From Paracoccaceae bacterium (GTDB lineage: Bacteria; Pseudomonadota; Alphaproteobacteria; Rhodobacterales; Rhodobacteraceae), in assembly GCA_027484915.1 (NCBI GenBank), contig JAIXSA010000018.1:7059-71058 (forward strand): a stretch of DNA of 64,000 bases. Reading direction: 5' to 3'. Shown one piece after another: positions 1 to 64,000 of this stretch; the first letter of the stretch is position 1; each line of letters begins with the position of its first letter. The notes beneath the pieces were generated by a model, which had not been told where the DNA came from, made no database searches, and saw nothing but the letters and a program-made list of their open reading frames with translations. A program made the position numbers and the translations under genes.

Positions 1-168
1 CCTTGCGACGGCGGTCTTTCCATAGTCCCAAAGGCGGTCGGGGGTGCGGTGGGCAGAAACGATCTTCGCCTCGTAAAGGATGCCGAGGTCGTCCAGGATC
101 TCGGCGGCGGCTTTCATGGTGGGCCAGTCGCTTTGCGACCCCATGATGATTCCGACGGATACGGCCAT
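1..168 (-). CDS. purE: N5-carboxyaminoimidazole ribonucleotide mutase, 5' part (runs off window start)
   Basis: Manual translation from ATG at 168: [46 protein letters not shown]; IIMGSxSD and SAHRTP are PurE motifs. Confidence 0.95.
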
Positions 169-240
169 GAGCGCCCCCTTGGTTTCAGGCGCGATTACCT
201 TGGCTGGCCGAAAGGGGCAAGTCTTTGGCGCAAAGGGGCG

Positions 241-459
241 TCAGGCGATGATATCGGGGATCAGCATATCCTCGATCTTCACGATCTGGTCCTTCAGCGA
301 CAGCTTCTGCTTCTTCAACCGGCGGAGGGTCAGCGCATCGGGACGGCCGTTGGTTTCCAGGGCATGAATGGCCTCGTCCAGATCGCGGTGTTCGCGACGG
401 AGGACTTCCAGACGGATGCCCAGCATCTCTTCATGGCTGAGTTCGGTGGGGGCGTTCAT
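241..459 (-). CDS. DUF465/YdcH family small coiled-coil protein
   Basis: 72 aa, EHRDLDEAI...RLKKQKLSLKDQI pattern. Confidence 0.88.
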   Translation of the reverse strand: MNAPTELSHEEMLGIRLEVLRREHRDLDEAIHALETNGRPDALTLRRLKKQKLSLKDQIVKIEDMLIPDIIA

Positions 460-574
460 GGCTGTGACGAATCGGTTCCTGCCTTTCGCACAGGATATAG
501 GAAGCCTTCGCGAAGCGTGAAGGTTTCTGCGCGAATTCGCGTCGGAATGACCGGATTTCGCGGGGCGGCGGGGG

Positions 575-603
575 CTTGCGAGGTTCTCTCGGCGGCCCCA
601 TAT
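575..603 (+). promoter_or_regulatory. RpoH (sigma32)-type heat-shock promoter of the Hsp20 operon
   Basis: CTTG (575-578)-N17-CCCCATAT (596-603) upstream of a small heat-shock protein gene. Confidence 0.65.
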
Positions 604-670
604 TCATGCGATGCGGTGCCTGAGACAGGGCCGCGAAGACCGAACCGTCGCTTATGCCAAGGACTGTCCG

Positions 671-1108
671 ATGACGAAACTGAGCTTTGGGGCCCACCCG
701 TATCTTCTGGGGTTCGAGCAGCTGGAACGGCTGGTGGAACGCACCGCGAAATCGGGGGCCGAGGGCTATCCTCCGTTCAACATCGAGGCGGTGGCCGACA
801 ACGCCTACCGGATCACCCTGGCCGTCGCGGGCTTCCGCGAGGAAGACCTGTCGATCACCGTGGAGGACCGGCAGCTTGTGGTGCGCGGCCGCCAGGCCGA
901 CGATGTGGGCGAGCGGGTGTTCCTGCACCGCGGGATCGCCAGCCGCGCATTCCAGCGCAGTTTCGTCCTGGCCGACGGGGTCGAGGTTGCGGGGGCCACG
1001 ATGGAGAACGGGCTTCTCCACGTCGACCTGCGCCGCCACGTCCCGGAAACCGTGGTGCAGACGATCCGGATCGGTCGCAAGGATGCCAGCCAGAAAGGGG
1101 GCAAATGA
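671..1108 (+). CDS. Hsp20/IbpA family small heat shock protein
   Basis: YPPFNIE, LAVAGF, FLHRGIA, F.LADGVEV..A.MENGLL motifs; start taken at ATG 671. Confidence 0.92.
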   Translation: MTKLSFGAHPYLLGFEQLERLVERTAKSGAEGYPPFNIEAVADNAYRITLAVAGFREEDLSITVEDRQLVVRGRQADDVGERVFLHRGIASRAFQRSFVLADGVEVAGATMENGLLHVDLRRHVPETVVQTIRIGRKDASQKGGK

Positions 1109-1335
1109 TGAATACGCCATTCAACGGATTGCCGCAGGGCGCGGACCGCATCGTCTATGTCCGCGAGATCGCGGTCACAGACCTGCCGGACGAGGTGCGC
1201 GAGCAGATGGACGGGCTGGACGTGATCTGGTCGGTCCACGGGGCGGACGGGCGTCAGCTGGCGCTGGTCGCGGACCGCAAGCTTGCGTTCCACCTGGCGC
1301 GCGAGCATGACTTCACGCCCGTAAGCGTGCACTGA
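1105..1335 (+). CDS. DUF1150 family protein
   Basis: C-terminal 76 aa of ORF 49..1335: RIVYVREI...HGADGRQLALV.DR..AF..AREHD..PVSVH; ATGA overlap with Hsp20 stop. Confidence 0.88.
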   Translation: MMNTPFNGLPQGADRIVYVREIAVTDLPDEVREQMDGLDVIWSVHGADGRQLALVADRKLAFHLAREHDFTPVSVH

Positions 1336-1443
1336 CGGCGGGCTTCGTCAGCACGGATAGGCTGGCAATTCCCAAGTAGAACTGGCCTTTGGTGACGGAA
1401 CGGCTACGCTGAGGCGTACATGTCGTTGGTGTCATCGGAGGTC

Positions 1444-1920
1444 ATGTTGAAAACCACTACCGGATATTCGGGGCTGCAGATCGGCCTGCACTGGCTGATC
1501 GCGATCCTCATCGTCACCGCCTGGTTCACCGGCGAAGGCGCGGGCGAAGCGATGGAAACCATCGAGGAGGGCGGCGTCGCGGGCTTTGTGCCGCATGTGG
1601 CCATCGGCCTTGCGATTCTGGCCTTCGTCGTGCTGCGGGTGCTGGTGCGCCTGGGTCGCGGTGCCCCGGCCGCGCCCGGCGCGCCGGGTAGCCTGTCGGT
1701 GACGGCGGCGGATTGGGGCCACCGGCTGCTCTACCTGATGATGATCGCCGTGCCGATCGGGGGCCTCAGCACATTCTTCCAGCTGGCCGATGTTGGCGAG
1801 ATCCACGGGCTGGCGGCCAATGCGCTGATGATCGTCATACTGGGCCACGCGCTGATGGCGCTGTATCACCAGTACGTCCTGAAGGATGGACTTCTGCGCC
1901 GCATGATGAAGGCGGGATAA
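1444..1920 (+). CDS. Cytochrome b561/HupC-like di-heme membrane protein
   Basis: YSGLQIGLHW, four hydrophobic segments with heme His residues, C-terminal ALYHQY.LKDGLLRRM. Confidence 0.85.
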   Translation: MLKTTTGYSGLQIGLHWLIAILIVTAWFTGEGAGEAMETIEEGGVAGFVPHVAIGLAILAFVVLRVLVRLGRGAPAAPGAPGSLSVTAADWGHRLLYLMMIAVPIGGLSTFFQLADVGEIHGLAANALMIVILGHALMALYHQYVLKDGLLRRMMKAG

Positions 1921-1927
1921 TGCAAAC

Positions 1928-1955
1928 GGCCGCACCCCTGGGCGCGGCCTTTTTT
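1928..1955 (+). terminator. Intrinsic terminator
   Basis: GGCCGC...GCGGCC stem followed by a T6 run, between convergent genes. Confidence 0.7.
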
Positions 1956-1972
1956 CGTTTTTGTCCCGGCGA

Positions 1973-3679
1973 TCAGGCCTTGATCAGGCCCATCTGTTCC
2001 AGCTTCAGCAGGACCTGGTGGGCGCAGTGGTCGACGTCCACGTTTTCGGTGTCGACGACCAGCTCGGCATGGGTCGGAGCCTCGTAGGGGTCGGAGATCC
2101 CGGTGAACTCCTTGATCTTGCCTTCGCGCGCCAGCTTGTAGAGACCCTTGCGGTCGCGGCGTTCGCATTCCTCGATGCTGGTCGCGACGTGGACTTCGAC
2201 GAATGCGCCGAAGGCTTCGACCATCTCGCGCACGGCGCGGCGGGTCGCGGTGTAGGGTGCGATGGGCGCGCAGATCGCGATGCCGCCGTTCTTGGTGATC
2301 TCGCTGGCCACATAGCCGATCCGCTTGATGTTCAGGTCGCGGTGTTCCTTCGAGAACCCCAGTTCCGAGGACAGGTGCTTGCGGACCACGTCACCGTCCA
2401 GCAGCGTGACGGGACGCCCGCCCATCTCCATCAGCTTGACCATCAGCGCGTTGGCGATGGTGGATTTGCCGCTGCCGGACAGGCCGGTGAAGAAGACGGT
2501 GAAGCCCTGTCTCGACCGCGCGGGGCTGGTCTTGCGCAACTCGTTGACCACCTCGGGGAAGGAGAACCACTCCGGGATGTCCAGCCCTTCGCGGAGGCGG
2601 CGGCGCAGTTCGGTGCCGGAAATGTCGAGGACGGTAGAGCCTTCGGGGATCTCGTTCGCGGGGTAGTACTGGGCCTTTTCCTGCACGTAGACCATGTGCT
2701 TGAAGTCGACCATTTCGATGCCGATTTCCTTGGCGTGCTGGGCGAAAAGCTCCTGCGCGGCGTAGGGGTCGTAGAAGTCCTTGCCGGCGCTGTTCTTGCC
2801 CGGACCGGCGTGGTCGCGTCCGACGATCATGTGGGTGCAGCCGTGGTTCTTGCGGATGATGCCGTGCCAGACAGCCTCACGCGGGCCGGCCATGCGCATG
2901 GCGAGGTTGAGGAGGCTGAGGGCTGTGGTCTGGGCCGGATACTTGTCCAGCACAGCCTCATAGCAGCGGACGCGGGTGAAGTGGTCGACGTCGCCGGGTT
3001 TGGTCATGCCGACGACGGGATGGATCAGCAGGTTCGCCTCGGCCTCACGCGCGGCGCGGAAGGTCAGTTCCTGGTGCGCGCGGTGGAGCGGGTTGCGGGT
3101 CTGGAAGGCCACGACCTTGCGCCAGCCGAGCTTGCGGAAGAGGGCGCGGAGTTCGTTCGGCGTGTCGCGGCGGGCCTTGAAGTCATAGTGCACCGGCTGC
3201 TGGATGCCGGTGATCGGGCCGCCGAGGTAGGCCTTGCCGGCGGTGTTGTGCAGGTAGTTCACGGACGGATGGGCAAGGTCGTCGGCGCCGAAGACCTTTT
3301 CAGCCTCGACCGCCTTGTTCGGGACCCACTTGTCGGAGATCGACAGGATGGCGAGGATCACGCCTTCCTGGTCGCGGAGTGCTATGTCCTGGCCGGGTTC
3401 GACCTTGTCGGCGAAAGCTTCCGAGACGTCCAGCGTGATCGGGATCGGGAAGAGCGTGCCGTCGGCGGTGCGCATGTTGACGACGACGCCGTCGTAATCG
3501 GCCTGGCCCATGAACCCTTTCAGCGGCGCGAAGCCGCCGTTCATCAGAAGTTCAAGGTCACAGATCTGGCGCGGCGTGAGGTCCCAGGACGGCAATTGCC
3601 CGGCCTCGACCTTCAGCTTCTGGGCCGAGTCGTAGGAGACATAAAGCTCGGAGATCGGGGCGTGGTTTTGCAGGTACAT
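1973..3679 (-). CDS. sat: Bifunctional sulfate adenylyltransferase/adenylylsulfate kinase
   Basis: FQTRNPLHRAH, VGRDHAG, then APS kinase FFTGLSGSGKST, LLDGD, DPYE; start taken at 3679. Confidence 0.96.
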   Translation of the reverse strand: MYLQNHAPISELYVSYDSAQKLKVEAGQLPSWDLTPRQICDLELLMNGGFAPLKGFMGQADYDGVVVNMRTADGTLFPIPITLDVSEAFADKVEPGQDIALRDQEGVILAILSISDKWVPNKAVEAEKVFGADDLAHPSVNYLHNTAGKAYLGGPITGIQQPVHYDFKARRDTPNELRALFRKLGWRKVVAFQTRNPLHRAHQELTFRAAREAEANLLIHPVVGMTKPGDVDHFTRVRCYEAVLDKYPAQTTALSLLNLAMRMAGPREAVWHGIIRKNHGCTHMIVGRDHAGPGKNSAGKDFYDPYAAQELFAQHAKEIGIEMVDFKHMVYVQEKAQYYPANEIPEGSTVLDISGTELRRRLREGLDIPEWFSFPEVVNELRKTSPARSRQGFTVFFTGLSGSGKSTIANALMVKLMEMGGRPVTLLDGDVVRKHLSSELGFSKEHRDLNIKRIGYVASEITKNGGIAICAPIAPYTATRRAVREMVEAFGAFVEVHVATSIEECERRDRKGLYKLAREGKIKEFTGISDPYEAPTHAELVVDTENVDVDHCAHQVLLKLEQMGLIKA

Positions 3680-3914
3680 CGGACAACCTTTCAGCACGGA
3701 CGGGGCCGCATTTGCCGGGTCCGTAGCCCGACAGACGGGCGGAATTCAAGCGAAGGCAGGGCTTTCCGGCCAGAAAAGGCGGAAATGCCACCTGTTTTCG
3801 CGTGTCAGGACTGCTGTTCCGCAAGTGCACAAGCCGCTGGATGGATTTCCCGGTCAGTCCCGGATACGCCGATGATCGTGGAACATGGTTCCGGGCGTCG
3901 GGGTGAGGTCGGGC

Positions 3915-4286
3915 TTAGTCGCGCAGGACTCTAGCCAGGACAAGCCCCGCAAGCGGGAGGGCGATGCTGGCCGAGACGATGCCGCTGATCCCATCGGTCC
4001 AGTCGTGATCCGGCCCGACGGAGCGCCCGATTGCGTAAAGCACGAAGGCCAGCCACCAGAAGATGACATAGGTCCAGACCCGGTCGATCCGGTCGTAGCG
4101 GACCATCAGCCAGATGCCGACGAAGGCGATGGCCGCGCCAAGTTTCGCGACGGCCTGTCCGACGACGAAGGCCAGCCGGTCCTCGTCCAATGGTTTGCCG
4201 GTGACCAAGGCAACGGCCCCCTGCGCAATAAACGCGGAAAGCAGGAGGGCCAGGTAGACCAGCAGGAGGGACAGGGCGATCTGCAT
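3915..4286 (-). CDS. Hypothetical 4-TM membrane protein
   Basis: 123 aa with four hydrophobic segments; collinear downstream of rppH. Confidence 0.65.
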   Translation of the reverse strand: MQIALSLLLVYLALLLSAFIAQGAVALVTGKPLDEDRLAFVVGQAVAKLGAAIAFVGIWLMVRYDRIDRVWTYVIFWWLAFVLYAIGRSVGPDHDWTDGISGIVSASIALPLAGLVLARVLRD

Positions 4287-4358
4287 GACAGGACCGTGCT
4301 TGCAGGAAATGGAGTCAACGAGGAACCGGTCGAATTCTGCGCCGAATCCGGATTCCGC

Positions 4359-4847
4359 TCAAGCCAGATAGGCGCGGAAGCTGCGGATGACTTCTTCGTA
4401 CACCGTGCGTTTGAAGGGGACGATCCCGGCGACCATCTCGTCCGCCAGGATCCAGCGCCAGGTCGAGAATTCCGGGTGGTCCGTGGCGATCCGGATGTCG
4501 CTGTCCTTGCCCTTGAAGCGGAACAGGAACCATTTCTGCCGCTGGCCCCGGAACTTGCCGCCCCAGACCTTGCCCAGAAGCTCGGGCGGCAGGTCGTAGG
4601 TCACCCAGCCATGCGTCTTCCCGACGAATTCCACCATGTCGCGGGTGACGCCGGTTTCCTCCCACAGCTCGCGATAGGCGGCCTCGCGCGGTTTTTCGCC
4701 CTCGTCGATCCCGCCCTGCGGCATCTGCCAGGCGGGAGGAGCTCCAGGGGGGCTGTCGATGCGCTGGCCGGCGAAGACCATGCCGCGGGCGTCGATGAGG
4801 ACGACGCCCACGCAGGGCCGGTAAGGCAGGCTTTCGGCGTCGACCAT
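4359..4847 (-). CDS. rppH: RNA pyrophosphohydrolase (Nudix)
   Basis: [20 protein letters not shown]...[11 protein letters not shown] Nudix box, GQRQKWF, VPFKR.VY. Confidence 0.95.
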
Positions 4848-4851
4848 CGGG

Positions 4852-6201
4852 TCAGGGTTCTTCCTGGGCGATGGCGGTCAGGCCCTTGATGATGTCCACG
4901 GCATAGGCGAGCTGGTAATCCTCGTCCCGCAGCTTGGCCGATTCCTCGGCGCGCTGCTGCTCTTCCTGGTAGAGCCGCTTTTCTTCCTCGGTCATCGAGT
5001 CGTTGGTGATCGCACCCCGCAGGTCCGCTTCCGACCGTTCCTTGCGCGCGGCGGATTTCTCATCCTGGGCGGCAACCTCCTCGGCAGGCGGCGGGGCGGG
5101 CTGCTGGACGACGATGTCGGGCGAGATCCCCAGTGCCTGGATCGAGCGGCCCGAGGGCGTGTAGTAGCGCGCGGTGGTCAGGCGCATGGCCCCATCGCCG
5201 CGCAGCGGGATCAGGGTCTGGACCGAGCCCTTGCCGAAGCTTTTGGTGCCGACGACGATGGCCCGGCGATGGTCCTGCAACGCGCCTGCGACGATCTCGG
5301 ACGCCGAGGCGGAGCCGCCGTTGATCAGAAGGACGATGGGCTTGCCTTCGATCAGGTCGCCCGGCTTGGCGTTGTACCGTTCGCCGCTTTGCGGGTCGCG
5401 CCCCCGGGTGGAAACGATTTCGCCCTTGTCGAGGAAGCTGTCCGAGACGGTGATCGCTTCGTTCAGAAGGCCGCCGGGGTTGTTGCGCAGGTCGATGACC
5501 ACGCCGTCAAGGTTTGCCATCCCGCCCAGTTCTTCCAGGCCCTTCTTCAACTCTTCGTTGACGCCGCTGGTTGTCTGGTCGTTGAAGGTGGTGATCCGCA
5601 GCACGATGGTCTTGCCGACGACCCGGCCGCGCACGGCGGTCAGCTTGATCGTGTCCCGGATGATCGAGACGTCGAAGGGTTCGGGTGTTCCTTCGCGGAC
5701 GATGGTGATGATGATTTCCGACCCGACCGGGCCGCGCATCTTTTCGACCGCGTCGTCAAGGAGAAGGCCTGAGACCGGCTCGCCGTCGACATGGGTGATG
5801 AAGTCGCCCGCCAGGATCCCGGCCTTGTCGGCGGGGGTGTCGTCCATCGGGGCGATGACCTTGATGAAGCCTTCCTCTTGCGTGACCTCGATCCCGAGAC
5901 CGCCGAATTCGCCGCGGGTCTGGACCTGCATGTCCTCGAAGTCCTTGGCGGAGAGGTAGGACGAATGGGGGTCAAGCGAGGTCAGCATCCCGTTGATCGC
6001 AGCGGTGACCAGCTTGTCGGTCGGGACCTCTTCCACGTACTGCGCGCGCACCCGTTCAAAGATGTCGCCGAAAAGGTCGAGCTGGTCGTAGACCGAACTG
6101 TCCTGCACCGCTTCCTGCGCGACGAGGGGTCCGGCGATCTGCGTGGTCGCGATGACTCCGGCCACGGTTCCCACCAGCGCGGCGATCACATGTCTCTTCA
6201 T
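4852..6201 (-). CDS. ctpA: Carboxy-terminal processing protease, S41A with PDZ domain
   Basis: [46 protein letters not shown]. Confidence 0.95.
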
Positions 6202-6206
6202 CCTCG

Positions 6207-7322
6207 TCAGTCTCCTGTGCGGGCCAGTCCGTTGAACCACGGGATCGGGTCCACGGGGACGGCCCCCTGTCTGAGTTCCATATAAAGCGTTTCCGTGTCG
6301 CGCCCGCCAGAGCCATCTGGCGACCCGACCCTGAATTCCGCCGCAGGACCGGTTGGCCCGCCCATCAGGCCCAGGGGTGCATCTGCGGCGACAACCTCTC
6401 CCACTTCGCCATACAAGGTTTCCATCCCGGCAAGAACCAGGAGATAGCCGTCGCCGGGCTCGAGGATCATCACATTTCCGTAGTCGAGAAGCGGGCCGCG
6501 GTATCGGATGGTGGCGGGCCAGGGCGCGGTGACCAGGGCAAGGGGCTGAGTCGCGAGTGTGACGCCGGGACGGCGAACCCCGGCGGCATCGGCCTCATCC
6601 GGGCTGAGCAGGATCGTGCCCAGCACTGGCAGGGGCAGGCGGCCCTTCTCGGCGGCGAAGGTGGTGCCGCTTTCGGCGTCGGGCGACAGGCCTGCGGCGA
6701 AGGCATCCAGCGTGTCGGCGCTGTCAAGGAGGCCCTTGAGGACCTCGGGGTCATCCAGGAAGCGTTTCGGCAGGTCGGTGCGGTCCGAGATCGCCTTGGA
6801 GAGGTCCGTGCGGGCGGCTTGTGCGGTGGCAAGGCCGGTTTTCAGCACTTCTCCGGCCGAAAGCTGCAGGGCGCGGAGGTCGGCGAGTTCCTGAAGCTCG
6901 GCCTTCAGGGCGGCGGTCTCGGACTGCAGAGCGGGGGTCACGTCGGCGAGGATCATGCCGGACCGCGCGCTGCCGACGGCGCCTTCGGGGTGGAGAAGGA
7001 GGAGCGGGCCGGGGTTCGCCTCCATCGTCGCAAGCACGCCCAGTAGGCGGCCGATCCTGTCCCGCTTGGCGTCGAAGGCCTTTGTCAGCGCAGACTCGCG
7101 CAGTGCGGCTTCGCGCAGCGCACCGCGCAGGGCGGCAAGGCCGGATTCGTAGGCGCGGATGGTCTGGCTGAGAGCCGAGACGCGATCCCGCGCCTCGGTC
7201 GCGGCGTCGAGGGCGGCGACCGCCTCCTGCAGCTCGGCTGACGCCTTGGCCGCCTGCTCGGCCACGGTCTCGGCGCGCAGGGGCAGGGCCAGCAGGCACA
7301 GGAAAGCGGCGGTGCGGATCAT
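6207..7322 (-). CDS. envC: Murein hydrolase activator EnvC (coiled coil plus degenerate M23)
   Basis: Signal peptide, coiled coil, GPLLDYGNVMIL, LYMELR...PVDP; lies between gpmI and ctpA. Confidence 0.88.
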   Translation of the reverse strand: MIRTAAFLCLLALPLRAETVAEQAAKASAELQEAVAALDAATEARDRVSALSQTIRAYESGLAALRGALREAALRESALTKAFDAKRDRIGRLLGVLATMEANPGPLLLLHPEGAVGSARSGMILADVTPALQSETAALKAELQELADLRALQLSAGEVLKTGLATAQAARTDLSKAISDRTDLPKRFLDDPEVLKGLLDSADTLDAFAAGLSPDAESGTTFAAEKGRLPLPVLGTILLSPDEADAAGVRRPGVTLATQPLALVTAPWPATIRYRGPLLDYGNVMILEPGDGYLLVLAGMETLYGEVGEVVAADAPLGLMGGPTGPAAEFRVGSPDGSGGRDTETLYMELRQGAVPVDPIPWFNGLARTGD

Positions 7323-8836
7323 GCGATCAGGGTCTGGCCGGTCATTTCGGTGGGCTGGGGCAGGCCCATGAGCTGCAGAAGCGTGGGGGCAAGGTCGGCA
7401 AGCCTGCCGCTGCGCAGGGTGGCACCGGGGGGGCCGCCGACGAGGATCACCGGGACCGGGTTTGTGGTATGCGCGGTGTGCGGGCCGCCGGTGACGGGGT
7501 CGACCATCACCTCGCAGTTGCCGTGGTCGGCGGTGACGATCATCGCGCCGCCCTTCGCGGTAAGCGCCGCCAGCGCCCGGGTCAGGCCGCGGTCCACCGC
7601 CTCGCAGGCCTTGATCGCTGCGGGAAGGCTGCCGGTGTGGCCGACCATGTCGGGGTTGGCGTAATTGACGACGATGAGGTCATAGCCTTTCTCGATGGCG
7701 GCCACGAAATGGTCGGACACCTGATCCGCGCTCATTTCCGGCTGCAGGTCATAGGTCGCGACCTTGGGCGAGGACGGCATGGCGCGGTCTTCGCCGGGAT
7801 AGGGCTGTTCGCGCCCGCCGTTGAGGAAGAAGGTGACGTGGGGGTATTTCTCGGTCTCGGCCAGTCGGAACTGGGTCAGGCCGTGGCTGGCCACCCATTC
7901 CCCCAGCGTGTTGACAAGGACGCGCTTGGGGAAGGCGGTGCCCATGTAGGCGTTGTGGAGGTCGGAGTATTCGACCATTCCCAGCAAGGACGACCATTGC
8001 GGTCGGGTACCGGCGTCGAAGGCGGCGAACGTGGGGTCGCCGATGGCCGCCAGGATCTCGCGCGCGCGGTCGGCGCGGAAGTTCAGGCAGAAGACGCCGT
8101 CACCATCGCGGGCGCCGTGATAGCCGTCGATGACGGTGGGGGCGAGGAATTCGTCGGTCTCGCCCTTGCCATAGCTGTTCGACACGGCGGTCAGCGGGTC
8201 CGGCGCGGTCTCGCCCCGGGCGTGGACTATCGCGTCATAGGCGCGACTGACCCGCTCCCACCGGTTGTCGCGGTCCATCGCCCAGTAGCGGCCGATGACG
8301 GTGGCGATGCTGGCGCCGTAGGGCAGATGCTTGACCAGAGCCTCGACGAAGCCTTGGGCCGAAGAGGGGGCCACGTCGCGCCCGTCGGTCACGGCGTGCA
8401 GGGCCACGGGCACGCCAAGCGCGGTGATGGCGCGGCAGGCGGCGAGGACGTGGTTCACATGCCCGTGCACGCCCCCGTCCGAGACGACGCCCATCAGATG
8501 CGCGGTGCCGCCCCTGGCCTTCACCTTGGCGGCAAAGTCCAGGATCGCGGGGTTCTTCGCAAAGCTGCCGTCCTCGACCGCCAGATCGATCGCCCCAAGG
8601 TCCATCGCCACCACCCGGCCCGCGCCGATGTTGGTGTGCCCGACCTCGGAGTTCCCCATTTGCCCGGTCGGCAGGCCCACGTCGGGGCCAAAGGTGGTCA
8701 GCGTGGCGTGCGGGCAGGTGGCCCAGAGGTGGTTGAAGGTCGGCACGTGGGCCTGCGCGGGCGCTGAGGTGTCGGGGTTCGGGCCGATGCCCCAGCCGTC
8801 GAGGATGCACAGGACGACGGGTTTCGGGGCGGGCAT
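7319..8836 (-). CDS. gpmI: 2,3-bisphosphoglycerate-independent phosphoglycerate mutase
   Basis: VLCILDGWG, GNSEVGH, GRYWAMDRD, AETEKYPHVTFF, NYANPDMVGHTG, TADHGN. Confidence 0.97.
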   Translation of the reverse strand: MPAPKPVVLCILDGWGIGPNPDTSAPAQAHVPTFNHLWATCPHATLTTFGPDVGLPTGQMGNSEVGHTNIGAGRVVAMDLGAIDLAVEDGSFAKNPAILDFAAKVKARGGTAHLMGVVSDGGVHGHVNHVLAACRAITALGVPVALHAVTDGRDVAPSSAQGFVEALVKHLPYGASIATVIGRYWAMDRDNRWERVSRAYDAIVHARGETAPDPLTAVSNSYGKGETDEFLAPTVIDGYHGARDGDGVFCLNFRADRAREILAAIGDPTFAAFDAGTRPQWSSLLGMVEYSDLHNAYMGTAFPKRVLVNTLGEWVASHGLTQFRLAETEKYPHVTFFLNGGREQPYPGEDRAMPSSPKVATYDLQPEMSADQVSDHFVAAIEKGYDLIVVNYANPDMVGHTGSLPAAIKACEAVDRGLTRALAALTAKGGAMIVTADHGNCEVMVDPVTGGPHTAHTTNPVPVILVGGPPGATLRSGRLADLAPTLLQLMGLPQPTEMTGQTLIA

Positions 8837-8894
8837 TGGCGGTCTCCTTCTGTATTGGAAGGCTTTTACGCCCCGCCCGGTGGCAGAGCAACCG

Positions 8895-9791
8895 TCACGC
8901 CTGCCGCAAGGCCGCCTTCTCGCGCACCCGCTGGCGCCAGAGGGTGAAGACCCCCGCCGCCACCACGATCCCCGCGCCGACGGCGACGTTCACCCGCAGG
9001 CTTTCGCCGAAGACGACAAGGCCGATGCCACTGGCCCAGACCAGTTGCAAATAGGCGAAGGGCTGGATCGCCGAGGCCTCGGCCACCGCGAAGGCCCGGA
9101 TCAGAAGCCAGTGCCCCAGGGCGGCGCTGCAGCACAGGGTCGCCATCCAGGCCCAGTCGCCGGGGCTCATCGGCTCCCAATGGGCAAGGCCGAAGGGGGT
9201 CATCGCGACCGCGCCGACCACACCGGTCCAGAAGAAGCTGACGGTGGTGCTGTCCTTGCGCGCCACGAAGCGGGTCAAAAGCCCGTAAAGCGCGAACATC
9301 GCGGCGGCGAGCAACGGGACCAGCGCCCAGGGCGAGAAGACCCCGCCCCCCGGCTGCAGGATGATCAGGATGCCAAGGAAGCCGACCAGAATGGCCGTCC
9401 AGCGTCGCCAGCCGACCTTTTCGCCCAGGATCGGCCCGGAGAGGGCGGCAATCAGCAGGGGATAGCTGGCAAAGACGGCGTGCGCCTCGATCAGGCCCAG
9501 TTTCACGAAGCCGACCATCATGACCGCGATTTCGGCCACCAGGATCACCCCGCGCGCGAGCTGGTGCCAAGGATAGGCCGACCGGGCCGCCGCGCGAAGG
9601 CCGCCGTTGGACCGCGCCGCCAGCAGCATCACGAACAGCGCAAAGAACCAGAACCGAATCATCACGACCATCGTGACGTTGTAGGTCGACCCCAGGTGTC
9701 GCGAGATGCCGTCCTGCGCAGCGAAGACCAGCGTCGTCGCGATCATCAGCCAGATGCCGAGCTTTGTGTTCTGCACCGCCTGATGGGTCAT
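8895..9791 (-). CDS. DMT/EamA family transporter
   Basis: 10-TM pattern, LGEKVGWRRW, AEASAIQPFAYLQLVW; start 9791 inside ORF 8895..10751. Confidence 0.9.
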   Translation of the reverse strand: MTHQAVQNTKLGIWLMIATTLVFAAQDGISRHLGSTYNVTMVVMIRFWFFALFVMLLAARSNGGLRAAARSAYPWHQLARGVILVAEIAVMMVGFVKLGLIEAHAVFASYPLLIAALSGPILGEKVGWRRWTAILVGFLGILIILQPGGGVFSPWALVPLLAAAMFALYGLLTRFVARKDSTTVSFFWTGVVGAVAMTPFGLAHWEPMSPGDWAWMATLCCSAALGHWLLIRAFAVAEASAIQPFAYLQLVWASGIGLVVFGESLRVNVAVGAGIVVAAGVFTLWRQRVREKAALRQA

Positions 9792-10657
9792 GCCGATTTC
9801 CGCTCCAATGACAGGGCGTAGAGGCCGGCGGCGACGACGATCACGCTGCCCAGGGCGACGGGCAGTTCCAGCACCTCGCCATAGACGGCCATGCCGATGA
9901 CGGTGACGAAAACGAGCTGCAGGTAGGCATAGGGCTGAACCCGCGCCGCCTCGACCTGTTCGTAGCATTTCAGAAGCAGCCAGTGCGACAGGATCGACAG
10001 CGCGCAGTAGACGGCCAGAAATCCTGCGTCCTGCGGCAGCATCGGGGTCAAGTGCGGCAGGCCGATCCCGGTCATCAGCCCTGCGCCGATCACGCCGGGC
10101 CAGAAGAAGGCAGGGAAGGTCGCCTCGGTCCGGGTGGTCAGGCGGGTGAGGACCGAATAGAGCGCGAACATGAAGGCCGATGCCAGGGGCAGGATCGCCG
10201 CCCAGGAGAAGACGCCCATTCCGGGGCGCAGGATGACCAGGACGCCGACCAGCCCCGCGCCGACGGCGGCCCAGCGCTGCCAGATGATCCGCTCGCCCAG
10301 GATCGGGCCGGAGAGGGCAACGATCAGCAGCGGGCAGACCGAAAAGACGGCCAGCGAGTTGATCAGGCCGATCTGGGTGTATCCCCAGACGATCAGGCAG
10401 ATCTCCGCGACCAGCAGGCAGGATCGCACCAGATGCGTCGGCAGGCGGGTCGAGCGGATGGCAGGGCCGAACCCCTCGGGCCGGCGCAAGGCAAGGAAGA
10501 TCACGAAGCCTGCGAAGACCCAGTAGCGGATCATGATGATCATCTGGGTCGAGTAGGCCCCGGCCAGATGCTTGGCGAAGGCGTCCTGAGCCGCGAAGGT
10601 GGCGACGGCGGCCACCATCAGCCAGATGCCCAGGGTTGGATTGCGCGACGAGGTCAT
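9788..10657 (-). CDS. DMT/EamA family transporter (tandem paralogue)
   Basis: LGIWLMV, GPILGERI.WQRW, QPYAYLQLVF; 4-nt overlap with the downstream paralogue. Confidence 0.9.
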   Translation of the reverse strand: MTSSRNPTLGIWLMVAAVATFAAQDAFAKHLAGAYSTQMIIMIRYWVFAGFVIFLALRRPEGFGPAIRSTRLPTHLVRSCLLVAEICLIVWGYTQIGLINSLAVFSVCPLLIVALSGPILGERIIWQRWAAVGAGLVGVLVILRPGMGVFSWAAILPLASAFMFALYSVLTRLTTRTEATFPAFFWPGVIGAGLMTGIGLPHLTPMLPQDAGFLAVYCALSILSHWLLLKCYEQVEAARVQPYAYLQLVFVTVIGMAVYGEVLELPVALGSVIVVAAGLYALSLERKSA

Positions 10658-10801
10658 GACGCGGGCTGGCTATCACCCCATCCGCGCAGGCGAAAGGGGC
10701 GGTTTCGCCCATCGGCCCTGCGAAATTGCGGGGCTTCGGCCTTAATCGCAAAGGCCCCGATCAGCGCCGGCCGGCCGCCTTCGGTGTAGGTTATGACTCG
10801 G

Positions 10802-11767
10802 TCAATCGCCTTCTTGAATAAGCAGGCGGCGGTTGTCCGGGTTCGCCTGTCCGTGGCTGACGATCCAAACCTCCAGCGGGGCGGCACGGAACGCCTGGAT
10901 GGCATCTGCCATTGCTTCGGTGATCCAGTCGGGGGGATTGCCGAAGGCGCCGCCGCCAAGCCGCGTGAGGAAGACGCGGCGCGCGTCCAGCGCAAGGGCA
11001 GCGGCAAGGGTGGCGCGATAGGCTGCGCCAAGAACAAGCCTTGCGAATGGTTCCCATTCGACTTTCGGCGCGGGCGAATAGGCGATGGGCAGGGCCGAGG
11101 CGTAGACCTGGTGCACAAGGTGCCCCGCGCCCGGCAAGGTGACCTCGGTCGCCTCCTGCACCCCGACCCGCAAGAGACTTGCAAGCCCAGACCTGTCAGC
11201 AGCGGCAATCCGGGCCGAGACGAGCGACAGGCCACCCGGCCGGGGCAGGGCATAGCCGTTTCGCATCTCCCACAGATCGCCGCTTGCATTGCCAAGGGCG
11301 CGGCCAAGATCGGCCAGCATGTCCAGTTGCCGATCAGCGGTCTGGCCGATGCCGCCGTCCAGCGGCACGAAGTAGTTGCGGAAGATCGTGCCCGCAACGC
11401 AGGCCATCGCGCAGGCCGGTCCCTGGGTCCGGTCGGTCGCATAGCAAGCGATTCCGTCGTCCGGAGTTATATCTGGTCCGATCATCTCCAGCAGATTGAA
11501 CTGGGACGCGACCTGGAACACGGCGTTGGCGTTGCGGGGGTCTGCGTGCAGCCGCTGCACATCCGCCACCACTTCGCCGACGCTGATCCGCGCGGGTCCC
11601 TTTGGAGGCGGGGGCAGGTCGACCAGCGCTGGCGTCAGCAGGCGCCCGGCGGTCATCCGTCTGCCCGTGCCAAGGAACACCAGTCCGGTCCCGTCCACCC
11701 GGATGCCTGCGCGCACGGTCTGGGGGTCGTCGCTTTGCAGACCTGTCAGCGCCGTGAACCAGTTCAT
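10802..11767 (-). CDS. Uncharacterised 321-aa protein with macrodomain/PARG-like motifs
   Basis: Start MNWFTALTG at 11767; motifs FQVASQFNLLEM, DRTQGPACA, FLTRLGGGAFGN. Coding status is well supported; the fold assignment is inference. Confidence 0.75.
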   Translation of the reverse strand: MNWFTALTGLQSDDPQTVRAGIRVDGTGLVFLGTGRRMTAGRLLTPALVDLPPPPKGPARISVGEVVADVQRLHADPRNANAVFQVASQFNLLEMIGPDITPDDGIACYATDRTQGPACAMACVAGTIFRNYFVPLDGGIGQTADRQLDMLADLGRALGNASGDLWEMRNGYALPRPGGLSLVSARIAAADRSGLASLLRVGVQEATEVTLPGAGHLVHQVYASALPIAYSPAPKVEWEPFARLVLGAAYRATLAAALALDARRVFLTRLGGGAFGNPPDWITEAMADAIQAFRAAPLEVWIVSHGQANPDNRRLLIQEGD

Positions 11768-11805
11768 TGCGTCCGGCCCAGCCTTCACGTGCCCCCTGCC
11801 CCGCG

Positions 11806-12387
11806 CTACCGGATCGTGAACGCCACCTCGTTCCGCCGCTTCCAGGGCAGCGTCAATGGCGCATCGTAGAAATAGTAGTGCGGTCCGGCGAGGATTTCGT
11901 AGCCCTGACTTTCCGCCCAGGCGCGCAAGGTTTCTGCGCGGTCGCTTAGTCCAGCGCTGCCCGGCAGGCCCGAGAACCGTTCGACCAGTTGCCGCGAGGG
12001 GCCGACGGGAACAAAGCGGATGCGGTCGTCGCGCGGGGCGGGGAGGGTCTCGGTCGTATAGCGGGCCGGCATCATGAAGCTGACGGTCCAGAAATCCTTC
12101 TCGGCGGTCTGCGCCACGGGCACGGTCATGGCGATCTTCTCGCCCGTCGCGTTGCCCCCGAAGATGTAGCCCGCCAGCATCCGGAACCCGGCCTGGATAG
12201 CGCCCTGCCGGCCGCCGACAACCTTCACCTCGGCCAGAAGATGCGGGCCGTAGCTGCGAATCTCGCGCGCACCTTCGGACCATTCGACGCTGTAGGGCGG
12301 CATCTCATAGCCCTTGTGCGTGTCTTCGGCCCCTGCTGTCCCCGCCATCGCTACCCCCAAGACCGCTGCCAGTATCATCTTGCGCAT
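11806..12387 (-). CDS. SOUL family heme-binding protein, secreted
   Basis: Signal peptide MRKMILAAVLG; YEMPPY, GFRMLAGYIFGGN...KIAMTVPV, WKRRNEV. Confidence 0.9.
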   Translation of the reverse strand: MRKMILAAVLGVAMAGTAGAEDTHKGYEMPPYSVEWSEGAREIRSYGPHLLAEVKVVGGRQGAIQAGFRMLAGYIFGGNATGEKIAMTVPVAQTAEKDFWTVSFMMPARYTTETLPAPRDDRIRFVPVGPSRQLVERFSGLPGSAGLSDRAETLRAWAESQGYEILAGPHYYFYDAPLTLPWKRRNEVAFTIR

Positions 12388-12614
12388 CGGAACACCCCTG
12401 CTTTCAAGAGGAGCTAGCTTGCCGGACCGGGATTTCGAGCGTATATCGCCCCCATGTCCGGGTTCATCTACTTCAACATCACCGATCATGCGCGGCTTCC
12501 AGCCCGCTTCTTCGGCATGACCCGCTCGATTCTCGCCCGCGCCTGACTTTCGTCTGTCTGCGCCCGCGCACCCCTTCGCCTGCCCCAAGCCATCCCGAAC
12601 GATAGGTGAGAGCC

Positions 12615-14033
12615 ATGACCGCTCCGCGTACCCTCTATGACAAGATCTGGGACGACCACGTCGTCCATCAGGCCGAGGATGGCACCTGCCTCCTCTACAT
12701 CGACCGGCACCTCGTGCACGAAGTGACCTCGCCCCAGGCGTTCGAGGGCCTGCGGATGACCGGCCGCAAGGTGCGCGCGCCGGAAAAGACCATCGCCGTG
12801 CCGGACCACAACGTGCCGACGACGCTTGACCGCGCCAATGCTGCGACGATGACCGAGGACAGCCGGATTCAGGTCGCGGCTCTCGACAAGAACGCCAAGG
12901 ACTTCGGGATCAACTACTACCCGGTCTCGGACGTCCGTCAGTGCATCGTCCACATCGTCGGGCCGGAACAGGGCTGGACCCTGCCGGGGATGACGGTTGT
13001 GTGCGGTGACTCGCATACCGCCACGCATGGCGCGTTCGGCGCGCTGGCCCACGGGATCGGCACGTCCGAAGTGGAGCATGTGCTGGCCACTCAGACGCTG
13101 ATCCAGCGCAAGGGCAAGAACATGAAGGTCGAGATCACCGGGTCCCTCCGCCCCGGCGTCACGGCCAAGGACATCACCCTGTCTGTGATCGGCGCCACCG
13201 GCACTGCCGGCGGCACGGGATATGTCATCGAATACTGCGGCCAGGCGATCCGCGAGCTGTCCATGGAAGGCCGGATGACGGTCTGCAACATGGCCATCGA
13301 AGGCGGCGCCCGTGCGGGCCTGATCGCCCCGGACGAGAAGACCTTCGCCTACTGCATGGGCCGCCCCCACGCGCCGAAAGGTGCGAAGTGGGAGGCCGCT
13401 CTGGCCTACTGGAAGACGCTTTACACCGATGAAGGCGCGCATTTCGACAAGGTCGTGACGATCCGCGGCGAGGATATCGCCCCCGTTGTCACCTGGGGCA
13501 CCAGCCCCGAGGACGTTCTGCCGATCACCGGCACCGTCCCTGCACCGGAAAGTTTCACTGGCGGCAAGGTCGACGCGGCGAAGCGGTCGCTGGACTATAT
13601 GGGCCTCCAGCCCGGCCAGAAGCTGACCGACATCGCCATCGATACGGTCTTCATCGGGTCCTGCACCAACGGCCGGATCGAGGACCTCCGCGCGGCAGCC
13701 GCGATCCTGAAGGGCAAGAAGATCAAGGTCAAACGCGCGATGGTCGTCCCCGGCTCGGGCCTCGTCCGGGCGCAGGCCGAAGAAGAGGGTCTGGCCCAGA
13801 TCTTCCTCGACGCGGGGTTCGAGTGGCGGCTTGCGGGTTGCTCCATGTGCCTTGCGATGAACCCCGACCAGCTTGCCCCCGGCGAACGCTGCGCGGCGAC
13901 GAGCAACCGCAACTTCGAGGGCCGTCAGGGCCGGGGCGGCCGCACGCACCTGATGTCGCCCGCGATGGCGGCGGCGGCGGCGATCACCGGGCACCTCACG
14001 GACGTCCGCGAGCTGATGGGCGAGACCGTCTGA
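12615..14033 (+). CDS. leuC: 3-isopropylmalate dehydratase large subunit
   Basis: [52 protein letters not shown]; RQCIVH replaces the usual RQGIVH. Confidence 0.97.
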
Positions 14034-15358
14034 TGCAACAGGCGGCGTCCCCGGATGCCGCCAACAGCGGGGCCGCGCACCGGCCCCGCGTTCTGGTCAT
14101 TGCCGAGGCCGCGAACCCCGAATGGGTCAGCGTCCCCCTGATCGGCTGGTCGCTGGCCGAGGCGCTGCGGGGCGTGGCCGATGTTCATCTCGTGACCCAA
14201 ATCCGCAACCGCGACGCCATCCTGCGCAAGGGCTGGGGCGAGGGCACCGACTTCACCGCCATCGACACCGAGGCGATCGCCGCCCCTGCCTGGAAGCTCT
14301 CCCAAATCCTGCGGATGGGCGAAAGCCGGGGCTGGACCATCGTGCAGGCGGTGAACAGCCTGACCTACCCCTGGTTCGAGCGGAAAGTCTGGCAGCGGTT
14401 CGGCCCCGCGATCCAGCGCGGCGACTATGACATCGTCCACCGAATCACGCCGCTCTCGCCTGCCGCCACCGGCTCGTTGGCCGCAAAGTGCCGCAAGGCG
14501 GGGGTGCCCTTCGTCCTGGGTCCGCTGAACGGCGGCGTGCCCTGGCCCAAGGGGTTCGAGGCGGAACAGAAGCAGGAGGGCGAGTGGCTGTCGCGCTTCC
14601 GGGGGCTCCTGAAGGTCTTCCCCGGCCGGGCGAAGATGCTGCAGGCCTGCACCGCGATCCTCTACGCCTCGAAATTCACCCGCCGGGACATTCCCGAAGC
14701 TCTGCTGGACCGGGCGATCTATTTGCCGGAAAACGCCATCGACCCCGCCCGCTTTTTCCGTGAGGCCGCGCCCGAGCCCGGCCTCCTGAAGGCCTGCTTC
14801 ATCGGTCGCTTTGTCCCCCTGAAGGGCCTTGGCATGCTGATCGACGCCGCCCGCCCGCTGGTCGAGGCAGGCAGGCTGGAGCTGCATCTCGTCGGCGACG
14901 GCCCCCTGACGCCCGCGCTTAAGGAGCAGGCCAAGGGGCTGGTGGGCATCCATTTCCACGGCTGGCTGAAGCACGAACAGGTCCAGGATGTGGCCGCCGC
15001 GTGCCATGTGCTGGCCTTCCCGTCGATCCGCGAATTCGGGGGTGGCGCGGTCCTGGAAGGCATGGCGCTGGGCCTTGCCCCCTTGGTCGTCGACTACGGC
15101 GGCCCGGCGGACCTTGTGACGCCCGAGGTGGGGATCAAGGTGCCCCTCACAGACCGCGCGGGGACGACTGCTGCGCTGCGCGCTGCGCTTCAGACGCTGG
15201 CCGCTGACCCGGCCGCGACGGCGCGCATGGGGCAGGCCGCCCGCAAGCTCGTGACCGAGCTTTTCACTTGGCCCCGTCGGGCCGAGCAGATCGCCACCAT
15301 CTACGACTGGGTCCTGGGCCGTCGCCCGACCCGCCCCGAACCCATCCCGCATAGCTGA
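14033..15358 (+). CDS. Glycosyltransferase family 4 (GT-B)
   Basis: [48 protein letters not shown]; TGATG overlap with leuC stop. Confidence 0.9.
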
Positions 15359-15375
15359 CAGCAAGGCACAGACTC

Positions 15376-15981
15376 ATGGAAAAATTCACCACTCTCACCG
15401 GCGTTGCGGCCCCGATGCCGCTGGTCAACATCGATACCGACATGATCATCCCCAAGCAGTTCCTGAAGACGATCCAGCGGTCGGGGCTGGGGAAGAACCT
15501 CTTCGACGAGATGCGGTACACGCAGGCAGGCGAGGAGATCGCGGAGTTCGTCCTGAACCAGCCGGCTTACCGCCATGCGCAGATCCTGGTCGCCGGCGAC
15601 AACTTCGGCTGCGGGTCGTCGCGCGAACACGCGCCTTGGGCGCTGCTGGACTTCGGGATCCGCTGCGTGATCTCGACCTCGTTCGCGGACATTTTCTTCA
15701 ACAACTGCTTCAAGAACGGCATCCTGCCCGTGGTCCTGCCGCAAGAGGCCGTCGATCACCTGATGGACGACGCCCGCAAGGGTGCCAACGCCCGGATCAC
15801 GGTGGACCTGGAAAGCCAGACCGTCACCGCTTCGGACGGCAAGACGTTCAAGTTCGAGGTCGACGCGTTCAAGAAGCACTGCCTGATGAACGGGTTGGAC
15901 GACATCGGCCTGACGCTGGAGAAGGCCTCGGCCATCGACAGCTATGAGGCGAAGAACGCCACGCTGCGCCCCTGGGCGTAA
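15376..15981 (+). CDS. leuD: 3-isopropylmalate dehydratase small subunit
   Basis: [42 protein letters not shown]. Confidence 0.97.
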
Positions 15982-16064
15982 GTCACATCTGCAGATTGGC
16001 GGACGGCCCGGTCGGATCGGCCGGGCCTTGGTCATTGCGGCACCGGGCTGTTGAGGAGTAGCCT

Positions 16065-17387
16065 GTGGCCATGCTCGTCCCCCTGAAGAACCCGACCTTC
16101 CGGCGCCTTTTTGCAGCGCAGGCGGTAGCACTGACCGGCACCGGGCTGGCCACAGTGGCACTGGGGCTTCTGGCCTATGATCTGGCGGGAGAAGACGCAG
16201 GCGCGGTCCTGGGAACGGCACTGGCGATCAAGATGGTCGCCTATGTGACGCTGGCACCGCTGGCGGCTGTCCTGGCCGCCCGACTGCCCCGCCGGGCCTT
16301 CCTGGTGGCGCTGGACCTGGTGCGGGCCGTCGTCGTGCTGGTCCTGCCGTTCGTGGATCAGGTCTGGCAGATCTACGTCCTGATCTTTCTTCTGCAGGCC
16401 GCTTCGGCGGGGTTCACGCCCGCTTTCCAGGCCACCATCCCCGAGGTCCTGCCGGACGAAACCGAGTATACTCAGGCCCTGTCGCTGATGCGGCTGGCCG
16501 AGGATCTGGAGCAGATCGCCTCGCCGCTGATTGCGGCGGCGCTGCTGGTCTTCGTCTCTTTCCCCGTGCTGTTCGCGGGAACCGTGGTGGGCTTCGTGCT
16601 GTCGGCGGCGCTGGTGGCCGGGTCACGCCTTCCCGTGCGGCGCGTGGCAGAGGACGAGCCCTTTCTCGCCGCTGCGACGCGGGGTTTGCGGATTTACGCC
16701 GCGACCCCAAGGCTGCGCGGGTTGCTGGCGCTGGAGGCCGCAGTCGCGGCGGCGGGCGCCATGGTCTATGTCAACACCGTGGTCCTGGTCGAGACGCGCC
16801 TTGCCCTTGGCGCGCCGCAGGTGGCATTGGCCTTCGCTGCCTTTGGCGGCGGGTCGATCCTGGCGGCGCTTCTTCTACCCCGGCTGCTGCACCGGGCGGC
16901 CGACCGGCCGATCATGCTGGCGGGTGCCGCGGTGATGGTCCTGTCGGTCGCCGCCGTTCCATTGGCCGGTGGTCTTGCTGCCCTCCTTTGTCTGTGGGCG
17001 CTGGCGGGTTTCGGCTTTTCCCTTACGCAGACACCGATCGGGCGCATCCTGAACCGGTCGGCCAGCGACACGGACCGCCCCGCGCTTTTCGCTGCGCAGT
17101 TCGCGCTGAGTCATGCGTGCTGGCTGGTGACCTATCCCCTGGCGGGCTGGATTGGGGCTATAGCCGGGCTGTCCACCGTCGCGCTGGGCCTTGCCGCGAT
17201 TGGGGCGGTGGCGCTTGGTGTCACACTTTTCCTGTGGCCCGCGCGCGATCCGGAGGAGCTGGACCACGACCACCCGGACCTTGCCCTCGGGCATCCGCAT
17301 CTTGCAGAGCATGGCCTTGAAGGAACCCACCGGCACCGTTTCGTGGTCGACCGGCTGCATCCCCGCTGGCCCAGCCCGGCGCGCTAG
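16065..17387 (+). CDS. MFS transporter with His-rich C-terminal tail (NreB-like metal exporter candidate)
   Basis: 12-TM MFS pattern, QFALSHACW, tail HDHPDL..GHPHL.EH...HRHRFVVDRLHPRWP; GTG start with GAGGAG RBS. Confidence 0.8.
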   Translation: MAMLVPLKNPTFRRLFAAQAVALTGTGLATVALGLLAYDLAGEDAGAVLGTALAIKMVAYVTLAPLAAVLAARLPRRAFLVALDLVRAVVVLVLPFVDQVWQIYVLIFLLQAASAGFTPAFQATIPEVLPDETEYTQALSLMRLAEDLEQIASPLIAAALLVFVSFPVLFAGTVVGFVLSAALVAGSRLPVRRVAEDEPFLAAATRGLRIYAATPRLRGLLALEAAVAAAGAMVYVNTVVLVETRLALGAPQVALAFAAFGGGSILAALLLPRLLHRAADRPIMLAGAAVMVLSVAAVPLAGGLAALLCLWALAGFGFSLTQTPIGRILNRSASDTDRPALFAAQFALSHACWLVTYPLAGWIGAIAGLSTVALGLAAIGAVALGVTLFLWPARDPEELDHDHPDLALGHPHLAEHGLEGTHRHRFVVDRLHPRWPSPAR

Positions 17388-18955
17388 GCGTCCCGCTCCA
17401 GCATCGCCTGCAGGGTCGACAGGTGGTCGGCCTCGACCGCAGGTTTGTCGTCGCGGATGCGGTTGATCCGGGGGAAGCGCATCGCGACGCCGGATTTGTG
17501 GCGGGTGGATCGGTTCAGCCCCTCGAACGCCACTTCCACGACCTTGGTGCGCGCGACGGAACGGACAGAGCCGAAGCGTTCCACCGTGTTGCTGCGTACG
17601 AAGCGGTCAAGGTCCTTCAGCTCGGCATCGGTGAAGCCGAAGTAGGCCTTGCCGACGGGGACGAGGTCGTCGCCGTTCCAGACGCCGAAGGTGAAGTCGG
17701 AGTAATAGCCCGACCGCTTGCCGTGGCCGCGCTGGGCGTACATCAGCACGGCGTCGATCAGGTGGGGGTCGCGCTTCCACTTGAACCACGGTCCCTTCAT
17801 CCGGCCCGCCAGATAGGGGCTGTCGCGGCGCTTGATCATCACGCCTTCGATGACCGTTGCAGGCGGGTTCAGGCGCAGGGCTGCAAGCTCGTCCCAGGTC
17901 TGGAAGTCCAGTTCCGGCGACAGGTCTATCCGGTGACCCAGCGGTGCCACCGCCTGCGCCAGCACTGCGCGGCGGGCGTCGTAGGGTTGGTCGCGAAGGT
18001 CCTGGCCGTTCCAGATCAGGACGTCGTAAAGCCGAAGGCCCGCCGGGTGGCTGCGCAGCATTGCGGGCGTCACCGTCTTGCGGTTCAGCCGCTGCTGGAG
18101 GTCGCCGAAGCTGGCGATCTCGTCCCCGCGGCGGACCAGAAGCTCGCCGTCGAGGGTGCCGTCGAAGTCCATCAGGTCGACGATGTCGGGGAAGGCGGTG
18201 CTGATGTCCTCTCCCGTTCTGGAATAGAGCCGCCGCGTGCCGCCGTCGCTGACGGCCTGGATGCGGATGCCGTCCCACTTCCATTCGGCGGCATAGGCGG
18301 AGGGGTCCAGCGCGGATAGCTGCTCCAAGTCGGTCGCGGTGGACAACATGACGGGGCGGAACGGCGCGCGGGCGGCGGCTTCGGGGCGGGGGGCGCTGCC
18401 AGCGGCCCAGGCGAAGAGGTCAAGGTAAGGAGGGGTGAGGGCGTGCCAGATCTCTTCAACCTCGGTCACCGGCAGATTGGCCCAGGTGGCAAAGGCGGTG
18501 CGGGCAAGGCGGGCCGAGACGCCCACCCGCAGCGCGCCGGTGGCGAGCTTGAGGTAGGCATAGCGTTCAGAGGGGCCAAGGCTGTCCAGCCGCGAGATGA
18601 TGAGGGCGGGCAGCCGGGTCTTGGGCGTGGTGGAAAGTTCTTCGACGACCTCGGACAGGGGTGGGTCCGACCGCGTGCCCTCGGGCCAGATCAGCGCGAT
18701 GGTTTCAGCAAGATCGCCGACGAAGTCATAGCTTGCGGCGAAAAGCTGAGCGTCCACTCGTGTTTCCGCCAGCCCACGCAACAGGCTTGGCGTGACCTGC
18801 CGCAGCTTCAGGTCGCCGGTGATCGCGGCCAGCATAAGTCCGCGCTGGGGGTCGAGGGTGTCGCTAAAGGCTTGGGCCAGAAGCCTTTCCTTCCCCAGCC
18901 TTTGCGGCGTGAAGGCCAAGCGTTCCAGAAGCGTGGCGAAGGCGGCAAGGCTCAT
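17384..18955 (-). CDS. ATP-dependent DNA ligase (ligase-associated DNA damage response type)
   Basis: AEWKWDGIR (KxDG), LDGELL, EGVMIKR, WFKWKRDP, RFPRI. Confidence 0.93.
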   Translation of the reverse strand: MSLAAFATLLERLAFTPQRLGKERLLAQAFSDTLDPQRGLMLAAITGDLKLRQVTPSLLRGLAETRVDAQLFAASYDFVGDLAETIALIWPEGTRSDPPLSEVVEELSTTPKTRLPALIISRLDSLGPSERYAYLKLATGALRVGVSARLARTAFATWANLPVTEVEEIWHALTPPYLDLFAWAAGSAPRPEAAARAPFRPVMLSTATDLEQLSALDPSAYAAEWKWDGIRIQAVSDGGTRRLYSRTGEDISTAFPDIVDLMDFDGTLDGELLVRRGDEIASFGDLQQRLNRKTVTPAMLRSHPAGLRLYDVLIWNGQDLRDQPYDARRAVLAQAVAPLGHRIDLSPELDFQTWDELAALRLNPPATVIEGVMIKRRDSPYLAGRMKGPWFKWKRDPHLIDAVLMYAQRGHGKRSGYYSDFTFGVWNGDDLVPVGKAYFGFTDAELKDLDRFVRSNTVERFGSVRSVARTKVVEVAFEGLNRSTRHKSGVAMRFPRINRIRDDKPAVEADHLSTLQAMLERDA

Positions 18956-19950
18956 TCCGCTTCGTCCTCGTAGCCGACGAGGTGCAGGGGGCGGGCCTTG
19001 CGCTGGTTCAACTCGCACCAGCGCATCAGGGCGTCCTCGCGGCCGTGGGTGATCCAGACTTCTGCAGGGTTCAGTTCGGTGATCGTGTCGGTCAGGTGCG
19101 GCCAGTCGACGTGGTCCGAGATGATCAGTGGCAGTTCGACGCCACGCTGCCGGGCGCGGGCGCGGACCTGCATCCAGCCAGAGGCGAAGGAGATCACGGG
19201 GTCGGGGAAGCGTTGCGCCCAAGTGGCGGCGAAGGCCGAGGGGGGCGCGATGACGATGGCCCCGGCAAAGTCGGCCTTCGTCCCCCCGGTGGCGGGGCGC
19301 AGGTCGCCGAGGTCGATGCCCCCCGCGATGTGGTAGTCGCAGAGCCGCTGCAGCGCGCCGTGGATGTAGATCGGCGCGTCCCAGCCTGCCTGCCGCAAGG
19401 CTCCGATCAGCCGTTGCGCCTTGCCCAAGGCATAGGCTCCGATCAGGTGCGACCGTTCCGGGAAGGCCGCGACCGACGCGAGGAGGCGGGCGATCTCGAC
19501 CTCGGGCGGGGGGTGGCGGAAGACGGGGAGGGCAAAGGTTGCCTCGGTCACGAAGATGTCGCAGGGCACCGGCTCGAACGACGCGCAGGTGGGCGACGGG
19601 ACGCGGGCGTAGTCGCCCGAGACCACGATGCGGCAGCCCCGGCCTTCCACCGCGATCTGGGCCGAGCCAAGGACATGGCCCGCGGGGTGGAAGCTGACCG
19701 TCGCCTCGCCCAGCGTGACGGGGCCGTCATAGGCTTGGCGCGACGTACAGAACTCCTCGCCGTAGCGAATCGCCATGATGTCCAGCGTCTGGCGTGTCGC
19801 CAGCACGGCGCCGTGCCCCGGGCGGGCGTGGTCCGAATGACCGTGGGTGATCAGCGCACGCGGCACCGGGCGCAGCGGGTCGATGAAGAAATCCCCCGCC
19901 GGGCAGTAAAGCCCCTCGGGACGGGGAAGGAGAAGCGGCTCGCGGGCCAT
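18952..19950 (-). CDS. Ligase-associated DNA damage response exonuclease (beta-CASP/MBL)
   Basis: ALITHGHSDH, PAGHVLGSAQI, VTEATF, ISDHVDW; 4-nt overlap with the ligase gene. Confidence 0.92.
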   Translation of the reverse strand: MAREPLLLPRPEGLYCPAGDFFIDPLRPVPRALITHGHSDHARPGHGAVLATRQTLDIMAIRYGEEFCTSRQAYDGPVTLGEATVSFHPAGHVLGSAQIAVEGRGCRIVVSGDYARVPSPTCASFEPVPCDIFVTEATFALPVFRHPPPEVEIARLLASVAAFPERSHLIGAYALGKAQRLIGALRQAGWDAPIYIHGALQRLCDYHIAGGIDLGDLRPATGGTKADFAGAIVIAPPSAFAATWAQRFPDPVISFASGWMQVRARARQRGVELPLIISDHVDWPHLTDTITELNPAEVWITHGREDALMRWCELNQRKARPLHLVGYEDEAE

Positions 19951-19990
19951 GCATGCGTCCTGACTGGGTGTCCCGGTGATATGTGGCGTC

Positions 19991-20015
19991 AACGCATTTG
20001 TCCAAGTCGGGATCC
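19991..20015 (-). promoter_or_regulatory. EcfG-type promoter (one mismatch) for the exonuclease-ligase operon
   Basis: Minus strand GGATC-N16-CGTT(GA). Confidence 0.5.
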
Positions 20016-20021
20016 GACCGG

Positions 20022-20046
20022 GGAACAATGGTGGCACAGCCGCGTT
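20022..20046 (+). promoter_or_regulatory. EcfG-type promoter
   Basis: GGAAC-N16-CGTT upstream of the 54-aa ORF at 20098. Confidence 0.75.
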
Positions 20047-20097
20047 GCAGGGTCATGGGTCCGGATGCCGGGCCGCAAACCGCAACGGAGAGCTGCA

Positions 20098-20262
20098 ATG
20101 GACGAACTTACCCTTGGTGCAGTCGTGTTCCTGATCCTGCTGGCCATCTCTCTGGTCGGCCTGTTCTGGTCCTCGCGCCAGGCCGACCGGCTGGATGGCG
20201 AGCGTCGCCAGCGCAGGACACTGGTGCGCGAGGATGGCACGGTGGTTGGAGCCCCGCTTTAG
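20098..20262 (+). CDS. Small single-TM protein (54 aa)
   Basis: MDELTLGAVVFLILLAISLVGLFWSSRQADR...; GGAGAG RBS and EcfG-type promoter. Confidence 0.65.
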   Translation: MDELTLGAVVFLILLAISLVGLFWSSRQADRLDGERRQRRTLVREDGTVVGAPL

Positions 20263-20424
20263 GCATCCAGCAACCCCAGCCGGAACCGTGGCGTTCCTGC
20301 CCGGCCCAACCGGCAAAGCGGCTGGTAACCGGGAGGAGGCTCTGGTTCCGGGTCGCCATGGTCGAAGGCGACCCTGCGGGGCGTCGGTGGCGGGTTGGTC
20401 TTGAACGGCCTTCATCTTGGGCAA

Positions 20425-21381
20425 TCAATCAAGGCGGGGAAGGACGCTGGTGCCAAAGGCGTCGATGAAGGCCTCTTGGTTCCGGCCGATGCAGTGAAGG
20501 TGGACTGTGGCTCCAAGTGCGGCCAGTGACGCGATGTCGGCGGTGTGGCGGCCAAGGTCTTCGGAGATCGGGATCCGGTCGGCCAGCGCTGCCTCGGAAG
20601 CGGCGTCCGAGGCGCTGTCAAAGTCGGCCGGTCGGCGCAGGTCCCACATCGCCTCGCCACCCAGGATTCCGTGGCGCCACTGGTGCATCGCCTCGGCCAT
20701 CGCGGTCGCCCGGTCGGGTGCCCAGGACAGCGCGTGCTGGATGTGGACCGGCTTGCCCTCGCCACCATTCTCGCGGAAGGCGCGCAGGACGGGGAGGACG
20801 GTCTCGACCTTCCCGCCGACAGTCAGAAGGCCGTCGGCCCAGGTGGCGACCTCGGCGGCGGTTTCCTTGCTGACGGCGGCGGCGTAAAGCGGCATCCGCT
20901 GCTTGGGACGCGAATAGAGCCGGGCGCTGATGACGGTAACCCGACCGCGGTGGGTGACTTCATCTCCGTCGAAGAGAGCCCGGATGATCGCGGCGCATTC
21001 GGCAAGACGCGCGTTGCGTTCGGCCTTCTCGGGCCAGGGCAAGCCTGTGATCGCCTCGTTGATCGCCTCGCCGCTGCCAAGGGCCAGCCAGAAGCGGCCC
21101 GGGAACATCTCGGCCAGTGTCGCGGCGGCCTGGGCAAGGACGGCGGGATGCATGCGATACCCCGCCGAGGCGATAGAGCCGAAGGGCAGGTCACAGGCGT
21201 GCATCGCGGCCCCGAGCCAGGCCCAGGAAAACCCGGACTGACCTTGCCGCACGCTCCACGGATGGAAATGGTCCGAGCATTTGATCGCCGTGAATCCGGC
21301 CTTTTGCGCACTGCGGCACAAGGACAAGAGACGGGACGGGGCGAACTGTTCGTGCGAGGCGTGAAAGCCGATCTGCGCCAC
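20425..21381 (-). CDS. LLM-class flavin-dependent oxidoreductase (TIGR03885-like)
   Basis: IGFHASHEQF, SDHFHPWS..QGQSGF.WAWLGAA, LGSGEAINE. Confidence 0.88.
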   Translation of the reverse strand: MAQIGFHASHEQFAPSRLLSLCRSAQKAGFTAIKCSDHFHPWSVRQGQSGFSWAWLGAAMHACDLPFGSIASAGYRMHPAVLAQAAATLAEMFPGRFWLALGSGEAINEAITGLPWPEKAERNARLAECAAIIRALFDGDEVTHRGRVTVISARLYSRPKQRMPLYAAAVSKETAAEVATWADGLLTVGGKVETVLPVLRAFRENGGEGKPVHIQHALSWAPDRATAMAEAMHQWRHGILGGEAMWDLRRPADFDSASDAASEAALADRIPISEDLGRHTADIASLAALGATVHLHCIGRNQEAFIDAFGTSVLPRLD

Positions 21382-21429
21382 GATCAGCGATGTCCTGTGA
21401 ACCGGGAAAGAGGCGAAGGCATGCCGCGA

Positions 21430-21654
21430 TCAGGCCCGGCGCCGGGATATGTCGGGCGTGTCGTTGTTCGCCGCGCGGTCGGGCGGGGTGGCAAAAGTTG
21501 ACTTGCCGATGTCCTGATCCGCGTCGTAGAAAAGCTCGGCCTCGGCTTGCTGCCAGTGGCGGTTGGCGCAGCCATCCGGGCAACCATCGGCCTGCCACAG
21601 GCTGTAGGCGCGTTCGCGGATGCGGTCTTCGGGGACGCTGGGTGTTCTCATCAT
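21430..21654 (-). CDS. DUF2934 domain protein
   Basis: EDRIRERAYSLWQADGCPDG.ANRHWQQAEAEL. Confidence 0.88.
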   Translation of the reverse strand: MMRTPSVPEDRIRERAYSLWQADGCPDGCANRHWQQAEAELFYDADQDIGKSTFATPPDRAANNDTPDISRRRA

Positions 21655-21691
21655 TTCCTCCGTCAGGCGGGAGTGGATCGTCGGATGGGAC

Positions 21692-21716
21692 AACCGTGAG
21701 CACCGCAAAATGTTCC
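21692..21716 (-). promoter_or_regulatory. EcfG-type promoter
   Basis: Minus strand GGAAC-N16-GGTT upstream of DUF2934. Confidence 0.72.
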
Positions 21717-21818
21717 TGTGGGGAACCCCGGCGGCACAAGGGCTGCCGTGGCAGGTTGGCATAGACGGCGCCGGGGTCGGCGGCTATCACTCGTCCGGCC
21801 CGCAACGGAGGATGACAG

Positions 21819-22976
21819 ATGCAACTTGCCGCCAGTGACGTGCTGCCCATTGATGCACCCAAGGCGATCCTTGTCGGTCGCGTCTGGTCCGAAGCGGCGG
21901 GTGGTCCCTGCCCCGTGCTGGTGCGCGAGGGGCGGCTTCTGGACCTGTCGTCGCTTTGCGCCACGGTATCGGGCCTGATGGAGGTCGACGGCCTGGCGGA
22001 CTGGCTGGCCCAGGCCACGGGGTTGCCGGACCTTGGGTCGGTCGACGATGCGCTTGCGGGGCGCGGCCTGACGCTTCTGGCGCCGATCGATCTGCAGGCG
22101 GTCAAGGCTGCGGGCGTCACCTTTGCCGACAGCATGGTGGAACGGGTGATCGAAGAGCAGGCCAAGGGCGACAGCGGCCGCGCCGAGGCGATCCGGGCCA
22201 AGTTGGCCCCGGTGATCGGCGACAGCCTGCGGGGCGTCCCTGCCGGGTCGGAAAAGGCGCGCGAGGTGAAGCGCGTCCTGCAGGACCTTGGCCTCTGGTC
22301 GCAGTACCTGGAGGTGGGCATCGGTCCGGACGCCGAGATCTTCACCAAGGCGCAGCCGATGGCCTCGGTCGGGTGTGGGGCGGATGTGGGCATCCACCCG
22401 ATCTCGGAATGGAACAACCCGGAACCCGAGGTGGTCCTTGTGGTCCGTTCGGACGGCACGATCCTGGGTGCAACGCTGGGCAATGCCGTCAACCTGCGCG
22501 ACGTCGAGGGGCGGTCGGCGCTGCTTCTGGGCAAGGCCAAGGACAACAATGCCTCTTGCGCCGTGGGCCCGTTCCTGCGGCTGTTCCACGGTGATTTCAC
22601 GATGACGGTGCTGGAGGCGGTGAAAGTCTCGCTGCGGGTCACGGGCGGGGACGGGTTCGAGATGACGGGCGAAAGTGCAATGGCCGCGATCAGCCGCAAG
22701 CCTGCGGACCTGGCGCGGCAGCTGCTGAACCGCAACCACCAGTACCCCGATGGCGCGGTCCTGTTCCTGGGGACGATGTTCGCCCCGGTGAAGGATCGGC
22801 GCGGGGCGGGGCAAGGCTTCACGCACGAGGTGGGCGACGTGGTCGAGATCGCAAGCCCGCTGTTGGGCCGTCTGGTCAACCGGGTGATGCGCACCGATCA
22901 CTGCCCCGAGTGGACCTTCGGCACTCGCGCGCTGATGCGGAACCTGGCGGCACGGGGCCTGGCTGACCGGGTATAA
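21819..22976 (+). CDS. Fumarylacetoacetate hydrolase family protein (2-keto-3-deoxy sugar acid dehydratase-like)
   Basis: VKAAGVTF, GIGPDAEIFTK, WNNPEPEV, GN(A)VNLRDVEGRSAL, KAKDNNAS, LFLGTMFAP. Confidence 0.9.
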   Translation: MQLAASDVLPIDAPKAILVGRVWSEAAGGPCPVLVREGRLLDLSSLCATVSGLMEVDGLADWLAQATGLPDLGSVDDALAGRGLTLLAPIDLQAVKAAGVTFADSMVERVIEEQAKGDSGRAEAIRAKLAPVIGDSLRGVPAGSEKAREVKRVLQDLGLWSQYLEVGIGPDAEIFTKAQPMASVGCGADVGIHPISEWNNPEPEVVLVVRSDGTILGATLGNAVNLRDVEGRSALLLGKAKDNNASCAVGPFLRLFHGDFTMTVLEAVKVSLRVTGGDGFEMTGESAMAAISRKPADLARQLLNRNHQYPDGAVLFLGTMFAPVKDRRGAGQGFTHEVGDVVEIASPLLGRLVNRVMRTDHCPEWTFGTRALMRNLAARGLADRV

Positions 22977-22977
22977 G

Positions 22978-23002
22978 GGAACTACCCATGTGACTGCGGG
23001 TT
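22978..23002 (+). promoter_or_regulatory. EcfG-type promoter
   Basis: GGAAC-N16-GGTT upstream of ORF 23037. Confidence 0.7.
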
Positions 23003-23036
23003 TACCCTGGCTGCAACAGCCTCAGGGAGAAAGCCG

Positions 23037-23243
23037 ATGTCCGCCCCGCACACCAACCTGGAAACCCAGAAACGCCGGCATCGCGGACCCCTGATCGGCA
23101 TGGCGCTGGTGGCGATCTTCGGCGTTGCACTGATCGTCTACTGGCAATTCGAGGAAGCCGCCGAAGGCAACTCTCCCACGTCGGACACCGTCCAGCCCGA
23201 GACAGGCACCGAACCCGCCTCCGCCCCTGTGGCCGGGGACTAG
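23037..23243 (+). CDS. Small single-TM protein (68 aa)
   Basis: MSAPHTNLETQKRRHRGPLIGMALV..., acidic/Pro tail; GGAGA RBS, promoter, downstream hairpin. Confidence 0.75.
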   Translation: MSAPHTNLETQKRRHRGPLIGMALVAIFGVALIVYWQFEEAAEGNSPTSDTVQPETGTEPASAPVAGD

Positions 23244-23250
23244 ACGCGGC

Positions 23251-23276
23251 GAAGCCCGGCCGCTGGGCCGGGCTTC
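23251..23276. terminator. Hairpin between convergent small genes
   Basis: GAAGCCCGGCC-GCTG-GGCCGGGCTTC, 11-bp stem. Confidence 0.6.
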
Positions 23277-23386
23277 CCGTCACGAAGGGCGAAGCATCGC
23301 AAGTCGGGGGACATCATGCCGTGGCCCTGCGTGCACGGACGTGCAGTCCGCAGGGCGCGGCCCAACAGGGCCACACCCTTTGGCCA

Positions 23387-23572
23387 TCAGCGCTGCTGAC
23401 CCTTCGACTGGTTGTTCTGATGCTGCTGGCCGCTGCCGGACTGGCCGCCCTGCTGGGTCTTGTTCTGGCCGTCCTTGGTGTCGGTCTGACCGCCCTGCTG
23501 GCCACCCTTCTGGCCCTGCTGGTCCTGTTGACCCTGCTGGCCCTTCTGCTGGTTCTTCTGGTCGTTCGCCAT
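23387..23572 (-). CDS. 61-aa Gln/Gly/Asn-rich hydrophilin-like protein
   Basis: MANDQKNQQKGQQGQQDQQGQKGGQQGGQ...; AGGAG RBS and own EcfG-type promoter. Confidence 0.75.
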   Translation of the reverse strand: MANDQKNQQKGQQGQQDQQGQKGGQQGGQTDTKDGQNKTQQGGQSGSGQQHQNNQSKGQQR

Positions 23573-23624
23573 CTGACATCTCCTGTTGCCGTGGGACCGC
23601 CCAACATGGCGGCTGCAGGGGATC

Positions 23625-23649
23625 AACCGGTGGCGGGACGAATTGTTCC
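23625..23649 (-). promoter_or_regulatory. EcfG-type promoter
   Basis: Minus strand GGAAC-N16-GGTT(GA). Confidence 0.75.
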
Positions 23650-23656
23650 GGCATCA

Positions 23657-23682
23657 GGAACCGCAGCGCTGCCCTGTCGGTT
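23657..23682 (+). promoter_or_regulatory. EcfG-type promoter of ku
   Basis: GGAAC-N17-GGTT(GA), back-to-back with the previous promoter. Confidence 0.75.
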
Positions 23683-23708
23683 GACCGTGGCAGAAAAGGA
23701 GGACCGCC

Positions 23709-24518
23709 TTGCCCCCGCGCACGTTCTGGAAGGGTTACCTGAAGCTGTCGCTCGTCACCTGCCCGGTCGCCCTGATGCCTGCCGTGACCGAAGGCGGGCG
23801 GCTGCGGTTCCATACGCTGAACCGCGCGACCGGCAATCGTGTGCAGCGCCAGTATGTCGATGCCGAGACCGGGAAGCCGGTCAAGGACGAGGATCAGGCG
23901 CGCGGCTATCCGCGGGGCGAGAATGACCACGTGATTCTGGAGGACGAGGAGCTGGACGAGGTCGCGCTGGACAGCACGCGGACCATCGACATCCAGGAGT
24001 TCGTGCCGTCGGACAAGATCGGCTGGATCTGGTTCGACCGCCCGCATTTCCTGGTGCCCGACGACACCGTGGCGGAAGAGGCGTTCTCGGTCATCCGGGA
24101 TGCGATGCGGTCCACTGGATCGGTGGGGATCGCCCGACTTGTGATGTACCGCCGCGAGAGGGCGGTGATGCTGATGCCGAAGGGAAAGGGGATCGTGCTG
24201 TGGACCCTGCGCTATGGTGACGAGGTGCGCGACGATGCGGACTACTTCGGTGACCTGCGCGGGGTGAAGCCGGACGGTGAGGCGCTGAAACTGGTCAGCC
24301 GGTTGATCGAGACCCGGATGACCGACTGGGACCCGAAGATGGTCGAAGACCCGGTGCAGGACCGCCTGCTGGAGTTGATCGAATCGAAGAAGACGGGCCG
24401 CAAACCCGCGCGGACGTCCAGGTCCGACGAACCGCGCGACAGCGGCAAGGTGGTCAGCATCATCGACGCGCTGAAGCGCAGCATTGCCTCCGAGAAGCCC
24501 GCCGCACGGAAGCGCTAG
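23709..24518 (+). CDS. ku: Non-homologous end-joining protein Ku (paralogue 1)
   Basis: FWKGYLKLSLVTCPV, FHTLNRATGNR, RRERAVML...GIVLWTLRYGDEVR; TTG start with GGAGG RBS. Confidence 0.95.
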   Translation: MPPRTFWKGYLKLSLVTCPVALMPAVTEGGRLRFHTLNRATGNRVQRQYVDAETGKPVKDEDQARGYPRGENDHVILEDEELDEVALDSTRTIDIQEFVPSDKIGWIWFDRPHFLVPDDTVAEEAFSVIRDAMRSTGSVGIARLVMYRRERAVMLMPKGKGIVLWTLRYGDEVRDDADYFGDLRGVKPDGEALKLVSRLIETRMTDWDPKMVEDPVQDRLLELIESKKTGRKPARTSRSDEPRDSGKVVSIIDALKRSIASEKPAARKR

Positions 24519-26962
24519 GGTCTTAGCGGACGGGCGGCCTCCGCAAACCCGGCCCAGGGGTCGGCGCGCAGGTTTGACAGCCGGGCGGGCATCGTCAGGA
24601 CGGTGAAGTCGCCTGGTGCAACGCCGGCCTTCAGCTCTTCCCACGTGACCGGAGCAGAGACATGTGCGCCGGGCCGAGCGCGGGTCGAGAAGGCCGCGAC
24701 GGCCGTCGCGCCGCGCTGGTTGCGCAAGTAGTCGACCAGGATCTTTCCCTGCCGCTTGGACTTGGTGATGGTGGACACGTAACGCGACGGGTCGTCCGAC
24801 GCCATCTCACGCGCGAAGTCGCGGCAGAAAGTCTTGACCGCGGGCCACTCTGCCTTGGGCATCAGGGGGGCCACCACGTGCAGCCCCTTCCCACCCGAGG
24901 TCTTGACGAAAGCCGCCAGCCCCTTGGCCTCTAACCGGACGCGTACATCCTGCGCGGCCTGGACCAGGTCGGCCCAGTCCACCCCGTCGCCGGGGTCAAG
25001 GTCGATGACGATCCGGTCGGGCTTTTCCCAGTCCTTCAGCGTGCTGCCCCAAGGGTGGATTTCCAGCGCCGCCGACTGCGCCAGCGCGATCAGCCCGTCG
25101 AGGTCGGCAATGGCAAGCGAGGGTTCGTCCTTCGGTTCTGCCGGGTCCTGGACCCGCAGGATCGCCGCGTTCATCCCCTTCCATTCGTGCTTCTGGAAGA
25201 ACTGCTGCCTCCCGCCCACCCCGTCCGGCAGGCGCAACAGGGCCAGCGGGCGGCCGACGATGTGGGGCGCGATCCAGGGCCAGACTTCGGTGTAGTAATC
25301 CGCAAGGCCCGCCTTGGTGACCCCGACGTCGGGCCAATAGACCCTCTCCGGGTGGCTCAGCTTGACCCTGCGGACCGGCGTGGGCGCAGGGTCAGGAAGC
25401 GGCGTCGGCAGGCCCTCGCCCGTCACTTCGCGCGGGTCCTTGTCCTCGCGCAGGCCCTTGAAGGATGCGTGGCGCAGGTTGCCGTCGCCCGTCCAGGCGC
25501 GGAAGTCGACCTCGGCCACCAGTTCGGGCCGCACGAAGCGCACACCGCGCGCCTCGGCCCGGGGAAGGGGCGGCTGGAAGGGCTGGGTGTCCGTCTCAAG
25601 GGCGGCCAGCTGTTCGTAAAGCTGCTCGGCCAGAGTGGCGGAGAACCCGGTTCCGACCCGCCCCACGGACTTGAGCGTGTCGCCGTCATATACCCCCAGC
25701 ACCAACGACCCGATGGCGCGGGCGGACACGGTCGAGGGCAGGTACCCCGCCACCACGAACTCTTGCCGGGCCGAACACTTGGACTTGACCCAGGCCTTGC
25801 CGCGACCGGGCAGATAGGGGCTGTCGCGCAGTTTCGAGATGATGCCCTCCAGCCCCAGTCGGCAGGCGTGGCGCAACACCAGCTCGCCCTTGTCTGACAG
25901 ATGCTCGCTGATCCGCAATGGACCTGAGGCGGGGGCAACCAGCCCCGCCAGCAGCCGTTTGCGGTCGACCAGCGGCAGGCCGGTCAGGTTGCGGCCATCC
26001 AGGTGCAGAAGGTCGAAGGCGTAGTAGACCATCCGGTCCGTCCGCCCCCCGGCGAGGTCAGCCTGCAGCGCCGAGAAGTCCGAGGACCGGCCCGCCGCTT
26101 CCACCACCACCTCGCCGTCCAGCACCGCCTGCCGCACCGGCAGTGCCGCCAGCGCACCGGCGATGGCCCCGCCGAAGCGGTCTGTCCAGTCGCGGCCCGA
26201 CCGGGTGAAAAGGCGAACCTTGCCGTCTGCGACCTGCGCCTGGATTCGGTAGCCGTCGAACTTGATCTCGTGCAGCCAGCGGTCGTCGCCGGGGGTGGAC
26301 TTGACGAGGGAGGCCAGCATGGGCGGGATGAAATCCGGCATTGTGGCGGTCGGCTCCTTGGCAGCCGCCTTCCGGGCCCTTGGCTTGCGGGCAGGCCTCC
26401 CGCCCACCTCGTCAATCGTCCGCCCTGATTTCACCGACTCCGGTCGTTCCTCCAGGATGTCCGGGGCGGTCTCGTCCCGCGCGCTGGAATCCTCGCCCTT
26501 GATCAGAAGCCAGTTCTCACGCTTCTCCCTGGGCTTGCCACGCATCCGGATCAGGTGCCAGCAGCCCGTCAGCTTTTCACCCTTCAGCTCGAACTCCAGA
26601 TGGCCCTTGGCATAGCCTTTGGCCGCGTCGAACACGGGGCGCCATGTCCCCCGGTCCCAGACGATCACCGTCCCCGCGCCATACTGGCCTTCGGGGATCG
26701 CGCCCTCGAAATCGCCATAGTCCATCGGGTGGTCCTCGACATGGACCGACAGGCGCTTTTCGCCGGGCACGAGGCTTGGTCCGCGCGTCACGGCCCAGCT
26801 TTTCAGCACCCCGTCCATCTCCAGCCGCAGGTCATAGTGCAGGCGGGTGGCGGCGTGCTTCTGGATGACGAAGACGGGTTCACCTTTTGACGCCTTCTTC
26901 CGCCCCTTCGGTTCGGGCGTGGCCTGGAAGTCGCGCATCGACTGGTAGGTTTCCAGAGCCAT
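24515..26962 (-). CDS. ligD: DNA ligase D (phosphoesterase-ligase-polymerase)
   Basis: PE domain FVIQKHAATRLHYDLRLE, ligase HEIKFDGYR and EGIISK, polymerase KTSGGKGLHV and DYLRN. Confidence 0.96.
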   Translation of the reverse strand: MALETYQSMRDFQATPEPKGRKKASKGEPVFVIQKHAATRLHYDLRLEMDGVLKSWAVTRGPSLVPGEKRLSVHVEDHPMDYGDFEGAIPEGQYGAGTVIVWDRGTWRPVFDAAKGYAKGHLEFELKGEKLTGCWHLIRMRGKPREKRENWLLIKGEDSSARDETAPDILEERPESVKSGRTIDEVGGRPARKPRARKAAAKEPTATMPDFIPPMLASLVKSTPGDDRWLHEIKFDGYRIQAQVADGKVRLFTRSGRDWTDRFGGAIAGALAALPVRQAVLDGEVVVEAAGRSSDFSALQADLAGGRTDRMVYYAFDLLHLDGRNLTGLPLVDRKRLLAGLVAPASGPLRISEHLSDKGELVLRHACRLGLEGIISKLRDSPYLPGRGKAWVKSKCSARQEFVVAGYLPSTVSARAIGSLVLGVYDGDTLKSVGRVGTGFSATLAEQLYEQLAALETDTQPFQPPLPRAEARGVRFVRPELVAEVDFRAWTGDGNLRHASFKGLREDKDPREVTGEGLPTPLPDPAPTPVRRVKLSHPERVYWPDVGVTKAGLADYYTEVWPWIAPHIVGRPLALLRLPDGVGGRQQFFQKHEWKGMNAAILRVQDPAEPKDEPSLAIADLDGLIALAQSAALEIHPWGSTLKDWEKPDRIVIDLDPGDGVDWADLVQAAQDVRVRLEAKGLAAFVKTSGGKGLHVVAPLMPKAEWPAVKTFCRDFAREMASDDPSRYVSTITKSKRQGKILVDYLRNQRGATAVAAFSTRARPGAHVSAPVTWEELKAGVAPGDFTVLTMPARLSNLRADPWAGFAEAARPLRP

Positions 26963-26963
26963 C

Positions 26964-27800
26964 TCAGCCCGCCTTCCGCCGCGGGGTCTTGTCCTTGGTC
27001 GTCTTTCCGGGGGCTGTCCGCCCCTTCGCCGCCTTGGCGCTTTCGCGCAGCGCGGCCATCAGGTCCACCACCTTTGCCTGCGGGGCCTCTTTCCGGTGTG
27101 GCGGCGGGCGGCCGTCAAGCTTGGCCTTCACCAGATCGGCCAGCGCAGCCTCGTAGCGGTCGTCGAAGGCCGAAGGATCGAAGGTGCCCAGCTTGGTCTT
27201 GATGATGTGCTCGGCCAGCTCCAGCATCTCGCCCTCGATCTTCAGGTCGGGGATGTCGGCGAAGGCGCGGTCTGCCGAGCGGACTTCGTAGTCGAAGTTC
27301 AGCGTGTTGGCGATCAGTCCCGCCCCATGCGGCCGGATCATCACCGTGCGCAGGCGGCGGAACAGGACCGTCCGGGCCAGGGCAGCGACACCCTCGCGGG
27401 CCATCCCGTCGCGCAGCAGCGCATAGGCCTCGACCGAGGCGGCGTCGGACGGCCCAAGATAGTAGGGCCGGTCAAAGTAAAGCGTGTCGATGTCGCTGCA
27501 GGGGATGAACGCCTCGATGGGCAGCGTCTTGTCGGACGCGGGGATGGCCGCGACGATCTCGTCTTGCTCCAGAAGGACATAGTCGCCGGTATCCGCCTCG
27601 TAGCCCATGACCTCGGCGTCCTTTTCCACCGGCTTGCCGGTCACGGAATCGACAAGCTCGTTCTTCAAGCGGTGGCCGGTGCGGCGGTTGACCATGTGCA
27701 GGGCGACCCGGTCCGAGGTTGTGGCCGCCGTGTAAAGCGCCACTCCGATGCTGATCTCGCCCAGCCGGAGCCGGCCCTTCCAGTTCGCCCGCGGTGCCAT
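26964..27800 (-). CDS. ku: Non-homologous end-joining protein Ku (paralogue 2)
   Basis: MAPRANWKG, VALYTAA, YFDRPYYL, LFRRLRTVMIR..G.GLIANTLNFDYEVR. Confidence 0.95.
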   Translation of the reverse strand: MAPRANWKGRLRLGEISIGVALYTAATTSDRVALHMVNRRTGHRLKNELVDSVTGKPVEKDAEVMGYEADTGDYVLLEQDEIVAAIPASDKTLPIEAFIPCSDIDTLYFDRPYYLGPSDAASVEAYALLRDGMAREGVAALARTVLFRRLRTVMIRPHGAGLIANTLNFDYEVRSADRAFADIPDLKIEGEMLELAEHIIKTKLGTFDPSAFDDRYEAALADLVKAKLDGRPPPHRKEAPQAKVVDLMAALRESAKAAKGRTAPGKTTKDKTPRRKAG

Positions 27801-27845
27801 GCCGTGCCCCTTCGCAACTGTCGGCCGCAGTCCGGCCTTGGCTTG

Positions 27846-27871
27846 AACAGCGCCCGGCGGTGGATGGTTCC
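27846..27871 (-). promoter_or_regulatory. EcfG-type promoter of the ku-ligD operon
   Basis: Minus strand GGAAC-N17-TGTT. Confidence 0.72.
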
Positions 27872-27932
27872 ACGGGGTCGCGGCGGTTTCGGCTGGAAGC
27901 TGCCTGCCTTGGAAGCGTGAACCACGGCGGCC

Positions 27933-27957
27933 GGAACCGCCCCTTGGCGCGGGAATT
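27933..27957 (+). promoter_or_regulatory. Possible EcfG-type autoregulatory promoter of the sigma gene
   Basis: GGAAC-N16-AATT (deviant -10). Confidence 0.4.
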
Positions 27958-27984
27958 AACCCGCGGGTGCAGGAGAAAGAACGA

Positions 27985-28458
27985 ATGTCCGACGACGTGC
28001 TGAGCCACATCCCCGCACTGCGGCTGTTCGCGAGGTCCTTGACCGGGCGCTACGGCGATGCGGATGATCTGGTGCAGGATACCCTGGTGCGCGCCATCGC
28101 CAGCGCACAGTCCTACACTCCGGGAACCAACATGCGCGCCTGGCTGTTCACGATCATGCGCAACCGCTTCTACAACGACCGGGTCAAGCTGGCCCGCGAA
28201 CGCCCCGGCGCCGAGGACTGCATTTCGTCCGTGCCGACGAGCCCGGAAACCCAATACTGGCATGTTCGGGGGCGCGAGATCGAGGCCGCGCTGATGGGCC
28301 TGCCGCAGGCCTACCGCGAGGCGGTGATGCTCGTCCTTGTCACGGGCGAAAGCTACCAGTCGGCCGCCGAAATCCTTGGCTGCGACATCGGCACGATCAA
28401 GAGCCGGATCAACCGTGGCCGCAAGCTTCTGCAGACAGCGCTGGGCGAAGAGGTCTGA
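27985..28458 (+). CDS. ECF sigma factor, EcfG/SigT (ECF15-like) general stress type
   Basis: LRLFARSLTG..DADDLVQDT, PGTNMRAWLFTIMRN, LP..YREA, SY..AAEI.GC.IGTIKSRINR. Confidence 0.88.
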   Translation: MSDDVLSHIPALRLFARSLTGRYGDADDLVQDTLVRAIASAQSYTPGTNMRAWLFTIMRNRFYNDRVKLARERPGAEDCISSVPTSPETQYWHVRGREIEAALMGLPQAYREAVMLVLVTGESYQSAAEILGCDIGTIKSRINRGRKLLQTALGEEV

Positions 28459-28466
28459 CTGCCGGG

Positions 28467-28491
28467 GGAACTTTAGTCCTGCCGGGCGGTT
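28467..28491 (+). promoter_or_regulatory. EcfG-type promoter of yciF
   Basis: GGAAC-N16-GGTT(GA). Confidence 0.75.
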
Positions 28492-28533
28492 GATGGTCGG
28501 GACCACGACACACCACAATGCTAGGAGAGCGAC

Positions 28534-29031
28534 ATGAAGACGAAGACGATGGAAGACCTGTTTCACGAGACTCTTAAGGACATCTACTATGCCGAACGGA
28601 AGATCCTGCGCGCCTTGCCGAAGATGGCGCGCGGTGCGAAATCGCCCGACCTGAAGGCGGCCTTCCAGAAGCACAAGGACGAGACCGAGATGCAGGTCGA
28701 ACGCCTGCAGCAAGTCTTCGAGCTGATCGGCAAGCCCGCCCGCGGCAAGACCTGCCCGGCCATCGACGGGATCATCGAGGAAGGCGAAGAGGCGCTGCAG
28801 GCCTTTGCCGACAGCCCGGCGCTGGACGCCAGCCTGATCGCGGCGGCCCAGGCGGTCGAGCATTACGAGATGGCCCGCTACGGCACACTGCGCCGCTGGG
28901 CGGAAGTCATGGGCATGACCGATGCCGCCAAGCTGCTGGACGAGACGCTGCAGGAAGAGGGCATGACCGACGAGTCGCTGACCCAGCTTGCCGACGGTTC
29001 GATCAACCAGGCGGCCCTGGAAGCTGCCTGA
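28534..29031 (+). CDS. yciF: Ferritin-like DUF892/YciF stress protein
   Basis: LKDIYYAERKI, H..ET..QVERL, C.AIDGII.E, AQAVEHYEMARYGTL. Confidence 0.92.
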   Translation: MKTKTMEDLFHETLKDIYYAERKILRALPKMARGAKSPDLKAAFQKHKDETEMQVERLQQVFELIGKPARGKTCPAIDGIIEEGEEALQAFADSPALDASLIAAAQAVEHYEMARYGTLRRWAEVMGMTDAAKLLDETLQEEGMTDESLTQLADGSINQAALEAA

Positions 29032-29081
29032 CCGACTGTCTTTGCCCGGCTTCGTCTACTCCCCTTTGCAGGGCAAAGCAG

Positions 29082-29110
29082 GCGGCCCCGCACCCGGATC
29101 GCGGGGCCGC
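29082..29110 (+). terminator. Hairpin after yciF
   Basis: GCGGCCCCGC-N9-GCGGGGCCGC, 10-bp stem. Confidence 0.55.
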
Positions 29111-29133
29111 TCCTTCCATCAAAGGCGCGCGCC

Positions 29134-29340
29134 ATGTCAAACACCTCGGACCTCGATCCCGAACCTGCAAACGAAAAGCTGCGGCACCCAGAGCCGAACG
29201 TGATCGACCAGCGGCAGCAACAGATCGATCCGGCCGGACGGCACCGGCAGGACCCGGACGCGCGGCCCGACGAAAACCGCAAGCAGCCCGGTGGAAGCAT
29301 CCACGACGGGAAGCGGACCCATGAGGACAGCCAATCATGA
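29134..29340 (+). CDS. Hypothetical hydrophilic 68-aa protein
   Basis: ATGA overlap with the SDR start; charged, disordered composition. Confidence 0.5.
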   Translation: MSNTSDLDPEPANEKLRHPEPNVIDQRQQQIDPAGRHRQDPDARPDENRKQPGGSIHDGKRTHEDSQS

Positions 29341-30194
29341 GCGACTACCCCAAGCCCCCCTTCCCAGAGCAGACGCAAGAGGCTCCCGGCAGCTTCGTGC
29401 CAATGCAGCCGCGTCCCGACCACGGTGAGACGACATGGGTTGGCGCGGGGCGGCTTCAGGGCCGCGTGGCCCTGATCACGGGGGCGGACAGCGGCATCGG
29501 GCGGGCGGTGGCCATCGCCTTCGCGCGGGAGGGGGCGGATATCGCGCTGTGCTATCTGAACGAGACCGAGGACGCGAAGGACACCGCCAGGCTGATCGCG
29601 GCCGAGGGGCAAAGCTGCGTCCGCATCCCCGCAGACTTGGGCGACCCTGAGGAATGCCGCCGGGTGGTCCGCAAGGTCGTCGAGGAGTGGGGCCGGATCG
29701 ACGTCCTCGTCAACAACGCGGCGCATCAGGCCGTGTTCGAGACGTTCGAGGATATCCCGGCCGCCGAGTGGGACCGGACTTTCGCGGTCAACATCGACGC
29801 GATCTTCCACCTGTGTCAGGCGGCGGTGCCGCACATGGGGGCGGGAAGTTCGATCATCAACACGACCTCGATCAACGCGGACAAGCCGAACCCGACCTTG
29901 CTGGCCTATGCGACCACCAAGGGGGCGATCCAGAACTTTACCGTGGGGCTGGCGCAGCTCTTGGCCGAGCGAGGGATCCGCGTAAACTGCGTCGCCCCGG
30001 GGCCGGTCTGGACGCCGCTGATCCCCTCCAGCATGTCCGGCGAGAAGGTCGCCAAATTCGGCCAGGACAGCCCGATGAAGCGGCCGGCGCAGCCGGTGGA
30101 GCTGGCATCGGCCTACGTGATGCTGGCCGAGCCGATGTCGAGCTACATCTCGGGCGCGACCATCGCGGTGACTGGTGGGCAGCCGATGATGTGA
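29337..30194 (+). CDS. SDR oxidoreductase, YghA/YhdF general-stress type
   Basis: PDHGETTW.G.GRL.GRVALITGADSGIG, YATTKGAI, NCVAPGPVWTPL, RPAQPVELA. Confidence 0.92.
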   Translation: MSDYPKPPFPEQTQEAPGSFVPMQPRPDHGETTWVGAGRLQGRVALITGADSGIGRAVAIAFAREGADIALCYLNETEDAKDTARLIAAEGQSCVRIPADLGDPEECRRVVRKVVEEWGRIDVLVNNAAHQAVFETFEDIPAAEWDRTFAVNIDAIFHLCQAAVPHMGAGSSIINTTSINADKPNPTLLAYATTKGAIQNFTVGLAQLLAERGIRVNCVAPGPVWTPLIPSSMSGEKVAKFGQDSPMKRPAQPVELASAYVMLAEPMSSYISGATIAVTGGQPMM

Positions 30195-30297
30195 TCTGTC
30201 CACCGTGGGCAGTTTTGAAAATCAAGCGATCACAATGGCTTAACTTTTGGCGTTTACCGAATCTCAATCCTTTGGAAGCCAGCCGGAGTGAGGAAGC

Positions 30298-30322
30298 GGA
30301 ACAATCGGATGCCTTGGCTGTT
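30298..30322 (+). promoter_or_regulatory. EcfG-type promoter
   Basis: GGAAC-N16-TGTT(GA). Confidence 0.7.
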
Positions 30323-30361
30323 GACGCCGGTGAAAGACTTTTTGGCTGAAAGGATACACCG

Positions 30362-30715
30362 ATGACCGATATTCCACCCCCTCGGAACCCGCCGCCCCAT
30401 ATTGAGGGTAGGCCCTTGCCCCCGACCACACGCACATCGCGCACCAGCATGTGGCTGGTTTTCCTTGTTCTGGGTGCTGTGATCCTGGCCGCCATCGCCT
30501 TCAGCGTCGACCGGTCCAGCAGCGTGGTCGATACGGCCCCGGCCGCACCGGAAGCCACGGAAACCCCCGACGCGACTGCGACGGTCCCGGCCGAACCGGC
30601 CCCTGCCACGGGCGGCGACGCCACGACAGGAGAGACCACCGGCGGGACGACGGACGGGATCTCGGGTGGCACGACTGGCGACACCACGGGCACGGGCACG
30701 ACAACCTCGCCCTGA
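30362..30715 (+). CDS. Single-TM protein with Thr/Gly/Ala/Pro-rich tail
   Basis: One hydrophobic helix (MWLVFLVLGAVILAAIAF) then a low-complexity tail; AAGGA RBS. Confidence 0.7.
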   Translation: MTDIPPPRNPPPHIEGRPLPPTTRTSRTSMWLVFLVLGAVILAAIAFSVDRSSSVVDTAPAAPEATETPDATATVPAEPAPATGGDATTGETTGGTTDGISGGTTGDTTGTGTTTSP

Positions 30716-30802
30716 CGTCACCGGCAGACCTTGGAAAGGCCGCGCCGGTCGGACGCGGCCTTGTTCATGACCGGAAGCGGAGCCGCAATCAGCGGAACGC
30801 CT

Positions 30803-31075
30803 TTAGTCGCTGGCGATGCGGACGAGCTTCTTCAGGACCTGAAATTCGTCGGCGCGGGCGAGTTCAAGCTCGATCCCCTCGCCCGGAACGGCGCCGGGGT
30901 CCTCTTGTCCGTCCTGATAGATGGCGCGTTCGTCCAGCCAGTCCAGCATCTCGTCGCGGCGGGGCTGGGGCAGGTTGCGCATCAGTTCGACCAGCAGGCG
31001 GCGGTGTGTGAGAAGGCGGCCCTCCAGCGGGAGGGAGAACGGCGGGACGGGTTTGCGAGGCTTGTAGTCCGACAT
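30803..31075 (-). CDS. Hypothetical 90-aa protein
   Basis: LEGRLLTHRRLL...WL.ER..YQDGQEDPGAVP...ELARADEF; GGAG RBS and EcfG-type promoter. Confidence 0.72.
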   Translation of the reverse strand: MSDYKPRKPVPPFSLPLEGRLLTHRRLLVELMRNLPQPRRDEMLDWLDERAIYQDGQEDPGAVPGEGIELELARADEFQVLKKLVRIASD

Positions 31076-31096
31076 TTGATGGATACTCCACCAGAC

Positions 31097-31123
31097 GGAA
31101 CGCGCCTTGCGGGAAAAGGTTCC
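31097..31123. promoter_or_regulatory. Bidirectional overlapping EcfG-type promoter
   Basis: GGAAC-N17-GTTCC: plus strand GGAAC-N16-GGTT towards mpg, minus strand GGAAC-N16-CGTT towards the 90-aa gene. Confidence 0.7.
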
Positions 31124-31194
31124 CGACCGGGGAAGAATTTCTTCAACGGGGCCGCAGGCTGGCGCAGGGCCGGTCGCTGACGCAGTGTGGGTAC

Positions 31195-31740
31195 ATGCCG
31201 ATCCGCTTTGATCAGGACATTGTCGATCTGGCCCGCAGCTTGCCGGGTGCCCGACTTATGGTGCGCGGCGTCGGCGGCACCGTGGTCGAGACCGAGGCCT
31301 ATGGCCGGGACGATCCGGCGTCGCACAGTTACCGCGGGCCGACGGCGCGCAATGCGGCGATGTTCGGAGAGCCGGGCACGGTCTACGTCTACTTGTCCTA
31401 CGGCTGCCATCTGTGCCTGAACGTCGTCGGTCGACCGGGCGAGGCGGTGCTGATCCGGGCCCTGCTGCCAGAGGTCGGGATCGCAGAGATGATCGCCCGG
31501 CGCGGGACGGCGCGCGACATCGCCACGGGTCCGGGCAGGTTGGGTCAGGCTTTGGGTATTGCGCTGTCCGACAGTGGAAAACGCTTTGACGGCGGCGCCT
31601 TCCTGCTGGAGCCCGGACCGCAGGCGGATCTCCTGGTCGGGCCGCGCATCGGGATCACCAAGGCCGCGGACCGGCCCTGGCGCTTTGGCCTCGCCGGCGC
31701 GTCTGCGCTGAGCCGGCCCTTTCCGCGCCCGCCGGAGTAG
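31195..31740 (+). CDS. mpg: DNA-3-methyladenine glycosylase (AAG/MPG family)
   Basis: VETEAY...DPASHS, MFGEPG.VYVY.SYG.H.CLNVV, VLIRAL, GPGRL.QALGI, GPRIGITKA. Confidence 0.93.
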   Translation: MPIRFDQDIVDLARSLPGARLMVRGVGGTVVETEAYGRDDPASHSYRGPTARNAAMFGEPGTVYVYLSYGCHLCLNVVGRPGEAVLIRALLPEVGIAEMIARRGTARDIATGPGRLGQALGIALSDSGKRFDGGAFLLEPGPQADLLVGPRIGITKAADRPWRFGLAGASALSRPFPRPPE

Positions 31741-31749
31741 GACCGAGGG

Positions 31750-31824
31750 TCAGCGCAGTCCGAAGAAGGACAGGATCGCCACGACGACGACGATCAGGCC
31801 GACGAGGTAGATGATGTTGTTCAT
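31750..31824 (-). CDS. 24-aa single-TM microprotein (below the ORF-track cutoff)
   Basis: Manual translation MNNIIYLVGLIVVVVAILSFFGLR*; AAAGG RBS-like site and EcfG-type promoter. Confidence 0.75.
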   Translation of the reverse strand: MNNIIYLVGLIVVVVAILSFFGLR

Positions 31825-31857
31825 GGCGGTGCCTTTCACGGGTTCTGTTGCCGGACC

Positions 31858-31883
31858 AACGGGCGGAGGGGCGCTTCAGTTCC
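31858..31883 (-). promoter_or_regulatory. EcfG-type promoter of the 24-aa microprotein
   Basis: Minus strand GGAAC-N17-CGTT. Confidence 0.75.
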
Positions 31884-31902
31884 CTTTGGGCCCTTGGGCG
31901 CG

Positions 31903-31927
31903 GGAACAAATCGGGCGCATCGGGATT
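31903..31927 (+). promoter_or_regulatory. EcfG-type promoter (deviant -10)
   Basis: GGAAC-N16-GATT(GA). Confidence 0.5.
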
Positions 31928-31951
31928 GAGGCCCGCGAAGGAGACGCCCCC

Positions 31952-32122
31952 ATGCCCAACGAACCCGGCCCAGCCGCCGAAAAGCGGACCCCGCCCCGCG
32001 ACCGTCGCAATGCCCAGGGCGACCACGAAGGCTCTCCCCACCGGGCGGAGGAGTTTGTTCAGGCGAACCCGGCGCGTCAGGTGCCCGATTCCGTGTGCCC
32101 CGAACCCAAGACCAAGGCGTGA
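31952..32122 (+). CDS. Hypothetical 56-aa hydrophilic protein
   Basis: AAGGAGA RBS before ATG 31952; 3 nt upstream of DUF3008. Confidence 0.5.
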   Translation: MPNEPGPAAEKRTPPRDRRNAQGDHEGSPHRAEEFVQANPARQVPDSVCPEPKTKA

Positions 32123-32125
32123 TCC

Positions 32126-32311
32126 ATGCCCGCGAAATCGAAAGCGCAGTAGAAGGCGGCAGGCGCGGCTTTGGCGGCCAAGCGCGGCGAGGTGGACCAG
32201 GGTGAGCTTTACGGTGCGTCGAAGGACATGGCGAAATCCATGACCGAGAACGAGCTGGAAGAGCTTGCAACCACCCGGCGCAAGGGACTGCCCGAGAAGA
32301 AGAAGGACTAG
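32126..32311 (+). pseudogene. DUF3008 family protein with in-frame TAG at codon 9
   Basis: MPAKSKAQ*KAAGAALAAKRGE...GASKDM..SM.E.ELEELA.T.RKGLPE; the family has QQ here (CAG>TAG at 32150). Confidence 0.82.
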
Positions 32312-32537
32312 CTGTCGGGGGGTGTCAGGTTCATTGCCGCGACGCTCATTCCGAGGGTGCCGAACAACAGCGCCGCCTGCGCGAAGAAAAGCGCGTGAGG
32401 CCCGTCTCGTTGCCGCTGGTCGACAGTAGCCTTTGCAGTTGCCCGATGTCAGCCCACAGGATCGCAAGCCCGACGGCACGGCCAAGCACGGCCCCGTTGG
32501 CAAACTGCGACAGCATGAAACGGATCAGGCGTGGCAT
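32308..32537 (-). pseudogene. Small membrane protein gene with 1-nt frameshift
   Basis: MPRLIRFMLSQFANGAVLG..VGLAILWADIG.L..LLSTSG..., then FFAQAALLFGTLGMSVAAMNLTPPDS* in a shifted frame; break near 32387-32395. Confidence 0.65.
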
Positions 32538-32583
32538 CGTACCCTCCTTCCCGCGCAAAACCGTGGGGGGCGACATTGTTCCG

Positions 32584-32608
32584 GGAACAACGCGCGGCCG
32601 GACCGGTT
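32584..32608 (+). promoter_or_regulatory. EcfG-type promoter
   Basis: GGAAC-N16-GGTT upstream of the PRC-barrel gene. Confidence 0.72.
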
Positions 32609-32658
32609 CAGACGGGGCAGGCCGGAGACCGCTTCGGCCATCTGTAAGGAGACCCAAG

Positions 32659-32955
32659 ATGGACCACGCCACGCATACGCGGCTAACGCCCGCCGAGCTG
32701 ACCGAATCGAACCTGGTCGGGGCCACGATCTATGGCGCCGATGACGAAAAGGTCGGCACGATCTCGCACCTGCATCACGACGGCTCCACCGCTCAGGCGG
32801 TGGTCGATGTCGGGAGCTTCCTGGGCATCGGCGCCAAGCCCGTGCTGGTTAGCCTGGGCGAGCTGAACATGATGCGCGACCATACCGGCTCGATCCACGG
32901 GATGACCTCGTGGACCAAGGAGCAGCTGAAGAACTTCCCCGAACACCGGCACTGA
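32659..32955 (+). CDS. PRC-barrel domain protein
   Basis: L.GATIYGADDEKVGTI, VVDVGSFLGIGAKPV, WTKEQLK..PEH; AAGGAG RBS. Confidence 0.9.
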   Translation: MDHATHTRLTPAELTESNLVGATIYGADDEKVGTISHLHHDGSTAQAVVDVGSFLGIGAKPVLVSLGELNMMRDHTGSIHGMTSWTKEQLKNFPEHRH

Positions 32956-33011
32956 CCGATGTAAAGAAGCTGGAAGTCCCGGGTCGTCGGCCCGAGACTT
33001 TTGCTGTTTCG

Positions 33012-33036
33012 GGAACCGGTTGCCCCGCCGCGCGTT
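33012..33036 (+). promoter_or_regulatory. EcfG-type promoter
   Basis: GGAAC-N16-CGTT. Confidence 0.75.
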
Positions 33037-33081
33037 TTCCGTGGCCTGTTGTCACGACCGCGGCACGAAAGGGAGACTGCC

Positions 33082-33270
33082 ATGCCAAACCTGCACTTCG
33101 GCCGCCCCGAGAGCCCCGATCTGCCCCCTGCCGAACCCGATCTGCCCGTTCCGGGAGATCCGGTTCAGCCGGATGTCTATCCGGATCCCATGCCCGACCC
33201 CCAGCCGATCCCGCCCCAGGACCCGCAGCAGACCCCGCCGGGCGAGATCACGCCCCCGATACATGGGTGA
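33082..33270 (+). CDS. 62-aa Pro/Asp/Gln-rich protein
   Basis: MPNLHFGRPESPDLPPAEPDLPVPGDP...; GGGAGA RBS and perfect promoter. Confidence 0.6.
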   Translation: MPNLHFGRPESPDLPPAEPDLPVPGDPVQPDVYPDPMPDPQPIPPQDPQQTPPGEITPPIHG

Positions 33271-33294
33271 CGGCGACCGTGATGCGATGTCGTG

Positions 33295-33465
33295 TCAGTC
33301 CTTGGCGGCGGTCTTGCGCGCGCCCGTCAGGGTGCGGTCCAGTTCCTGGGCAAGCTGGATGATGACATCGGGCACGGGTTCGGCCTTCGCATCCTCAAAC
33401 AGCCGGGCGGCCGCCGCGGACAGCGTCTTGTCCTTCTTGGACTCGGGTCCTGAATCCTGCGGCAT
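33295..33465 (-). CDS. nepR: NepR-like anti-sigma factor (56 aa)
   Basis: RLFEDAKAEPVPDVIIQLAQEL matches the NepR core (LY..v..EPVPDRF..LL..L); CAGGAA RBS. Confidence 0.65.
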   Translation of the reverse strand: MPQDSGPESKKDKTLSAAAARLFEDAKAEPVPDVIIQLAQELDRTLTGARKTAAKD

Positions 33466-33816
33466 TTCCTGTCTCCGACTGTCCCTGGTGCAGTGTATCG
33501 CAGGGCGGCGGCCAACACGACGACCAAATTTGGTCATTTCCGTGAAAGCGCGGCCCCAGAAGTTGTGTCCTGCCAACCTGCGCATTAAAGGTAGGGCGGT
33601 GCGGGAGTGCTTCCAGAGCGGAATCGCGTGGCGGCGGAAATGCGGCGGCCAGGGCGTGGTGACGGCGAAATCTGCAGGGCACTGGCCAATCGGCTGAGTT
33701 TCCGCAACACTTGTGCTGCGTATTCACCAGTACATTGACCGTTCGCGATGGGCACGTCTGCCCAAGGCCCTTGGGCCGACAGCAGGCATGTCGCTACCCA
33801 TTCAAGGAGACGGACC

Positions 33817-34392
33817 ATGCGACACAATCTGAATGGCAAGCGTGTGCTGGTCGTCGAGGACAACTACCTGCTGGCCCTGGACCTGGTGGACGAGCTTGAG
33901 GCGGCGAATGCCGTGGTGGTGGGGCCCTGCAACACGCTGAGCGATGCAAGCCTGCAAGTGGCGCACAGCGATCTGGCGGTGCTGGACGTGAACCTGAGCG
34001 GCGAGACGACGTTTCCGCTGGCTGACCGTCTGCAGGCGCTGGACGTGCCCTATGTCTTCTTCACGGGCTATGAAAAGGACGTGTTGCCGGTGCGCTTTGC
34101 CGGGGTCGACTGCATCACCAAGCCGCAGTCGCCCGCCATTGTCGTCGAGCTTTTGGACCTGCGCTCGCGCGAGGTGGGCAGCGACAGCATCCTGGAGCTA
34201 ATCCCGATTTTGCGCGCGCGTGCCCGTGGTTTTCTGGGTGATCCGCAGGCGGCGGACCGGCTTGTCGAACTTGCGCTGCAATGCGCGATCGACGATCCGG
34301 GGCCGATGCCCTCGGGCGCGCGGGTGGCCCCCTGGCTGATCCGTCTGATGGACGAGATCATGGCAGCGGGTCCAGGACACCTGCTGAACTAG
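33817..34392 (+). CDS. Response regulator: FATGUY-type receiver fused to C-terminal ECF sigma2-like domain
   Basis: VLVVEDN, AVLDVNL (D57), FFTGY, TKP; residues 123-178 align ungapped to region 2 of the 27985 sigma factor (20/56 identities, counted by hand). Confidence 0.85.
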   Translation: MRHNLNGKRVLVVEDNYLLALDLVDELEAANAVVVGPCNTLSDASLQVAHSDLAVLDVNLSGETTFPLADRLQALDVPYVFFTGYEKDVLPVRFAGVDCITKPQSPAIVVELLDLRSREVGSDSILELIPILRARARGFLGDPQAADRLVELALQCAIDDPGPMPSGARVAPWLIRLMDEIMAAGPGHLLN

Positions 34393-34404
34393 CCGGGGTT
34401 TCGG

Positions 34405-34431
34405 GGAACAAAGCCCCCGGCCGCCGGTTCC
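34405..34431. promoter_or_regulatory. Bidirectional overlapping EcfG-type promoter
   Basis: GGAAC-N17-GTTCC: plus strand GGAAC-N16-GGTT, minus strand GGAAC-N16-TGTT. Confidence 0.68.
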
Positions 34432-34515
34432 TTTCCCACTGACGACATCTGGCCACGCGCGGGCCGCCCCACAGCGGTCTGCCGGCCTTTGCGCATTGAG
34501 AGAAAGGACGACCCA

Positions 34516-35115
34516 ATGAAACATCTATTTCTTGCCGTGCCCGCTGTGGCGCTGTTCGCCGCCGGGGCCTTTGCCCAGACCGATACCACCACTGGGGCGA
34601 CCACCGGCACCGACGCCGGTGCTACCGTGGATGCCACCGTTGACACCACGACGGGCGCCACCACCGGCACCAGCGCGGATGGGTCCGTGACCTTTGGGAC
34701 CAACTGGCCCTTGTCGGTCGGCACCACCTTCTTCATGGACGCCGACAGCGGCACGCTGCGCACCTCGGACGAGATCGGCAGCGGATGGCAGTCCCTGAGC
34801 CAGGAAGACCGCGACATGATCAAGGCGGACTGCCTGACCTTCATGGCGGCGCATGGTGATGCAGCGCCCACGACGGGGGCCGATGCTTCGACCGGGACCT
34901 CGACCGACACGACGGCCGGGGCGTCGACTGACGCTGGCGCTGCGACCGACACGGCGACCACCGGGACTGCGACGGATACCACGGCCGATGCCGCGACCAG
35001 CACCGATACGGCGACCGGAACCGGCACCGCATCGACCGAGGGAACCATCGCGACGGCCGTGGGTTATGACATGACCGAGATGAAGGCTATCTGCGAAGCA
35101 GTTCAGGGCCTCTGA
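34516..35115 (+). CDS. Secreted Thr/Ala/Asp/Gly-rich protein
   Basis: Signal peptide MKHLFLAVPAVALFAAGAFA; two T-rich tracts flank a folded core with two Cys; GAAAGGA RBS. Confidence 0.8.
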   Translation: MKHLFLAVPAVALFAAGAFAQTDTTTGATTGTDAGATVDATVDTTTGATTGTSADGSVTFGTNWPLSVGTTFFMDADSGTLRTSDEIGSGWQSLSQEDRDMIKADCLTFMAAHGDAAPTTGADASTGTSTDTTAGASTDAGAATDTATTGTATDTTADAATSTDTATGTGTASTEGTIATAVGYDMTEMKAICEAVQGL

Positions 35116-35197
35116 TCACGGTCCCTTTGCCGCCGGCAGACCTCAGCCGGCGGCCCTGACGAACCGGCGGGCGGACGTCCCTCCCTTCCTGCCGGCG

Positions 35198-35241
35198 CCG
35201 GTGGTTGCAAGCGCGATGCTTGTGGCCACCGGTTTCTTTTT
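35198..35241 (+). terminator. Intrinsic terminator
   Basis: CCGGTGGTTGCAAGC-GCGAT-GCTTGTGGCCACCGG then TTTCTTTTT. Confidence 0.75.
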
Positions 35242-35309
35242 GCCCCCAGGACAGGCGCGGAAGCAGGCCGAGCGGCCTGGAATGGAGGCGCAGCCAGCCG
35301 CGCAATTCT

Positions 35310-35335
35310 GGAACATTCGGGCGTGCGCGCCGGTT
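35310..35335 (+). promoter_or_regulatory. EcfG-type promoter
   Basis: GGAAC-N17-GGTT(GA). Confidence 0.75.
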
Positions 35336-35406
35336 GATCCTTTGTCCGTGAAGGACAGCCCGGCCACGACGGGCGTGTTCCGAAGGCGCAGCAACTGGAG
35401 AGAACA

Positions 35407-36000
35407 ATGGCACAGAAATACGCAGACGACGACTATGATCGCGGCGGTCAGGGTGGGCGCAGCCGCTCGTCCGCAGGCCGCGGTGGCTATGACGACGACA
35501 TGGAGCGCGGCTATGGCGGCCGTCGTGGCGGGTCCTCGTCCTCGCGCGGGTCGTCCGCATCCTCCCGCGATGAGGATGAGGATTACGGCAGCTACGGCGG
35601 TTCGCGCAGCGACTGGTCCGAAAGCAGCGGCCGGGGCTATGGGTCGCAAGGACGCGGCGGTCAGGGCTATGGCAGCGAAGGCGGCTATGGCCAGGGCTAC
35701 GGCCAAGGCGGTTATGGCCAGGGCGGCTACGGCCAGGGTGGCTCGCAGGGGACGGGCGGTCAGGCCGGATCGGGCCACGACCCGCACTACCACACCTGGC
35801 GCGAGCGCCAGATGCAGGCCCACGACGAGGACTACAAGGCCTTCAACGAAGAGCGCCAGAAGAAGTTCGAATCCGAGTTCGAGGAATGGCGCAAGAACCG
35901 CAAGTCGGGCTCGGGTTCGGGCGCGCAAGGCGGGTCGGGGTCCAGCATGAGCGGCAGCTCGGGCTCGGAAAGCGGCGGATCGTCCTCCAAGAAGAACTGA
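35407..36000 (+). CDS. Gly/Ser/Tyr-rich low-complexity stress protein with a short helical domain
   Basis: GQGGY repeats plus HDPHYHTWRERQ...DEDY...ERQKKFESEFEEWRK; GGAGAG RBS. Confidence 0.8.
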   Translation: MAQKYADDDYDRGGQGGRSRSSAGRGGYDDDMERGYGGRRGGSSSSRGSSASSRDEDEDYGSYGGSRSDWSESSGRGYGSQGRGGQGYGSEGGYGQGYGQGGYGQGGYGQGGSQGTGGQAGSGHDPHYHTWRERQMQAHDEDYKAFNEERQKKFESEFEEWRKNRKSGSGSGAQGGSGSSMSGSSGSESGGSSSKKN

Positions 36001-36018
36001 CGCAAACGACCGCGTCGC

Positions 36019-36052
36019 GCACCGGCTGGCCCCCCAGCCGGTGCTTTTCTTT
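36019..36052 (+). terminator. Intrinsic terminator
   Basis: GCACCGGCTGG/CCAGCCGGTGC stem followed by TTTTCTTT. Confidence 0.75.
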
Positions 36053-36075
36053 GGCCCGGTTCGCATGGACCGGGC

Positions 36076-36100
36076 GGAACATTCGCCACCCTCTCCGGTT
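36076..36100 (+). promoter_or_regulatory. EcfG-type promoter
   Basis: GGAAC-N16-GGTT. Confidence 0.75.
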
Positions 36101-36153
36101 CAATGGGAAGCGGGTGGCGACAGCCGCCGCACCATCAGCAACGGAGAGCATCG

Positions 36154-36978
36154 ATGGACAGGAACTCGAATGACCGCGAGCGTGACGAGTATGGCCGTTT
36201 CAGCAGTGATGATGACCGGGGTGGCAGCTCGTCGCGTGGCGGCGGCCGGTCTTCCTGGCGCTATGACGACGACGACCGCCGCAGCTCGGCCAGCGACCGT
36301 GGCAGCGAGGACCGCGAACGGGACCGTTATGGCCGGTTCACAAGCGACGATGATGACCGGGGCGGACGCTCGTCCTCGGGGCGTTCGTCGGGTGGCCGCA
36401 GCAGCGCCAGCGATGACCGCGAACGCGACCGCAACGGCCGGTTCATGAGCGACGATGACGACCGCCGTTCCTCGTCTGGCCGTGGCCGGTCCTCGTCGCG
36501 CGATGACGACGATGACCGTCGCAGCGGCAGCGGGCGTGGCGGTAGTGACGACCGCGAACGGGATCGTTTCGGTCGGTTCATGAGCGATGATGATGACCGC
36601 CGTTCCTCGTCTGGCCGTGGCCGGTCCTCGTCGCGCGATGATGACGACGACCGCGAGCGGGATCGTTTCGGCCGGTTCATGAGCGATGACGACGACCGCC
36701 GGTCGGGTCGGTCTTCCGGTGGCGGCGACGGTCGCGGCTGGTTCGGCGATTCGCGGGGCCATGCCGAGGCGGCGCGCCGGGGCTGGGAAAACCGCGACGA
36801 CGATGATCGTGGCGGGCGGTCGTCCGGTGGGCGGTCCTCCTCCCGTGACGATGACGACGACCGTCGCGGCGGTTCACGCGCATCTTCGCGCGGGGGCGAT
36901 GACCGCAGCCAGGGTGGCTGGTTCGGGGATTCCGAAGGCCATGCCGAAGCCGCGCGCCGCGGTTGGCGCAACCGCTAA
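36154..36978 (+). CDS. Arg/Asp/Ser-rich repeat hydrophilin
   Basis: Five RERDxxGRFxSDDD units and two [17 protein letters not shown] units; GGAGAG RBS. Confidence 0.8.
36439..36653 (+). repeat. Intragenic direct repeat, 80 nt x2 at a 135-nt period
   Basis: 36439-36518 vs 36574-36653 differ at 4 positions, all GAC/GAT synonymous; a partial further copy lies at 36661-36700. Confidence 0.85.
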
Positions 36979-37054
36979 GCGCAACAAGGGGCTGGCCCCG
37001 GCAATTCACGCTGCCGGGGCCAGTCGCCATTTACGCCCGCAATCCCAGGAGCCC

Positions 37055-39157
37055 ATGATGAAGTCGTCCGAAACGCAGTTGCAGAACAGCACCGACGGCG
37101 GTCCCGCCGAAGTCCATCAGACCGTCGAAACCGGTGCCGAGGCGCTGACTACCTCGCAGGGGGTGACGATCTCGGACAACCAGAACAGCCTGACGGCCGG
37201 CGTGCGGGGTCCGACGCTGCTGGAGGACTTTGTCCTGCGTGACAAGATCTTCCACTTCGACCACGAGCGCATCCCGGAGCGCGTGGTCCATGCGCGGGGG
37301 TTCGGGGCGCATGGCACCTTCGAATGCACCCGCGACCTGTCGGACATCACTCGAGCGGCACCGTTCCAAGAGGTGGGCAAGCTGACCGAGACCTTCGTGC
37401 GCTTCTCGACCGTGGCGGGGAACAAGGGGTCCTTCGACCTTGCGCGCGACGTGCGCGGCTTTGCGGTGAAGTTCTACACCGATGAAGGGAACTGGGATCT
37501 GGTCGGCAACAACATCCCGGTGTTCTTCATCCAGGACGCGATGAAGTTCCCCGACCTTGTCCATGCCGTGAAGGACGAGCCGGACCGCGGCTTTCCCCAG
37601 GCGCAATCGGCGCATGACAATTTCTGGGACTATATCTCGCTGACGCCGGAATCGATGCATATGGTGATGTGGCAGATGTCCGACCGCACGATCCCCCGGT
37701 CTTTCCGCACGATGGAGGGCTTCGGGGTCCACACCTTCCGGCTGATCAACGCCGAGGGCGCGTCGACCTTCGTCAAGTTCCACTGGAAGCCGCGGCAGGG
37801 TCTGCAGTCGGTCCTGTGGGACGAGGCAGTGAAGATCAACGGCGCGGACCCCGACCACCACCGCCGCGACCTGTGGGAGGCGCTGACCACGGGTGACCAT
37901 CCGCAATGGGACCTGTGCCTGCAGATGTTCGACCAGGACTTCGCCGACAGCTTCGACTTCGACATCCTGGACCCGACGAAGATCATCCCCGAAGAGCTGA
38001 TCCCGCCGGAACCGGTGGGCACGCTGACGCTGGACCGCGCCGTGGACAACTTCTTCGAGTTCACCGAGCAGGTCGCCTTCTGCACCCAGCACGTGATTCC
38101 GGGCATCGATTTCACCGAGGACCCGCTATTGCAGGGGCGGAACTTTTCCTACCTCGACACGCAGCTCAAGCGGCTGGGCAGTCCGAACTTCAGCCAGCTT
38201 GAGGTCAACCGCCCACGCGGCTGTCCGATGCACAACTTCCAGCAGGACGGGCAGATGCGGAAGGGCAACCGCCGGGGCCGGGTGAACTATGAGCCGAACG
38301 GGTTCGAGGAAGGCCCGCGCGAAGACCCGCTGAAGGGCTATGTCAGCTATGCCGCTCCGGTTGAGGGGGCCAAGGTCCGGATCCGTGCGGAGAGTTTCGC
38401 CGATCACTACAGCCAGGCCCGGCAGTTCTACATCAGCCAGACCGCGGTGGAGCAGGAGCATATCCGCTCGGCGCTGGCTTTCGAGCTGGGCCGGTGCGAG
38501 CAGGCACGGGTCCGGCGTGCCATCGTCGGCCATCTGCGCAACATCGATGAGGATCTGGCACAGGGTTTGGCAGATGGCTTGGGGATGCCCGAACTGCCGC
38601 CCCCCGCAACGGCGGCCCGGCCGACTCGGCAGGACCTGCCAGCCTCGGACGCGCTAAGCATCCTGAAGAATGGCCCCGAAACCTTTGCCGGTCGGGTGCT
38701 GGGCGTGCTGATCGCCGACGGCTTTGACGGCACGCTTCTGGACCGGCTGACCGGCGCGGTGACCGAGGCGGGGGGCAAGGTAAAGCTGATCGCCCCGCGC
38801 ATCTATGGCGCGCGGGACGACCGGGGCGACTTGTGCGAGGCACAGTTTTCGGTCGCGGGCGGGCCGTCGGTCCTGTTCGATGCGGTGGCGGTGCTGATCG
38901 GCCCTGAAGGCGAGGCAGCGCTGGCCGCGATGCCCCAGGCGCAGACCTTCCTGCGCGACGCCTTTGCGCATGGAAAGTTCATCGGCCATGCGATGGCTGA
39001 GAAGCTGTTCGAGGCGGCGGGGCTGCAGGGCAAAGCCGACGACGGCTGCTTCGACCTGGGCCTGGTAGATGATGGCGAGACGGTCGACGCTTTCGTCAGC
39101 CGCTGCGCCAGGCTGCGGCACTGGTCGCGGGACGGATTGGCAAAGGCCGCTCCATAG
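37055..39157 (+). CDS. katE: Large-subunit catalase HPII with C-terminal DJ-1-like domain
   Basis: [48 protein letters not shown]. Confidence 0.96.
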
Positions 39158-39182
39158 GCCTGAAGCCTCGCCAGGATGAACC

Positions 39183-39208
39183 AAGGGGCCCGCGGGACGG
39201 GCCCCTTT
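39183..39208 (+). terminator. Intrinsic terminator after katE
   Basis: AAGGGGCCCG-N5-CGGGCCCCTTT. Confidence 0.7.
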
Positions 39209-39263
39209 GCTTTGGGCCTGTGGTGCAGATATGGCACATCCCGCGCGCGGTTCGCCCCTGGCT

Positions 39264-39288
39264 GGAACACCGCCCCGTCCCACAGGTT
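39264..39288 (+). promoter_or_regulatory. EcfG-type promoter
   Basis: GGAAC-N16-GGTT. Confidence 0.7.
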
Positions 39289-39356
39289 GGGTCCATGTGA
39301 CGGCACAGGCGGTGCAGGCCCCGACAGGTCGCCGTCGTTCAGACAGAGGAACCACG

Positions 39357-40184
39357 ATGACGAAATCCCTTGCCCTTGCCGGGGCGAGCTGGCTGGCGCT
39401 TTGCGCGGCCACCGCCACGGCCCAAACCACCATCACCGGCGTCGACGACATCGACGACCGCATCACCGATATCGAAGAGGTCGCCACTGACGAGATCGAA
39501 CGATCTGAGGACCCGCTACGCTATGGCAATCCCGACGACCGCCAGGGCTTTTCCGGATCGGCCTCGCTGGCCTATTCCGGCAAGACCGGGAACAACGAGT
39601 CGCAGGAGCTTAGCCTTAGCACCCGGCTGCGCTATGCCGCCGGACCCTGGGTCCAGACCCTGGGTGTCGCGCTGGACTATGCCGAGGACGACGTGGAGCG
39701 CACCAAGGAAGACGCGCTGATCGTTCATGACGCGAACTACTACTTCAACGACCGGTTCTACGCCTTCATCCTTGGTCGGGCCGAGATCGACGGGCTGGCC
39801 GACACGGCCGACGAGATCGAGACCGACGCCTTCGTCGGCTTCGGGCCGGGCTACCGGATCATCAACCAAGAGGACATGACCTGGCGCGTGCAGGCCGGTC
39901 TTGGCGTCAGCTACCTGCGCGACGGGGTGGGGGACAGCGACACCTCGGAAGGGGTGATCGCCAGCTCGCGGTTCTTCTACCGCTTCTCGCCGGACGTGTT
40001 CATGACCAACGACACCGACGTCCTGCAGGCGAACGACGCGCTGCGGGTCAACAACGACTTTGGTGTCAGCTTCCAGATGACCGACGTGCTGTCGACGCGG
40101 TTGAGCTATCTCACCGACTACAACGAAGCCCGCGCGATCCGGACCGACAACCGGGTCAGCCTGGCCATCGTCTACGGCTTCTGA
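39357..40184 (+). CDS. DUF481 (YdiY-like) outer-membrane beta-barrel protein
   Basis: Signal peptide, GKTGNN, GFGPGYR, WRVQAG.G, C-terminal VYGF. Confidence 0.85.
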   Translation: MTKSLALAGASWLALCAATATAQTTITGVDDIDDRITDIEEVATDEIERSEDPLRYGNPDDRQGFSGSASLAYSGKTGNNESQELSLSTRLRYAAGPWVQTLGVALDYAEDDVERTKEDALIVHDANYYFNDRFYAFILGRAEIDGLADTADEIETDAFVGFGPGYRIINQEDMTWRVQAGLGVSYLRDGVGDSDTSEGVIASSRFFYRFSPDVFMTNDTDVLQANDALRVNNDFGVSFQMTDVLSTRLSYLTDYNEARAIRTDNRVSLAIVYGF

Positions 40185-40218
40185 CCCCGATGGGGGGCGG
40201 CGCTGGTCGCCCCCTTCC

Positions 40219-41898
40219 TCAGGTCGCGGGTGGGGCGATCACCGCAGCGGCCGGGGCGGCCAGGCGGCAGATCAGGCCGAGCGGATGATGGGTGATCTCG
40301 ACCGTGCCGCCAGTCTGCGCCGACAGGGCGTGCCTGATGACCTTGGAGCCGAATCCGGTGCGGTCCGGTTTCGTCACTGGCGGCCCGCCCCGTTCGGTCC
40401 ACAGCAGGGTAAAGACCTCACCCTTCTCGCCGGGCTCCAGGCCCCATTCGATCAGAATGGTCCCGCTCTCGGTGCTGAGCGCGCCGTATTTCACCGCGTT
40501 GGTGGAAAGCTCGTGGATAGACATGCCGATGGCAGTGGCGACATTGCCCTTGACCACAAGGTCCGGCCCCTTCGTCTCGACCCGCCCCTTGTCTTCGCCG
40601 ATGAAGGTTGCGACGCCGTTGGCGATCAGTTCGCGTAGGGGGGTGCTTGTCCACCCTGACTGCTTGAGCAGCCGGTTCGCCTCGCTGATGGCGTTCAGCC
40701 GGTCCGAGAAGACCCGCAAAGCCGCGTCGTTTCCGCCGTTGGCAAAGGTCTGCCGGGCGACGGCCTGGATCGTCGCCAGCAGGTTCTTTTCGCGGTGCTC
40801 CAGCTCATCCCGCATCAGGTCGCGCGCCTCGTCCGCCTTCTGGCGCGCCTCGCGGTTTGTCAGGACTTCGGTCAGGAAGGCATCAAGCGCCGCCCCGGCA
40901 TCGCCGATCTCGCCATTCTCCTCGCTCATCCCGGTGCGGGCCGTGGTCTTGCCGTTGCGCCAGGCGGTGATCGTGTCGATCAGGACCCCGACCGGACGCG
41001 CGATGAAGACGCGGGCGGTGTAGAAGGCCAGGAGCGACGCCAGCGCGGTGCCCAGCAGCGCGAGGCCCAGGCCCTGCAGCGCGACGGTGCGCATCGTCTC
41101 AAGCCCGGCGGAAATCGAGTAGCCGGCGCTGATGTAAAGCCCCGAGGCATTTGCGGCGGGCGGAAAATACCCCAGGATCCGACGGGTTCCGTCCTGGCTG
41201 AGCACCTCCATCGAGCCTGGGCGCGCCTCTTCAAGGTAGGACATGAATTCAGGCCGGATACTGGTTCCGACGAAGGTTTGCGGATCGGGAACCCGTGCCA
41301 GGATGATTCCGCCGCGGTCGACGATGGTCAGCGAATTCCCAGGCGCAAGCGAGCGGCGCTGCAGACGCTGCTCCATCCATTTCAGGTCCAGGTGGGCCAC
41401 CGCTGTACCCGGCGTCCCATTGCCATCCTCGCCAATTTGCAAGACCAGCGGCAGGCGCGGGGCGCCGTTGGCGGTTCGGTGGAACGTGCCTGGCAGTGGC
41501 TTGCCCGAAGTCGCCTGTGCGATCAGCTCGGCCGGGGCCAGGTCCAGGCTGGCCGGAGGAACCGAACTGCAGCGGATGCTGCCGTCCGGGTTCAGGATGT
41601 AAAGCTGGGCGATGAAGTCAACCGCCTTGACCGCATCGGCCAGCAGACCAGAGCAGGCGCTGTCCCCCGTGCGCACGACCGGGGCCGCAGCCAGGGTGCG
41701 CAGGACGCTTTCCAGGCCTGCGAAGGTCTGCTCGACTTCGAGCGAGACCAGTTCTGCGGTCCGCAGGGCATCGCTGTGCAGGTCGGCGGTCCGGTCGCGC
41801 TGAATGGTGATGATGTTGGAGATGGCGATTGCCACCGCGGGCAGGAGGGCCACGGCCGTTACCGCGAACAGGCGTGAAGACAGCGACTTAAGCCGCAC
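40219..41898 (-). CDS. Membrane HWE-family sensor histidine kinase with Cache-like periplasmic domain
   Basis: Two TM helices; ELEHREKNLL (HRxxN), HELSTNAVKYGALS, WTERGGP, GFGS; GTG start at 41898 after GGGAGG. Confidence 0.9.
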   Translation of the reverse strand: MRLKSLSSRLFAVTAVALLPAVAIAISNIITIQRDRTADLHSDALRTAELVSLEVEQTFAGLESVLRTLAAAPVVRTGDSACSGLLADAVKAVDFIAQLYILNPDGSIRCSSVPPASLDLAPAELIAQATSGKPLPGTFHRTANGAPRLPLVLQIGEDGNGTPGTAVAHLDLKWMEQRLQRRSLAPGNSLTIVDRGGIILARVPDPQTFVGTSIRPEFMSYLEEARPGSMEVLSQDGTRRILGYFPPAANASGLYISAGYSISAGLETMRTVALQGLGLALLGTALASLLAFYTARVFIARPVGVLIDTITAWRNGKTTARTGMSEENGEIGDAGAALDAFLTEVLTNREARQKADEARDLMRDELEHREKNLLATIQAVARQTFANGGNDAALRVFSDRLNAISEANRLLKQSGWTSTPLRELIANGVATFIGEDKGRVETKGPDLVVKGNVATAIGMSIHELSTNAVKYGALSTESGTILIEWGLEPGEKGEVFTLLWTERGGPPVTKPDRTGFGSKVIRHALSAQTGGTVEITHHPLGLICRLAAPAAAVIAPPAT

Positions 41899-42182
41899 CC
41901 GACGCCCTCCCCCTTTCGGATATTCCCGTCGGCATCTTCGCAAGTTTCTTGGACCGCACAAGCTAAACTTGGCCATGTGTGGCTTCAATTCGGACAACTG
42001 CCGATTGATCATGAAAGTGCCGTAGCGGCAGCGCGTTTCAAGATTGATGCAAACTTGTGCACTCCGCCCACTTTGGCGTCAGATGCGCGGCTTTGCCCGG
42101 TCCGGCAGGCGGGTGATGCCGGATCGTGAAAGACCCGGACGCGTCAAACCCGTAGCTCTGGGGCAAGCCACGGAAGCCGCGC

Positions 42183-42995
42183 ATGACTGCCAATCCCGCC
42201 ATCCGCCCCGAACGCAGCCACGGCGCTGCCCGCCTGTCCTTTCACCGGACCGGGGCCTGGACGCGTCTGGTGGGGCTGCACCAGTCGGGCTCGGCCAAGG
42301 CCTTCGTGCATCCGACCTCCCGTGGACCCGAGGTTGTATTCCTGAACACCTCGGGCGGGATGACCGGGGGCGACAGACTTGCCTTCGCGCTGACGCTGGA
42401 TGCCGGTTGCCGGGTGACGGCCACCACCCAGACCGCCGAGCGCGCCTACCGCAGCGCCGACGGCGTTGCCAGGGTCACCATCGACCACGAGGTCGGAAAA
42501 GGCGCCCATCTGGACTGGCTGCCGCAGGAGACGATCTTGTTCGACCACTCGGCGCTGGACCGCGCCACGACGATCCATCTTGGCCGCGACGCCTCGTGCC
42601 TGATGGTCGAGGCCGTGGTCCTGGGCCGCGCCGCGATGGGCGAGACGATCCGCGCGCTGGACCTGACCGACCGCCGCCGGGTCCTGCGTGAGGGTGTGCC
42701 GGTCCTGCACGAACCGCTGCGCCTGACGGATGCGGCGCTGACTGCCGGGACGGGCGTGCTGCAGGGTGCGCGGGCCTTTGCTTCGCTGGCCTTCGTCGGA
42801 CAGGGGGCCGAGGCGGCGTTGGGCGCAGTCCGCCGCGCCCTAGACGAGCCGGGGGTGCAGGCGGGCGCTTCGGGCTTTGACGGCAAGTTGACGGTGCGGC
42901 TGATGGCGGCGGATGGCTGGCCGCTGCGGCGGCAGATCCTGCGGGTGCTGGAGGTGCTGCGCGACGGCCCCCTTCCCCGCGTCTGGCAGATGTGA
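42183..42995 (+). CDS. ureD: Urease accessory protein UreD
   Basis: LHQSGSAK, FLNTSGGMTGGD, TTQTAERAYRS, LPRVW. Confidence 0.93.
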   Translation: MTANPAIRPERSHGAARLSFHRTGAWTRLVGLHQSGSAKAFVHPTSRGPEVVFLNTSGGMTGGDRLAFALTLDAGCRVTATTQTAERAYRSADGVARVTIDHEVGKGAHLDWLPQETILFDHSALDRATTIHLGRDASCLMVEAVVLGRAAMGETIRALDLTDRRRVLREGVPVLHEPLRLTDAALTAGTGVLQGARAFASLAFVGQGAEAALGAVRRALDEPGVQAGASGFDGKLTVRLMAADGWPLRRQILRVLEVLRDGPLPRVWQM

Positions 42996-43004
42996 GGGAA
43001 CAAG

Positions 43005-43307
43005 ATGAACCTGACCCCCCGTGAGCGGGAAAAGCTTCTGATCAGCGTGGCGGCCATGGTCGCCCGGGGGCGACTGGCGCGCGGCGTCAAGCTGAACCAC
43101 CCCGAGGCGGTGGCGCTGATCACCGATTTCGTCGTGGAGGGCGCCCGCGATGGCCGCTCGGTCGCCGATCTGATGGAGGCCGGCGCGCATGTCATCCGGG
43201 CCGATCAGTGCATGGAAGGCATCCCCGAGATGATCCATTCCGTCCAGGTCGAGGCGACCTTTCCGGACGGCACGAAGCTTGTCACCGTCCACCATCCGAT
43301 CCGCTGA
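43005..43307 (+). CDS. ureA: Urease gamma subunit
   Basis: [36 protein letters not shown]. Confidence 0.97.
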
Positions 43308-43313
43308 GGTCCC

Positions 43314-43487
43314 ATGAAAAAGCTTTTCACCGCGCTGTCCCTTGCCCCATCCGTTGCCTTGGCCCATCCCGGCGACCACCACTCCACCGGCCTGCTGCAT
43401 CTGCTGACCGAGGCCGACCACCTTGCGATGATCGCGGCTGCGGTGGCCGTGCTGGGGTATCTGATCTACCGCCGGGTGCGCTCATGA
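43314..43487 (+). CDS. 57-aa HupE/UreJ N-terminus-like membrane microprotein
   Basis: Manual translation [57 protein letters not shown]; ATGA overlap with ureB. Confidence 0.7.
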
Positions 43488-43792
43488 TCCCCGGCGAAAT
43501 CCTTGCCGCCGAGGGCGAGATCGAGTTGAACGCGGGTCAGCCCGTCACCGTGCTGATGGTGGCCAACACCGGCGACCGACCGGTCCAGGTCGGCAGCCAT
43601 TACCACTTTGCCGAGACGAACAGCGCATTGTCCTTCGACCGTGACAAGGCGCGCGGCCAGCGGCTGGATATCGCGGCGGGAACGGCGGTTCGGTTCGAGC
43701 CCGGCCAAAGCCGCGAAGTGCGGCTGGTCCCCTTTGGCGGCGCGCGGGTGGTGTACGGCTTCAACCAGAAGGTGATGGGCCCGCTCGGATGA
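43484..43792 (+). CDS. ureB: Urease beta subunit
   Basis: [36 protein letters not shown]. Confidence 0.97.
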
Positions 43793-43855
43793 CGCTTGAC
43801 GCAAGGGCAGTAGCGATAGGACGCTGGACGTTCCAACCAACAGGGAGAACGACCC

Positions 43856-44671
43856 ATGTGTGACGCCTGCCTGATCGAAAACATCAAGTCTTCCATGCTG
43901 TCCCGGCGCGCCCTTTTCACCGGGGCCGCCGCGACCACGGCTGCCGTGATCGCCACCGGCCTGACCACTGCGAAACCTGCGCTGGCGCAAGCTGCGGGGA
44001 AAGTGATCGACCTGACCCACGCCTATGACGGCAGCTTTCCCACGTTCGACGGCAATCCCGGCATCCTGTACGAACCTGCGGTGAAGTTTGCCGACTCGGG
44101 CTATCAGCTCTGGAAGCTGACGATCTACGAACACACCGGCACCCACATCGACGCACCCTTGCACTTCAGCGAGAACGGCACCTCGGTCGCCGACCTGCCG
44201 CCCGAGAAACTGGTCTGTCCGCTTTGCGTGCTGGACCTGACGGCAAAGGCCAAGGATGACCCCAATGTGATGGTCGAGCCTGCGGATATCGAAGCCTGGG
44301 TTTCGGCCAACGGCGCGATTCCGGCGGGCGCTTGCGTCGCCATGAACTCTGGCTGGGCGGCCAAGGTCGGCGATCCGCTTTACCGCAACACGCCGGATGG
44401 CAAGTTCGCCTTCCCCGGCTTTTCCAAAGCCGCGACAGACATGCTGGCCGGGATGGACGTCGCCTGCATCGGGGTGGACACGCTGTCGCTTGACCCCGGC
44501 AACTCGGCCGATTTCGCGGTGCATTTCAGCTGGCTTCCGGGCGGGCGCTTCGGGATCGAGAACATGGCGAACCTTGACCAGTTGCCCGCCACGGGTGCCA
44601 CGGTCTTCATCGGCGCGCCGAAGCACAAGACCGGCACCGGCGGCCCAGCCCGCGTCATGGCGGTGGTGTGA
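43856..44671 (+). CDS. Cyclase/kynurenine formamidase-like metal amidohydrolase with Tat-like signal
   Basis: SRRALF...ALAQA signal; HTGTHIDAPLH (HxGTHxDxPxH), IGVDTLSLD, IENMANL. Confidence 0.88.
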   Translation: MCDACLIENIKSSMLSRRALFTGAAATTAAVIATGLTTAKPALAQAAGKVIDLTHAYDGSFPTFDGNPGILYEPAVKFADSGYQLWKLTIYEHTGTHIDAPLHFSENGTSVADLPPEKLVCPLCVLDLTAKAKDDPNVMVEPADIEAWVSANGAIPAGACVAMNSGWAAKVGDPLYRNTPDGKFAFPGFSKAATDMLAGMDVACIGVDTLSLDPGNSADFAVHFSWLPGGRFGIENMANLDQLPATGATVFIGAPKHKTGTGGPARVMAVV

Positions 44672-45066
44672 TGGCTGTTGTCCCCCTCTTGCGGGACGAG
44701 GAGGCGGGGGCAGATGCCCTCGCCGTCTTCGACGACATCCGGGCGAAGCGGCAGACGGATTATGTGAACAACTTCTGGCGGGCCCTCGCGCATGATCCCG
44801 CCACGCTGAAGGCGACGTGGGACAGGGTGCAGGCCGTCATGGCCCCCGGCGCGCTGGATCCCTTGGTGAAAGAGCTGATCTATGTCGCCGTCTCGACCGC
44901 AAATGGCTGCGACTATTGCGTCCATTCCCACACCGCAGGGGCAAGGGCAAAGGGGATGACGCCCCAGATGCATGGCGAGCTTGTGGCGGTGATCGCACTG
45001 GCCAGCCAGACCAATGCGCTGGCGACGGCGCTGTCGGTTCCGGTGGACGAAAGGTTCCTGGCATGA
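44671..45066 (+). CDS. Carboxymuconolactone decarboxylase/AhpD family protein
   Basis: KELIYVAVS..NGCDYCVHSH (CxxC); TGATG overlap with the cyclase gene. Confidence 0.88.
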   Translation: MAVVPLLRDEEAGADALAVFDDIRAKRQTDYVNNFWRALAHDPATLKATWDRVQAVMAPGALDPLVKELIYVAVSTANGCDYCVHSHTAGARAKGMTPQMHGELVAVIALASQTNALATALSVPVDERFLA

Positions 45067-45206
45067 CCTGTCCTGCGCCCCTTGCTCCAGTCCCGCATGG
45101 ACACCAAGACGTGACCGGCGGGCGCGGCATCTCTGCCAGCATCCGGCGTTACCTCTTTGCCCGCCCCTCGTCCGCCAGCACGGCGGCGGTCGGCAGTTGG
45201 CATTAG
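45063..45206 (+). CDS. Possible 47-aa ORF
   Basis: ATGA overlap with the CMD stop; its TAG overlaps the next RBS (TAGGAG); no recognisable motif. Confidence 0.25.
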   Translation: MTCPAPLAPVPHGHQDVTGGRGISASIRRYLFARPSSASTAAVGSWH

Positions 45207-45215
45207 GAGAACCCC

Positions 45216-45530
45216 ATGTACCCGATGATGACCCCGGCCCAAATGATCAGCCTGTCGCTGAAGACCGGCATGATGCTGATGGAAGCGCAGATGGTGATCG
45301 GCATGCGGCTGATGGGCATGGCGGGCTTCTGGCGCGTTCTGCCCAGCGAGAACACCCGCATGTCGTCCGAGAAGGTTTCAGCCATCAGCCAGTCGGCGGT
45401 CGCCGCCTCGACCGCGATGCTGGCGGGAAGGTCGCCCGTGAAGATCGCCGAGGCCGCCCTGAAGCCGGTCGCCCGCACCACCAAATCCAACGTCAAGCGC
45501 CTGGCCCGCCGCGGGCCGGGAAAGCCCTGA
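45216..45530 (+). CDS. Conserved Rhodobacteraceae Met/Ala-rich hypothetical protein
   Basis: EAQMVIGMRL.GMAG.W....EN.RM..EK...; N(V)KRL; AGGAG RBS. Confidence 0.75.
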   Translation: MYPMMTPAQMISLSLKTGMMLMEAQMVIGMRLMGMAGFWRVLPSENTRMSSEKVSAISQSAVAASTAMLAGRSPVKIAEAALKPVARTTKSNVKRLARRGPGKP

Positions 45531-45539
45531 GAGGTCCCC

Positions 45540-47246
45540 ATGCCCGCCCTGATCAGCCGCCAGACCTACGCCAGCATGTATGGCCCCACCACCGGCGACC
45601 GGTTGCGACTGGGCGATACCGAGCTGATCGTCGAGGTGGAACGGGACCTCACAACCTACGGCGAGGAGGTGAAGTTCGGCGGCGGCAAGGTGATCCGCGA
45701 CGGGATGGGGCAGTCCCAGGTTCCACGCTCACGCGGCGCGATGGATACGGTGATCACCAACGCGCTGATCATCGACCATACCGGCATCTACAAGGCCGAC
45801 GTGGGCCTGCGCGACGGGCGGATCGCGGCCATCGGCAAGGCGGGGAACCCGGATACGCAACCGGGGGTGACGATCATCATTGGACCGGGGACCGAGATCA
45901 TCGCAGGCGAGGGGCGCATCCTGACGGCTGGCGGCATGGACGCGCATATCCATTTCATCTGCCCCCAGCAGGTGGAGGACGCGCTTCATTCCGGCATCAC
46001 CACGATGCTCGGCGGCGGGACCGGCCCCGCGCATGGTACCCTCGCCACCACCTGCACCCCCGGCCCCTGGCATCTGGGCCGGATGATCCAGGCGGCGGAC
46101 AGCCTTACGATGAACCTGGCGTTTGCCGGGAAGGGCAATGCCTCGCTGCCCGAGGGGATCGTGGAACAGGTCCGGGGCGGCGCGGCGGCGCTGAAGCTGC
46201 ATGAGGATTGGGGGACCACTCCGGGAGCCATCGACTGCTGCCTGGGCGTCGCCGACGAGATGGATGTGCAGGTGATGATCCACACCGACACGCTGAATGA
46301 ATCGGGCTTCGTCGAGAATACGCTGGCCGCCTTCAAGGGCCGCACGATCCATGCCTTCCACACCGAAGGCGCGGGCGGGGGTCATGCGCCGGACATCATG
46401 AAGGTGGTGGGCTGGCAGAACGTGCTGCCCTCCTCCACCAACCCGACGATGCCCTACACGGTAAACACCGTCGAAGAGCATCTCGACATGCTGATGGTCT
46501 GCCACCACCTCGACAAGCGCATCCCCGAGGACGTCGCTTTCGCCGAAAGCCGCATCCGGCGCGAGACGATCGCGGCCGAGGACGTGCTGCATGACATGGG
46601 TGCGTTCTCGGTCATCTCATCGGACAGCCAGGCGATGGGTCGGGTCGGCGAGGTGATTACCCGCACCTGGCAGACCGCGCACAAGATGAAGGTCCAGCGC
46701 GGGCGGCTGGCCGAGGAGCAGGGCCAGAACGACAACCTGCGCGTCCGCCGCTACATTGCCAAGTACACGATCAACCCGGCCATCGTGCACGGGATCAGCC
46801 AGCACATCGGCAGCGTCGAGGTCGGCAAGCGCGCCGACCTTGTCCTGTGGAACCCCGCCTTCTTCGGGGCCAAGCCCGAGATGGTGCTGATCGGCGGCAT
46901 GATCACCGTCGCGCAGATGGGGGACCCGAACGGCTCCATCCCCGTGCAGCCGATGTACTCCCGGCCGATGTTCGGGGCGCTGGGGCGGGCGGTGGAGCGC
47001 TCGGCGGTGGTGTTTGTCAGCAAGGCCGCGCAGGAGGATGACCTGCGGGGCCGCCTCGGCATCGCCAAGGACACGCTGGCCGTCGAGAACACCCGGAACA
47101 TCGCCAAGCGCGACATGATCCACAACAGCGCGACGCCAAAGGTCGAGATCCACCCGGAGACCTACGAAGTGCGCGCCGATGGCGAGGTCATCACCTGCGC
47201 ACCTGCCAAAGAGCTGCCCCTCGCGCAGCGCTATTTCCTGTTCTGA
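45540..47246 (+). CDS. ureC: Urease alpha subunit
   Basis: [52 protein letters not shown]. Confidence 0.98.
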
Positions 47247-47249
47247 CCC

Positions 47250-47768
47250 ATGACCAAGCTTCTGACATCAGCCCCCGCCTTGGCCCATGACCGCGTCGTG
47301 ATGGACTACGACCAGCGCCTGATGCGGCGGAAGCTCCTGACCAGCCAAGGCGGGCGGGAGTTCCTTGTGGACCTGCCCTCGGTCACCAACCTGGACGACT
47401 ACTGGGGCTTTGCGGTCGATGGCTTCAACATCGAGATCGTCCCGGCGCCCGAGGCCGTGCTGGTCATCACCGGCGACCTCACCCGCCTTGCCTGGCACAT
47501 CGGCAATCGACACACGCCCTGCCAGATCCACCCCGACCGACTGGTCATCCGCGAGGATCACGTGCTGGAACGGATGCTGCAGGGCCTTGGCGCGACGATC
47601 CGGCGCGAAAGCCTGCCGTTCAAGCCGGAAGGCGGCGCTTACGGGCATGGCCGCACGATGGGCCATTCGCATGGCGACGACCACACCCATGACGAGGCCG
47701 CCCTGTTCGGCTGGCACCACCACGGCGACGGGCAGATGCATTTCCACGCCCCGAAGGGTGCCAAGTGA
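47250..47768 (+). CDS. ureE: Urease accessory protein UreE with His-rich tail
   Basis: AWHIGNRHTP, DHVL..ML..LG, F.PEGGAYGHGRTMGHSH. Confidence 0.93.
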   Translation: MTKLLTSAPALAHDRVVMDYDQRLMRRKLLTSQGGREFLVDLPSVTNLDDYWGFAVDGFNIEIVPAPEAVLVITGDLTRLAWHIGNRHTPCQIHPDRLVIREDHVLERMLQGLGATIRRESLPFKPEGGAYGHGRTMGHSHGDDHTHDEAALFGWHHHGDGQMHFHAPKGAK

Positions 47769-48397
47769 CCGCGCTTCTGACCCTTTTGCAGTGGCTGTCC
47801 CCGGCTTTCCCGACCGGGGCCTTCGCCTATAGCCACGGGCTGGAACGGGTGATCGCCAAAGGCGACGTCACCGACGCCGCGAGCTTCGAGGAATGGCTGA
47901 GGAACATCCTCCACCAGGGTGCGGGCTGGCAGGATGCCGTCCTGCTGACTCACGCACTTGCTGCGGACGCCGATCATGACGCGCTTGATGCGCTGGCCCG
48001 CGCGCTGGCCCCCTCGGCCGAGCGTCTGCAGGAAAGTGCGGAACAAGGGGCGGCATTGGCGCGCATGGTTTCCGGTCTTACCGGACGACCCCTGAGTCCC
48101 CGGATGTTGCCCATCGCACTTGGCGAAGCTGCCGCACCGCTGGCTTTGCAGCCGGGACAGGTCGCGCAACTTTACCTTCAGAACTTCGCCGGGAATCTCT
48201 GCACCATTGCCACGCGTCACGTCCCGCTTGGCCAGACCGAGGGCCAGGCGGTCCTTACAAGGCTGTTGCCCGACATCGGCCTTTTGGGCACCTGGGCGGC
48301 GGTTGCTTCACTCGAAGACCTTGGCAGCTGCGCGCTGGCTGCCGACCTTGCCGCATTCCAGCACGAAACCCAGGATGTAAGGATCTTCCGCACATGA
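47765..48397 (+). CDS. ureF: Urease accessory protein UreF
   Basis: [37 protein letters not shown]. Confidence 0.94.
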
Positions 48398-49020
48398 CCC
48401 ACGGCCCCCTTCGCGTCGGCATCGGAGGTCCCGTCGGCGCCGGCAAGACCACCCTCACGGAAAAGCTCGCCCGCGCGCTTGGCCCCCGGCTGTCGATGGC
48501 GGTCATCACCAACGACATCTACACGCGTGAGGATGCCGAGGCGCTGACCCGGGCCCAGGTCCTGCCTGCCGCCCGCATCCGGGGGGTTGAGACCGGGGGC
48601 TGCCCGCACACCGCGATCCGCGAAGATGCATCCATCAACCTTGCCGCCGTGGCTGATCTGAACAGGACCTTCCCCGACCTTGACCTGATCCTGATCGAAA
48701 GCGGGGGCGACAATCTGGCCGCCACGTTCAGCCCAGAGCTTGCCGACCTGACGATCTACGTCATCGACACCGCCGCAGGGCAGGACATCCCAAGGAAGCG
48801 TGGTCCGGGCGTGACGAAGTCCGACCTTCTGGTCGTCAACAAGACCGACCTCGCCCCGCACGTCGGCGTCGATCCCGTGCTGCTGGAGGCTGACACCGCC
48901 CGCGCGCGGGGCACCCGGCCCTATGTGATGGCGCAGCTTCGCCACGGCAAAGGGGTGGACGAGGTGGTCGATTTCATCGTCAAGCACGGTGGGCTACAGC
49001 TGAAAACTGACGCTGCGTAA
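48394..49020 (+). CDS. ureG: Urease accessory GTPase UreG
   Basis: [34 protein letters not shown]. Confidence 0.97.
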
Positions 49021-49038
49021 GCCGCGACTCACGGCACC

Positions 49039-49081
49039 GGCAGCGGGCGGAAAGGGGCATCCTTTCCGCCCGCTGCCTTTT
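49039..49081 (+). terminator. Intrinsic terminator after ureG
   Basis: 17-bp perfect stem GGCAGCGGGCGGAAAGG/CCTTTCCGCCCGCTGCC then TTTT. Confidence 0.8.
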
Positions 49082-49326
49082 CCGCAGGCGCGTCGCCCGC
49101 GTTGCAGGCGCAGTGTCCTGCACAGACCGCCCGTTTTCTGCGCTGCAGCATAGCTGGTCGCACAAATTGTAGCCATCGGCGCAGGTGGCCTTCCCGACAG
49201 CCCTTGCCACACTGGCCGCAGGTTCCCCGCCCGGCTTTCCTGATGCCAGCCAAGGCCACCGGCCCAAGGCCAGAAGACCAAACCACGCCCAGCCCGACCG
49301 GGCCAAAGAAACAGGGGATAGAGATC

Positions 49327-50619
49327 ATGAAACTTACCAGACGTACGCTTCTGTCCAGCGCCGCTGCTGCCGCTGCGATGACCCTTCCGCGCTTTGCCTT
49401 CGCTCAGGCCGAGACCATCAAGGTCGGCGTGCTGCACTCGCTGTCGGGCACGATGGCGATTTCCGAGACGACCTTGAAAGACACCATGCTGATGCTGATC
49501 GAACAGCAGAACGCCAAGGGCGGTCTTCTGGGCAAGCAGCTGGAAGCCGTGGTCGTGGACCCGGCGTCGGACTGGCCGCTCTTTGCCGAAAAAGCGCTGT
49601 AGCTTCTCACCCTGTCGAAGGTCGACGTGATGTTCGGCTGCTGGACCTCGGTGTCGCGCAAGTCCGTGCTGCCGGTGATCGAAGAACTGAACGGCCTTCT
49701 CTTCTACCCCGTCCAGTATGAGGGCGAGGAATCGTCGAAGAACGTCTTCTACACCGGTGCCGCGCCGAACCAGCAGGCGATCCCGGCGGTGGACTATTAC
49801 CTGAACGAACTTGGCGTGCAGAAGTTCGCGCTTCTGGGCACCGACTATGTCTACCCGCGCACCACGAACAACATCCTGGAAGCCTATCTGATCTCCAAAG
49901 GCATTCCGAAGGAAGACATCTTCGTCAACTATACCCCCTTCGGCCACTCGGACTGGTCGAAGATCGTCGGCGACGTCGTGGCGCTGGGCGCGGACGGCAA
50001 GAAGGTCGGCGTCATCTCGACCATCAACGGCGATGCGAACATCGGCTTCTACAAGGAACTGGCCGCAGCCGGCGTCACCGCCGACACCCTGCCCGTCGTC
50101 GCCTTCTCGGTCGGTGAAGAGGAACTCTCGGGCCTCGACACCACCAACCTCGCCGGTCACCTGGCCGCCTGGAACTACTTCATGTCGGCCGACACCCCGG
50201 AAAACGCCGCTTTCATCGCCGCCTGGAAGGCCTTCATCAAGGATGACAAGCGCGTCACCAACGACCCGATGGAAGCACACTACATCGGCTTCAACATGTG
50301 GGTGAACGCGGTCACCGCCGCAGGCACCACCGAGGTCGACGCCGTCCGCACAGCGATGTGGGGGCAGGAGTTCCCGAACCTTACCGGCGGCACGGCGGTG
50401 ATGGGCACCAACCACCACCTGACGAAGCCCGTCCTGATCGGCGAAATCCGCGCTGACGGCCAGTTCGATATCATCAGCCAGACCGAACCGGTCCCCGGAG
50501 ACGCCTGGACCGACTACCTGCCGGAATCGGCGGTGCTGGAAGCCGATTGGAAGGACCTCCAGTGCGGGATGTACAACAAGGAAACCAAGACCTGCGTGCA
50601 GCTGACCTCGAACTACTAA
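49327..50619 (+). pseudogene. urtA: Urea ABC transporter substrate-binding protein with in-frame TAG at 49600
   Basis: ORFs 49102..49602 and 49627..50619 are in one frame: [17 protein letters not shown]...AEKAL*LLTLSKVDVMFGCWTSVSRKSV...YPVQYEG. Confidence 0.88.
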
Positions 50620-50640
50620 GCTGACCTGACAGATCGGGCA

Positions 50641-50700
50641 CCTCTCCTCCCCCTTCGTGGGGAGGGGAAGGGGGGTGGGGGCTACCCCGCCCCCGCCCAC
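50641..50700. repeat. REP/CIR-like C-rich/G-rich palindromic element
   Basis: CCTCCCC-CTTCGT-GGGGAGG followed by GGAAGGGGGGTGGGGG, the form of alphaproteobacterial intergenic palindromes; only a degenerate second copy is seen at about 52690-52740. Confidence 0.5.
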
Positions 50701-50733
50701 CCGCCCGCTTTCCTCCAATCACCGGACGCCCCA

Positions 50734-52668
50734 ATGCGCCTGACCGCCCTTCTGCTTGCGGCCTTCTGCCTGCTGCCCTGGCCCGCCCTCGCCCAAGAGG
50801 CCGCCCGGATCGTCGAAGAAAACCGTGCCCAGATCGAGAAACCGTCGCGCCAGACCATCGGCCCGGTGATCGCCGAGCTGGCCGCCAGCGGTGACGCTAT
50901 GGCCGACGACATCCTGTCAGCCTGGGCCGAAAAGCGGCTGGTGATCCGCAAGTCCGACAGCGCGATGTTCGTCGCCGCGCCGGACGGCGACGGCTTTGCC
51001 CTGACCGCGCTGGACGGCACGCCCGCCGGGACGGCCGCAAAGGGCGACCTGACCGAGTTGAAACCCAACGCCGGCGTCCGGGGCCTGATCGCGACGGCGC
51101 TGGTGCAATTCACCCTCTCGGACCCCGACCCCGCCAAACGGCAGGCCGCCCTGACCTCCATCGCGCAAGACCCGACCGCCGAGGCGCTGGAGCCTCTGCG
51201 TGCCGCCATCGCGACCGAGGAAGACCCGGCCCTGCAGGCGCAGAAGGTACGGCTGGAACGCCTGCTGACCCTGCGCTTCGATCCGTCGTCCGAGGCACGC
51301 GTTGCCGCCATCGACAGCTTCGGTGCCGATCTTGGCCTGGACCTTCGCGCTGCGCTGAACCCGCTGGTCGCCACCACTCGCGTCGCCTCGGCCACCCCGC
51401 CCGACGGCAACCTCGCGCGGGAGCTGCGCCTGGGCGCCGATATCCCCGAGGATGAGGCCTATGCCCTTCTTGTCGCCGCAAATCTCGCCCCCGCCCGCCT
51501 GACGCTGGAAGAACAGCGCGCCGCTTTGCTGGCAAACCTCAAGGACGGCATGGTCGGCGGCGTTCCCTTGGCCGAGCTGAACACCCAGGCCGCCCGCGAC
51601 CGCGCCTATACTGCATTGGAGGCCAGCGGGGCCGTCCCCGTCGCCGCCACCGACGACGAAGCCACGGCCGCCCTTGCTGCCGCCAAGTTCTATGAGGTTT
51701 ACGCCGAACCCGACCCCGCCGTCACCGATGCAGCCCAGGCCGCGCTGGGCCGGATCGGCACCAAGGTCGGCGTCATGCAGACCGCCGACCTTGGCCTCGA
51801 CGCCCTCTCTCTCGCCTCGATCTACTTCCTGGCCGCCATCGGTCTGGCCATCACCTTCGGCGTGATGGGCGTGATCAACATGGCGCATGGCGAGTTCATC
51901 ACCATTGGCGCCTACACCGGGTACGTCGTGCAACTCTTCGTGCCCGACTACACGCTGTCGATCCTGATCGCCCTGCCACTGGCCTTCGCCGTGACCTTCG
52001 CCGGCGGCGTGGCGATGGAGCGGCTGGTGATCCGACACCTCTACAAGCGCCCGCTGGAGACGCTGCTTGCCACCTTCGGCATCTCCATCGCGCTGCAGCA
52101 GATCCTGAAAAACGTTTTCGGCACACAGGCCCGCCCCCTCACCTCTCCCGCCTGGCTGGATGGCGCGCTGGTTATCAATGACGTCGTGTCGATCAGCTAC
52201 ATCCGCATCGCGATCTTCGTCCTGGCGCTGGTGTTCCTGGCCTTCTTCCTCTGGCTGATGAAGCGCACCCGGCTTGGGCTGGAGGTCCGCGCCGTGACGC
52301 AGAACCCGGCGATGGCGGCGAGCATGGGGATCAACCCCGACCGCATCAACATGCTGACATTCGGCCTTGGCTCCGGCATCGCGGGCATCGCAGGGGTCGC
52401 CATCGGACTTTTCGCCAAGGTCACCTCCGAGCTTGGGACCGACTACATCGTGCAAAGCTTCATGACCGTGGTGGTGGGCGGCGTCGGCAGCATCTGGGGC
52501 ACCCTTGCGGGCGCCACGATGATCGGCGGGCTGCAAAAGGTGATCGAGTTCTTCAACCCCTCGAACACGCTGGCCGCGCAGACCTACATGATCCTCTTCA
52601 TCATCCTTTTCATCCAGTTCCGGTCCCGCGGCATCATTGCCCTGCGCGGCCGCGCGGCGGGGGATTGA
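50734..52668 (+). CDS. urtB: Urea ABC transporter permease UrtB with large periplasmic N-terminal domain
   Basis: GLAITFGVMGVINMAHGEF, RPLETLLATFG, GVGSIWGT, C-terminal GIIALRGRAAGD. Confidence 0.93.
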   Translation: MRLTALLLAAFCLLPWPALAQEAARIVEENRAQIEKPSRQTIGPVIAELAASGDAMADDILSAWAEKRLVIRKSDSAMFVAAPDGDGFALTALDGTPAGTAAKGDLTELKPNAGVRGLIATALVQFTLSDPDPAKRQAALTSIAQDPTAEALEPLRAAIATEEDPALQAQKVRLERLLTLRFDPSSEARVAAIDSFGADLGLDLRAALNPLVATTRVASATPPDGNLARELRLGADIPEDEAYALLVAANLAPARLTLEEQRAALLANLKDGMVGGVPLAELNTQAARDRAYTALEASGAVPVAATDDEATAALAAAKFYEVYAEPDPAVTDAAQAALGRIGTKVGVMQTADLGLDALSLASIYFLAAIGLAITFGVMGVINMAHGEFITIGAYTGYVVQLFVPDYTLSILIALPLAFAVTFAGGVAMERLVIRHLYKRPLETLLATFGISIALQQILKNVFGTQARPLTSPAWLDGALVINDVVSISYIRIAIFVLALVFLAFFLWLMKRTRLGLEVRAVTQNPAMAASMGINPDRINMLTFGLGSGIAGIAGVAIGLFAKVTSELGTDYIVQSFMTVVVGGVGSIWGTLAGATMIGGLQKVIEFFNPSNTLAAQTYMILFIILFIQFRSRGIIALRGRAAGD

Positions 52669-52774
52669 CCATGACCCGCATCCTCCTGGTCACCCTCCCC
52701 CTCATCCCATCCCTCTCCCCAACTGGCGAGAGGGAGGCACCTGGGGCCGCTGCAGCACTCAAGCGGGGGACCGC

Positions 52775-53992
52775 ATGACCTTTCTCCAACCTCGCCACCG
52801 CTCGGCCGTCATCTTCATCGCCTGCCTTGCAGTGTTCACCATCGCCGTGACTATCGCCGCACACTTCGGCCTCGTCTCCACCTCCTTCGTGAAGACGCTG
52901 GGCAAGACGCTCTGCCTCTGCCTTGCCGCTTTGGCGATGGACCTGATCTGGGGCTACGCGGGCATCCTGTCCCTTGGCCACATGGCCTTCTTCGCGCTGG
53001 GCGGCTACATGATCGGCATGTGGCTGATGTACGCCCGGACCGCGGAGATCGTGGTCGCCTCGCTTCTGAACGGTGGCCTGCCCGCGACGCCGGAGGAGAT
53101 CAGTCAGGGCATCGCCACCCAGATCTTCGGCGTCGTGGGGGCCTCTGATCTGCCCGCGATCTGGGTCTTTGCCCATAGCCTGCCCGCGCAACTGGCGCTG
53201 GTGATCCTTGTTCCCGGCCTCTTGGCATTGGTCTTCGGCTGGCTCGCCTTCCGCAGCCGCGTCACCGGGGTCTACCTGTCGATCCTGACGCAGGCGATGA
53301 CACTGGCGCTTGCGCTCTACCTCTTCCAGAACGACAGCGGATTGCGCGGCAACAACGGGCTTTCCGGCCTGCAGAACCTGCCCGGCGTCACCGCCAGCCA
53401 GGACGCCGTGAGCCTGTGGTTCTTCTGGGCCTCTGCCGCGGCCTTGGCTGTGGCCTACCTCGCCCTCCATGCCATCGTCTCGGGCAAGTTCGGCAGCGTC
53501 ATCCGCGCCATCCGCGACGACGAGGCGCGGGTGCGCTTCCTCGGCTACTCTGTCGAGGGCTACAAGCTTTTCGTCTTCACCCTTACCGCCGTCATCTGCG
53601 CATTGGCTGGCGCGCTTTACTACCCGCAGGCCGGGATCATCAACCCGGCGGAACTGGCCCCCATCGCGTCGATCTACCTTGCCGTCTGGGTCGCCATCGG
53701 TGGACGTGGCCGGCTTTATGGTGCGGTCATCGGGGCCGCCCTCGTCTCGCTTCTGTCCAGCTGGTTCACCGGGGGCCGCGTCCCGTCGATCCCGCTTGGC
53801 TTCGGCACGATCAACTGGGTCGACTGGTGGCTTGTCCTTCTTGGCCTGACCTTCGTCTGCGTCACCCTTTTTGCGCCCAAGGGCCTTGGCGGCCTTGTCG
53901 ACCGCTTCGCCGGGGTCCACGCCCCCGACCGCAAGGGCGCGCCGCTGGGGCCGGATCAGGGATCGCTGCAAGAACAGGAGGCGAAGGAATGA
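52775..53992 (+). CDS. urtC: Urea ABC transporter permease UrtC
   Basis: MDLIWGYAGILSLGH, GVYLSILTQA, AIRDDEARVRFLGY, VAIGGRGRLYG. Confidence 0.93.
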   Translation: MTFLQPRHRSAVIFIACLAVFTIAVTIAAHFGLVSTSFVKTLGKTLCLCLAALAMDLIWGYAGILSLGHMAFFALGGYMIGMWLMYARTAEIVVASLLNGGLPATPEEISQGIATQIFGVVGASDLPAIWVFAHSLPAQLALVILVPGLLALVFGWLAFRSRVTGVYLSILTQAMTLALALYLFQNDSGLRGNNGLSGLQNLPGVTASQDAVSLWFFWASAAALAVAYLALHAIVSGKFGSVIRAIRDDEARVRFLGYSVEGYKLFVFTLTAVICALAGALYYPQAGIINPAELAPIASIYLAVWVAIGGRGRLYGAVIGAALVSLLSSWFTGGRVPSIPLGFGTINWVDWWLVLLGLTFVCVTLFAPKGLGGLVDRFAGVHAPDRKGAPLGPDQGSLQEQEAKE

Positions 53993-54732
53993 GCGCGCTT
54001 CTGGAAGTGTCTGGCGTCACCGTCAGCTTCGACGGCTTCCGCGCCATCAACAACCTCACCTTCTCGATCGGAACGGCCGAGCTTCGCGCCATCATAGGGC
54101 CGAACGGGGCGGGGAAAAGCACCTTCATGGACATCGTGACCGGCAAGACCCGGCCCGACTCCGGTTCCGTCACCTTCGGCGACCGCTCGGTCTCGCTGCT
54201 GAAACTGTCCGAGGCGAAGATCGCCCGCGCCGGGATCGGCCGCAAGTTCCAGCGCCCCACGGTGTTCGAGGACCAGACGGTCCACGAAAACCTGACCCTT
54301 GCCCTGAAGGCCGCGCGCAGCCCCTGGGCCGTCCTCGCCTGGCGCAAGTCGGCACAGGATGAAGACCGCATCCAGGCGCTGGCCGGACAGGTCGGCCTCG
54401 GCGACAGCCTGGAGCGGAAGGCCGGCATCCTCAGCCACGGCCAGAAGCAGTGGCTGGAGATCGCGATGCTTCTGGCGCAGGAGCCGAAGCTCCTCCTCGT
54501 CGACGAACCGGCGGCGGGTATGACGCTGGCCGAACGCGAGAAGACCACCGAACTGCTGGTCGACATCGCGAAGACCCGCGCCGTGGTGGTGGTGGAGCAC
54601 GACATGGACTTCGTCCGCCGCCTGAACTGCAAGGTCACCGTGCTGCACGAAGGCGCGGTGCTGGCCGAAGGAAGCCTGGATCACGTGACGAAGAACCAGG
54701 CGGTGATCGATGTCTATCTGGGGCGCGGATGA
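53989..54732 (+). CDS. urtD: Urea ABC transporter ATP-binding protein UrtD
   Basis: GPNGAGKST, GRKFQRPTVF, LSHGQKQWLEI, LVDEP, DVYLGR. Confidence 0.94.
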   Translation: MSALLEVSGVTVSFDGFRAINNLTFSIGTAELRAIIGPNGAGKSTFMDIVTGKTRPDSGSVTFGDRSVSLLKLSEAKIARAGIGRKFQRPTVFEDQTVHENLTLALKAARSPWAVLAWRKSAQDEDRIQALAGQVGLGDSLERKAGILSHGQKQWLEIAMLLAQEPKLLLVDEPAAGMTLAEREKTTELLVDIAKTRAVVVVEHDMDFVRRLNCKVTVLHEGAVLAEGSLDHVTKNQAVIDVYLGRG

Positions 54733-55427
54733 TGCTGACAACCCAAGGCCTGACCCTGCACTACGGCGGTAGCCAGATCCTGCACGGCATCGACTTCCAG
54801 GCGAAGGCCGGAGAGGTCACCTGCATCATGGGGACCAACGGCGTGGGCAAGACCAGCTTCCTCAAGGCGCTGGCCGGAACACACCCCCGCTCCGGTGGCA
54901 CCGTAACGCTGGACGGCGAAACCCTGGGTACCCTCAAGGCGCACGACATGGCGCGGCGCGGCCTGGCCGTCGTGCCGCAGGGCCGGATGATATTCCCGCT
55001 TCTCACCGTGCGCGAAAACCTTGAGACCGGCTTTGCCCTTCTGCCGAAGTCCGAGCACAAGGTTCCCGACGCGATCTATGACCTCTTCCCGGTGCTGAAG
55101 GACATGACCAGCCGCAGGGGTGGCGATCTGTCCGGCGGGCAGCAGCAGCAACTTGCCATCGCCCGGGCGATGATCATGAAGCCGAAGGTCCTGCTGCTTG
55201 ACGAACCGACCGAGGGCATCCAGCCCAACATCATCCAGCAGATCGGCCGGGTGATCAGCTACCTGAAGGACCAGAAGACGATGGCCATCGTCCTGGTCGA
55301 GCAGTACTTCGACTTCGCCTATGGCCTGGCCGACCAGTTCTACGTCCTGCGGCGCGGTGCCGTCTCGGCCTGCGGTCCGAAGGCGGGTTTCGACCAGGCG
55401 GCACTGCGGGCCGAGGTCTCGGTCTAG
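54729..55427 (+). CDS. urtE: Urea ABC transporter ATP-binding protein UrtE
   Basis: GTNGVGKT, VPQGRMIFP, LSGGQQQQLAIARA, LDEPTEGIQPNII. Confidence 0.94.
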   Translation: MMLTTQGLTLHYGGSQILHGIDFQAKAGEVTCIMGTNGVGKTSFLKALAGTHPRSGGTVTLDGETLGTLKAHDMARRGLAVVPQGRMIFPLLTVRENLETGFALLPKSEHKVPDAIYDLFPVLKDMTSRRGGDLSGGQQQQLAIARAMIMKPKVLLLDEPTEGIQPNIIQQIGRVISYLKDQKTMAIVLVEQYFDFAYGLADQFYVLRRGAVSACGPKAGFDQAALRAEVSV

Positions 55428-56077
55428 GCCACGGCCAGACCCGCCTCGGTCAGGATCACATCCAGCGGAATGTCGTGCGGCTGAGGGAAGATCGTCGCCA
55501 GCCGGGCCGAGAACAAACCGATCCCGATGGTGAAGGGTCGGGGGTCCAGCGCCGCCAGCGTCCGGTCGAAGTAGCCCCCGCCATAGCCAAGCCGATAGCC
55601 GTCGTTAGTCCACGCGACCACCGGGGCCAAAGCGATCTCCGGCACCACCGTTTCAGCCTCGGGCGGCGGGACCGGGATGTTCCAGTCGCCGCGCACCATC
55701 CGCATCCCCGGAGTCCAGCGTCGAAAGACCAGCGGCGCGGCCTTCACCTCAACCACCGGCAGCGCCACCAGCGCCCCTTCCTGGTGCAGGGATTCCAGCG
55801 CATGACGGAGGTTTGGCTCACCTTTGATCGGCCAATAGCCCGAGATCACGCGGCCCTTCATCTCGCCGAACCGGTGGCGAAGCATCGCCTGCAGCCCGGC
55901 CCCAATGGTCTGCCCGGCCTCCTGCCGCGCCGCCACGCTGGTCGCGTCGCGTTCGGCCCGCAGCCTTTGCCGCTCGGCCTTCCGCCAGCGCGCGACGTCC
56001 TGCGCCTGCTCCCAGTCGGTGTCCGACGGATCGAACCCCTCGGCCAGGCAGGGCGGCGAGGTGCAACGCTCGCTCAC
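55424..56077 (-). CDS. 5-formyltetrahydrofolate cyclo-ligase family protein
   Basis: GYWPIKGEP, ALPVV, RLGYGGGYFDRTL, PHDIPLDVILTE. Confidence 0.9.
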   Translation of the reverse strand: MSERCTSPPCLAEGFDPSDTDWEQAQDVARWRKAERQRLRAERDATSVAARQEAGQTIGAGLQAMLRHRFGEMKGRVISGYWPIKGEPNLRHALESLHQEGALVALPVVEVKAAPLVFRRWTPGMRMVRGDWNIPVPPPEAETVVPEIALAPVVAWTNDGYRLGYGGGYFDRTLAALDPRPFTIGIGLFSARLATIFPQPHDIPLDVILTEAGLAVA

Positions 56078-57066
56078 CGTAGGCGGTCCAGGCAGGCCTC
56101 TGCCTCTTCGACCATGCGCCGCAACCGCTCGGCTGCGGGGACCACGTCGTGGATCAGCCCCGCACCCTGGCCTGCATAGAGCGCCATCTCCTCCAGCGAT
56201 CCCGTGGTGTGGCGCATGGGAGAGTCGGTGGAATAGCGCAAGAGGGGCTGGCCCGCATCCTCGGCGATCACCTCGCGCGGCAGGGTTGCGGGGTCGTGGC
56301 CCATCAGCCGATCCCCCTGCGCTGCCGTCACGCTGTTCGCGATGACTCGGACCGCCGCCCCCTTTGGCCAGTTCAGCACGAAGACATCTGTGAGGACAGT
56401 GTCCCCGCCCTCGGCTTCCACCACCCGCCGCTTGTGGTAGTCGTGTGCCCAGGCCTCATCCGTCGCCAGGAAGACGGTGCCGCACTGCACGCCCTGCGCC
56501 CCCAGCGCAAGCGCCGCAGCCAGCGCGCGGCCCGAACCGATGCCGCCCGATAGGACAACCGGGACCTGCGCCCGCTCCAGAACCGCCTCGGCAAGCGCGA
56601 AGCTGCCCATCCTGCCGTGCACGTGGCCCCCGGCCTCGATCCCTTGTGTGATGATCACGTCCGCGCCCGCCGCCTCGGCCTGGCGCGCCGCCGCCACGGT
56701 GCCGACCTGATGCAGCACAAGGCACCCTTCGCGCTTCATCCGCCCGATCACCTCGGGCAATGGGTCCCAGAAGAAGGTGAAATGCCGCACCCCAAGGTCA
56801 AGGCAGCGGCCGAGCTGGCGGTCCAGCAATGAGGGGTCAGTGGCCGAAGGGATCACGTTCACCGCAAAGGGCCGATCCGTGGCCGCACGCAGGGCCGCAA
56901 TCTCGGCCTCGATCAGCTCGGGGCTTTCACGGACCATCCCCAGCATCGGATACCCGCCCGCCTTGGCCACGGCTGCCGCAAGCTCGGACCGGGCGACCCC
57001 GCCCATCCCCGCCAGCAGGACCGGAACCTCGCAGCCCAGAAGATCGCACAACGGCGTCCGCAGCAT
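56074..57066 (-). CDS. Nitronate monooxygenase (2-nitropropane dioxygenase) family
   Basis: LAGMGG, QGIEAGGH, SGGIGSGR..AAALALGAQGVQCGTVF, YAGQG. Confidence 0.9.
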   Translation of the reverse strand: MLRTPLCDLLGCEVPVLLAGMGGVARSELAAAVAKAGGYPMLGMVRESPELIEAEIAALRAATDRPFAVNVIPSATDPSLLDRQLGRCLDLGVRHFTFFWDPLPEVIGRMKREGCLVLHQVGTVAAARQAEAAGADVIITQGIEAGGHVHGRMGSFALAEAVLERAQVPVVLSGGIGSGRALAAALALGAQGVQCGTVFLATDEAWAHDYHKRRVVEAEGGDTVLTDVFVLNWPKGAAVRVIANSVTAAQGDRLMGHDPATLPREVIAEDAGQPLLRYSTDSPMRHTTGSLEEMALYAGQGAGLIHDVVPAAERLRRMVEEAEACLDRLR

Positions 57067-57192
57067 TCGCCTCTCCCCGTTGCGGGGCAACGCCCGGCCA
57101 GCCGATCAGGTTCCCATGCCGAAGCGTTCCAAAGCTGGTTTTTTCGTGCCGCCCGCGCTACCCCTTGGGGACCGGCTGGTCGGGAGGGGACA

Positions 57193-57744
57193 ATGAGTGA
57201 TCGTCTGGCACGGGCCCTGGCCCTGATCGACGCGGCCAACGCGGCCGATCCCAAGGGCGAAGCGCTGGTGTACGGCCAGCGGATGACCGAGGAACTGGCG
57301 CGACTCTTCCCCGACGCGTCCGAGGTGTTGCAGGTCGCCGCCCGTGGCCAGCACGTCGAACGCTGGCTTTTGCCGCGGTCGGACTACCCCGAGGGCAAGG
57401 CCGGCTACCTCGACTGGCGGCGCGAGCAGGGCCGCCGCCATGCCGCGCGCGTGGCCGGGATCATGGCCGAGGCAGGGTTTTCCGCGGCCGACTGCGACCG
57501 GGTTGGCATCCTTCTGCGCAAGGAAGGCATCAAGCGCGACGCCGAGGTGCAGGCGCTGGAGGATGTGATCTGCTTCGTCTTCGTCCGCTGGTACTTCGCG
57601 CCCTTCGCGGCGGAACGGGACGCCGCCTCAACCCTCGACATCGTGCGCAAGACCGCCCGGAAGATGTCCGCACCGGGACGCCAGCGGCTTTTGCAGGAAT
57701 TCGCACTGCCCGAACCGCTTGCCGAAGCGTTCCGGACCGCGTGA
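57193..57744 (+). CDS. DUF4202 domain protein
   Basis: IDAANAADP, YGQRMT, AARGQHVERW..PRSDYPEGKAGYL.WR, QALEDV.C.VF. Confidence 0.88.
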   Translation: MSDRLARALALIDAANAADPKGEALVYGQRMTEELARLFPDASEVLQVAARGQHVERWLLPRSDYPEGKAGYLDWRREQGRRHAARVAGIMAEAGFSAADCDRVGILLRKEGIKRDAEVQALEDVICFVFVRWYFAPFAAERDAASTLDIVRKTARKMSAPGRQRLLQEFALPEPLAEAFRTA

Positions 57745-58008
57745 TTCCCCGCGCTTGGAGGCGCATCGCAGGCCGTTGGCGAGGCGCCAGACCAAGGCTG
57801 AAGAGACAGCCAATGGCGCGACCTGTCTGGCGTCCATCCGGTAACCCCGTGCAGCGACCGGGTAGGTTCGTGGTCAACGGTTCGTAAATGTCCGAAGCCA
57901 AGCCCCTGATTTTCCTGGCCCCTACCGTTGCGCCGCGCGCGGCGGTGCCGGCCTTGCCCGCCCGTCGCCCCCGCGCTAGGCTCCGCCCGACTTCATCCGG
58001 AGACTGCC

Positions 58009-58470
58009 ATGCACCCGATCGAGAAACGCCTTGCCGACCTCGGCGTCACCCTGCCCGACGCCCCCGCCCCTGCGGCGAATTACGTGCCCTTCGTCCAGGT
58101 GGGGAACCTGGTCCATATCTCGGGCCAGATCAGCCAGAACGAGCAGGGCCTGATCAAGGGCCGCCTGGGTGAGGACCTCAGCTTCGAACAGGGTGCCGAG
58201 GCCGCGAAACGCTGCGCGATCTCTCTCCTCGCCCAACTGAAGAAGGCCACGGGCGGCGACTGGGACCGGCTGGACCGCGCGGTCAAGCTGGTGGGCTTCG
58301 TGAACTCCACCCCCGATTTCATCGACCAGCCCAAGGTGATCAACGGCGCGTCGGACTTTCTGGTCGCGGTCCTTGGCGACGCCGGCCGCCATGCCCGCTC
58401 GGCCGTCTCCGCCGCCTCGCTGCCCTTGGGGGTCGCCGTCGAGGTCGAGGCGATCTTCGCGCTGAAATGA
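58009..58470 (+). CDS. RidA/YjgF family protein
   Basis: PAPAANYVP, ISGQI, NGASD, GRHARSAVS..SLP..VAVEVEAIF. Confidence 0.92.
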   Translation: MHPIEKRLADLGVTLPDAPAPAANYVPFVQVGNLVHISGQISQNEQGLIKGRLGEDLSFEQGAEAAKRCAISLLAQLKKATGGDWDRLDRAVKLVGFVNSTPDFIDQPKVINGASDFLVAVLGDAGRHARSAVSAASLPLGVAVEVEAIFALK

Positions 58471-59240
58471 CGCCCGTCCCGTTGCCGGAAAGCTTCCGCA
58501 AGCTTCCCATCGCCCACCGCGCCCTGCATGACCGCGCGCAAGGCCGGATCGAGAACTCCCCCGCCGCGATCCGCGCGGCGGTCGAGGCCGGGTATGCCAT
58601 CGAGATCGACCTGCAACTGTCGAAGGACGGCGTCCCGATGGTCTTCCACGATGAGGATCTTGACCGCTTGACCCATGAAACCGGCCCCCTCAACGCCCGC
58701 ACCGCTGCCGAGCTTGGCCGGATCACCCTGAAGGACTCGACCGACAGGATCCCGACCCTGGCCGAAGTCCTGTCGCTTATCGCCGGAAGGGTCCCGCTCC
58801 TCATCGAGATCAAGGACCAGACGATGGTCATGGGTCCAACGGATGGCAGGCTTGAGGCGGCGACGGCGGAAGCCCTGAAGGACTATCCCGGTGACGTAGC
58901 GCTGATGTCCTTCAACCCGCACTCCATCGCCCATATGGCCGGCCTTGCCCCGCATCTGCCGCGCGGGATCACCACTTCGGCCTACGATCCCGAGGACTGG
59001 GCACCGCTTCCCAAGGAAGTTTGCGACCGGCTCCGCCCGATTCCGGACTACGACGCGACCGGGTCCAGCTTCATCAGCCACGAAGGCCGCGACCTTGCTC
59101 GCCCCCGGGTGGCCGAGCTGAAGGCGCAAGGTGCCGCGATCCTGTGCTGGACGATCCGCTCTGCCGCCGACGAGGCGTTGGCGCGGAAGGTTGCCGACAA
59201 TGTGACCTTCGAGGGCTATCCGGCCGCGCTTCCGGCTTGA
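58467..59240 (+). CDS. Glycerophosphodiester phosphodiesterase family
   Basis: IAHRALH, ENS, IEIDLQLSKDG.PMVFHD, LLIEIK. Confidence 0.9.
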   Translation: MTPVPLPESFRKLPIAHRALHDRAQGRIENSPAAIRAAVEAGYAIEIDLQLSKDGVPMVFHDEDLDRLTHETGPLNARTAAELGRITLKDSTDRIPTLAEVLSLIAGRVPLLIEIKDQTMVMGPTDGRLEAATAEALKDYPGDVALMSFNPHSIAHMAGLAPHLPRGITTSAYDPEDWAPLPKEVCDRLRPIPDYDATGSSFISHEGRDLARPRVAELKAQGAAILCWTIRSAADEALARKVADNVTFEGYPAALPA

Positions 59241-59289
59241 CCTTCGTGAAGGGCCCGCCACCTTCCTTCCCGACCGCGAAGGGGCGCAC

Positions 59290-60447
59290 ATGGCCGACCT
59301 GACCCTTATGGACAGCCTGTCCGACATCGCCGCCGCCGAATGGGACGCGGTGGCAGCGCCTGAACAGACGGATGGCCGCCCCATCGACCCCTTCACCACG
59401 CACCGCTTCCTTGCCGCACTGGAGGAGTCCCGGTCGACGGGGGCGGGCAGCGGATGGCAGCCGCGCCCGCTGGTGCTGCGCGACGCCGGAAAGGTGCTGG
59501 CCGCCACCCCGCTTTACGTGAAGTCCCACAGTCAGGGCGAATACATTTTCGACCACGGCTGGGCCGACGCGCTGGAACGCGCGGGGGGCCGGTATTACCC
59601 CAAGCTTCAGATCGCGGTGCCGTTCACTCCGGCCACCGGGCGGCGGTTCCTTGGGCCGGATGCATATCGCGAACCCCTGTGGCAAGGGGCCATCGCGGTC
59701 ACGGCGCAGAACCGGCTGTCCAGCCTGCACGCCACCTTCTGCACCCCCGAGGAGGCCGAGGCTCTGGCCGGGGTCGAGGGCACGCTTCACCGGATCACCC
59801 AGCAGTTCCACTGGGAGAACCGGGGCTACGCGACCTTTGCCGATTTCCTGAACGACCTTTCCAGCCGCAAGCGCAAGATGATCCGCAAGGAACGCGAGAC
59901 GGCGCAGGGCAGGGGCCTGACCATCCGCGCGCTGACCGGGGACGAGATCGAGCCGCAGCACTGGGATGCCTTCTGGGCATTCTACCAGGACACCGGCAGC
60001 CGCAAATGGGGCACGCCCTACCTGACCCGCAAGGCCTTCACCCGCTTTCACGAGACGATGCGCAACGACATGCTGCTGGTCCTCGCCTTCAACGGCGACC
60101 GGCCCGTCGCGGGCGCGTTGAACTTCATCGGACGCGACACGCTGTATGGTCGCTACTGGGGCTGCACCGAAGACCACCCCTGTCTGCATTTCGAATTGTG
60201 CTACTATCAGGCCATCGACTGGGCCATCGCCAATGGCCTCAGCCGCGTGGAGGCCGGCGCGCAGGGCGAACACAAGCTGGCGCGCGGCTATCTGCCAGTC
60301 GAGGTCCATTCGATCCACTGGATTGCGGAACCTTCGTTCCGCACGGCCGTTGACCGCTACCTGCAGGCCGAACGTCGCGCCGTGGGCGAAGAGATCGAGG
60401 TGCTGACCTCCTACGGCCCCTTCCGCAAGCACGAGGGGCAGGAGTAG
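59290..60447 (+). CDS. GNAT/FemAB-like protein (DUF482)
   Basis: KSHSQGEYIFDHGWA, YYPKLQIAVPFTPATG, LYGRYWG, LHFELCYYQAI, EAGAQGEHKLARGY. Confidence 0.92.
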   Translation: MADLTLMDSLSDIAAAEWDAVAAPEQTDGRPIDPFTTHRFLAALEESRSTGAGSGWQPRPLVLRDAGKVLAATPLYVKSHSQGEYIFDHGWADALERAGGRYYPKLQIAVPFTPATGRRFLGPDAYREPLWQGAIAVTAQNRLSSLHATFCTPEEAEALAGVEGTLHRITQQFHWENRGYATFADFLNDLSSRKRKMIRKERETAQGRGLTIRALTGDEIEPQHWDAFWAFYQDTGSRKWGTPYLTRKAFTRFHETMRNDMLLVLAFNGDRPVAGALNFIGRDTLYGRYWGCTEDHPCLHFELCYYQAIDWAIANGLSRVEAGAQGEHKLARGYLPVEVHSIHWIAEPSFRTAVDRYLQAERRAVGEEIEVLTSYGPFRKHEGQE

Positions 60448-60471
60448 GCTGCAGGCAACAAAGGATGCCCT

Positions 60472-61083
60472 ATGCTGACCTTCTACACCAATCCGCAGTC
60501 GCGCGGCCGCATCGCCCGCTGGATGCTTGAGGAAACCGGCCAGCCCTATGACACGGTGGTGCTGGACTATCATGCCAGCATGAAGGCACCGGAGTACCTG
60601 GCGGTGAACCCGATGGGCAAGGTCCCGACACTGGTCCACGACGGCAAGGTCATCACCGAGAACGCGGCGATCTGCACCTATCTGGCAATGACCTTCCCCG
60701 AAGCGGGCCTGATGGCCGAAGACAAGGCCGCCTTCTTCCGATGGATGTTCTTTGCGGCGGGTCCGCTCGAGCAGGCCGTGGTCAACACCTCGTTCGGCTG
60801 GGTGCCGAGGGACCGGAATGACAAGCGGCGCGTGGGGTATGGCGACCTGTCGGATGTGCTGGGCGCACTGACCGGCCATTTTCAGGCGCAGGATTACGTC
60901 GCCGACGGGCGCTTCACGGCGGCGGATGTCTACGTGGGCAGCCAGATCGGCTGGGGGCTGCAGTTCGGCACGATTCCCGCGAATGATGTGCTGGCGGCCT
61001 ATTGGGCGCGGCTGAAGGATCGCCCGGCGCTGGCTCAGGCGAATGCCAAGGACAACGCCTTGATTGCAAAGGACACGCCATGA
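60472..61083 (+). CDS. Glutathione S-transferase family
   Basis: PQSRG...WMLEE, NPMGKVP, ENAAI..YL, FTAADVY. Confidence 0.92.
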
Positions 61084-61445
61084 CACCTCTGTTGCCGGAA
61101 GCCGACCGCCGGACTGCGCTTCCGCCCCTGGCCGAAACCGGCTGGGCCGCGGTGCCGGACCGCGATGCGATCCGCAAGGTGTGGAAGTTCCGCTCTTTCT
61201 CGGAAGCCTGGGGCTTCATGACCCGTGCCGCGCTGGTGGCCGAAAAGCTGAACCATCACCCGGAATGGAGGAACGTCTACAACATCGTGGACGTGACGCT
61301 GACCACGCATGACTGCCACGGGATCAGCCAACTGGACATCGACCTCGCCACCCGGATGGACAAGCTGGCCCCCGACGCCCAGGTCGACCGCAACCACGGC
61401 GAGCCGATCAGCTGCCTGTGCGAGCTGCGCGCGCGAAAGGCCTAA
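61080..61445 (+). CDS. phhB: Pterin-4-alpha-carbinolamine dehydratase
   Basis: [30 protein letters not shown]; ATGA overlap with the GST gene. Confidence 0.9.
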
Positions 61446-61530
61446 GGCCGTCCGGTCGGACAAAAGCCGCCTTTGGACCGTTGGTGAAGATCACCTCTCG
61501 CGGTGCTGGGCGTCAGACACCCACGGCGGC

Positions 61531-62157
61531 CTAAAGTACTCCGGCCATCCGCGCCCCGGTCAGAAGGTCGGGGGCAAGGTGATGCGCCCAGCGACCCTGA
61601 CTGGGGACGACATCGGGCACCTGCACGACGACACAGCCCGCACGATGCGCAGCCTCGGCGCCGGTCTCACTGTCTTCGAACACCAGGCAGCGCGCGGGCG
61701 ACACGCCGAAGAGCGAGGCCGCAAGCAGGTAAGGTTCGGGGTCGGGCTTCGGGGTACGGACGTCGTCCAGGGTGACGACATGGGTGAAGGCCCCGGCGAT
61801 CCCGGCGATGCCCAGTTTGCGATGCGCCCCGACCCGACCGGTCGAGGTGACCACGGCCAGCGGTGCGGTCAGCGCGGGGAGGAGGTCCAGCGTGCCCGGC
61901 TTCAAGGCAAGGCCGTTGTCCACCCCGTCATTGAACCCCTTGCGCCAATGCAGGTTGACCGCGTCGAGGTCGATCCCCGGCAGTGCGGCGCGGATCATCT
62001 GCGCGGCAGTGGGTTCGTCCTTGCCGACCAGGCCATGCATGAAGATCTCGTCCACCTCATGCCCATGCGCGGCGAAGGCCGCCAGGCCGGTCACCAGAGC
62101 GATGCTTTCGGTGTCGATCAGCGTTCCGTCGAGGTCGAAGAGAATGGCGTCGTACAT
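61531..62157 (-). CDS. HAD family phosphatase
   Basis: ILFDLDGTLIDTE, VVTS, KPDPEPYL, FEDSETG. Confidence 0.9.
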   Translation of the reverse strand: MYDAILFDLDGTLIDTESIALVTGLAAFAAHGHEVDEIFMHGLVGKDEPTAAQMIRAALPGIDLDAVNLHWRKGFNDGVDNGLALKPGTLDLLPALTAPLAVVTSTGRVGAHRKLGIAGIAGAFTHVVTLDDVRTPKPDPEPYLLAASLFGVSPARCLVFEDSETGAEAAHRAGCVVVQVPDVVPSQGRWAHHLAPDLLTGARMAGVL

Positions 62158-62185
62158 CAGGGCCTCCGGGCGGAGGCATAGCCGA

Positions 62186-64000
62186 TCACAGATGCAGCCG
62201 GTAGTGGGTAAAGCCCTCGGCATCCCGGCTGATGATCTGGGGCCGGTAGACGGCGATGTCCGACAGGTGGGCGGCCGCCCCGTCGCCCGCGGCGATACGG
62301 ACGGTGGTGCCGGGCATCGGCAGGAAGTGCCAGTTGCGCTGCGGGACGGCCCCCACACGGCGCTGGGCCTGGACATGTGAGGCGATGATCGACTGCACCC
62401 GCGCCCCATCGGTGAAGGCGACCTGCAGGTCGGACAGCGGGTCCTGCAGCCTTGCCCGCCCGGCCCGATGGCTGTTCGTCACCAGAAGGAACTCCTCCTG
62501 CGGGTCGACGGCCCGTCCCCCGAAGCGCAGTCCGGTGATCCGCCGCGCATCGGGCCGGACCAGGCGGCCTTGGCCGTCGAACCGGGCTGGCTGAGACAGG
62601 TCGATGGCGTAGGACAGCTGCGGGATCGCCTCGAACAGGAACGAGGGCATGCTTTCGTCATGCAGCGGCGCATCCACCGATCCGGGGATGACCTGGCGGA
62701 AGATGGTTGCCGCGCGTTCCAGCCAATTGGCGACCTCTGCTCCGGTCAGAAGCAGCGTGATGATCGTGTTCGGATAGGGATACAGGTCCGAGACGTTGCG
62801 CATCCGCACCGGACCTGCCGGGATCTCGGTGAAGCTGCCGGGTCCGCCCCGCCCGCCGGCGCGGAACGGGGTGGCCGAGGACAGAAGTGGCAGCCCGCTC
62901 CAGGCGGTATCGGACAGGGCCTGGCGGACGTGTTCGGCCTTGGCCTCGGCGATAAGCGCCAGCGCCGCCGATGGGGCCGTGGTGGCAAAATGGGTGTGCA
63001 GCGGGACTGTCGCCTCGCCAAGCTGGCGGCGCGACCAGGCCAGTGCCGCGCGGTGGTCCGGGGCCAGCGCCCGGTGCAGTGCCGCCGTCGGAGTACGCAG
63101 GTTGCGCTGGCCGATCCGTGCGTGCGAGCCGACGACCTGCCAGCGACGCGCGCCCGCGCTCGACCGCTGGAGCTGCAGGTCGATGATCCCCAGATGGTTT
63201 GCGGAATGACCGGGCATCACTGCCGGCTTGCCCGCCAGAAGGCCCCGGACAGGATCGACGGCCGGGGAACTGGGGAAGCTCGGTCCGGGGAAGATCTGAT
63301 GGCTGTGGCCGGCAATCACGGCGTCGATTTCTGGCATGGCAGCCAACGCGGTCGCAGCGTTCTCGCTGCCTTCCTCGGGGTCCAGCGCGCCGATCCCGGA
63401 ATGGGCCAGGGCCACGATGATGTCCGCACCTTGCGCCCGCAGCCGTGGCAACCAGGCCCGCGCGGCAGCCAGGATGTCGCGTGTCTTGACCCGCCCGCCC
63501 AAGGCCTCACGGTCCCATTCGGCGATCTGCGGCGGTGCAAATCCGATCACGCCGATCCGCAAGACATGGGCGTTGCCCGCGTCATCGAAAATCTGGCGGC
63601 GCAGGATCGCAAAGGGCGGCACCAGCGTCTCGTCCCGCGCCGGACTTGTGCCCAGCCGGGTGGCGATGTTGGCCGAGACGATGGGAAAGCGGGCCTCGGC
63701 CAGCACCTCGCACAGGAAGCCCAGGCCATAATCGAATTCGTGGTTTCCCAGCGTCGCGGCATCATAGCCAAGCGTATTGAACGCCGTGATCACCGGATGC
63801 GCCCGACGACGGCGGGCCGTGGCTGCAAAATCCGCCAAGGGGCTGCCTTGCAGGAAATCGCCGTTGTCGAACAGCAGGCAATTGCGCGCCTCGCCCCGCG
63901 CTTCGGCGATCTGCTGCGATATGGCACCCAGGCCGAGGTCGGCATTCGGGCGGTTCGCGCAGTAATCATACGGCATCAGGCTGGCATGCAGGTCGCTGGT
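62186..64000 (-). CDS. cpdB: 2',3'-cyclic-nucleotide 2'-phosphodiesterase/3'-nucleotidase, 5'-truncated by window end
   Basis: TSDLH at the window edge, DNGDFLQG, GNHEFDYG, AHSG, GHSHQIFP, DLYPYPNT, TNSHRA. Confidence 0.88.
   Translation of the reverse strand, partial: TSDLHASLMPYDYCANRPNADLGLGAISQQIAEARGEARNCLLFDNGDFLQGSPLADFAATARRRRAHPVITAFNTLGYDAATLGNHEFDYGLGFLCEVLAEARFPIVSANIATRLGTSPARDETLVPPFAILRRQIFDDAGNAHVLRIGVIGFAPPQIAEWDREALGGRVKTRDILAAARAWLPRLRAQGADIIVALAHSGIGALDPEEGSENAATALAAMPEIDAVIAGHSHQIFPGPSFPSSPAVDPVRGLLAGKPAVMPGHSANHLGIIDLQLQRSSAGARRWQVVGSHARIGQRNLRTPTAALHRALAPDHRAALAWSRRQLGEATVPLHTHFATTAPSAALALIAEAKAEHVRQALSDTAWSGLPLLSSATPFRAGGRGGPGSFTEIPAGPVRMRNVSDLYPYPNTIITLLLTGAEVANWLERAATIFRQVIPGSVDAPLHDESMPSFLFEAIPQLSYAIDLSQPARFDGQGRLVRPDARRITGLRFGGRAVDPQEEFLLVTNSHRAGRARLQDPLSDLQVAFTDGARVQSIIASHVQAQRRVGAVPQRNWHFLPMPGTTVRIAAGDGAAAHLSDIAVYRPQIISRDAEGFTHYRLHL

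Follow-up and report, generated by a model that had tools for sequence, protein, structure and literature searches.

In the canonical PhyR-NepR-EcfG system, autoregulation operates through an EcfG motif that lies directly upstream of nepR-ecfG, and often of phyR, as for example in Sphingopyxis granuli (PMC7083833). TGTT, GGTT, and CATT -10 boxes support EcfG transcription in vitro in S. granuli, on templates that span only the -35 box to the transcription start site (TSS; PMC7083833). Staron et al. (2009), as cited in bioRxiv 10.1101/641647, drew attention to the near-palindromic form of the EcfG motif and put forward two-way firing as a hypothesis. In Erythrobacter litoralis DSM 8509, GGAAC-N17-GTTCC is located between nepR-ecfG and the kinase gene gsrP (Fiebig et al., 2019; 10.1101/641647). 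RNA-seq reads start there 13–14 bp past each end of the motif, and both orientations fire, one more strongly than the other (10.1101/641647). In symmetric sigma70 bidirectional promoters, divergent transcription arises from the inherent symmetry of the elements (Warman et al., 10.1101/2020.01.31.928960), and at symmetric E. coli promoters polymerase binds in one orientation to the exclusion of the other (PMC12825309).

The locus compared here with these systems is part of a window, the whole stretch of 64,000 nucleotides that was analyzed, which derives from a freshwater Tabrizicola-like member of the Paracoccaceae. Its best genome matches are Tabrizicola MAGs, and its DNA is present in aquatic metagenomes. 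The region between 20 and 40 kb is a general stress island with 18 GGAAC-N16/17-GTT sites (2.6 expected), most of them correctly placed upstream of genes. DUF892, PRC-barrel, and DUF481 genes are found in the island by Pfam, together with genes whose products we take, from inspection of the translations by eye, to be two Ku proteins, LigD, and a large KatE-type catalase. The features needed for the comparison are as follows.

27985-28458: EcfG-type ECF sigma gene, with PhyR_sigma2 (E 1.8e-15), Sigma70_r2, and r4_2 domains
33295..33465, minus strand: nepR-like gene for a 56-aa product that contains an EPVPD core, oriented divergently to the REC gene, assigned by profile and Pfam matches
33817..34392, plus strand: gene of a REC-sigma2-like regulator of 191 aa, assigned by Pfam, PDB profile matches, and an AlphaFold model
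34405..34431: palindromic core of an EcfG-type promoter, readable on both strands, identified from the sequence and from orthologous sites
34405-34409 and 34427-34431: the half-sites GGAAC and GTTCC of the palindrome, 17 nt apart
34516..35115, plus strand: target gene for a secreted Thr/Ala/Gly-rich protein with a signal peptide, supported by translation, conserved synteny, and RNA contigs at 34450-34754
40219-42078: HWE histidine kinase gene, by domain match

REC-sigma2 is a fair name for the regulator, as far as profiles and a predicted structure indicate. The Pfam scores are slightly below threshold (Response_reg 26.5 bits, PhyR_sigma2 24.6 bits), and the family profile matches SdrG, Sma0114-type, and PhyR receivers. 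The receiver is PhyR/SdrG-like and contains an FFTGY ('FAT GUY') motif. The C-terminal 65 residues match ECF sigma region 2 (5uxx, E 3e-4) and the PhyR sigma-like domain (2lfw, E 0.025), and the AlphaFold model (pLDDT 84) consists of REC and three helices; a fold search with this model was dominated by receiver matches and was uninformative on the C-terminal domain. For the nepR family profile, the best PDB match is Caulobacter NepR 3t0y_B over the EPVPD core (E 0.15), and three of ten nepR orthologues touch Pfam NepR weakly. An earlier reading of the DNA made from the sequence without database searches (hereafter the sequence-only reading) had named these neighbors as REC plus sigma2-like and NepR-like, and the profile matches support it, with Pfam scores under threshold for the former and an E of 0.15 for the latter.

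About 100 full-length homologues make up the REC-sigma2 family, mostly from Paracoccaceae and some from Mesorhizobium and Aquibium. The protein is a domain-permuted PhyR relative that lacks sigma4, having an N-terminal receiver and a C-terminal sigma2-like three-helix domain, and its gene is always divergently paired with a nepR-like gene. No canonical phyR is present in the window, and REC-sigma2 could be an alternative anti-anti-sigma. The gene order PRC, Pro-rich 62-aa gene, nepR, REC-sigma2, secreted protein is found in 15 related loci (12 lineages).

The sequence GGAACAAAGCCCCCGGCCGCCGGTTCC at 34405-34431, read directly, is GGAAC-N17-GTTCC, a 27-base palindrome. It begins 13 nt beyond the REC-sigma2 stop codon (TAG, 34390-34392), and the ATG of the plus strand gene at 34516 lies 87 nt downstream of it. 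Both the placement of the motif 13 nt past the stop and its two-strand reading, GGAAC-N16-GGTT on the plus strand and GGAAC-N16-TGTT on the minus strand, had been given by the sequence-only reading and are correct. The window contains two exact palindromes of this form, at 34405 and 31097, as against 0.04 expected from shuffles, and in DNA runs of the same population no variation is seen at the motif. The interpretation preferred here, held with a probability of roughly two in three, is that the element is the EcfG promoter of the 34516 gene, that the palindrome is a by-product of the EcfG consensus, and that any antisense transcription is not a conserved circuit.

The position of the element directly after a stop codon also allows a reading at the RNA level. 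An inverted repeat around the -35 box (34391-34428) is predicted immediately behind the REC-sigma2 stop, and CCGGG-N7-CCCGG-like repeats occur in several relatives; it might serve mainly as an RNA hairpin that terminates or stabilizes the REC-sigma2 mRNA. This is very improbable, as the folding energy does not improve on that of shuffles (z -0.22), on either strand, the consensus fold of ten lineages keeps 4 pairs with a single compensatory one, and a U tract is absent. An intrinsic terminator at 34391-34428 is rejected as the main function on the same values (z -0.22, no U tract, 4 consensus pairs). An Rfam search of 33200-35400 at E <=1 returned nothing except a chance isrG fragment.

The preferred interpretation, a promoter for the 34516 gene, starts from the plus strand.

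34405..34429, plus strand: -35 GGAAC at 34405-34409, a 16-nt spacer, and -10 GGTT at 34426-34429, supported by conservation and by RNA of a relative

Orthologous sites were compared in the 15 related loci of 12 lineages, in which the REC protein is 58–79% identical to that of the window. In every one of the 14 related loci that still have the downstream gene, GGAAC, the AA that follows it, and GGTT are unchanged; the spacer of these sites has diverged, and its 3' half is essentially randomized. L181, the sole lineage without the downstream gene, is also without the motif. The plus strand carries -35 GGAAC and a -10 of the type (C/G/T)GTT at a spacing of 16–17 nt, the site is upstream of a gene with its cores conserved while the spacer drifts, and an EcfG-type sigma gene is present (27985-28458). 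GGTT is the commonest -10 box among the sites of the window, ahead of CGTT. The EcfG-type identity assigned to the element by the sequence-only reading is supported.

RNA evidence comes from the freshwater metatranscriptome X23, in the form of assembled unstranded contigs of a relative 90–97% identical to the window. Contigs begin 6–33 nt past five plus strand EcfG motifs, at 28509, 31129, 32630, 33069, and 34450, and a sixth (31693-31837) is compatible with a minus-strand motif at 31883. The contig for the 34516 gene, starting at 34450, begins 19 nt beyond the palindrome, an offset compatible with the 13–14 bp offset seen by RNA-seq in E. litoralis. From the conserved plus-strand cores and this contig start, the plus reading is probably the working promoter of the secreted-protein gene, and the claim that it drives the gene at 34516 is supported (14 of 14 loci; RNA contig of the relative). 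Its dependence on EcfG is inferred from motif and context. RNA polymerase with the EcfG-type sigma (gene 27985-28458) would bind -35 GGAAC (34405) and -10 GGTT (34426) and initiate transcription rightwards at a predicted TSS of ~34438-34445. The secreted protein (34516..35115) matched no Pfam family.

A further element is found at the end of the same gene. Within its last 75 nt, the EcfG motif GGAACcatcgcgacggccgtgGGTT (in the element 35041-35243) is conserved in all lineages, and this conservation extends to the GGA and GGT glycine codons. Such codons are expected to be rare in a genome of 67% GC. The 3'UTR that follows is conserved and structured (46 consensus pairs, 9 of them compensatory), with a nearly invariant core GUCCCUC(C/U) that in most of 8 lineages reads GGAYGUCCCUCC, and it ends in a strong terminator (35197-35233). 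The element 35041-35243 has no Rfam match and is a candidate for a small RNA of the 3'UTR type under EcfG control, comparable to MicL or GsrN.

The opposite orientation of the palindrome gives a second, mirror reading.

34407..34431, minus strand: -35 GGAAC at 34431-34427 and -10 TGTT at 34410-34407; not conserved

The -10 box of this reading is the complement of 34407-34410, and a putative antisense TSS at ~34392-34400 is plausible for this strain. The window has a GGAAC-N16-TGTT site correctly placed upstream of the gene at 30298. The claim of a usable minus-strand promoter is biochemically plausible, since TGTT works in vitro (PMC7083833) and a two-way site is described in E. litoralis (10.1101/641647). 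Conservation was assessed from the two bases that follow GGTT in the orthologous sites.

CC: window, L168, L162, the L170/L173/L002/L176 clade, and L186 (5 lineages)
CT: L001 and L179 (2 lineages)
CA: L165 (1 lineage)
CG: L183, L187, and L188 (3 lineages)
TG: L082 (1 lineage)

The first G of the minus-strand -35 box, i.e., the outer C at C34431, is thus found in 5 of 12 lineages. These are five of the seven lineages at >=70% protein identity and none of the five below. Where the outer C is missing, the minus-strand -35 box becomes AGAAC, TGAAC, CGAAC, or CAAAC. In contrast, the first G of a true GGAAC is kept in 33 of 33 orthologues, namely 12/12 for the PRC promoter, 10/10 for the Pro-rich promoter, and 11/11 for the promoter at 34405. 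The sequence-only reading had made its case dependent on conservation of the GTTCC half in relatives, and this half is not conserved.

The inner C (GTTC) is more constant, being found in 13 of 14 loci. It need not mean a reverse promoter, because it is part of a pyrimidine-rich stretch, TTCCTTTCCCA, which runs from the -10 box to the likely start and is conserved in the closer lineages. A local position weight matrix gives the minus orientation -1.7 and the plus orientation 14.7; the matrix, built from 10 sites, is noisy and gives a poor score to one orientation of the 31097 palindrome as well, and its result is taken as weak support. No X23 contig covers 33361-34449, i.e., the REC gene and most of nepR, in a data set that is unstranded, belongs to a relative, and misses rare RNAs; among the RNA runs searched for 33470-34400, none contains the region. 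Missing contigs are weak negative evidence, an absent contig not being equal to an absent RNA.

A rival reading is a truly bidirectional EcfG promoter in the subclade. Its reverse orientation would produce EcfG-dependent antisense RNA over the 3' part of REC-sigma2 that does not reach nepR, would lower the putative anti-anti-sigma through antisense pairing or interference with its transcription, and would compete with the plus orientation for polymerase. The minus-strand -35 and -10 cores are perfect, the E. litoralis precedent has the same GGAAC-N17-GTTCC ends, TGTT is a working -10 box in vitro, CC is kept in 5/7 of the closest lineages and GTTC in 13/14 loci, and mutually exclusive polymerase binding is described for symmetric promoters of E. 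coli (PMC12825309). However, the outer C is missing in two close lineages (L001, L165) and in all five distant ones, palindromes are not enriched (see below), the RNA contigs leave the REC gene uncovered, and the sequences flanking the minus reading match the local consensus less well. This reading is considered unlikely. The retention of CC in the closest subclade and of the inner C may reflect a weak NGAAC -35 or a young lineage-specific function. Under the preferred interpretation, the minus strand probably fires to some degree in this strain. Polymerase may also bind in reverse and generate some antisense RNA from ~34392-34400, which would be non-selected and probably short-lived; judged from the aligned sites, the minus reading is not a conserved, selected feature.

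The symmetry itself has a simple source in the consensus sequence of EcfG promoters. Its two cores, AAC in the -35 box and GTT in the -10 box, are reverse complements with symmetric spacing, and every GGAAC-N17-GTT promoter already holds NNAAC-N17-GTT on the opposite strand. Owing to this complementarity, any such promoter becomes a perfect palindrome once CC follows. In 0.8 Mb of alphaproteobacterial related loci, with 163 strand instances of GGAAC-N17-GTT, CC follows in 22 of the 163, corresponding to 11 palindromic elements among ~152, or ~7%, and the background frequency of CC after GTT is 12.9% of all cases. The 163 EcfG-like instances hence show no palindrome enrichment (~7–13% against 12.9%), and two palindromes among ~17 promoters of the window are the chance expectation. 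The excess over chance is a property of the EcfG promoter, not of symmetry.

Palindromes also appear and vanish between lineages at other promoters, as seen in the aligned sequences of the 36076 promoter, where the orthologues of L001 and L082 read GGTTCA like the window and L002 alone has GGTTCC. At 34405, the CC after GTT would have arisen by happenstance in this strain and some close relatives. About 1 in 10 EcfG promoters can be expected to be perfectly palindromic by chance. A striking motif is in this way explained by the built-in near-symmetry of the EcfG consensus, which calls for caution in the annotation of antisense promoters in Alphaproteobacteria.

The sequence-only reading had gone further and proposed an excludon. 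Excludons of Listeria monocytogenes are long antisense RNAs that are also the mRNA of a neighboring divergent operon. Here, a minus-strand transcript would extend over ~935 nt, lying antisense to the REC gene and crossing the intergenic region before it continues as nepR mRNA, so that one promoter would provide negative feedback. Several of the underlying observations hold. The distance from the palindrome to the nepR ATG (33465), given as ~940 nt, measures ~935 nt. No U-tailed terminator is found on the minus strand in 32900-35300, in agreement with the earlier statement that none lies in between. The absence of a consensus EcfG promoter upstream of nepR holds even with one mismatch allowed, since neither strand of the stretch from nepR to the REC gene (33440-33830) has an EcfG-like motif at <=1 mismatch. 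The last two observations, together with the divergent gene layout that suits the geometry, would be in favor of the excludon.

The upstream region of nepR contains a different conserved element.

33497..33560, minus strand: conserved nepR upstream block, 30–95 nt upstream of the nepR ATG, from alignments of 8–11 lineages

The block, which is common to eight lineages, holds a perfect inverted repeat, GACCAAATTTGGTC (33522-33535), the motif CGNGAAAG(C/T)G (CGTGAAAGCG in the window), and a GATA box. It is a candidate non-EcfG promoter or operator of nepR by its conservation. Sigma70, sigma54, RpoH, and degenerate EcfG promoters were tried on it by eye, with no consistent fit across lineages.

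Untranslated C-rich, G-poor RNA is a typical substrate of Rho termination. Stretches of this composition are found in the antisense RNA (C/G 1.6–1.95 at ~33960-33880 and 33680-33600), and an untranslated antisense RNA of ~935 nt would be expected to be stopped by Rho. The nepR/REC module is retained in lineages that lack the palindrome. Because the palindrome half is not conserved (outer C in 5/12 lineages) and nepR has its own upstream block, the dedicated antisense loop to nepR is unsupported; with no RNA detected over the region in the X23 contigs and the RNA runs searched, and with the Rho-type stretches expected to act against read-through, the full excludon is highly improbable in spite of the missing terminator and EcfG motif. 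The antisense RNA is accordingly not part of the preferred interpretation as a conserved circuit that would silence REC-sigma2 or supply nepR mRNA.

A narrower version would confine the circuit to this strain and its four sister lineages, in which EcfG would fire leftwards and give stress-induced antisense RNA over REC-sigma2, possibly reading to nepR, as negative feedback on the partner-switch that arose recently from two point changes. We regard this as improbable. If it were true, one symmetric ECF promoter would serve two purposes, expression of a regulon member and negative feedback on the partner-switch. More generally, if reverse firing is real, spurious or new antisense RNA against a regulator of the same pathway would be raw material for evolving feedback; the data analyzed show no sign that it has been selected.

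The regulatory genes themselves seem to be without consensus autoregulation. No exact EcfG motif (GGAAC-N15-17-NGTT) precedes ecfG, nepR, or REC-sigma2, and for the nepR-REC region the same holds with one mismatch. The ecfG-like gene (27985-28458) has no adjacent nepR, and the sole motif in the intergenic region before it, at 27871 (minus strand, TGTT), faces the Ku gene.

On its other side, nepR (stop 33295-33297) is convergent with the 62-aa proline-rich gene (33082-33270), which is driven by an EcfG promoter at 33012. The contig of the relative at 33069-33360 overlaps the coding region of nepR by 66 nt; should it be a plus-strand transcript, EcfG activity would yield RNA antisense to the 3' end of nepR. 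Two EcfG promoters at 32559-32608 face away from each other, their -35 boxes adjoining as GTTCC-G-GGAAC (32578-32588), and drive the PRC-barrel gene on the plus strand and a small minus-strand gene; this layout also occurs in relatives, e.g., L168 at 261/264. Elsewhere in the window, the only Rfam match at gathering level is 5_ureB_sRNA (45693-45980, minus strand, 101 bits), adjoining urease genes.

The second exact palindrome of the window lies in a divergent intergenic region.

31097-31123: second palindrome, in a 119-bp divergent intergenic region, GGAAC-N16-CGTT leftwards and GGAAC-N16-GGTT rightwards

It is flanked by a gene for a 90-aa protein (30803-31075, minus strand) and a methylpurine-DNA glycosylase gene (31195-31740). 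Tabrizicola MAG L185 (1431-1457), the only relative available for comparison, has it as a perfect palindrome with a different spacer, and the contig of the RNA relative starts at 31129, 6 nt past its right end. It is probably a genuine shared bidirectional EcfG promoter.

Homologues of the 90-aa protein, 51–55% identical, come from Tabrizicola soli, T. aquatica, and another MAG (L003, L005, and L006, around 3060-3305), where their genes directly follow REC-sigma2 paralogues in convergent orientation. This arrangement suggests that the 90-aa protein and REC-sigma2 are functionally linked. The surrounding locus is on the whole more interesting than the palindrome at 34405, with its permuted PhyR-like regulator paired with nepR, the 31097 promoter, and the candidate 3'UTR small RNA.

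Compared with known systems, the locus shares with canonical PhyR-NepR-EcfG regulation the sigma family, the promoter consensus, a NepR-like anti-sigma, and an HWE kinase. It differs in that ecfG is 5 kb from nepR and that nepR is paired with a REC plus sigma2-only protein instead of PhyR. The likeness to an excludon lies in the divergent genes and in a proposed transcript antisense to one and sense for the other, but relatives do not keep the promoter half that such a transcript needs, and a separate element lies upstream of nepR. In symmetric sigma70 promoters it is the two -10 hexamers that overlap. In the present element, which belongs to an ECF-type sigma, each box serves as -35 in one direction and as -10 in the other, and the two readings share the entire promoter.

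The known system closest to the 34405 element is the E. litoralis site, with which it has in common the GGAAC-N17-GTTCC ends, the sigma family, and the location in a GSR regulatory locus. The palindrome is equally perfect, but it does not have a gene to express on each side, and relatives do not keep both halves. Unlike in E. litoralis, where a gene lies on each side, the minus side at 34405 looks onto the 3' end and stop codon of the REC gene, which points the same way as the target gene; a reverse transcript would be antisense to it. Within the window, it is the palindrome at 31097-31123 that truly corresponds to the E. litoralis site. Two-way firing of GGAAC-N17-GTTCC is already published, and the 34405 element is an EcfG promoter of that palindromic subtype.
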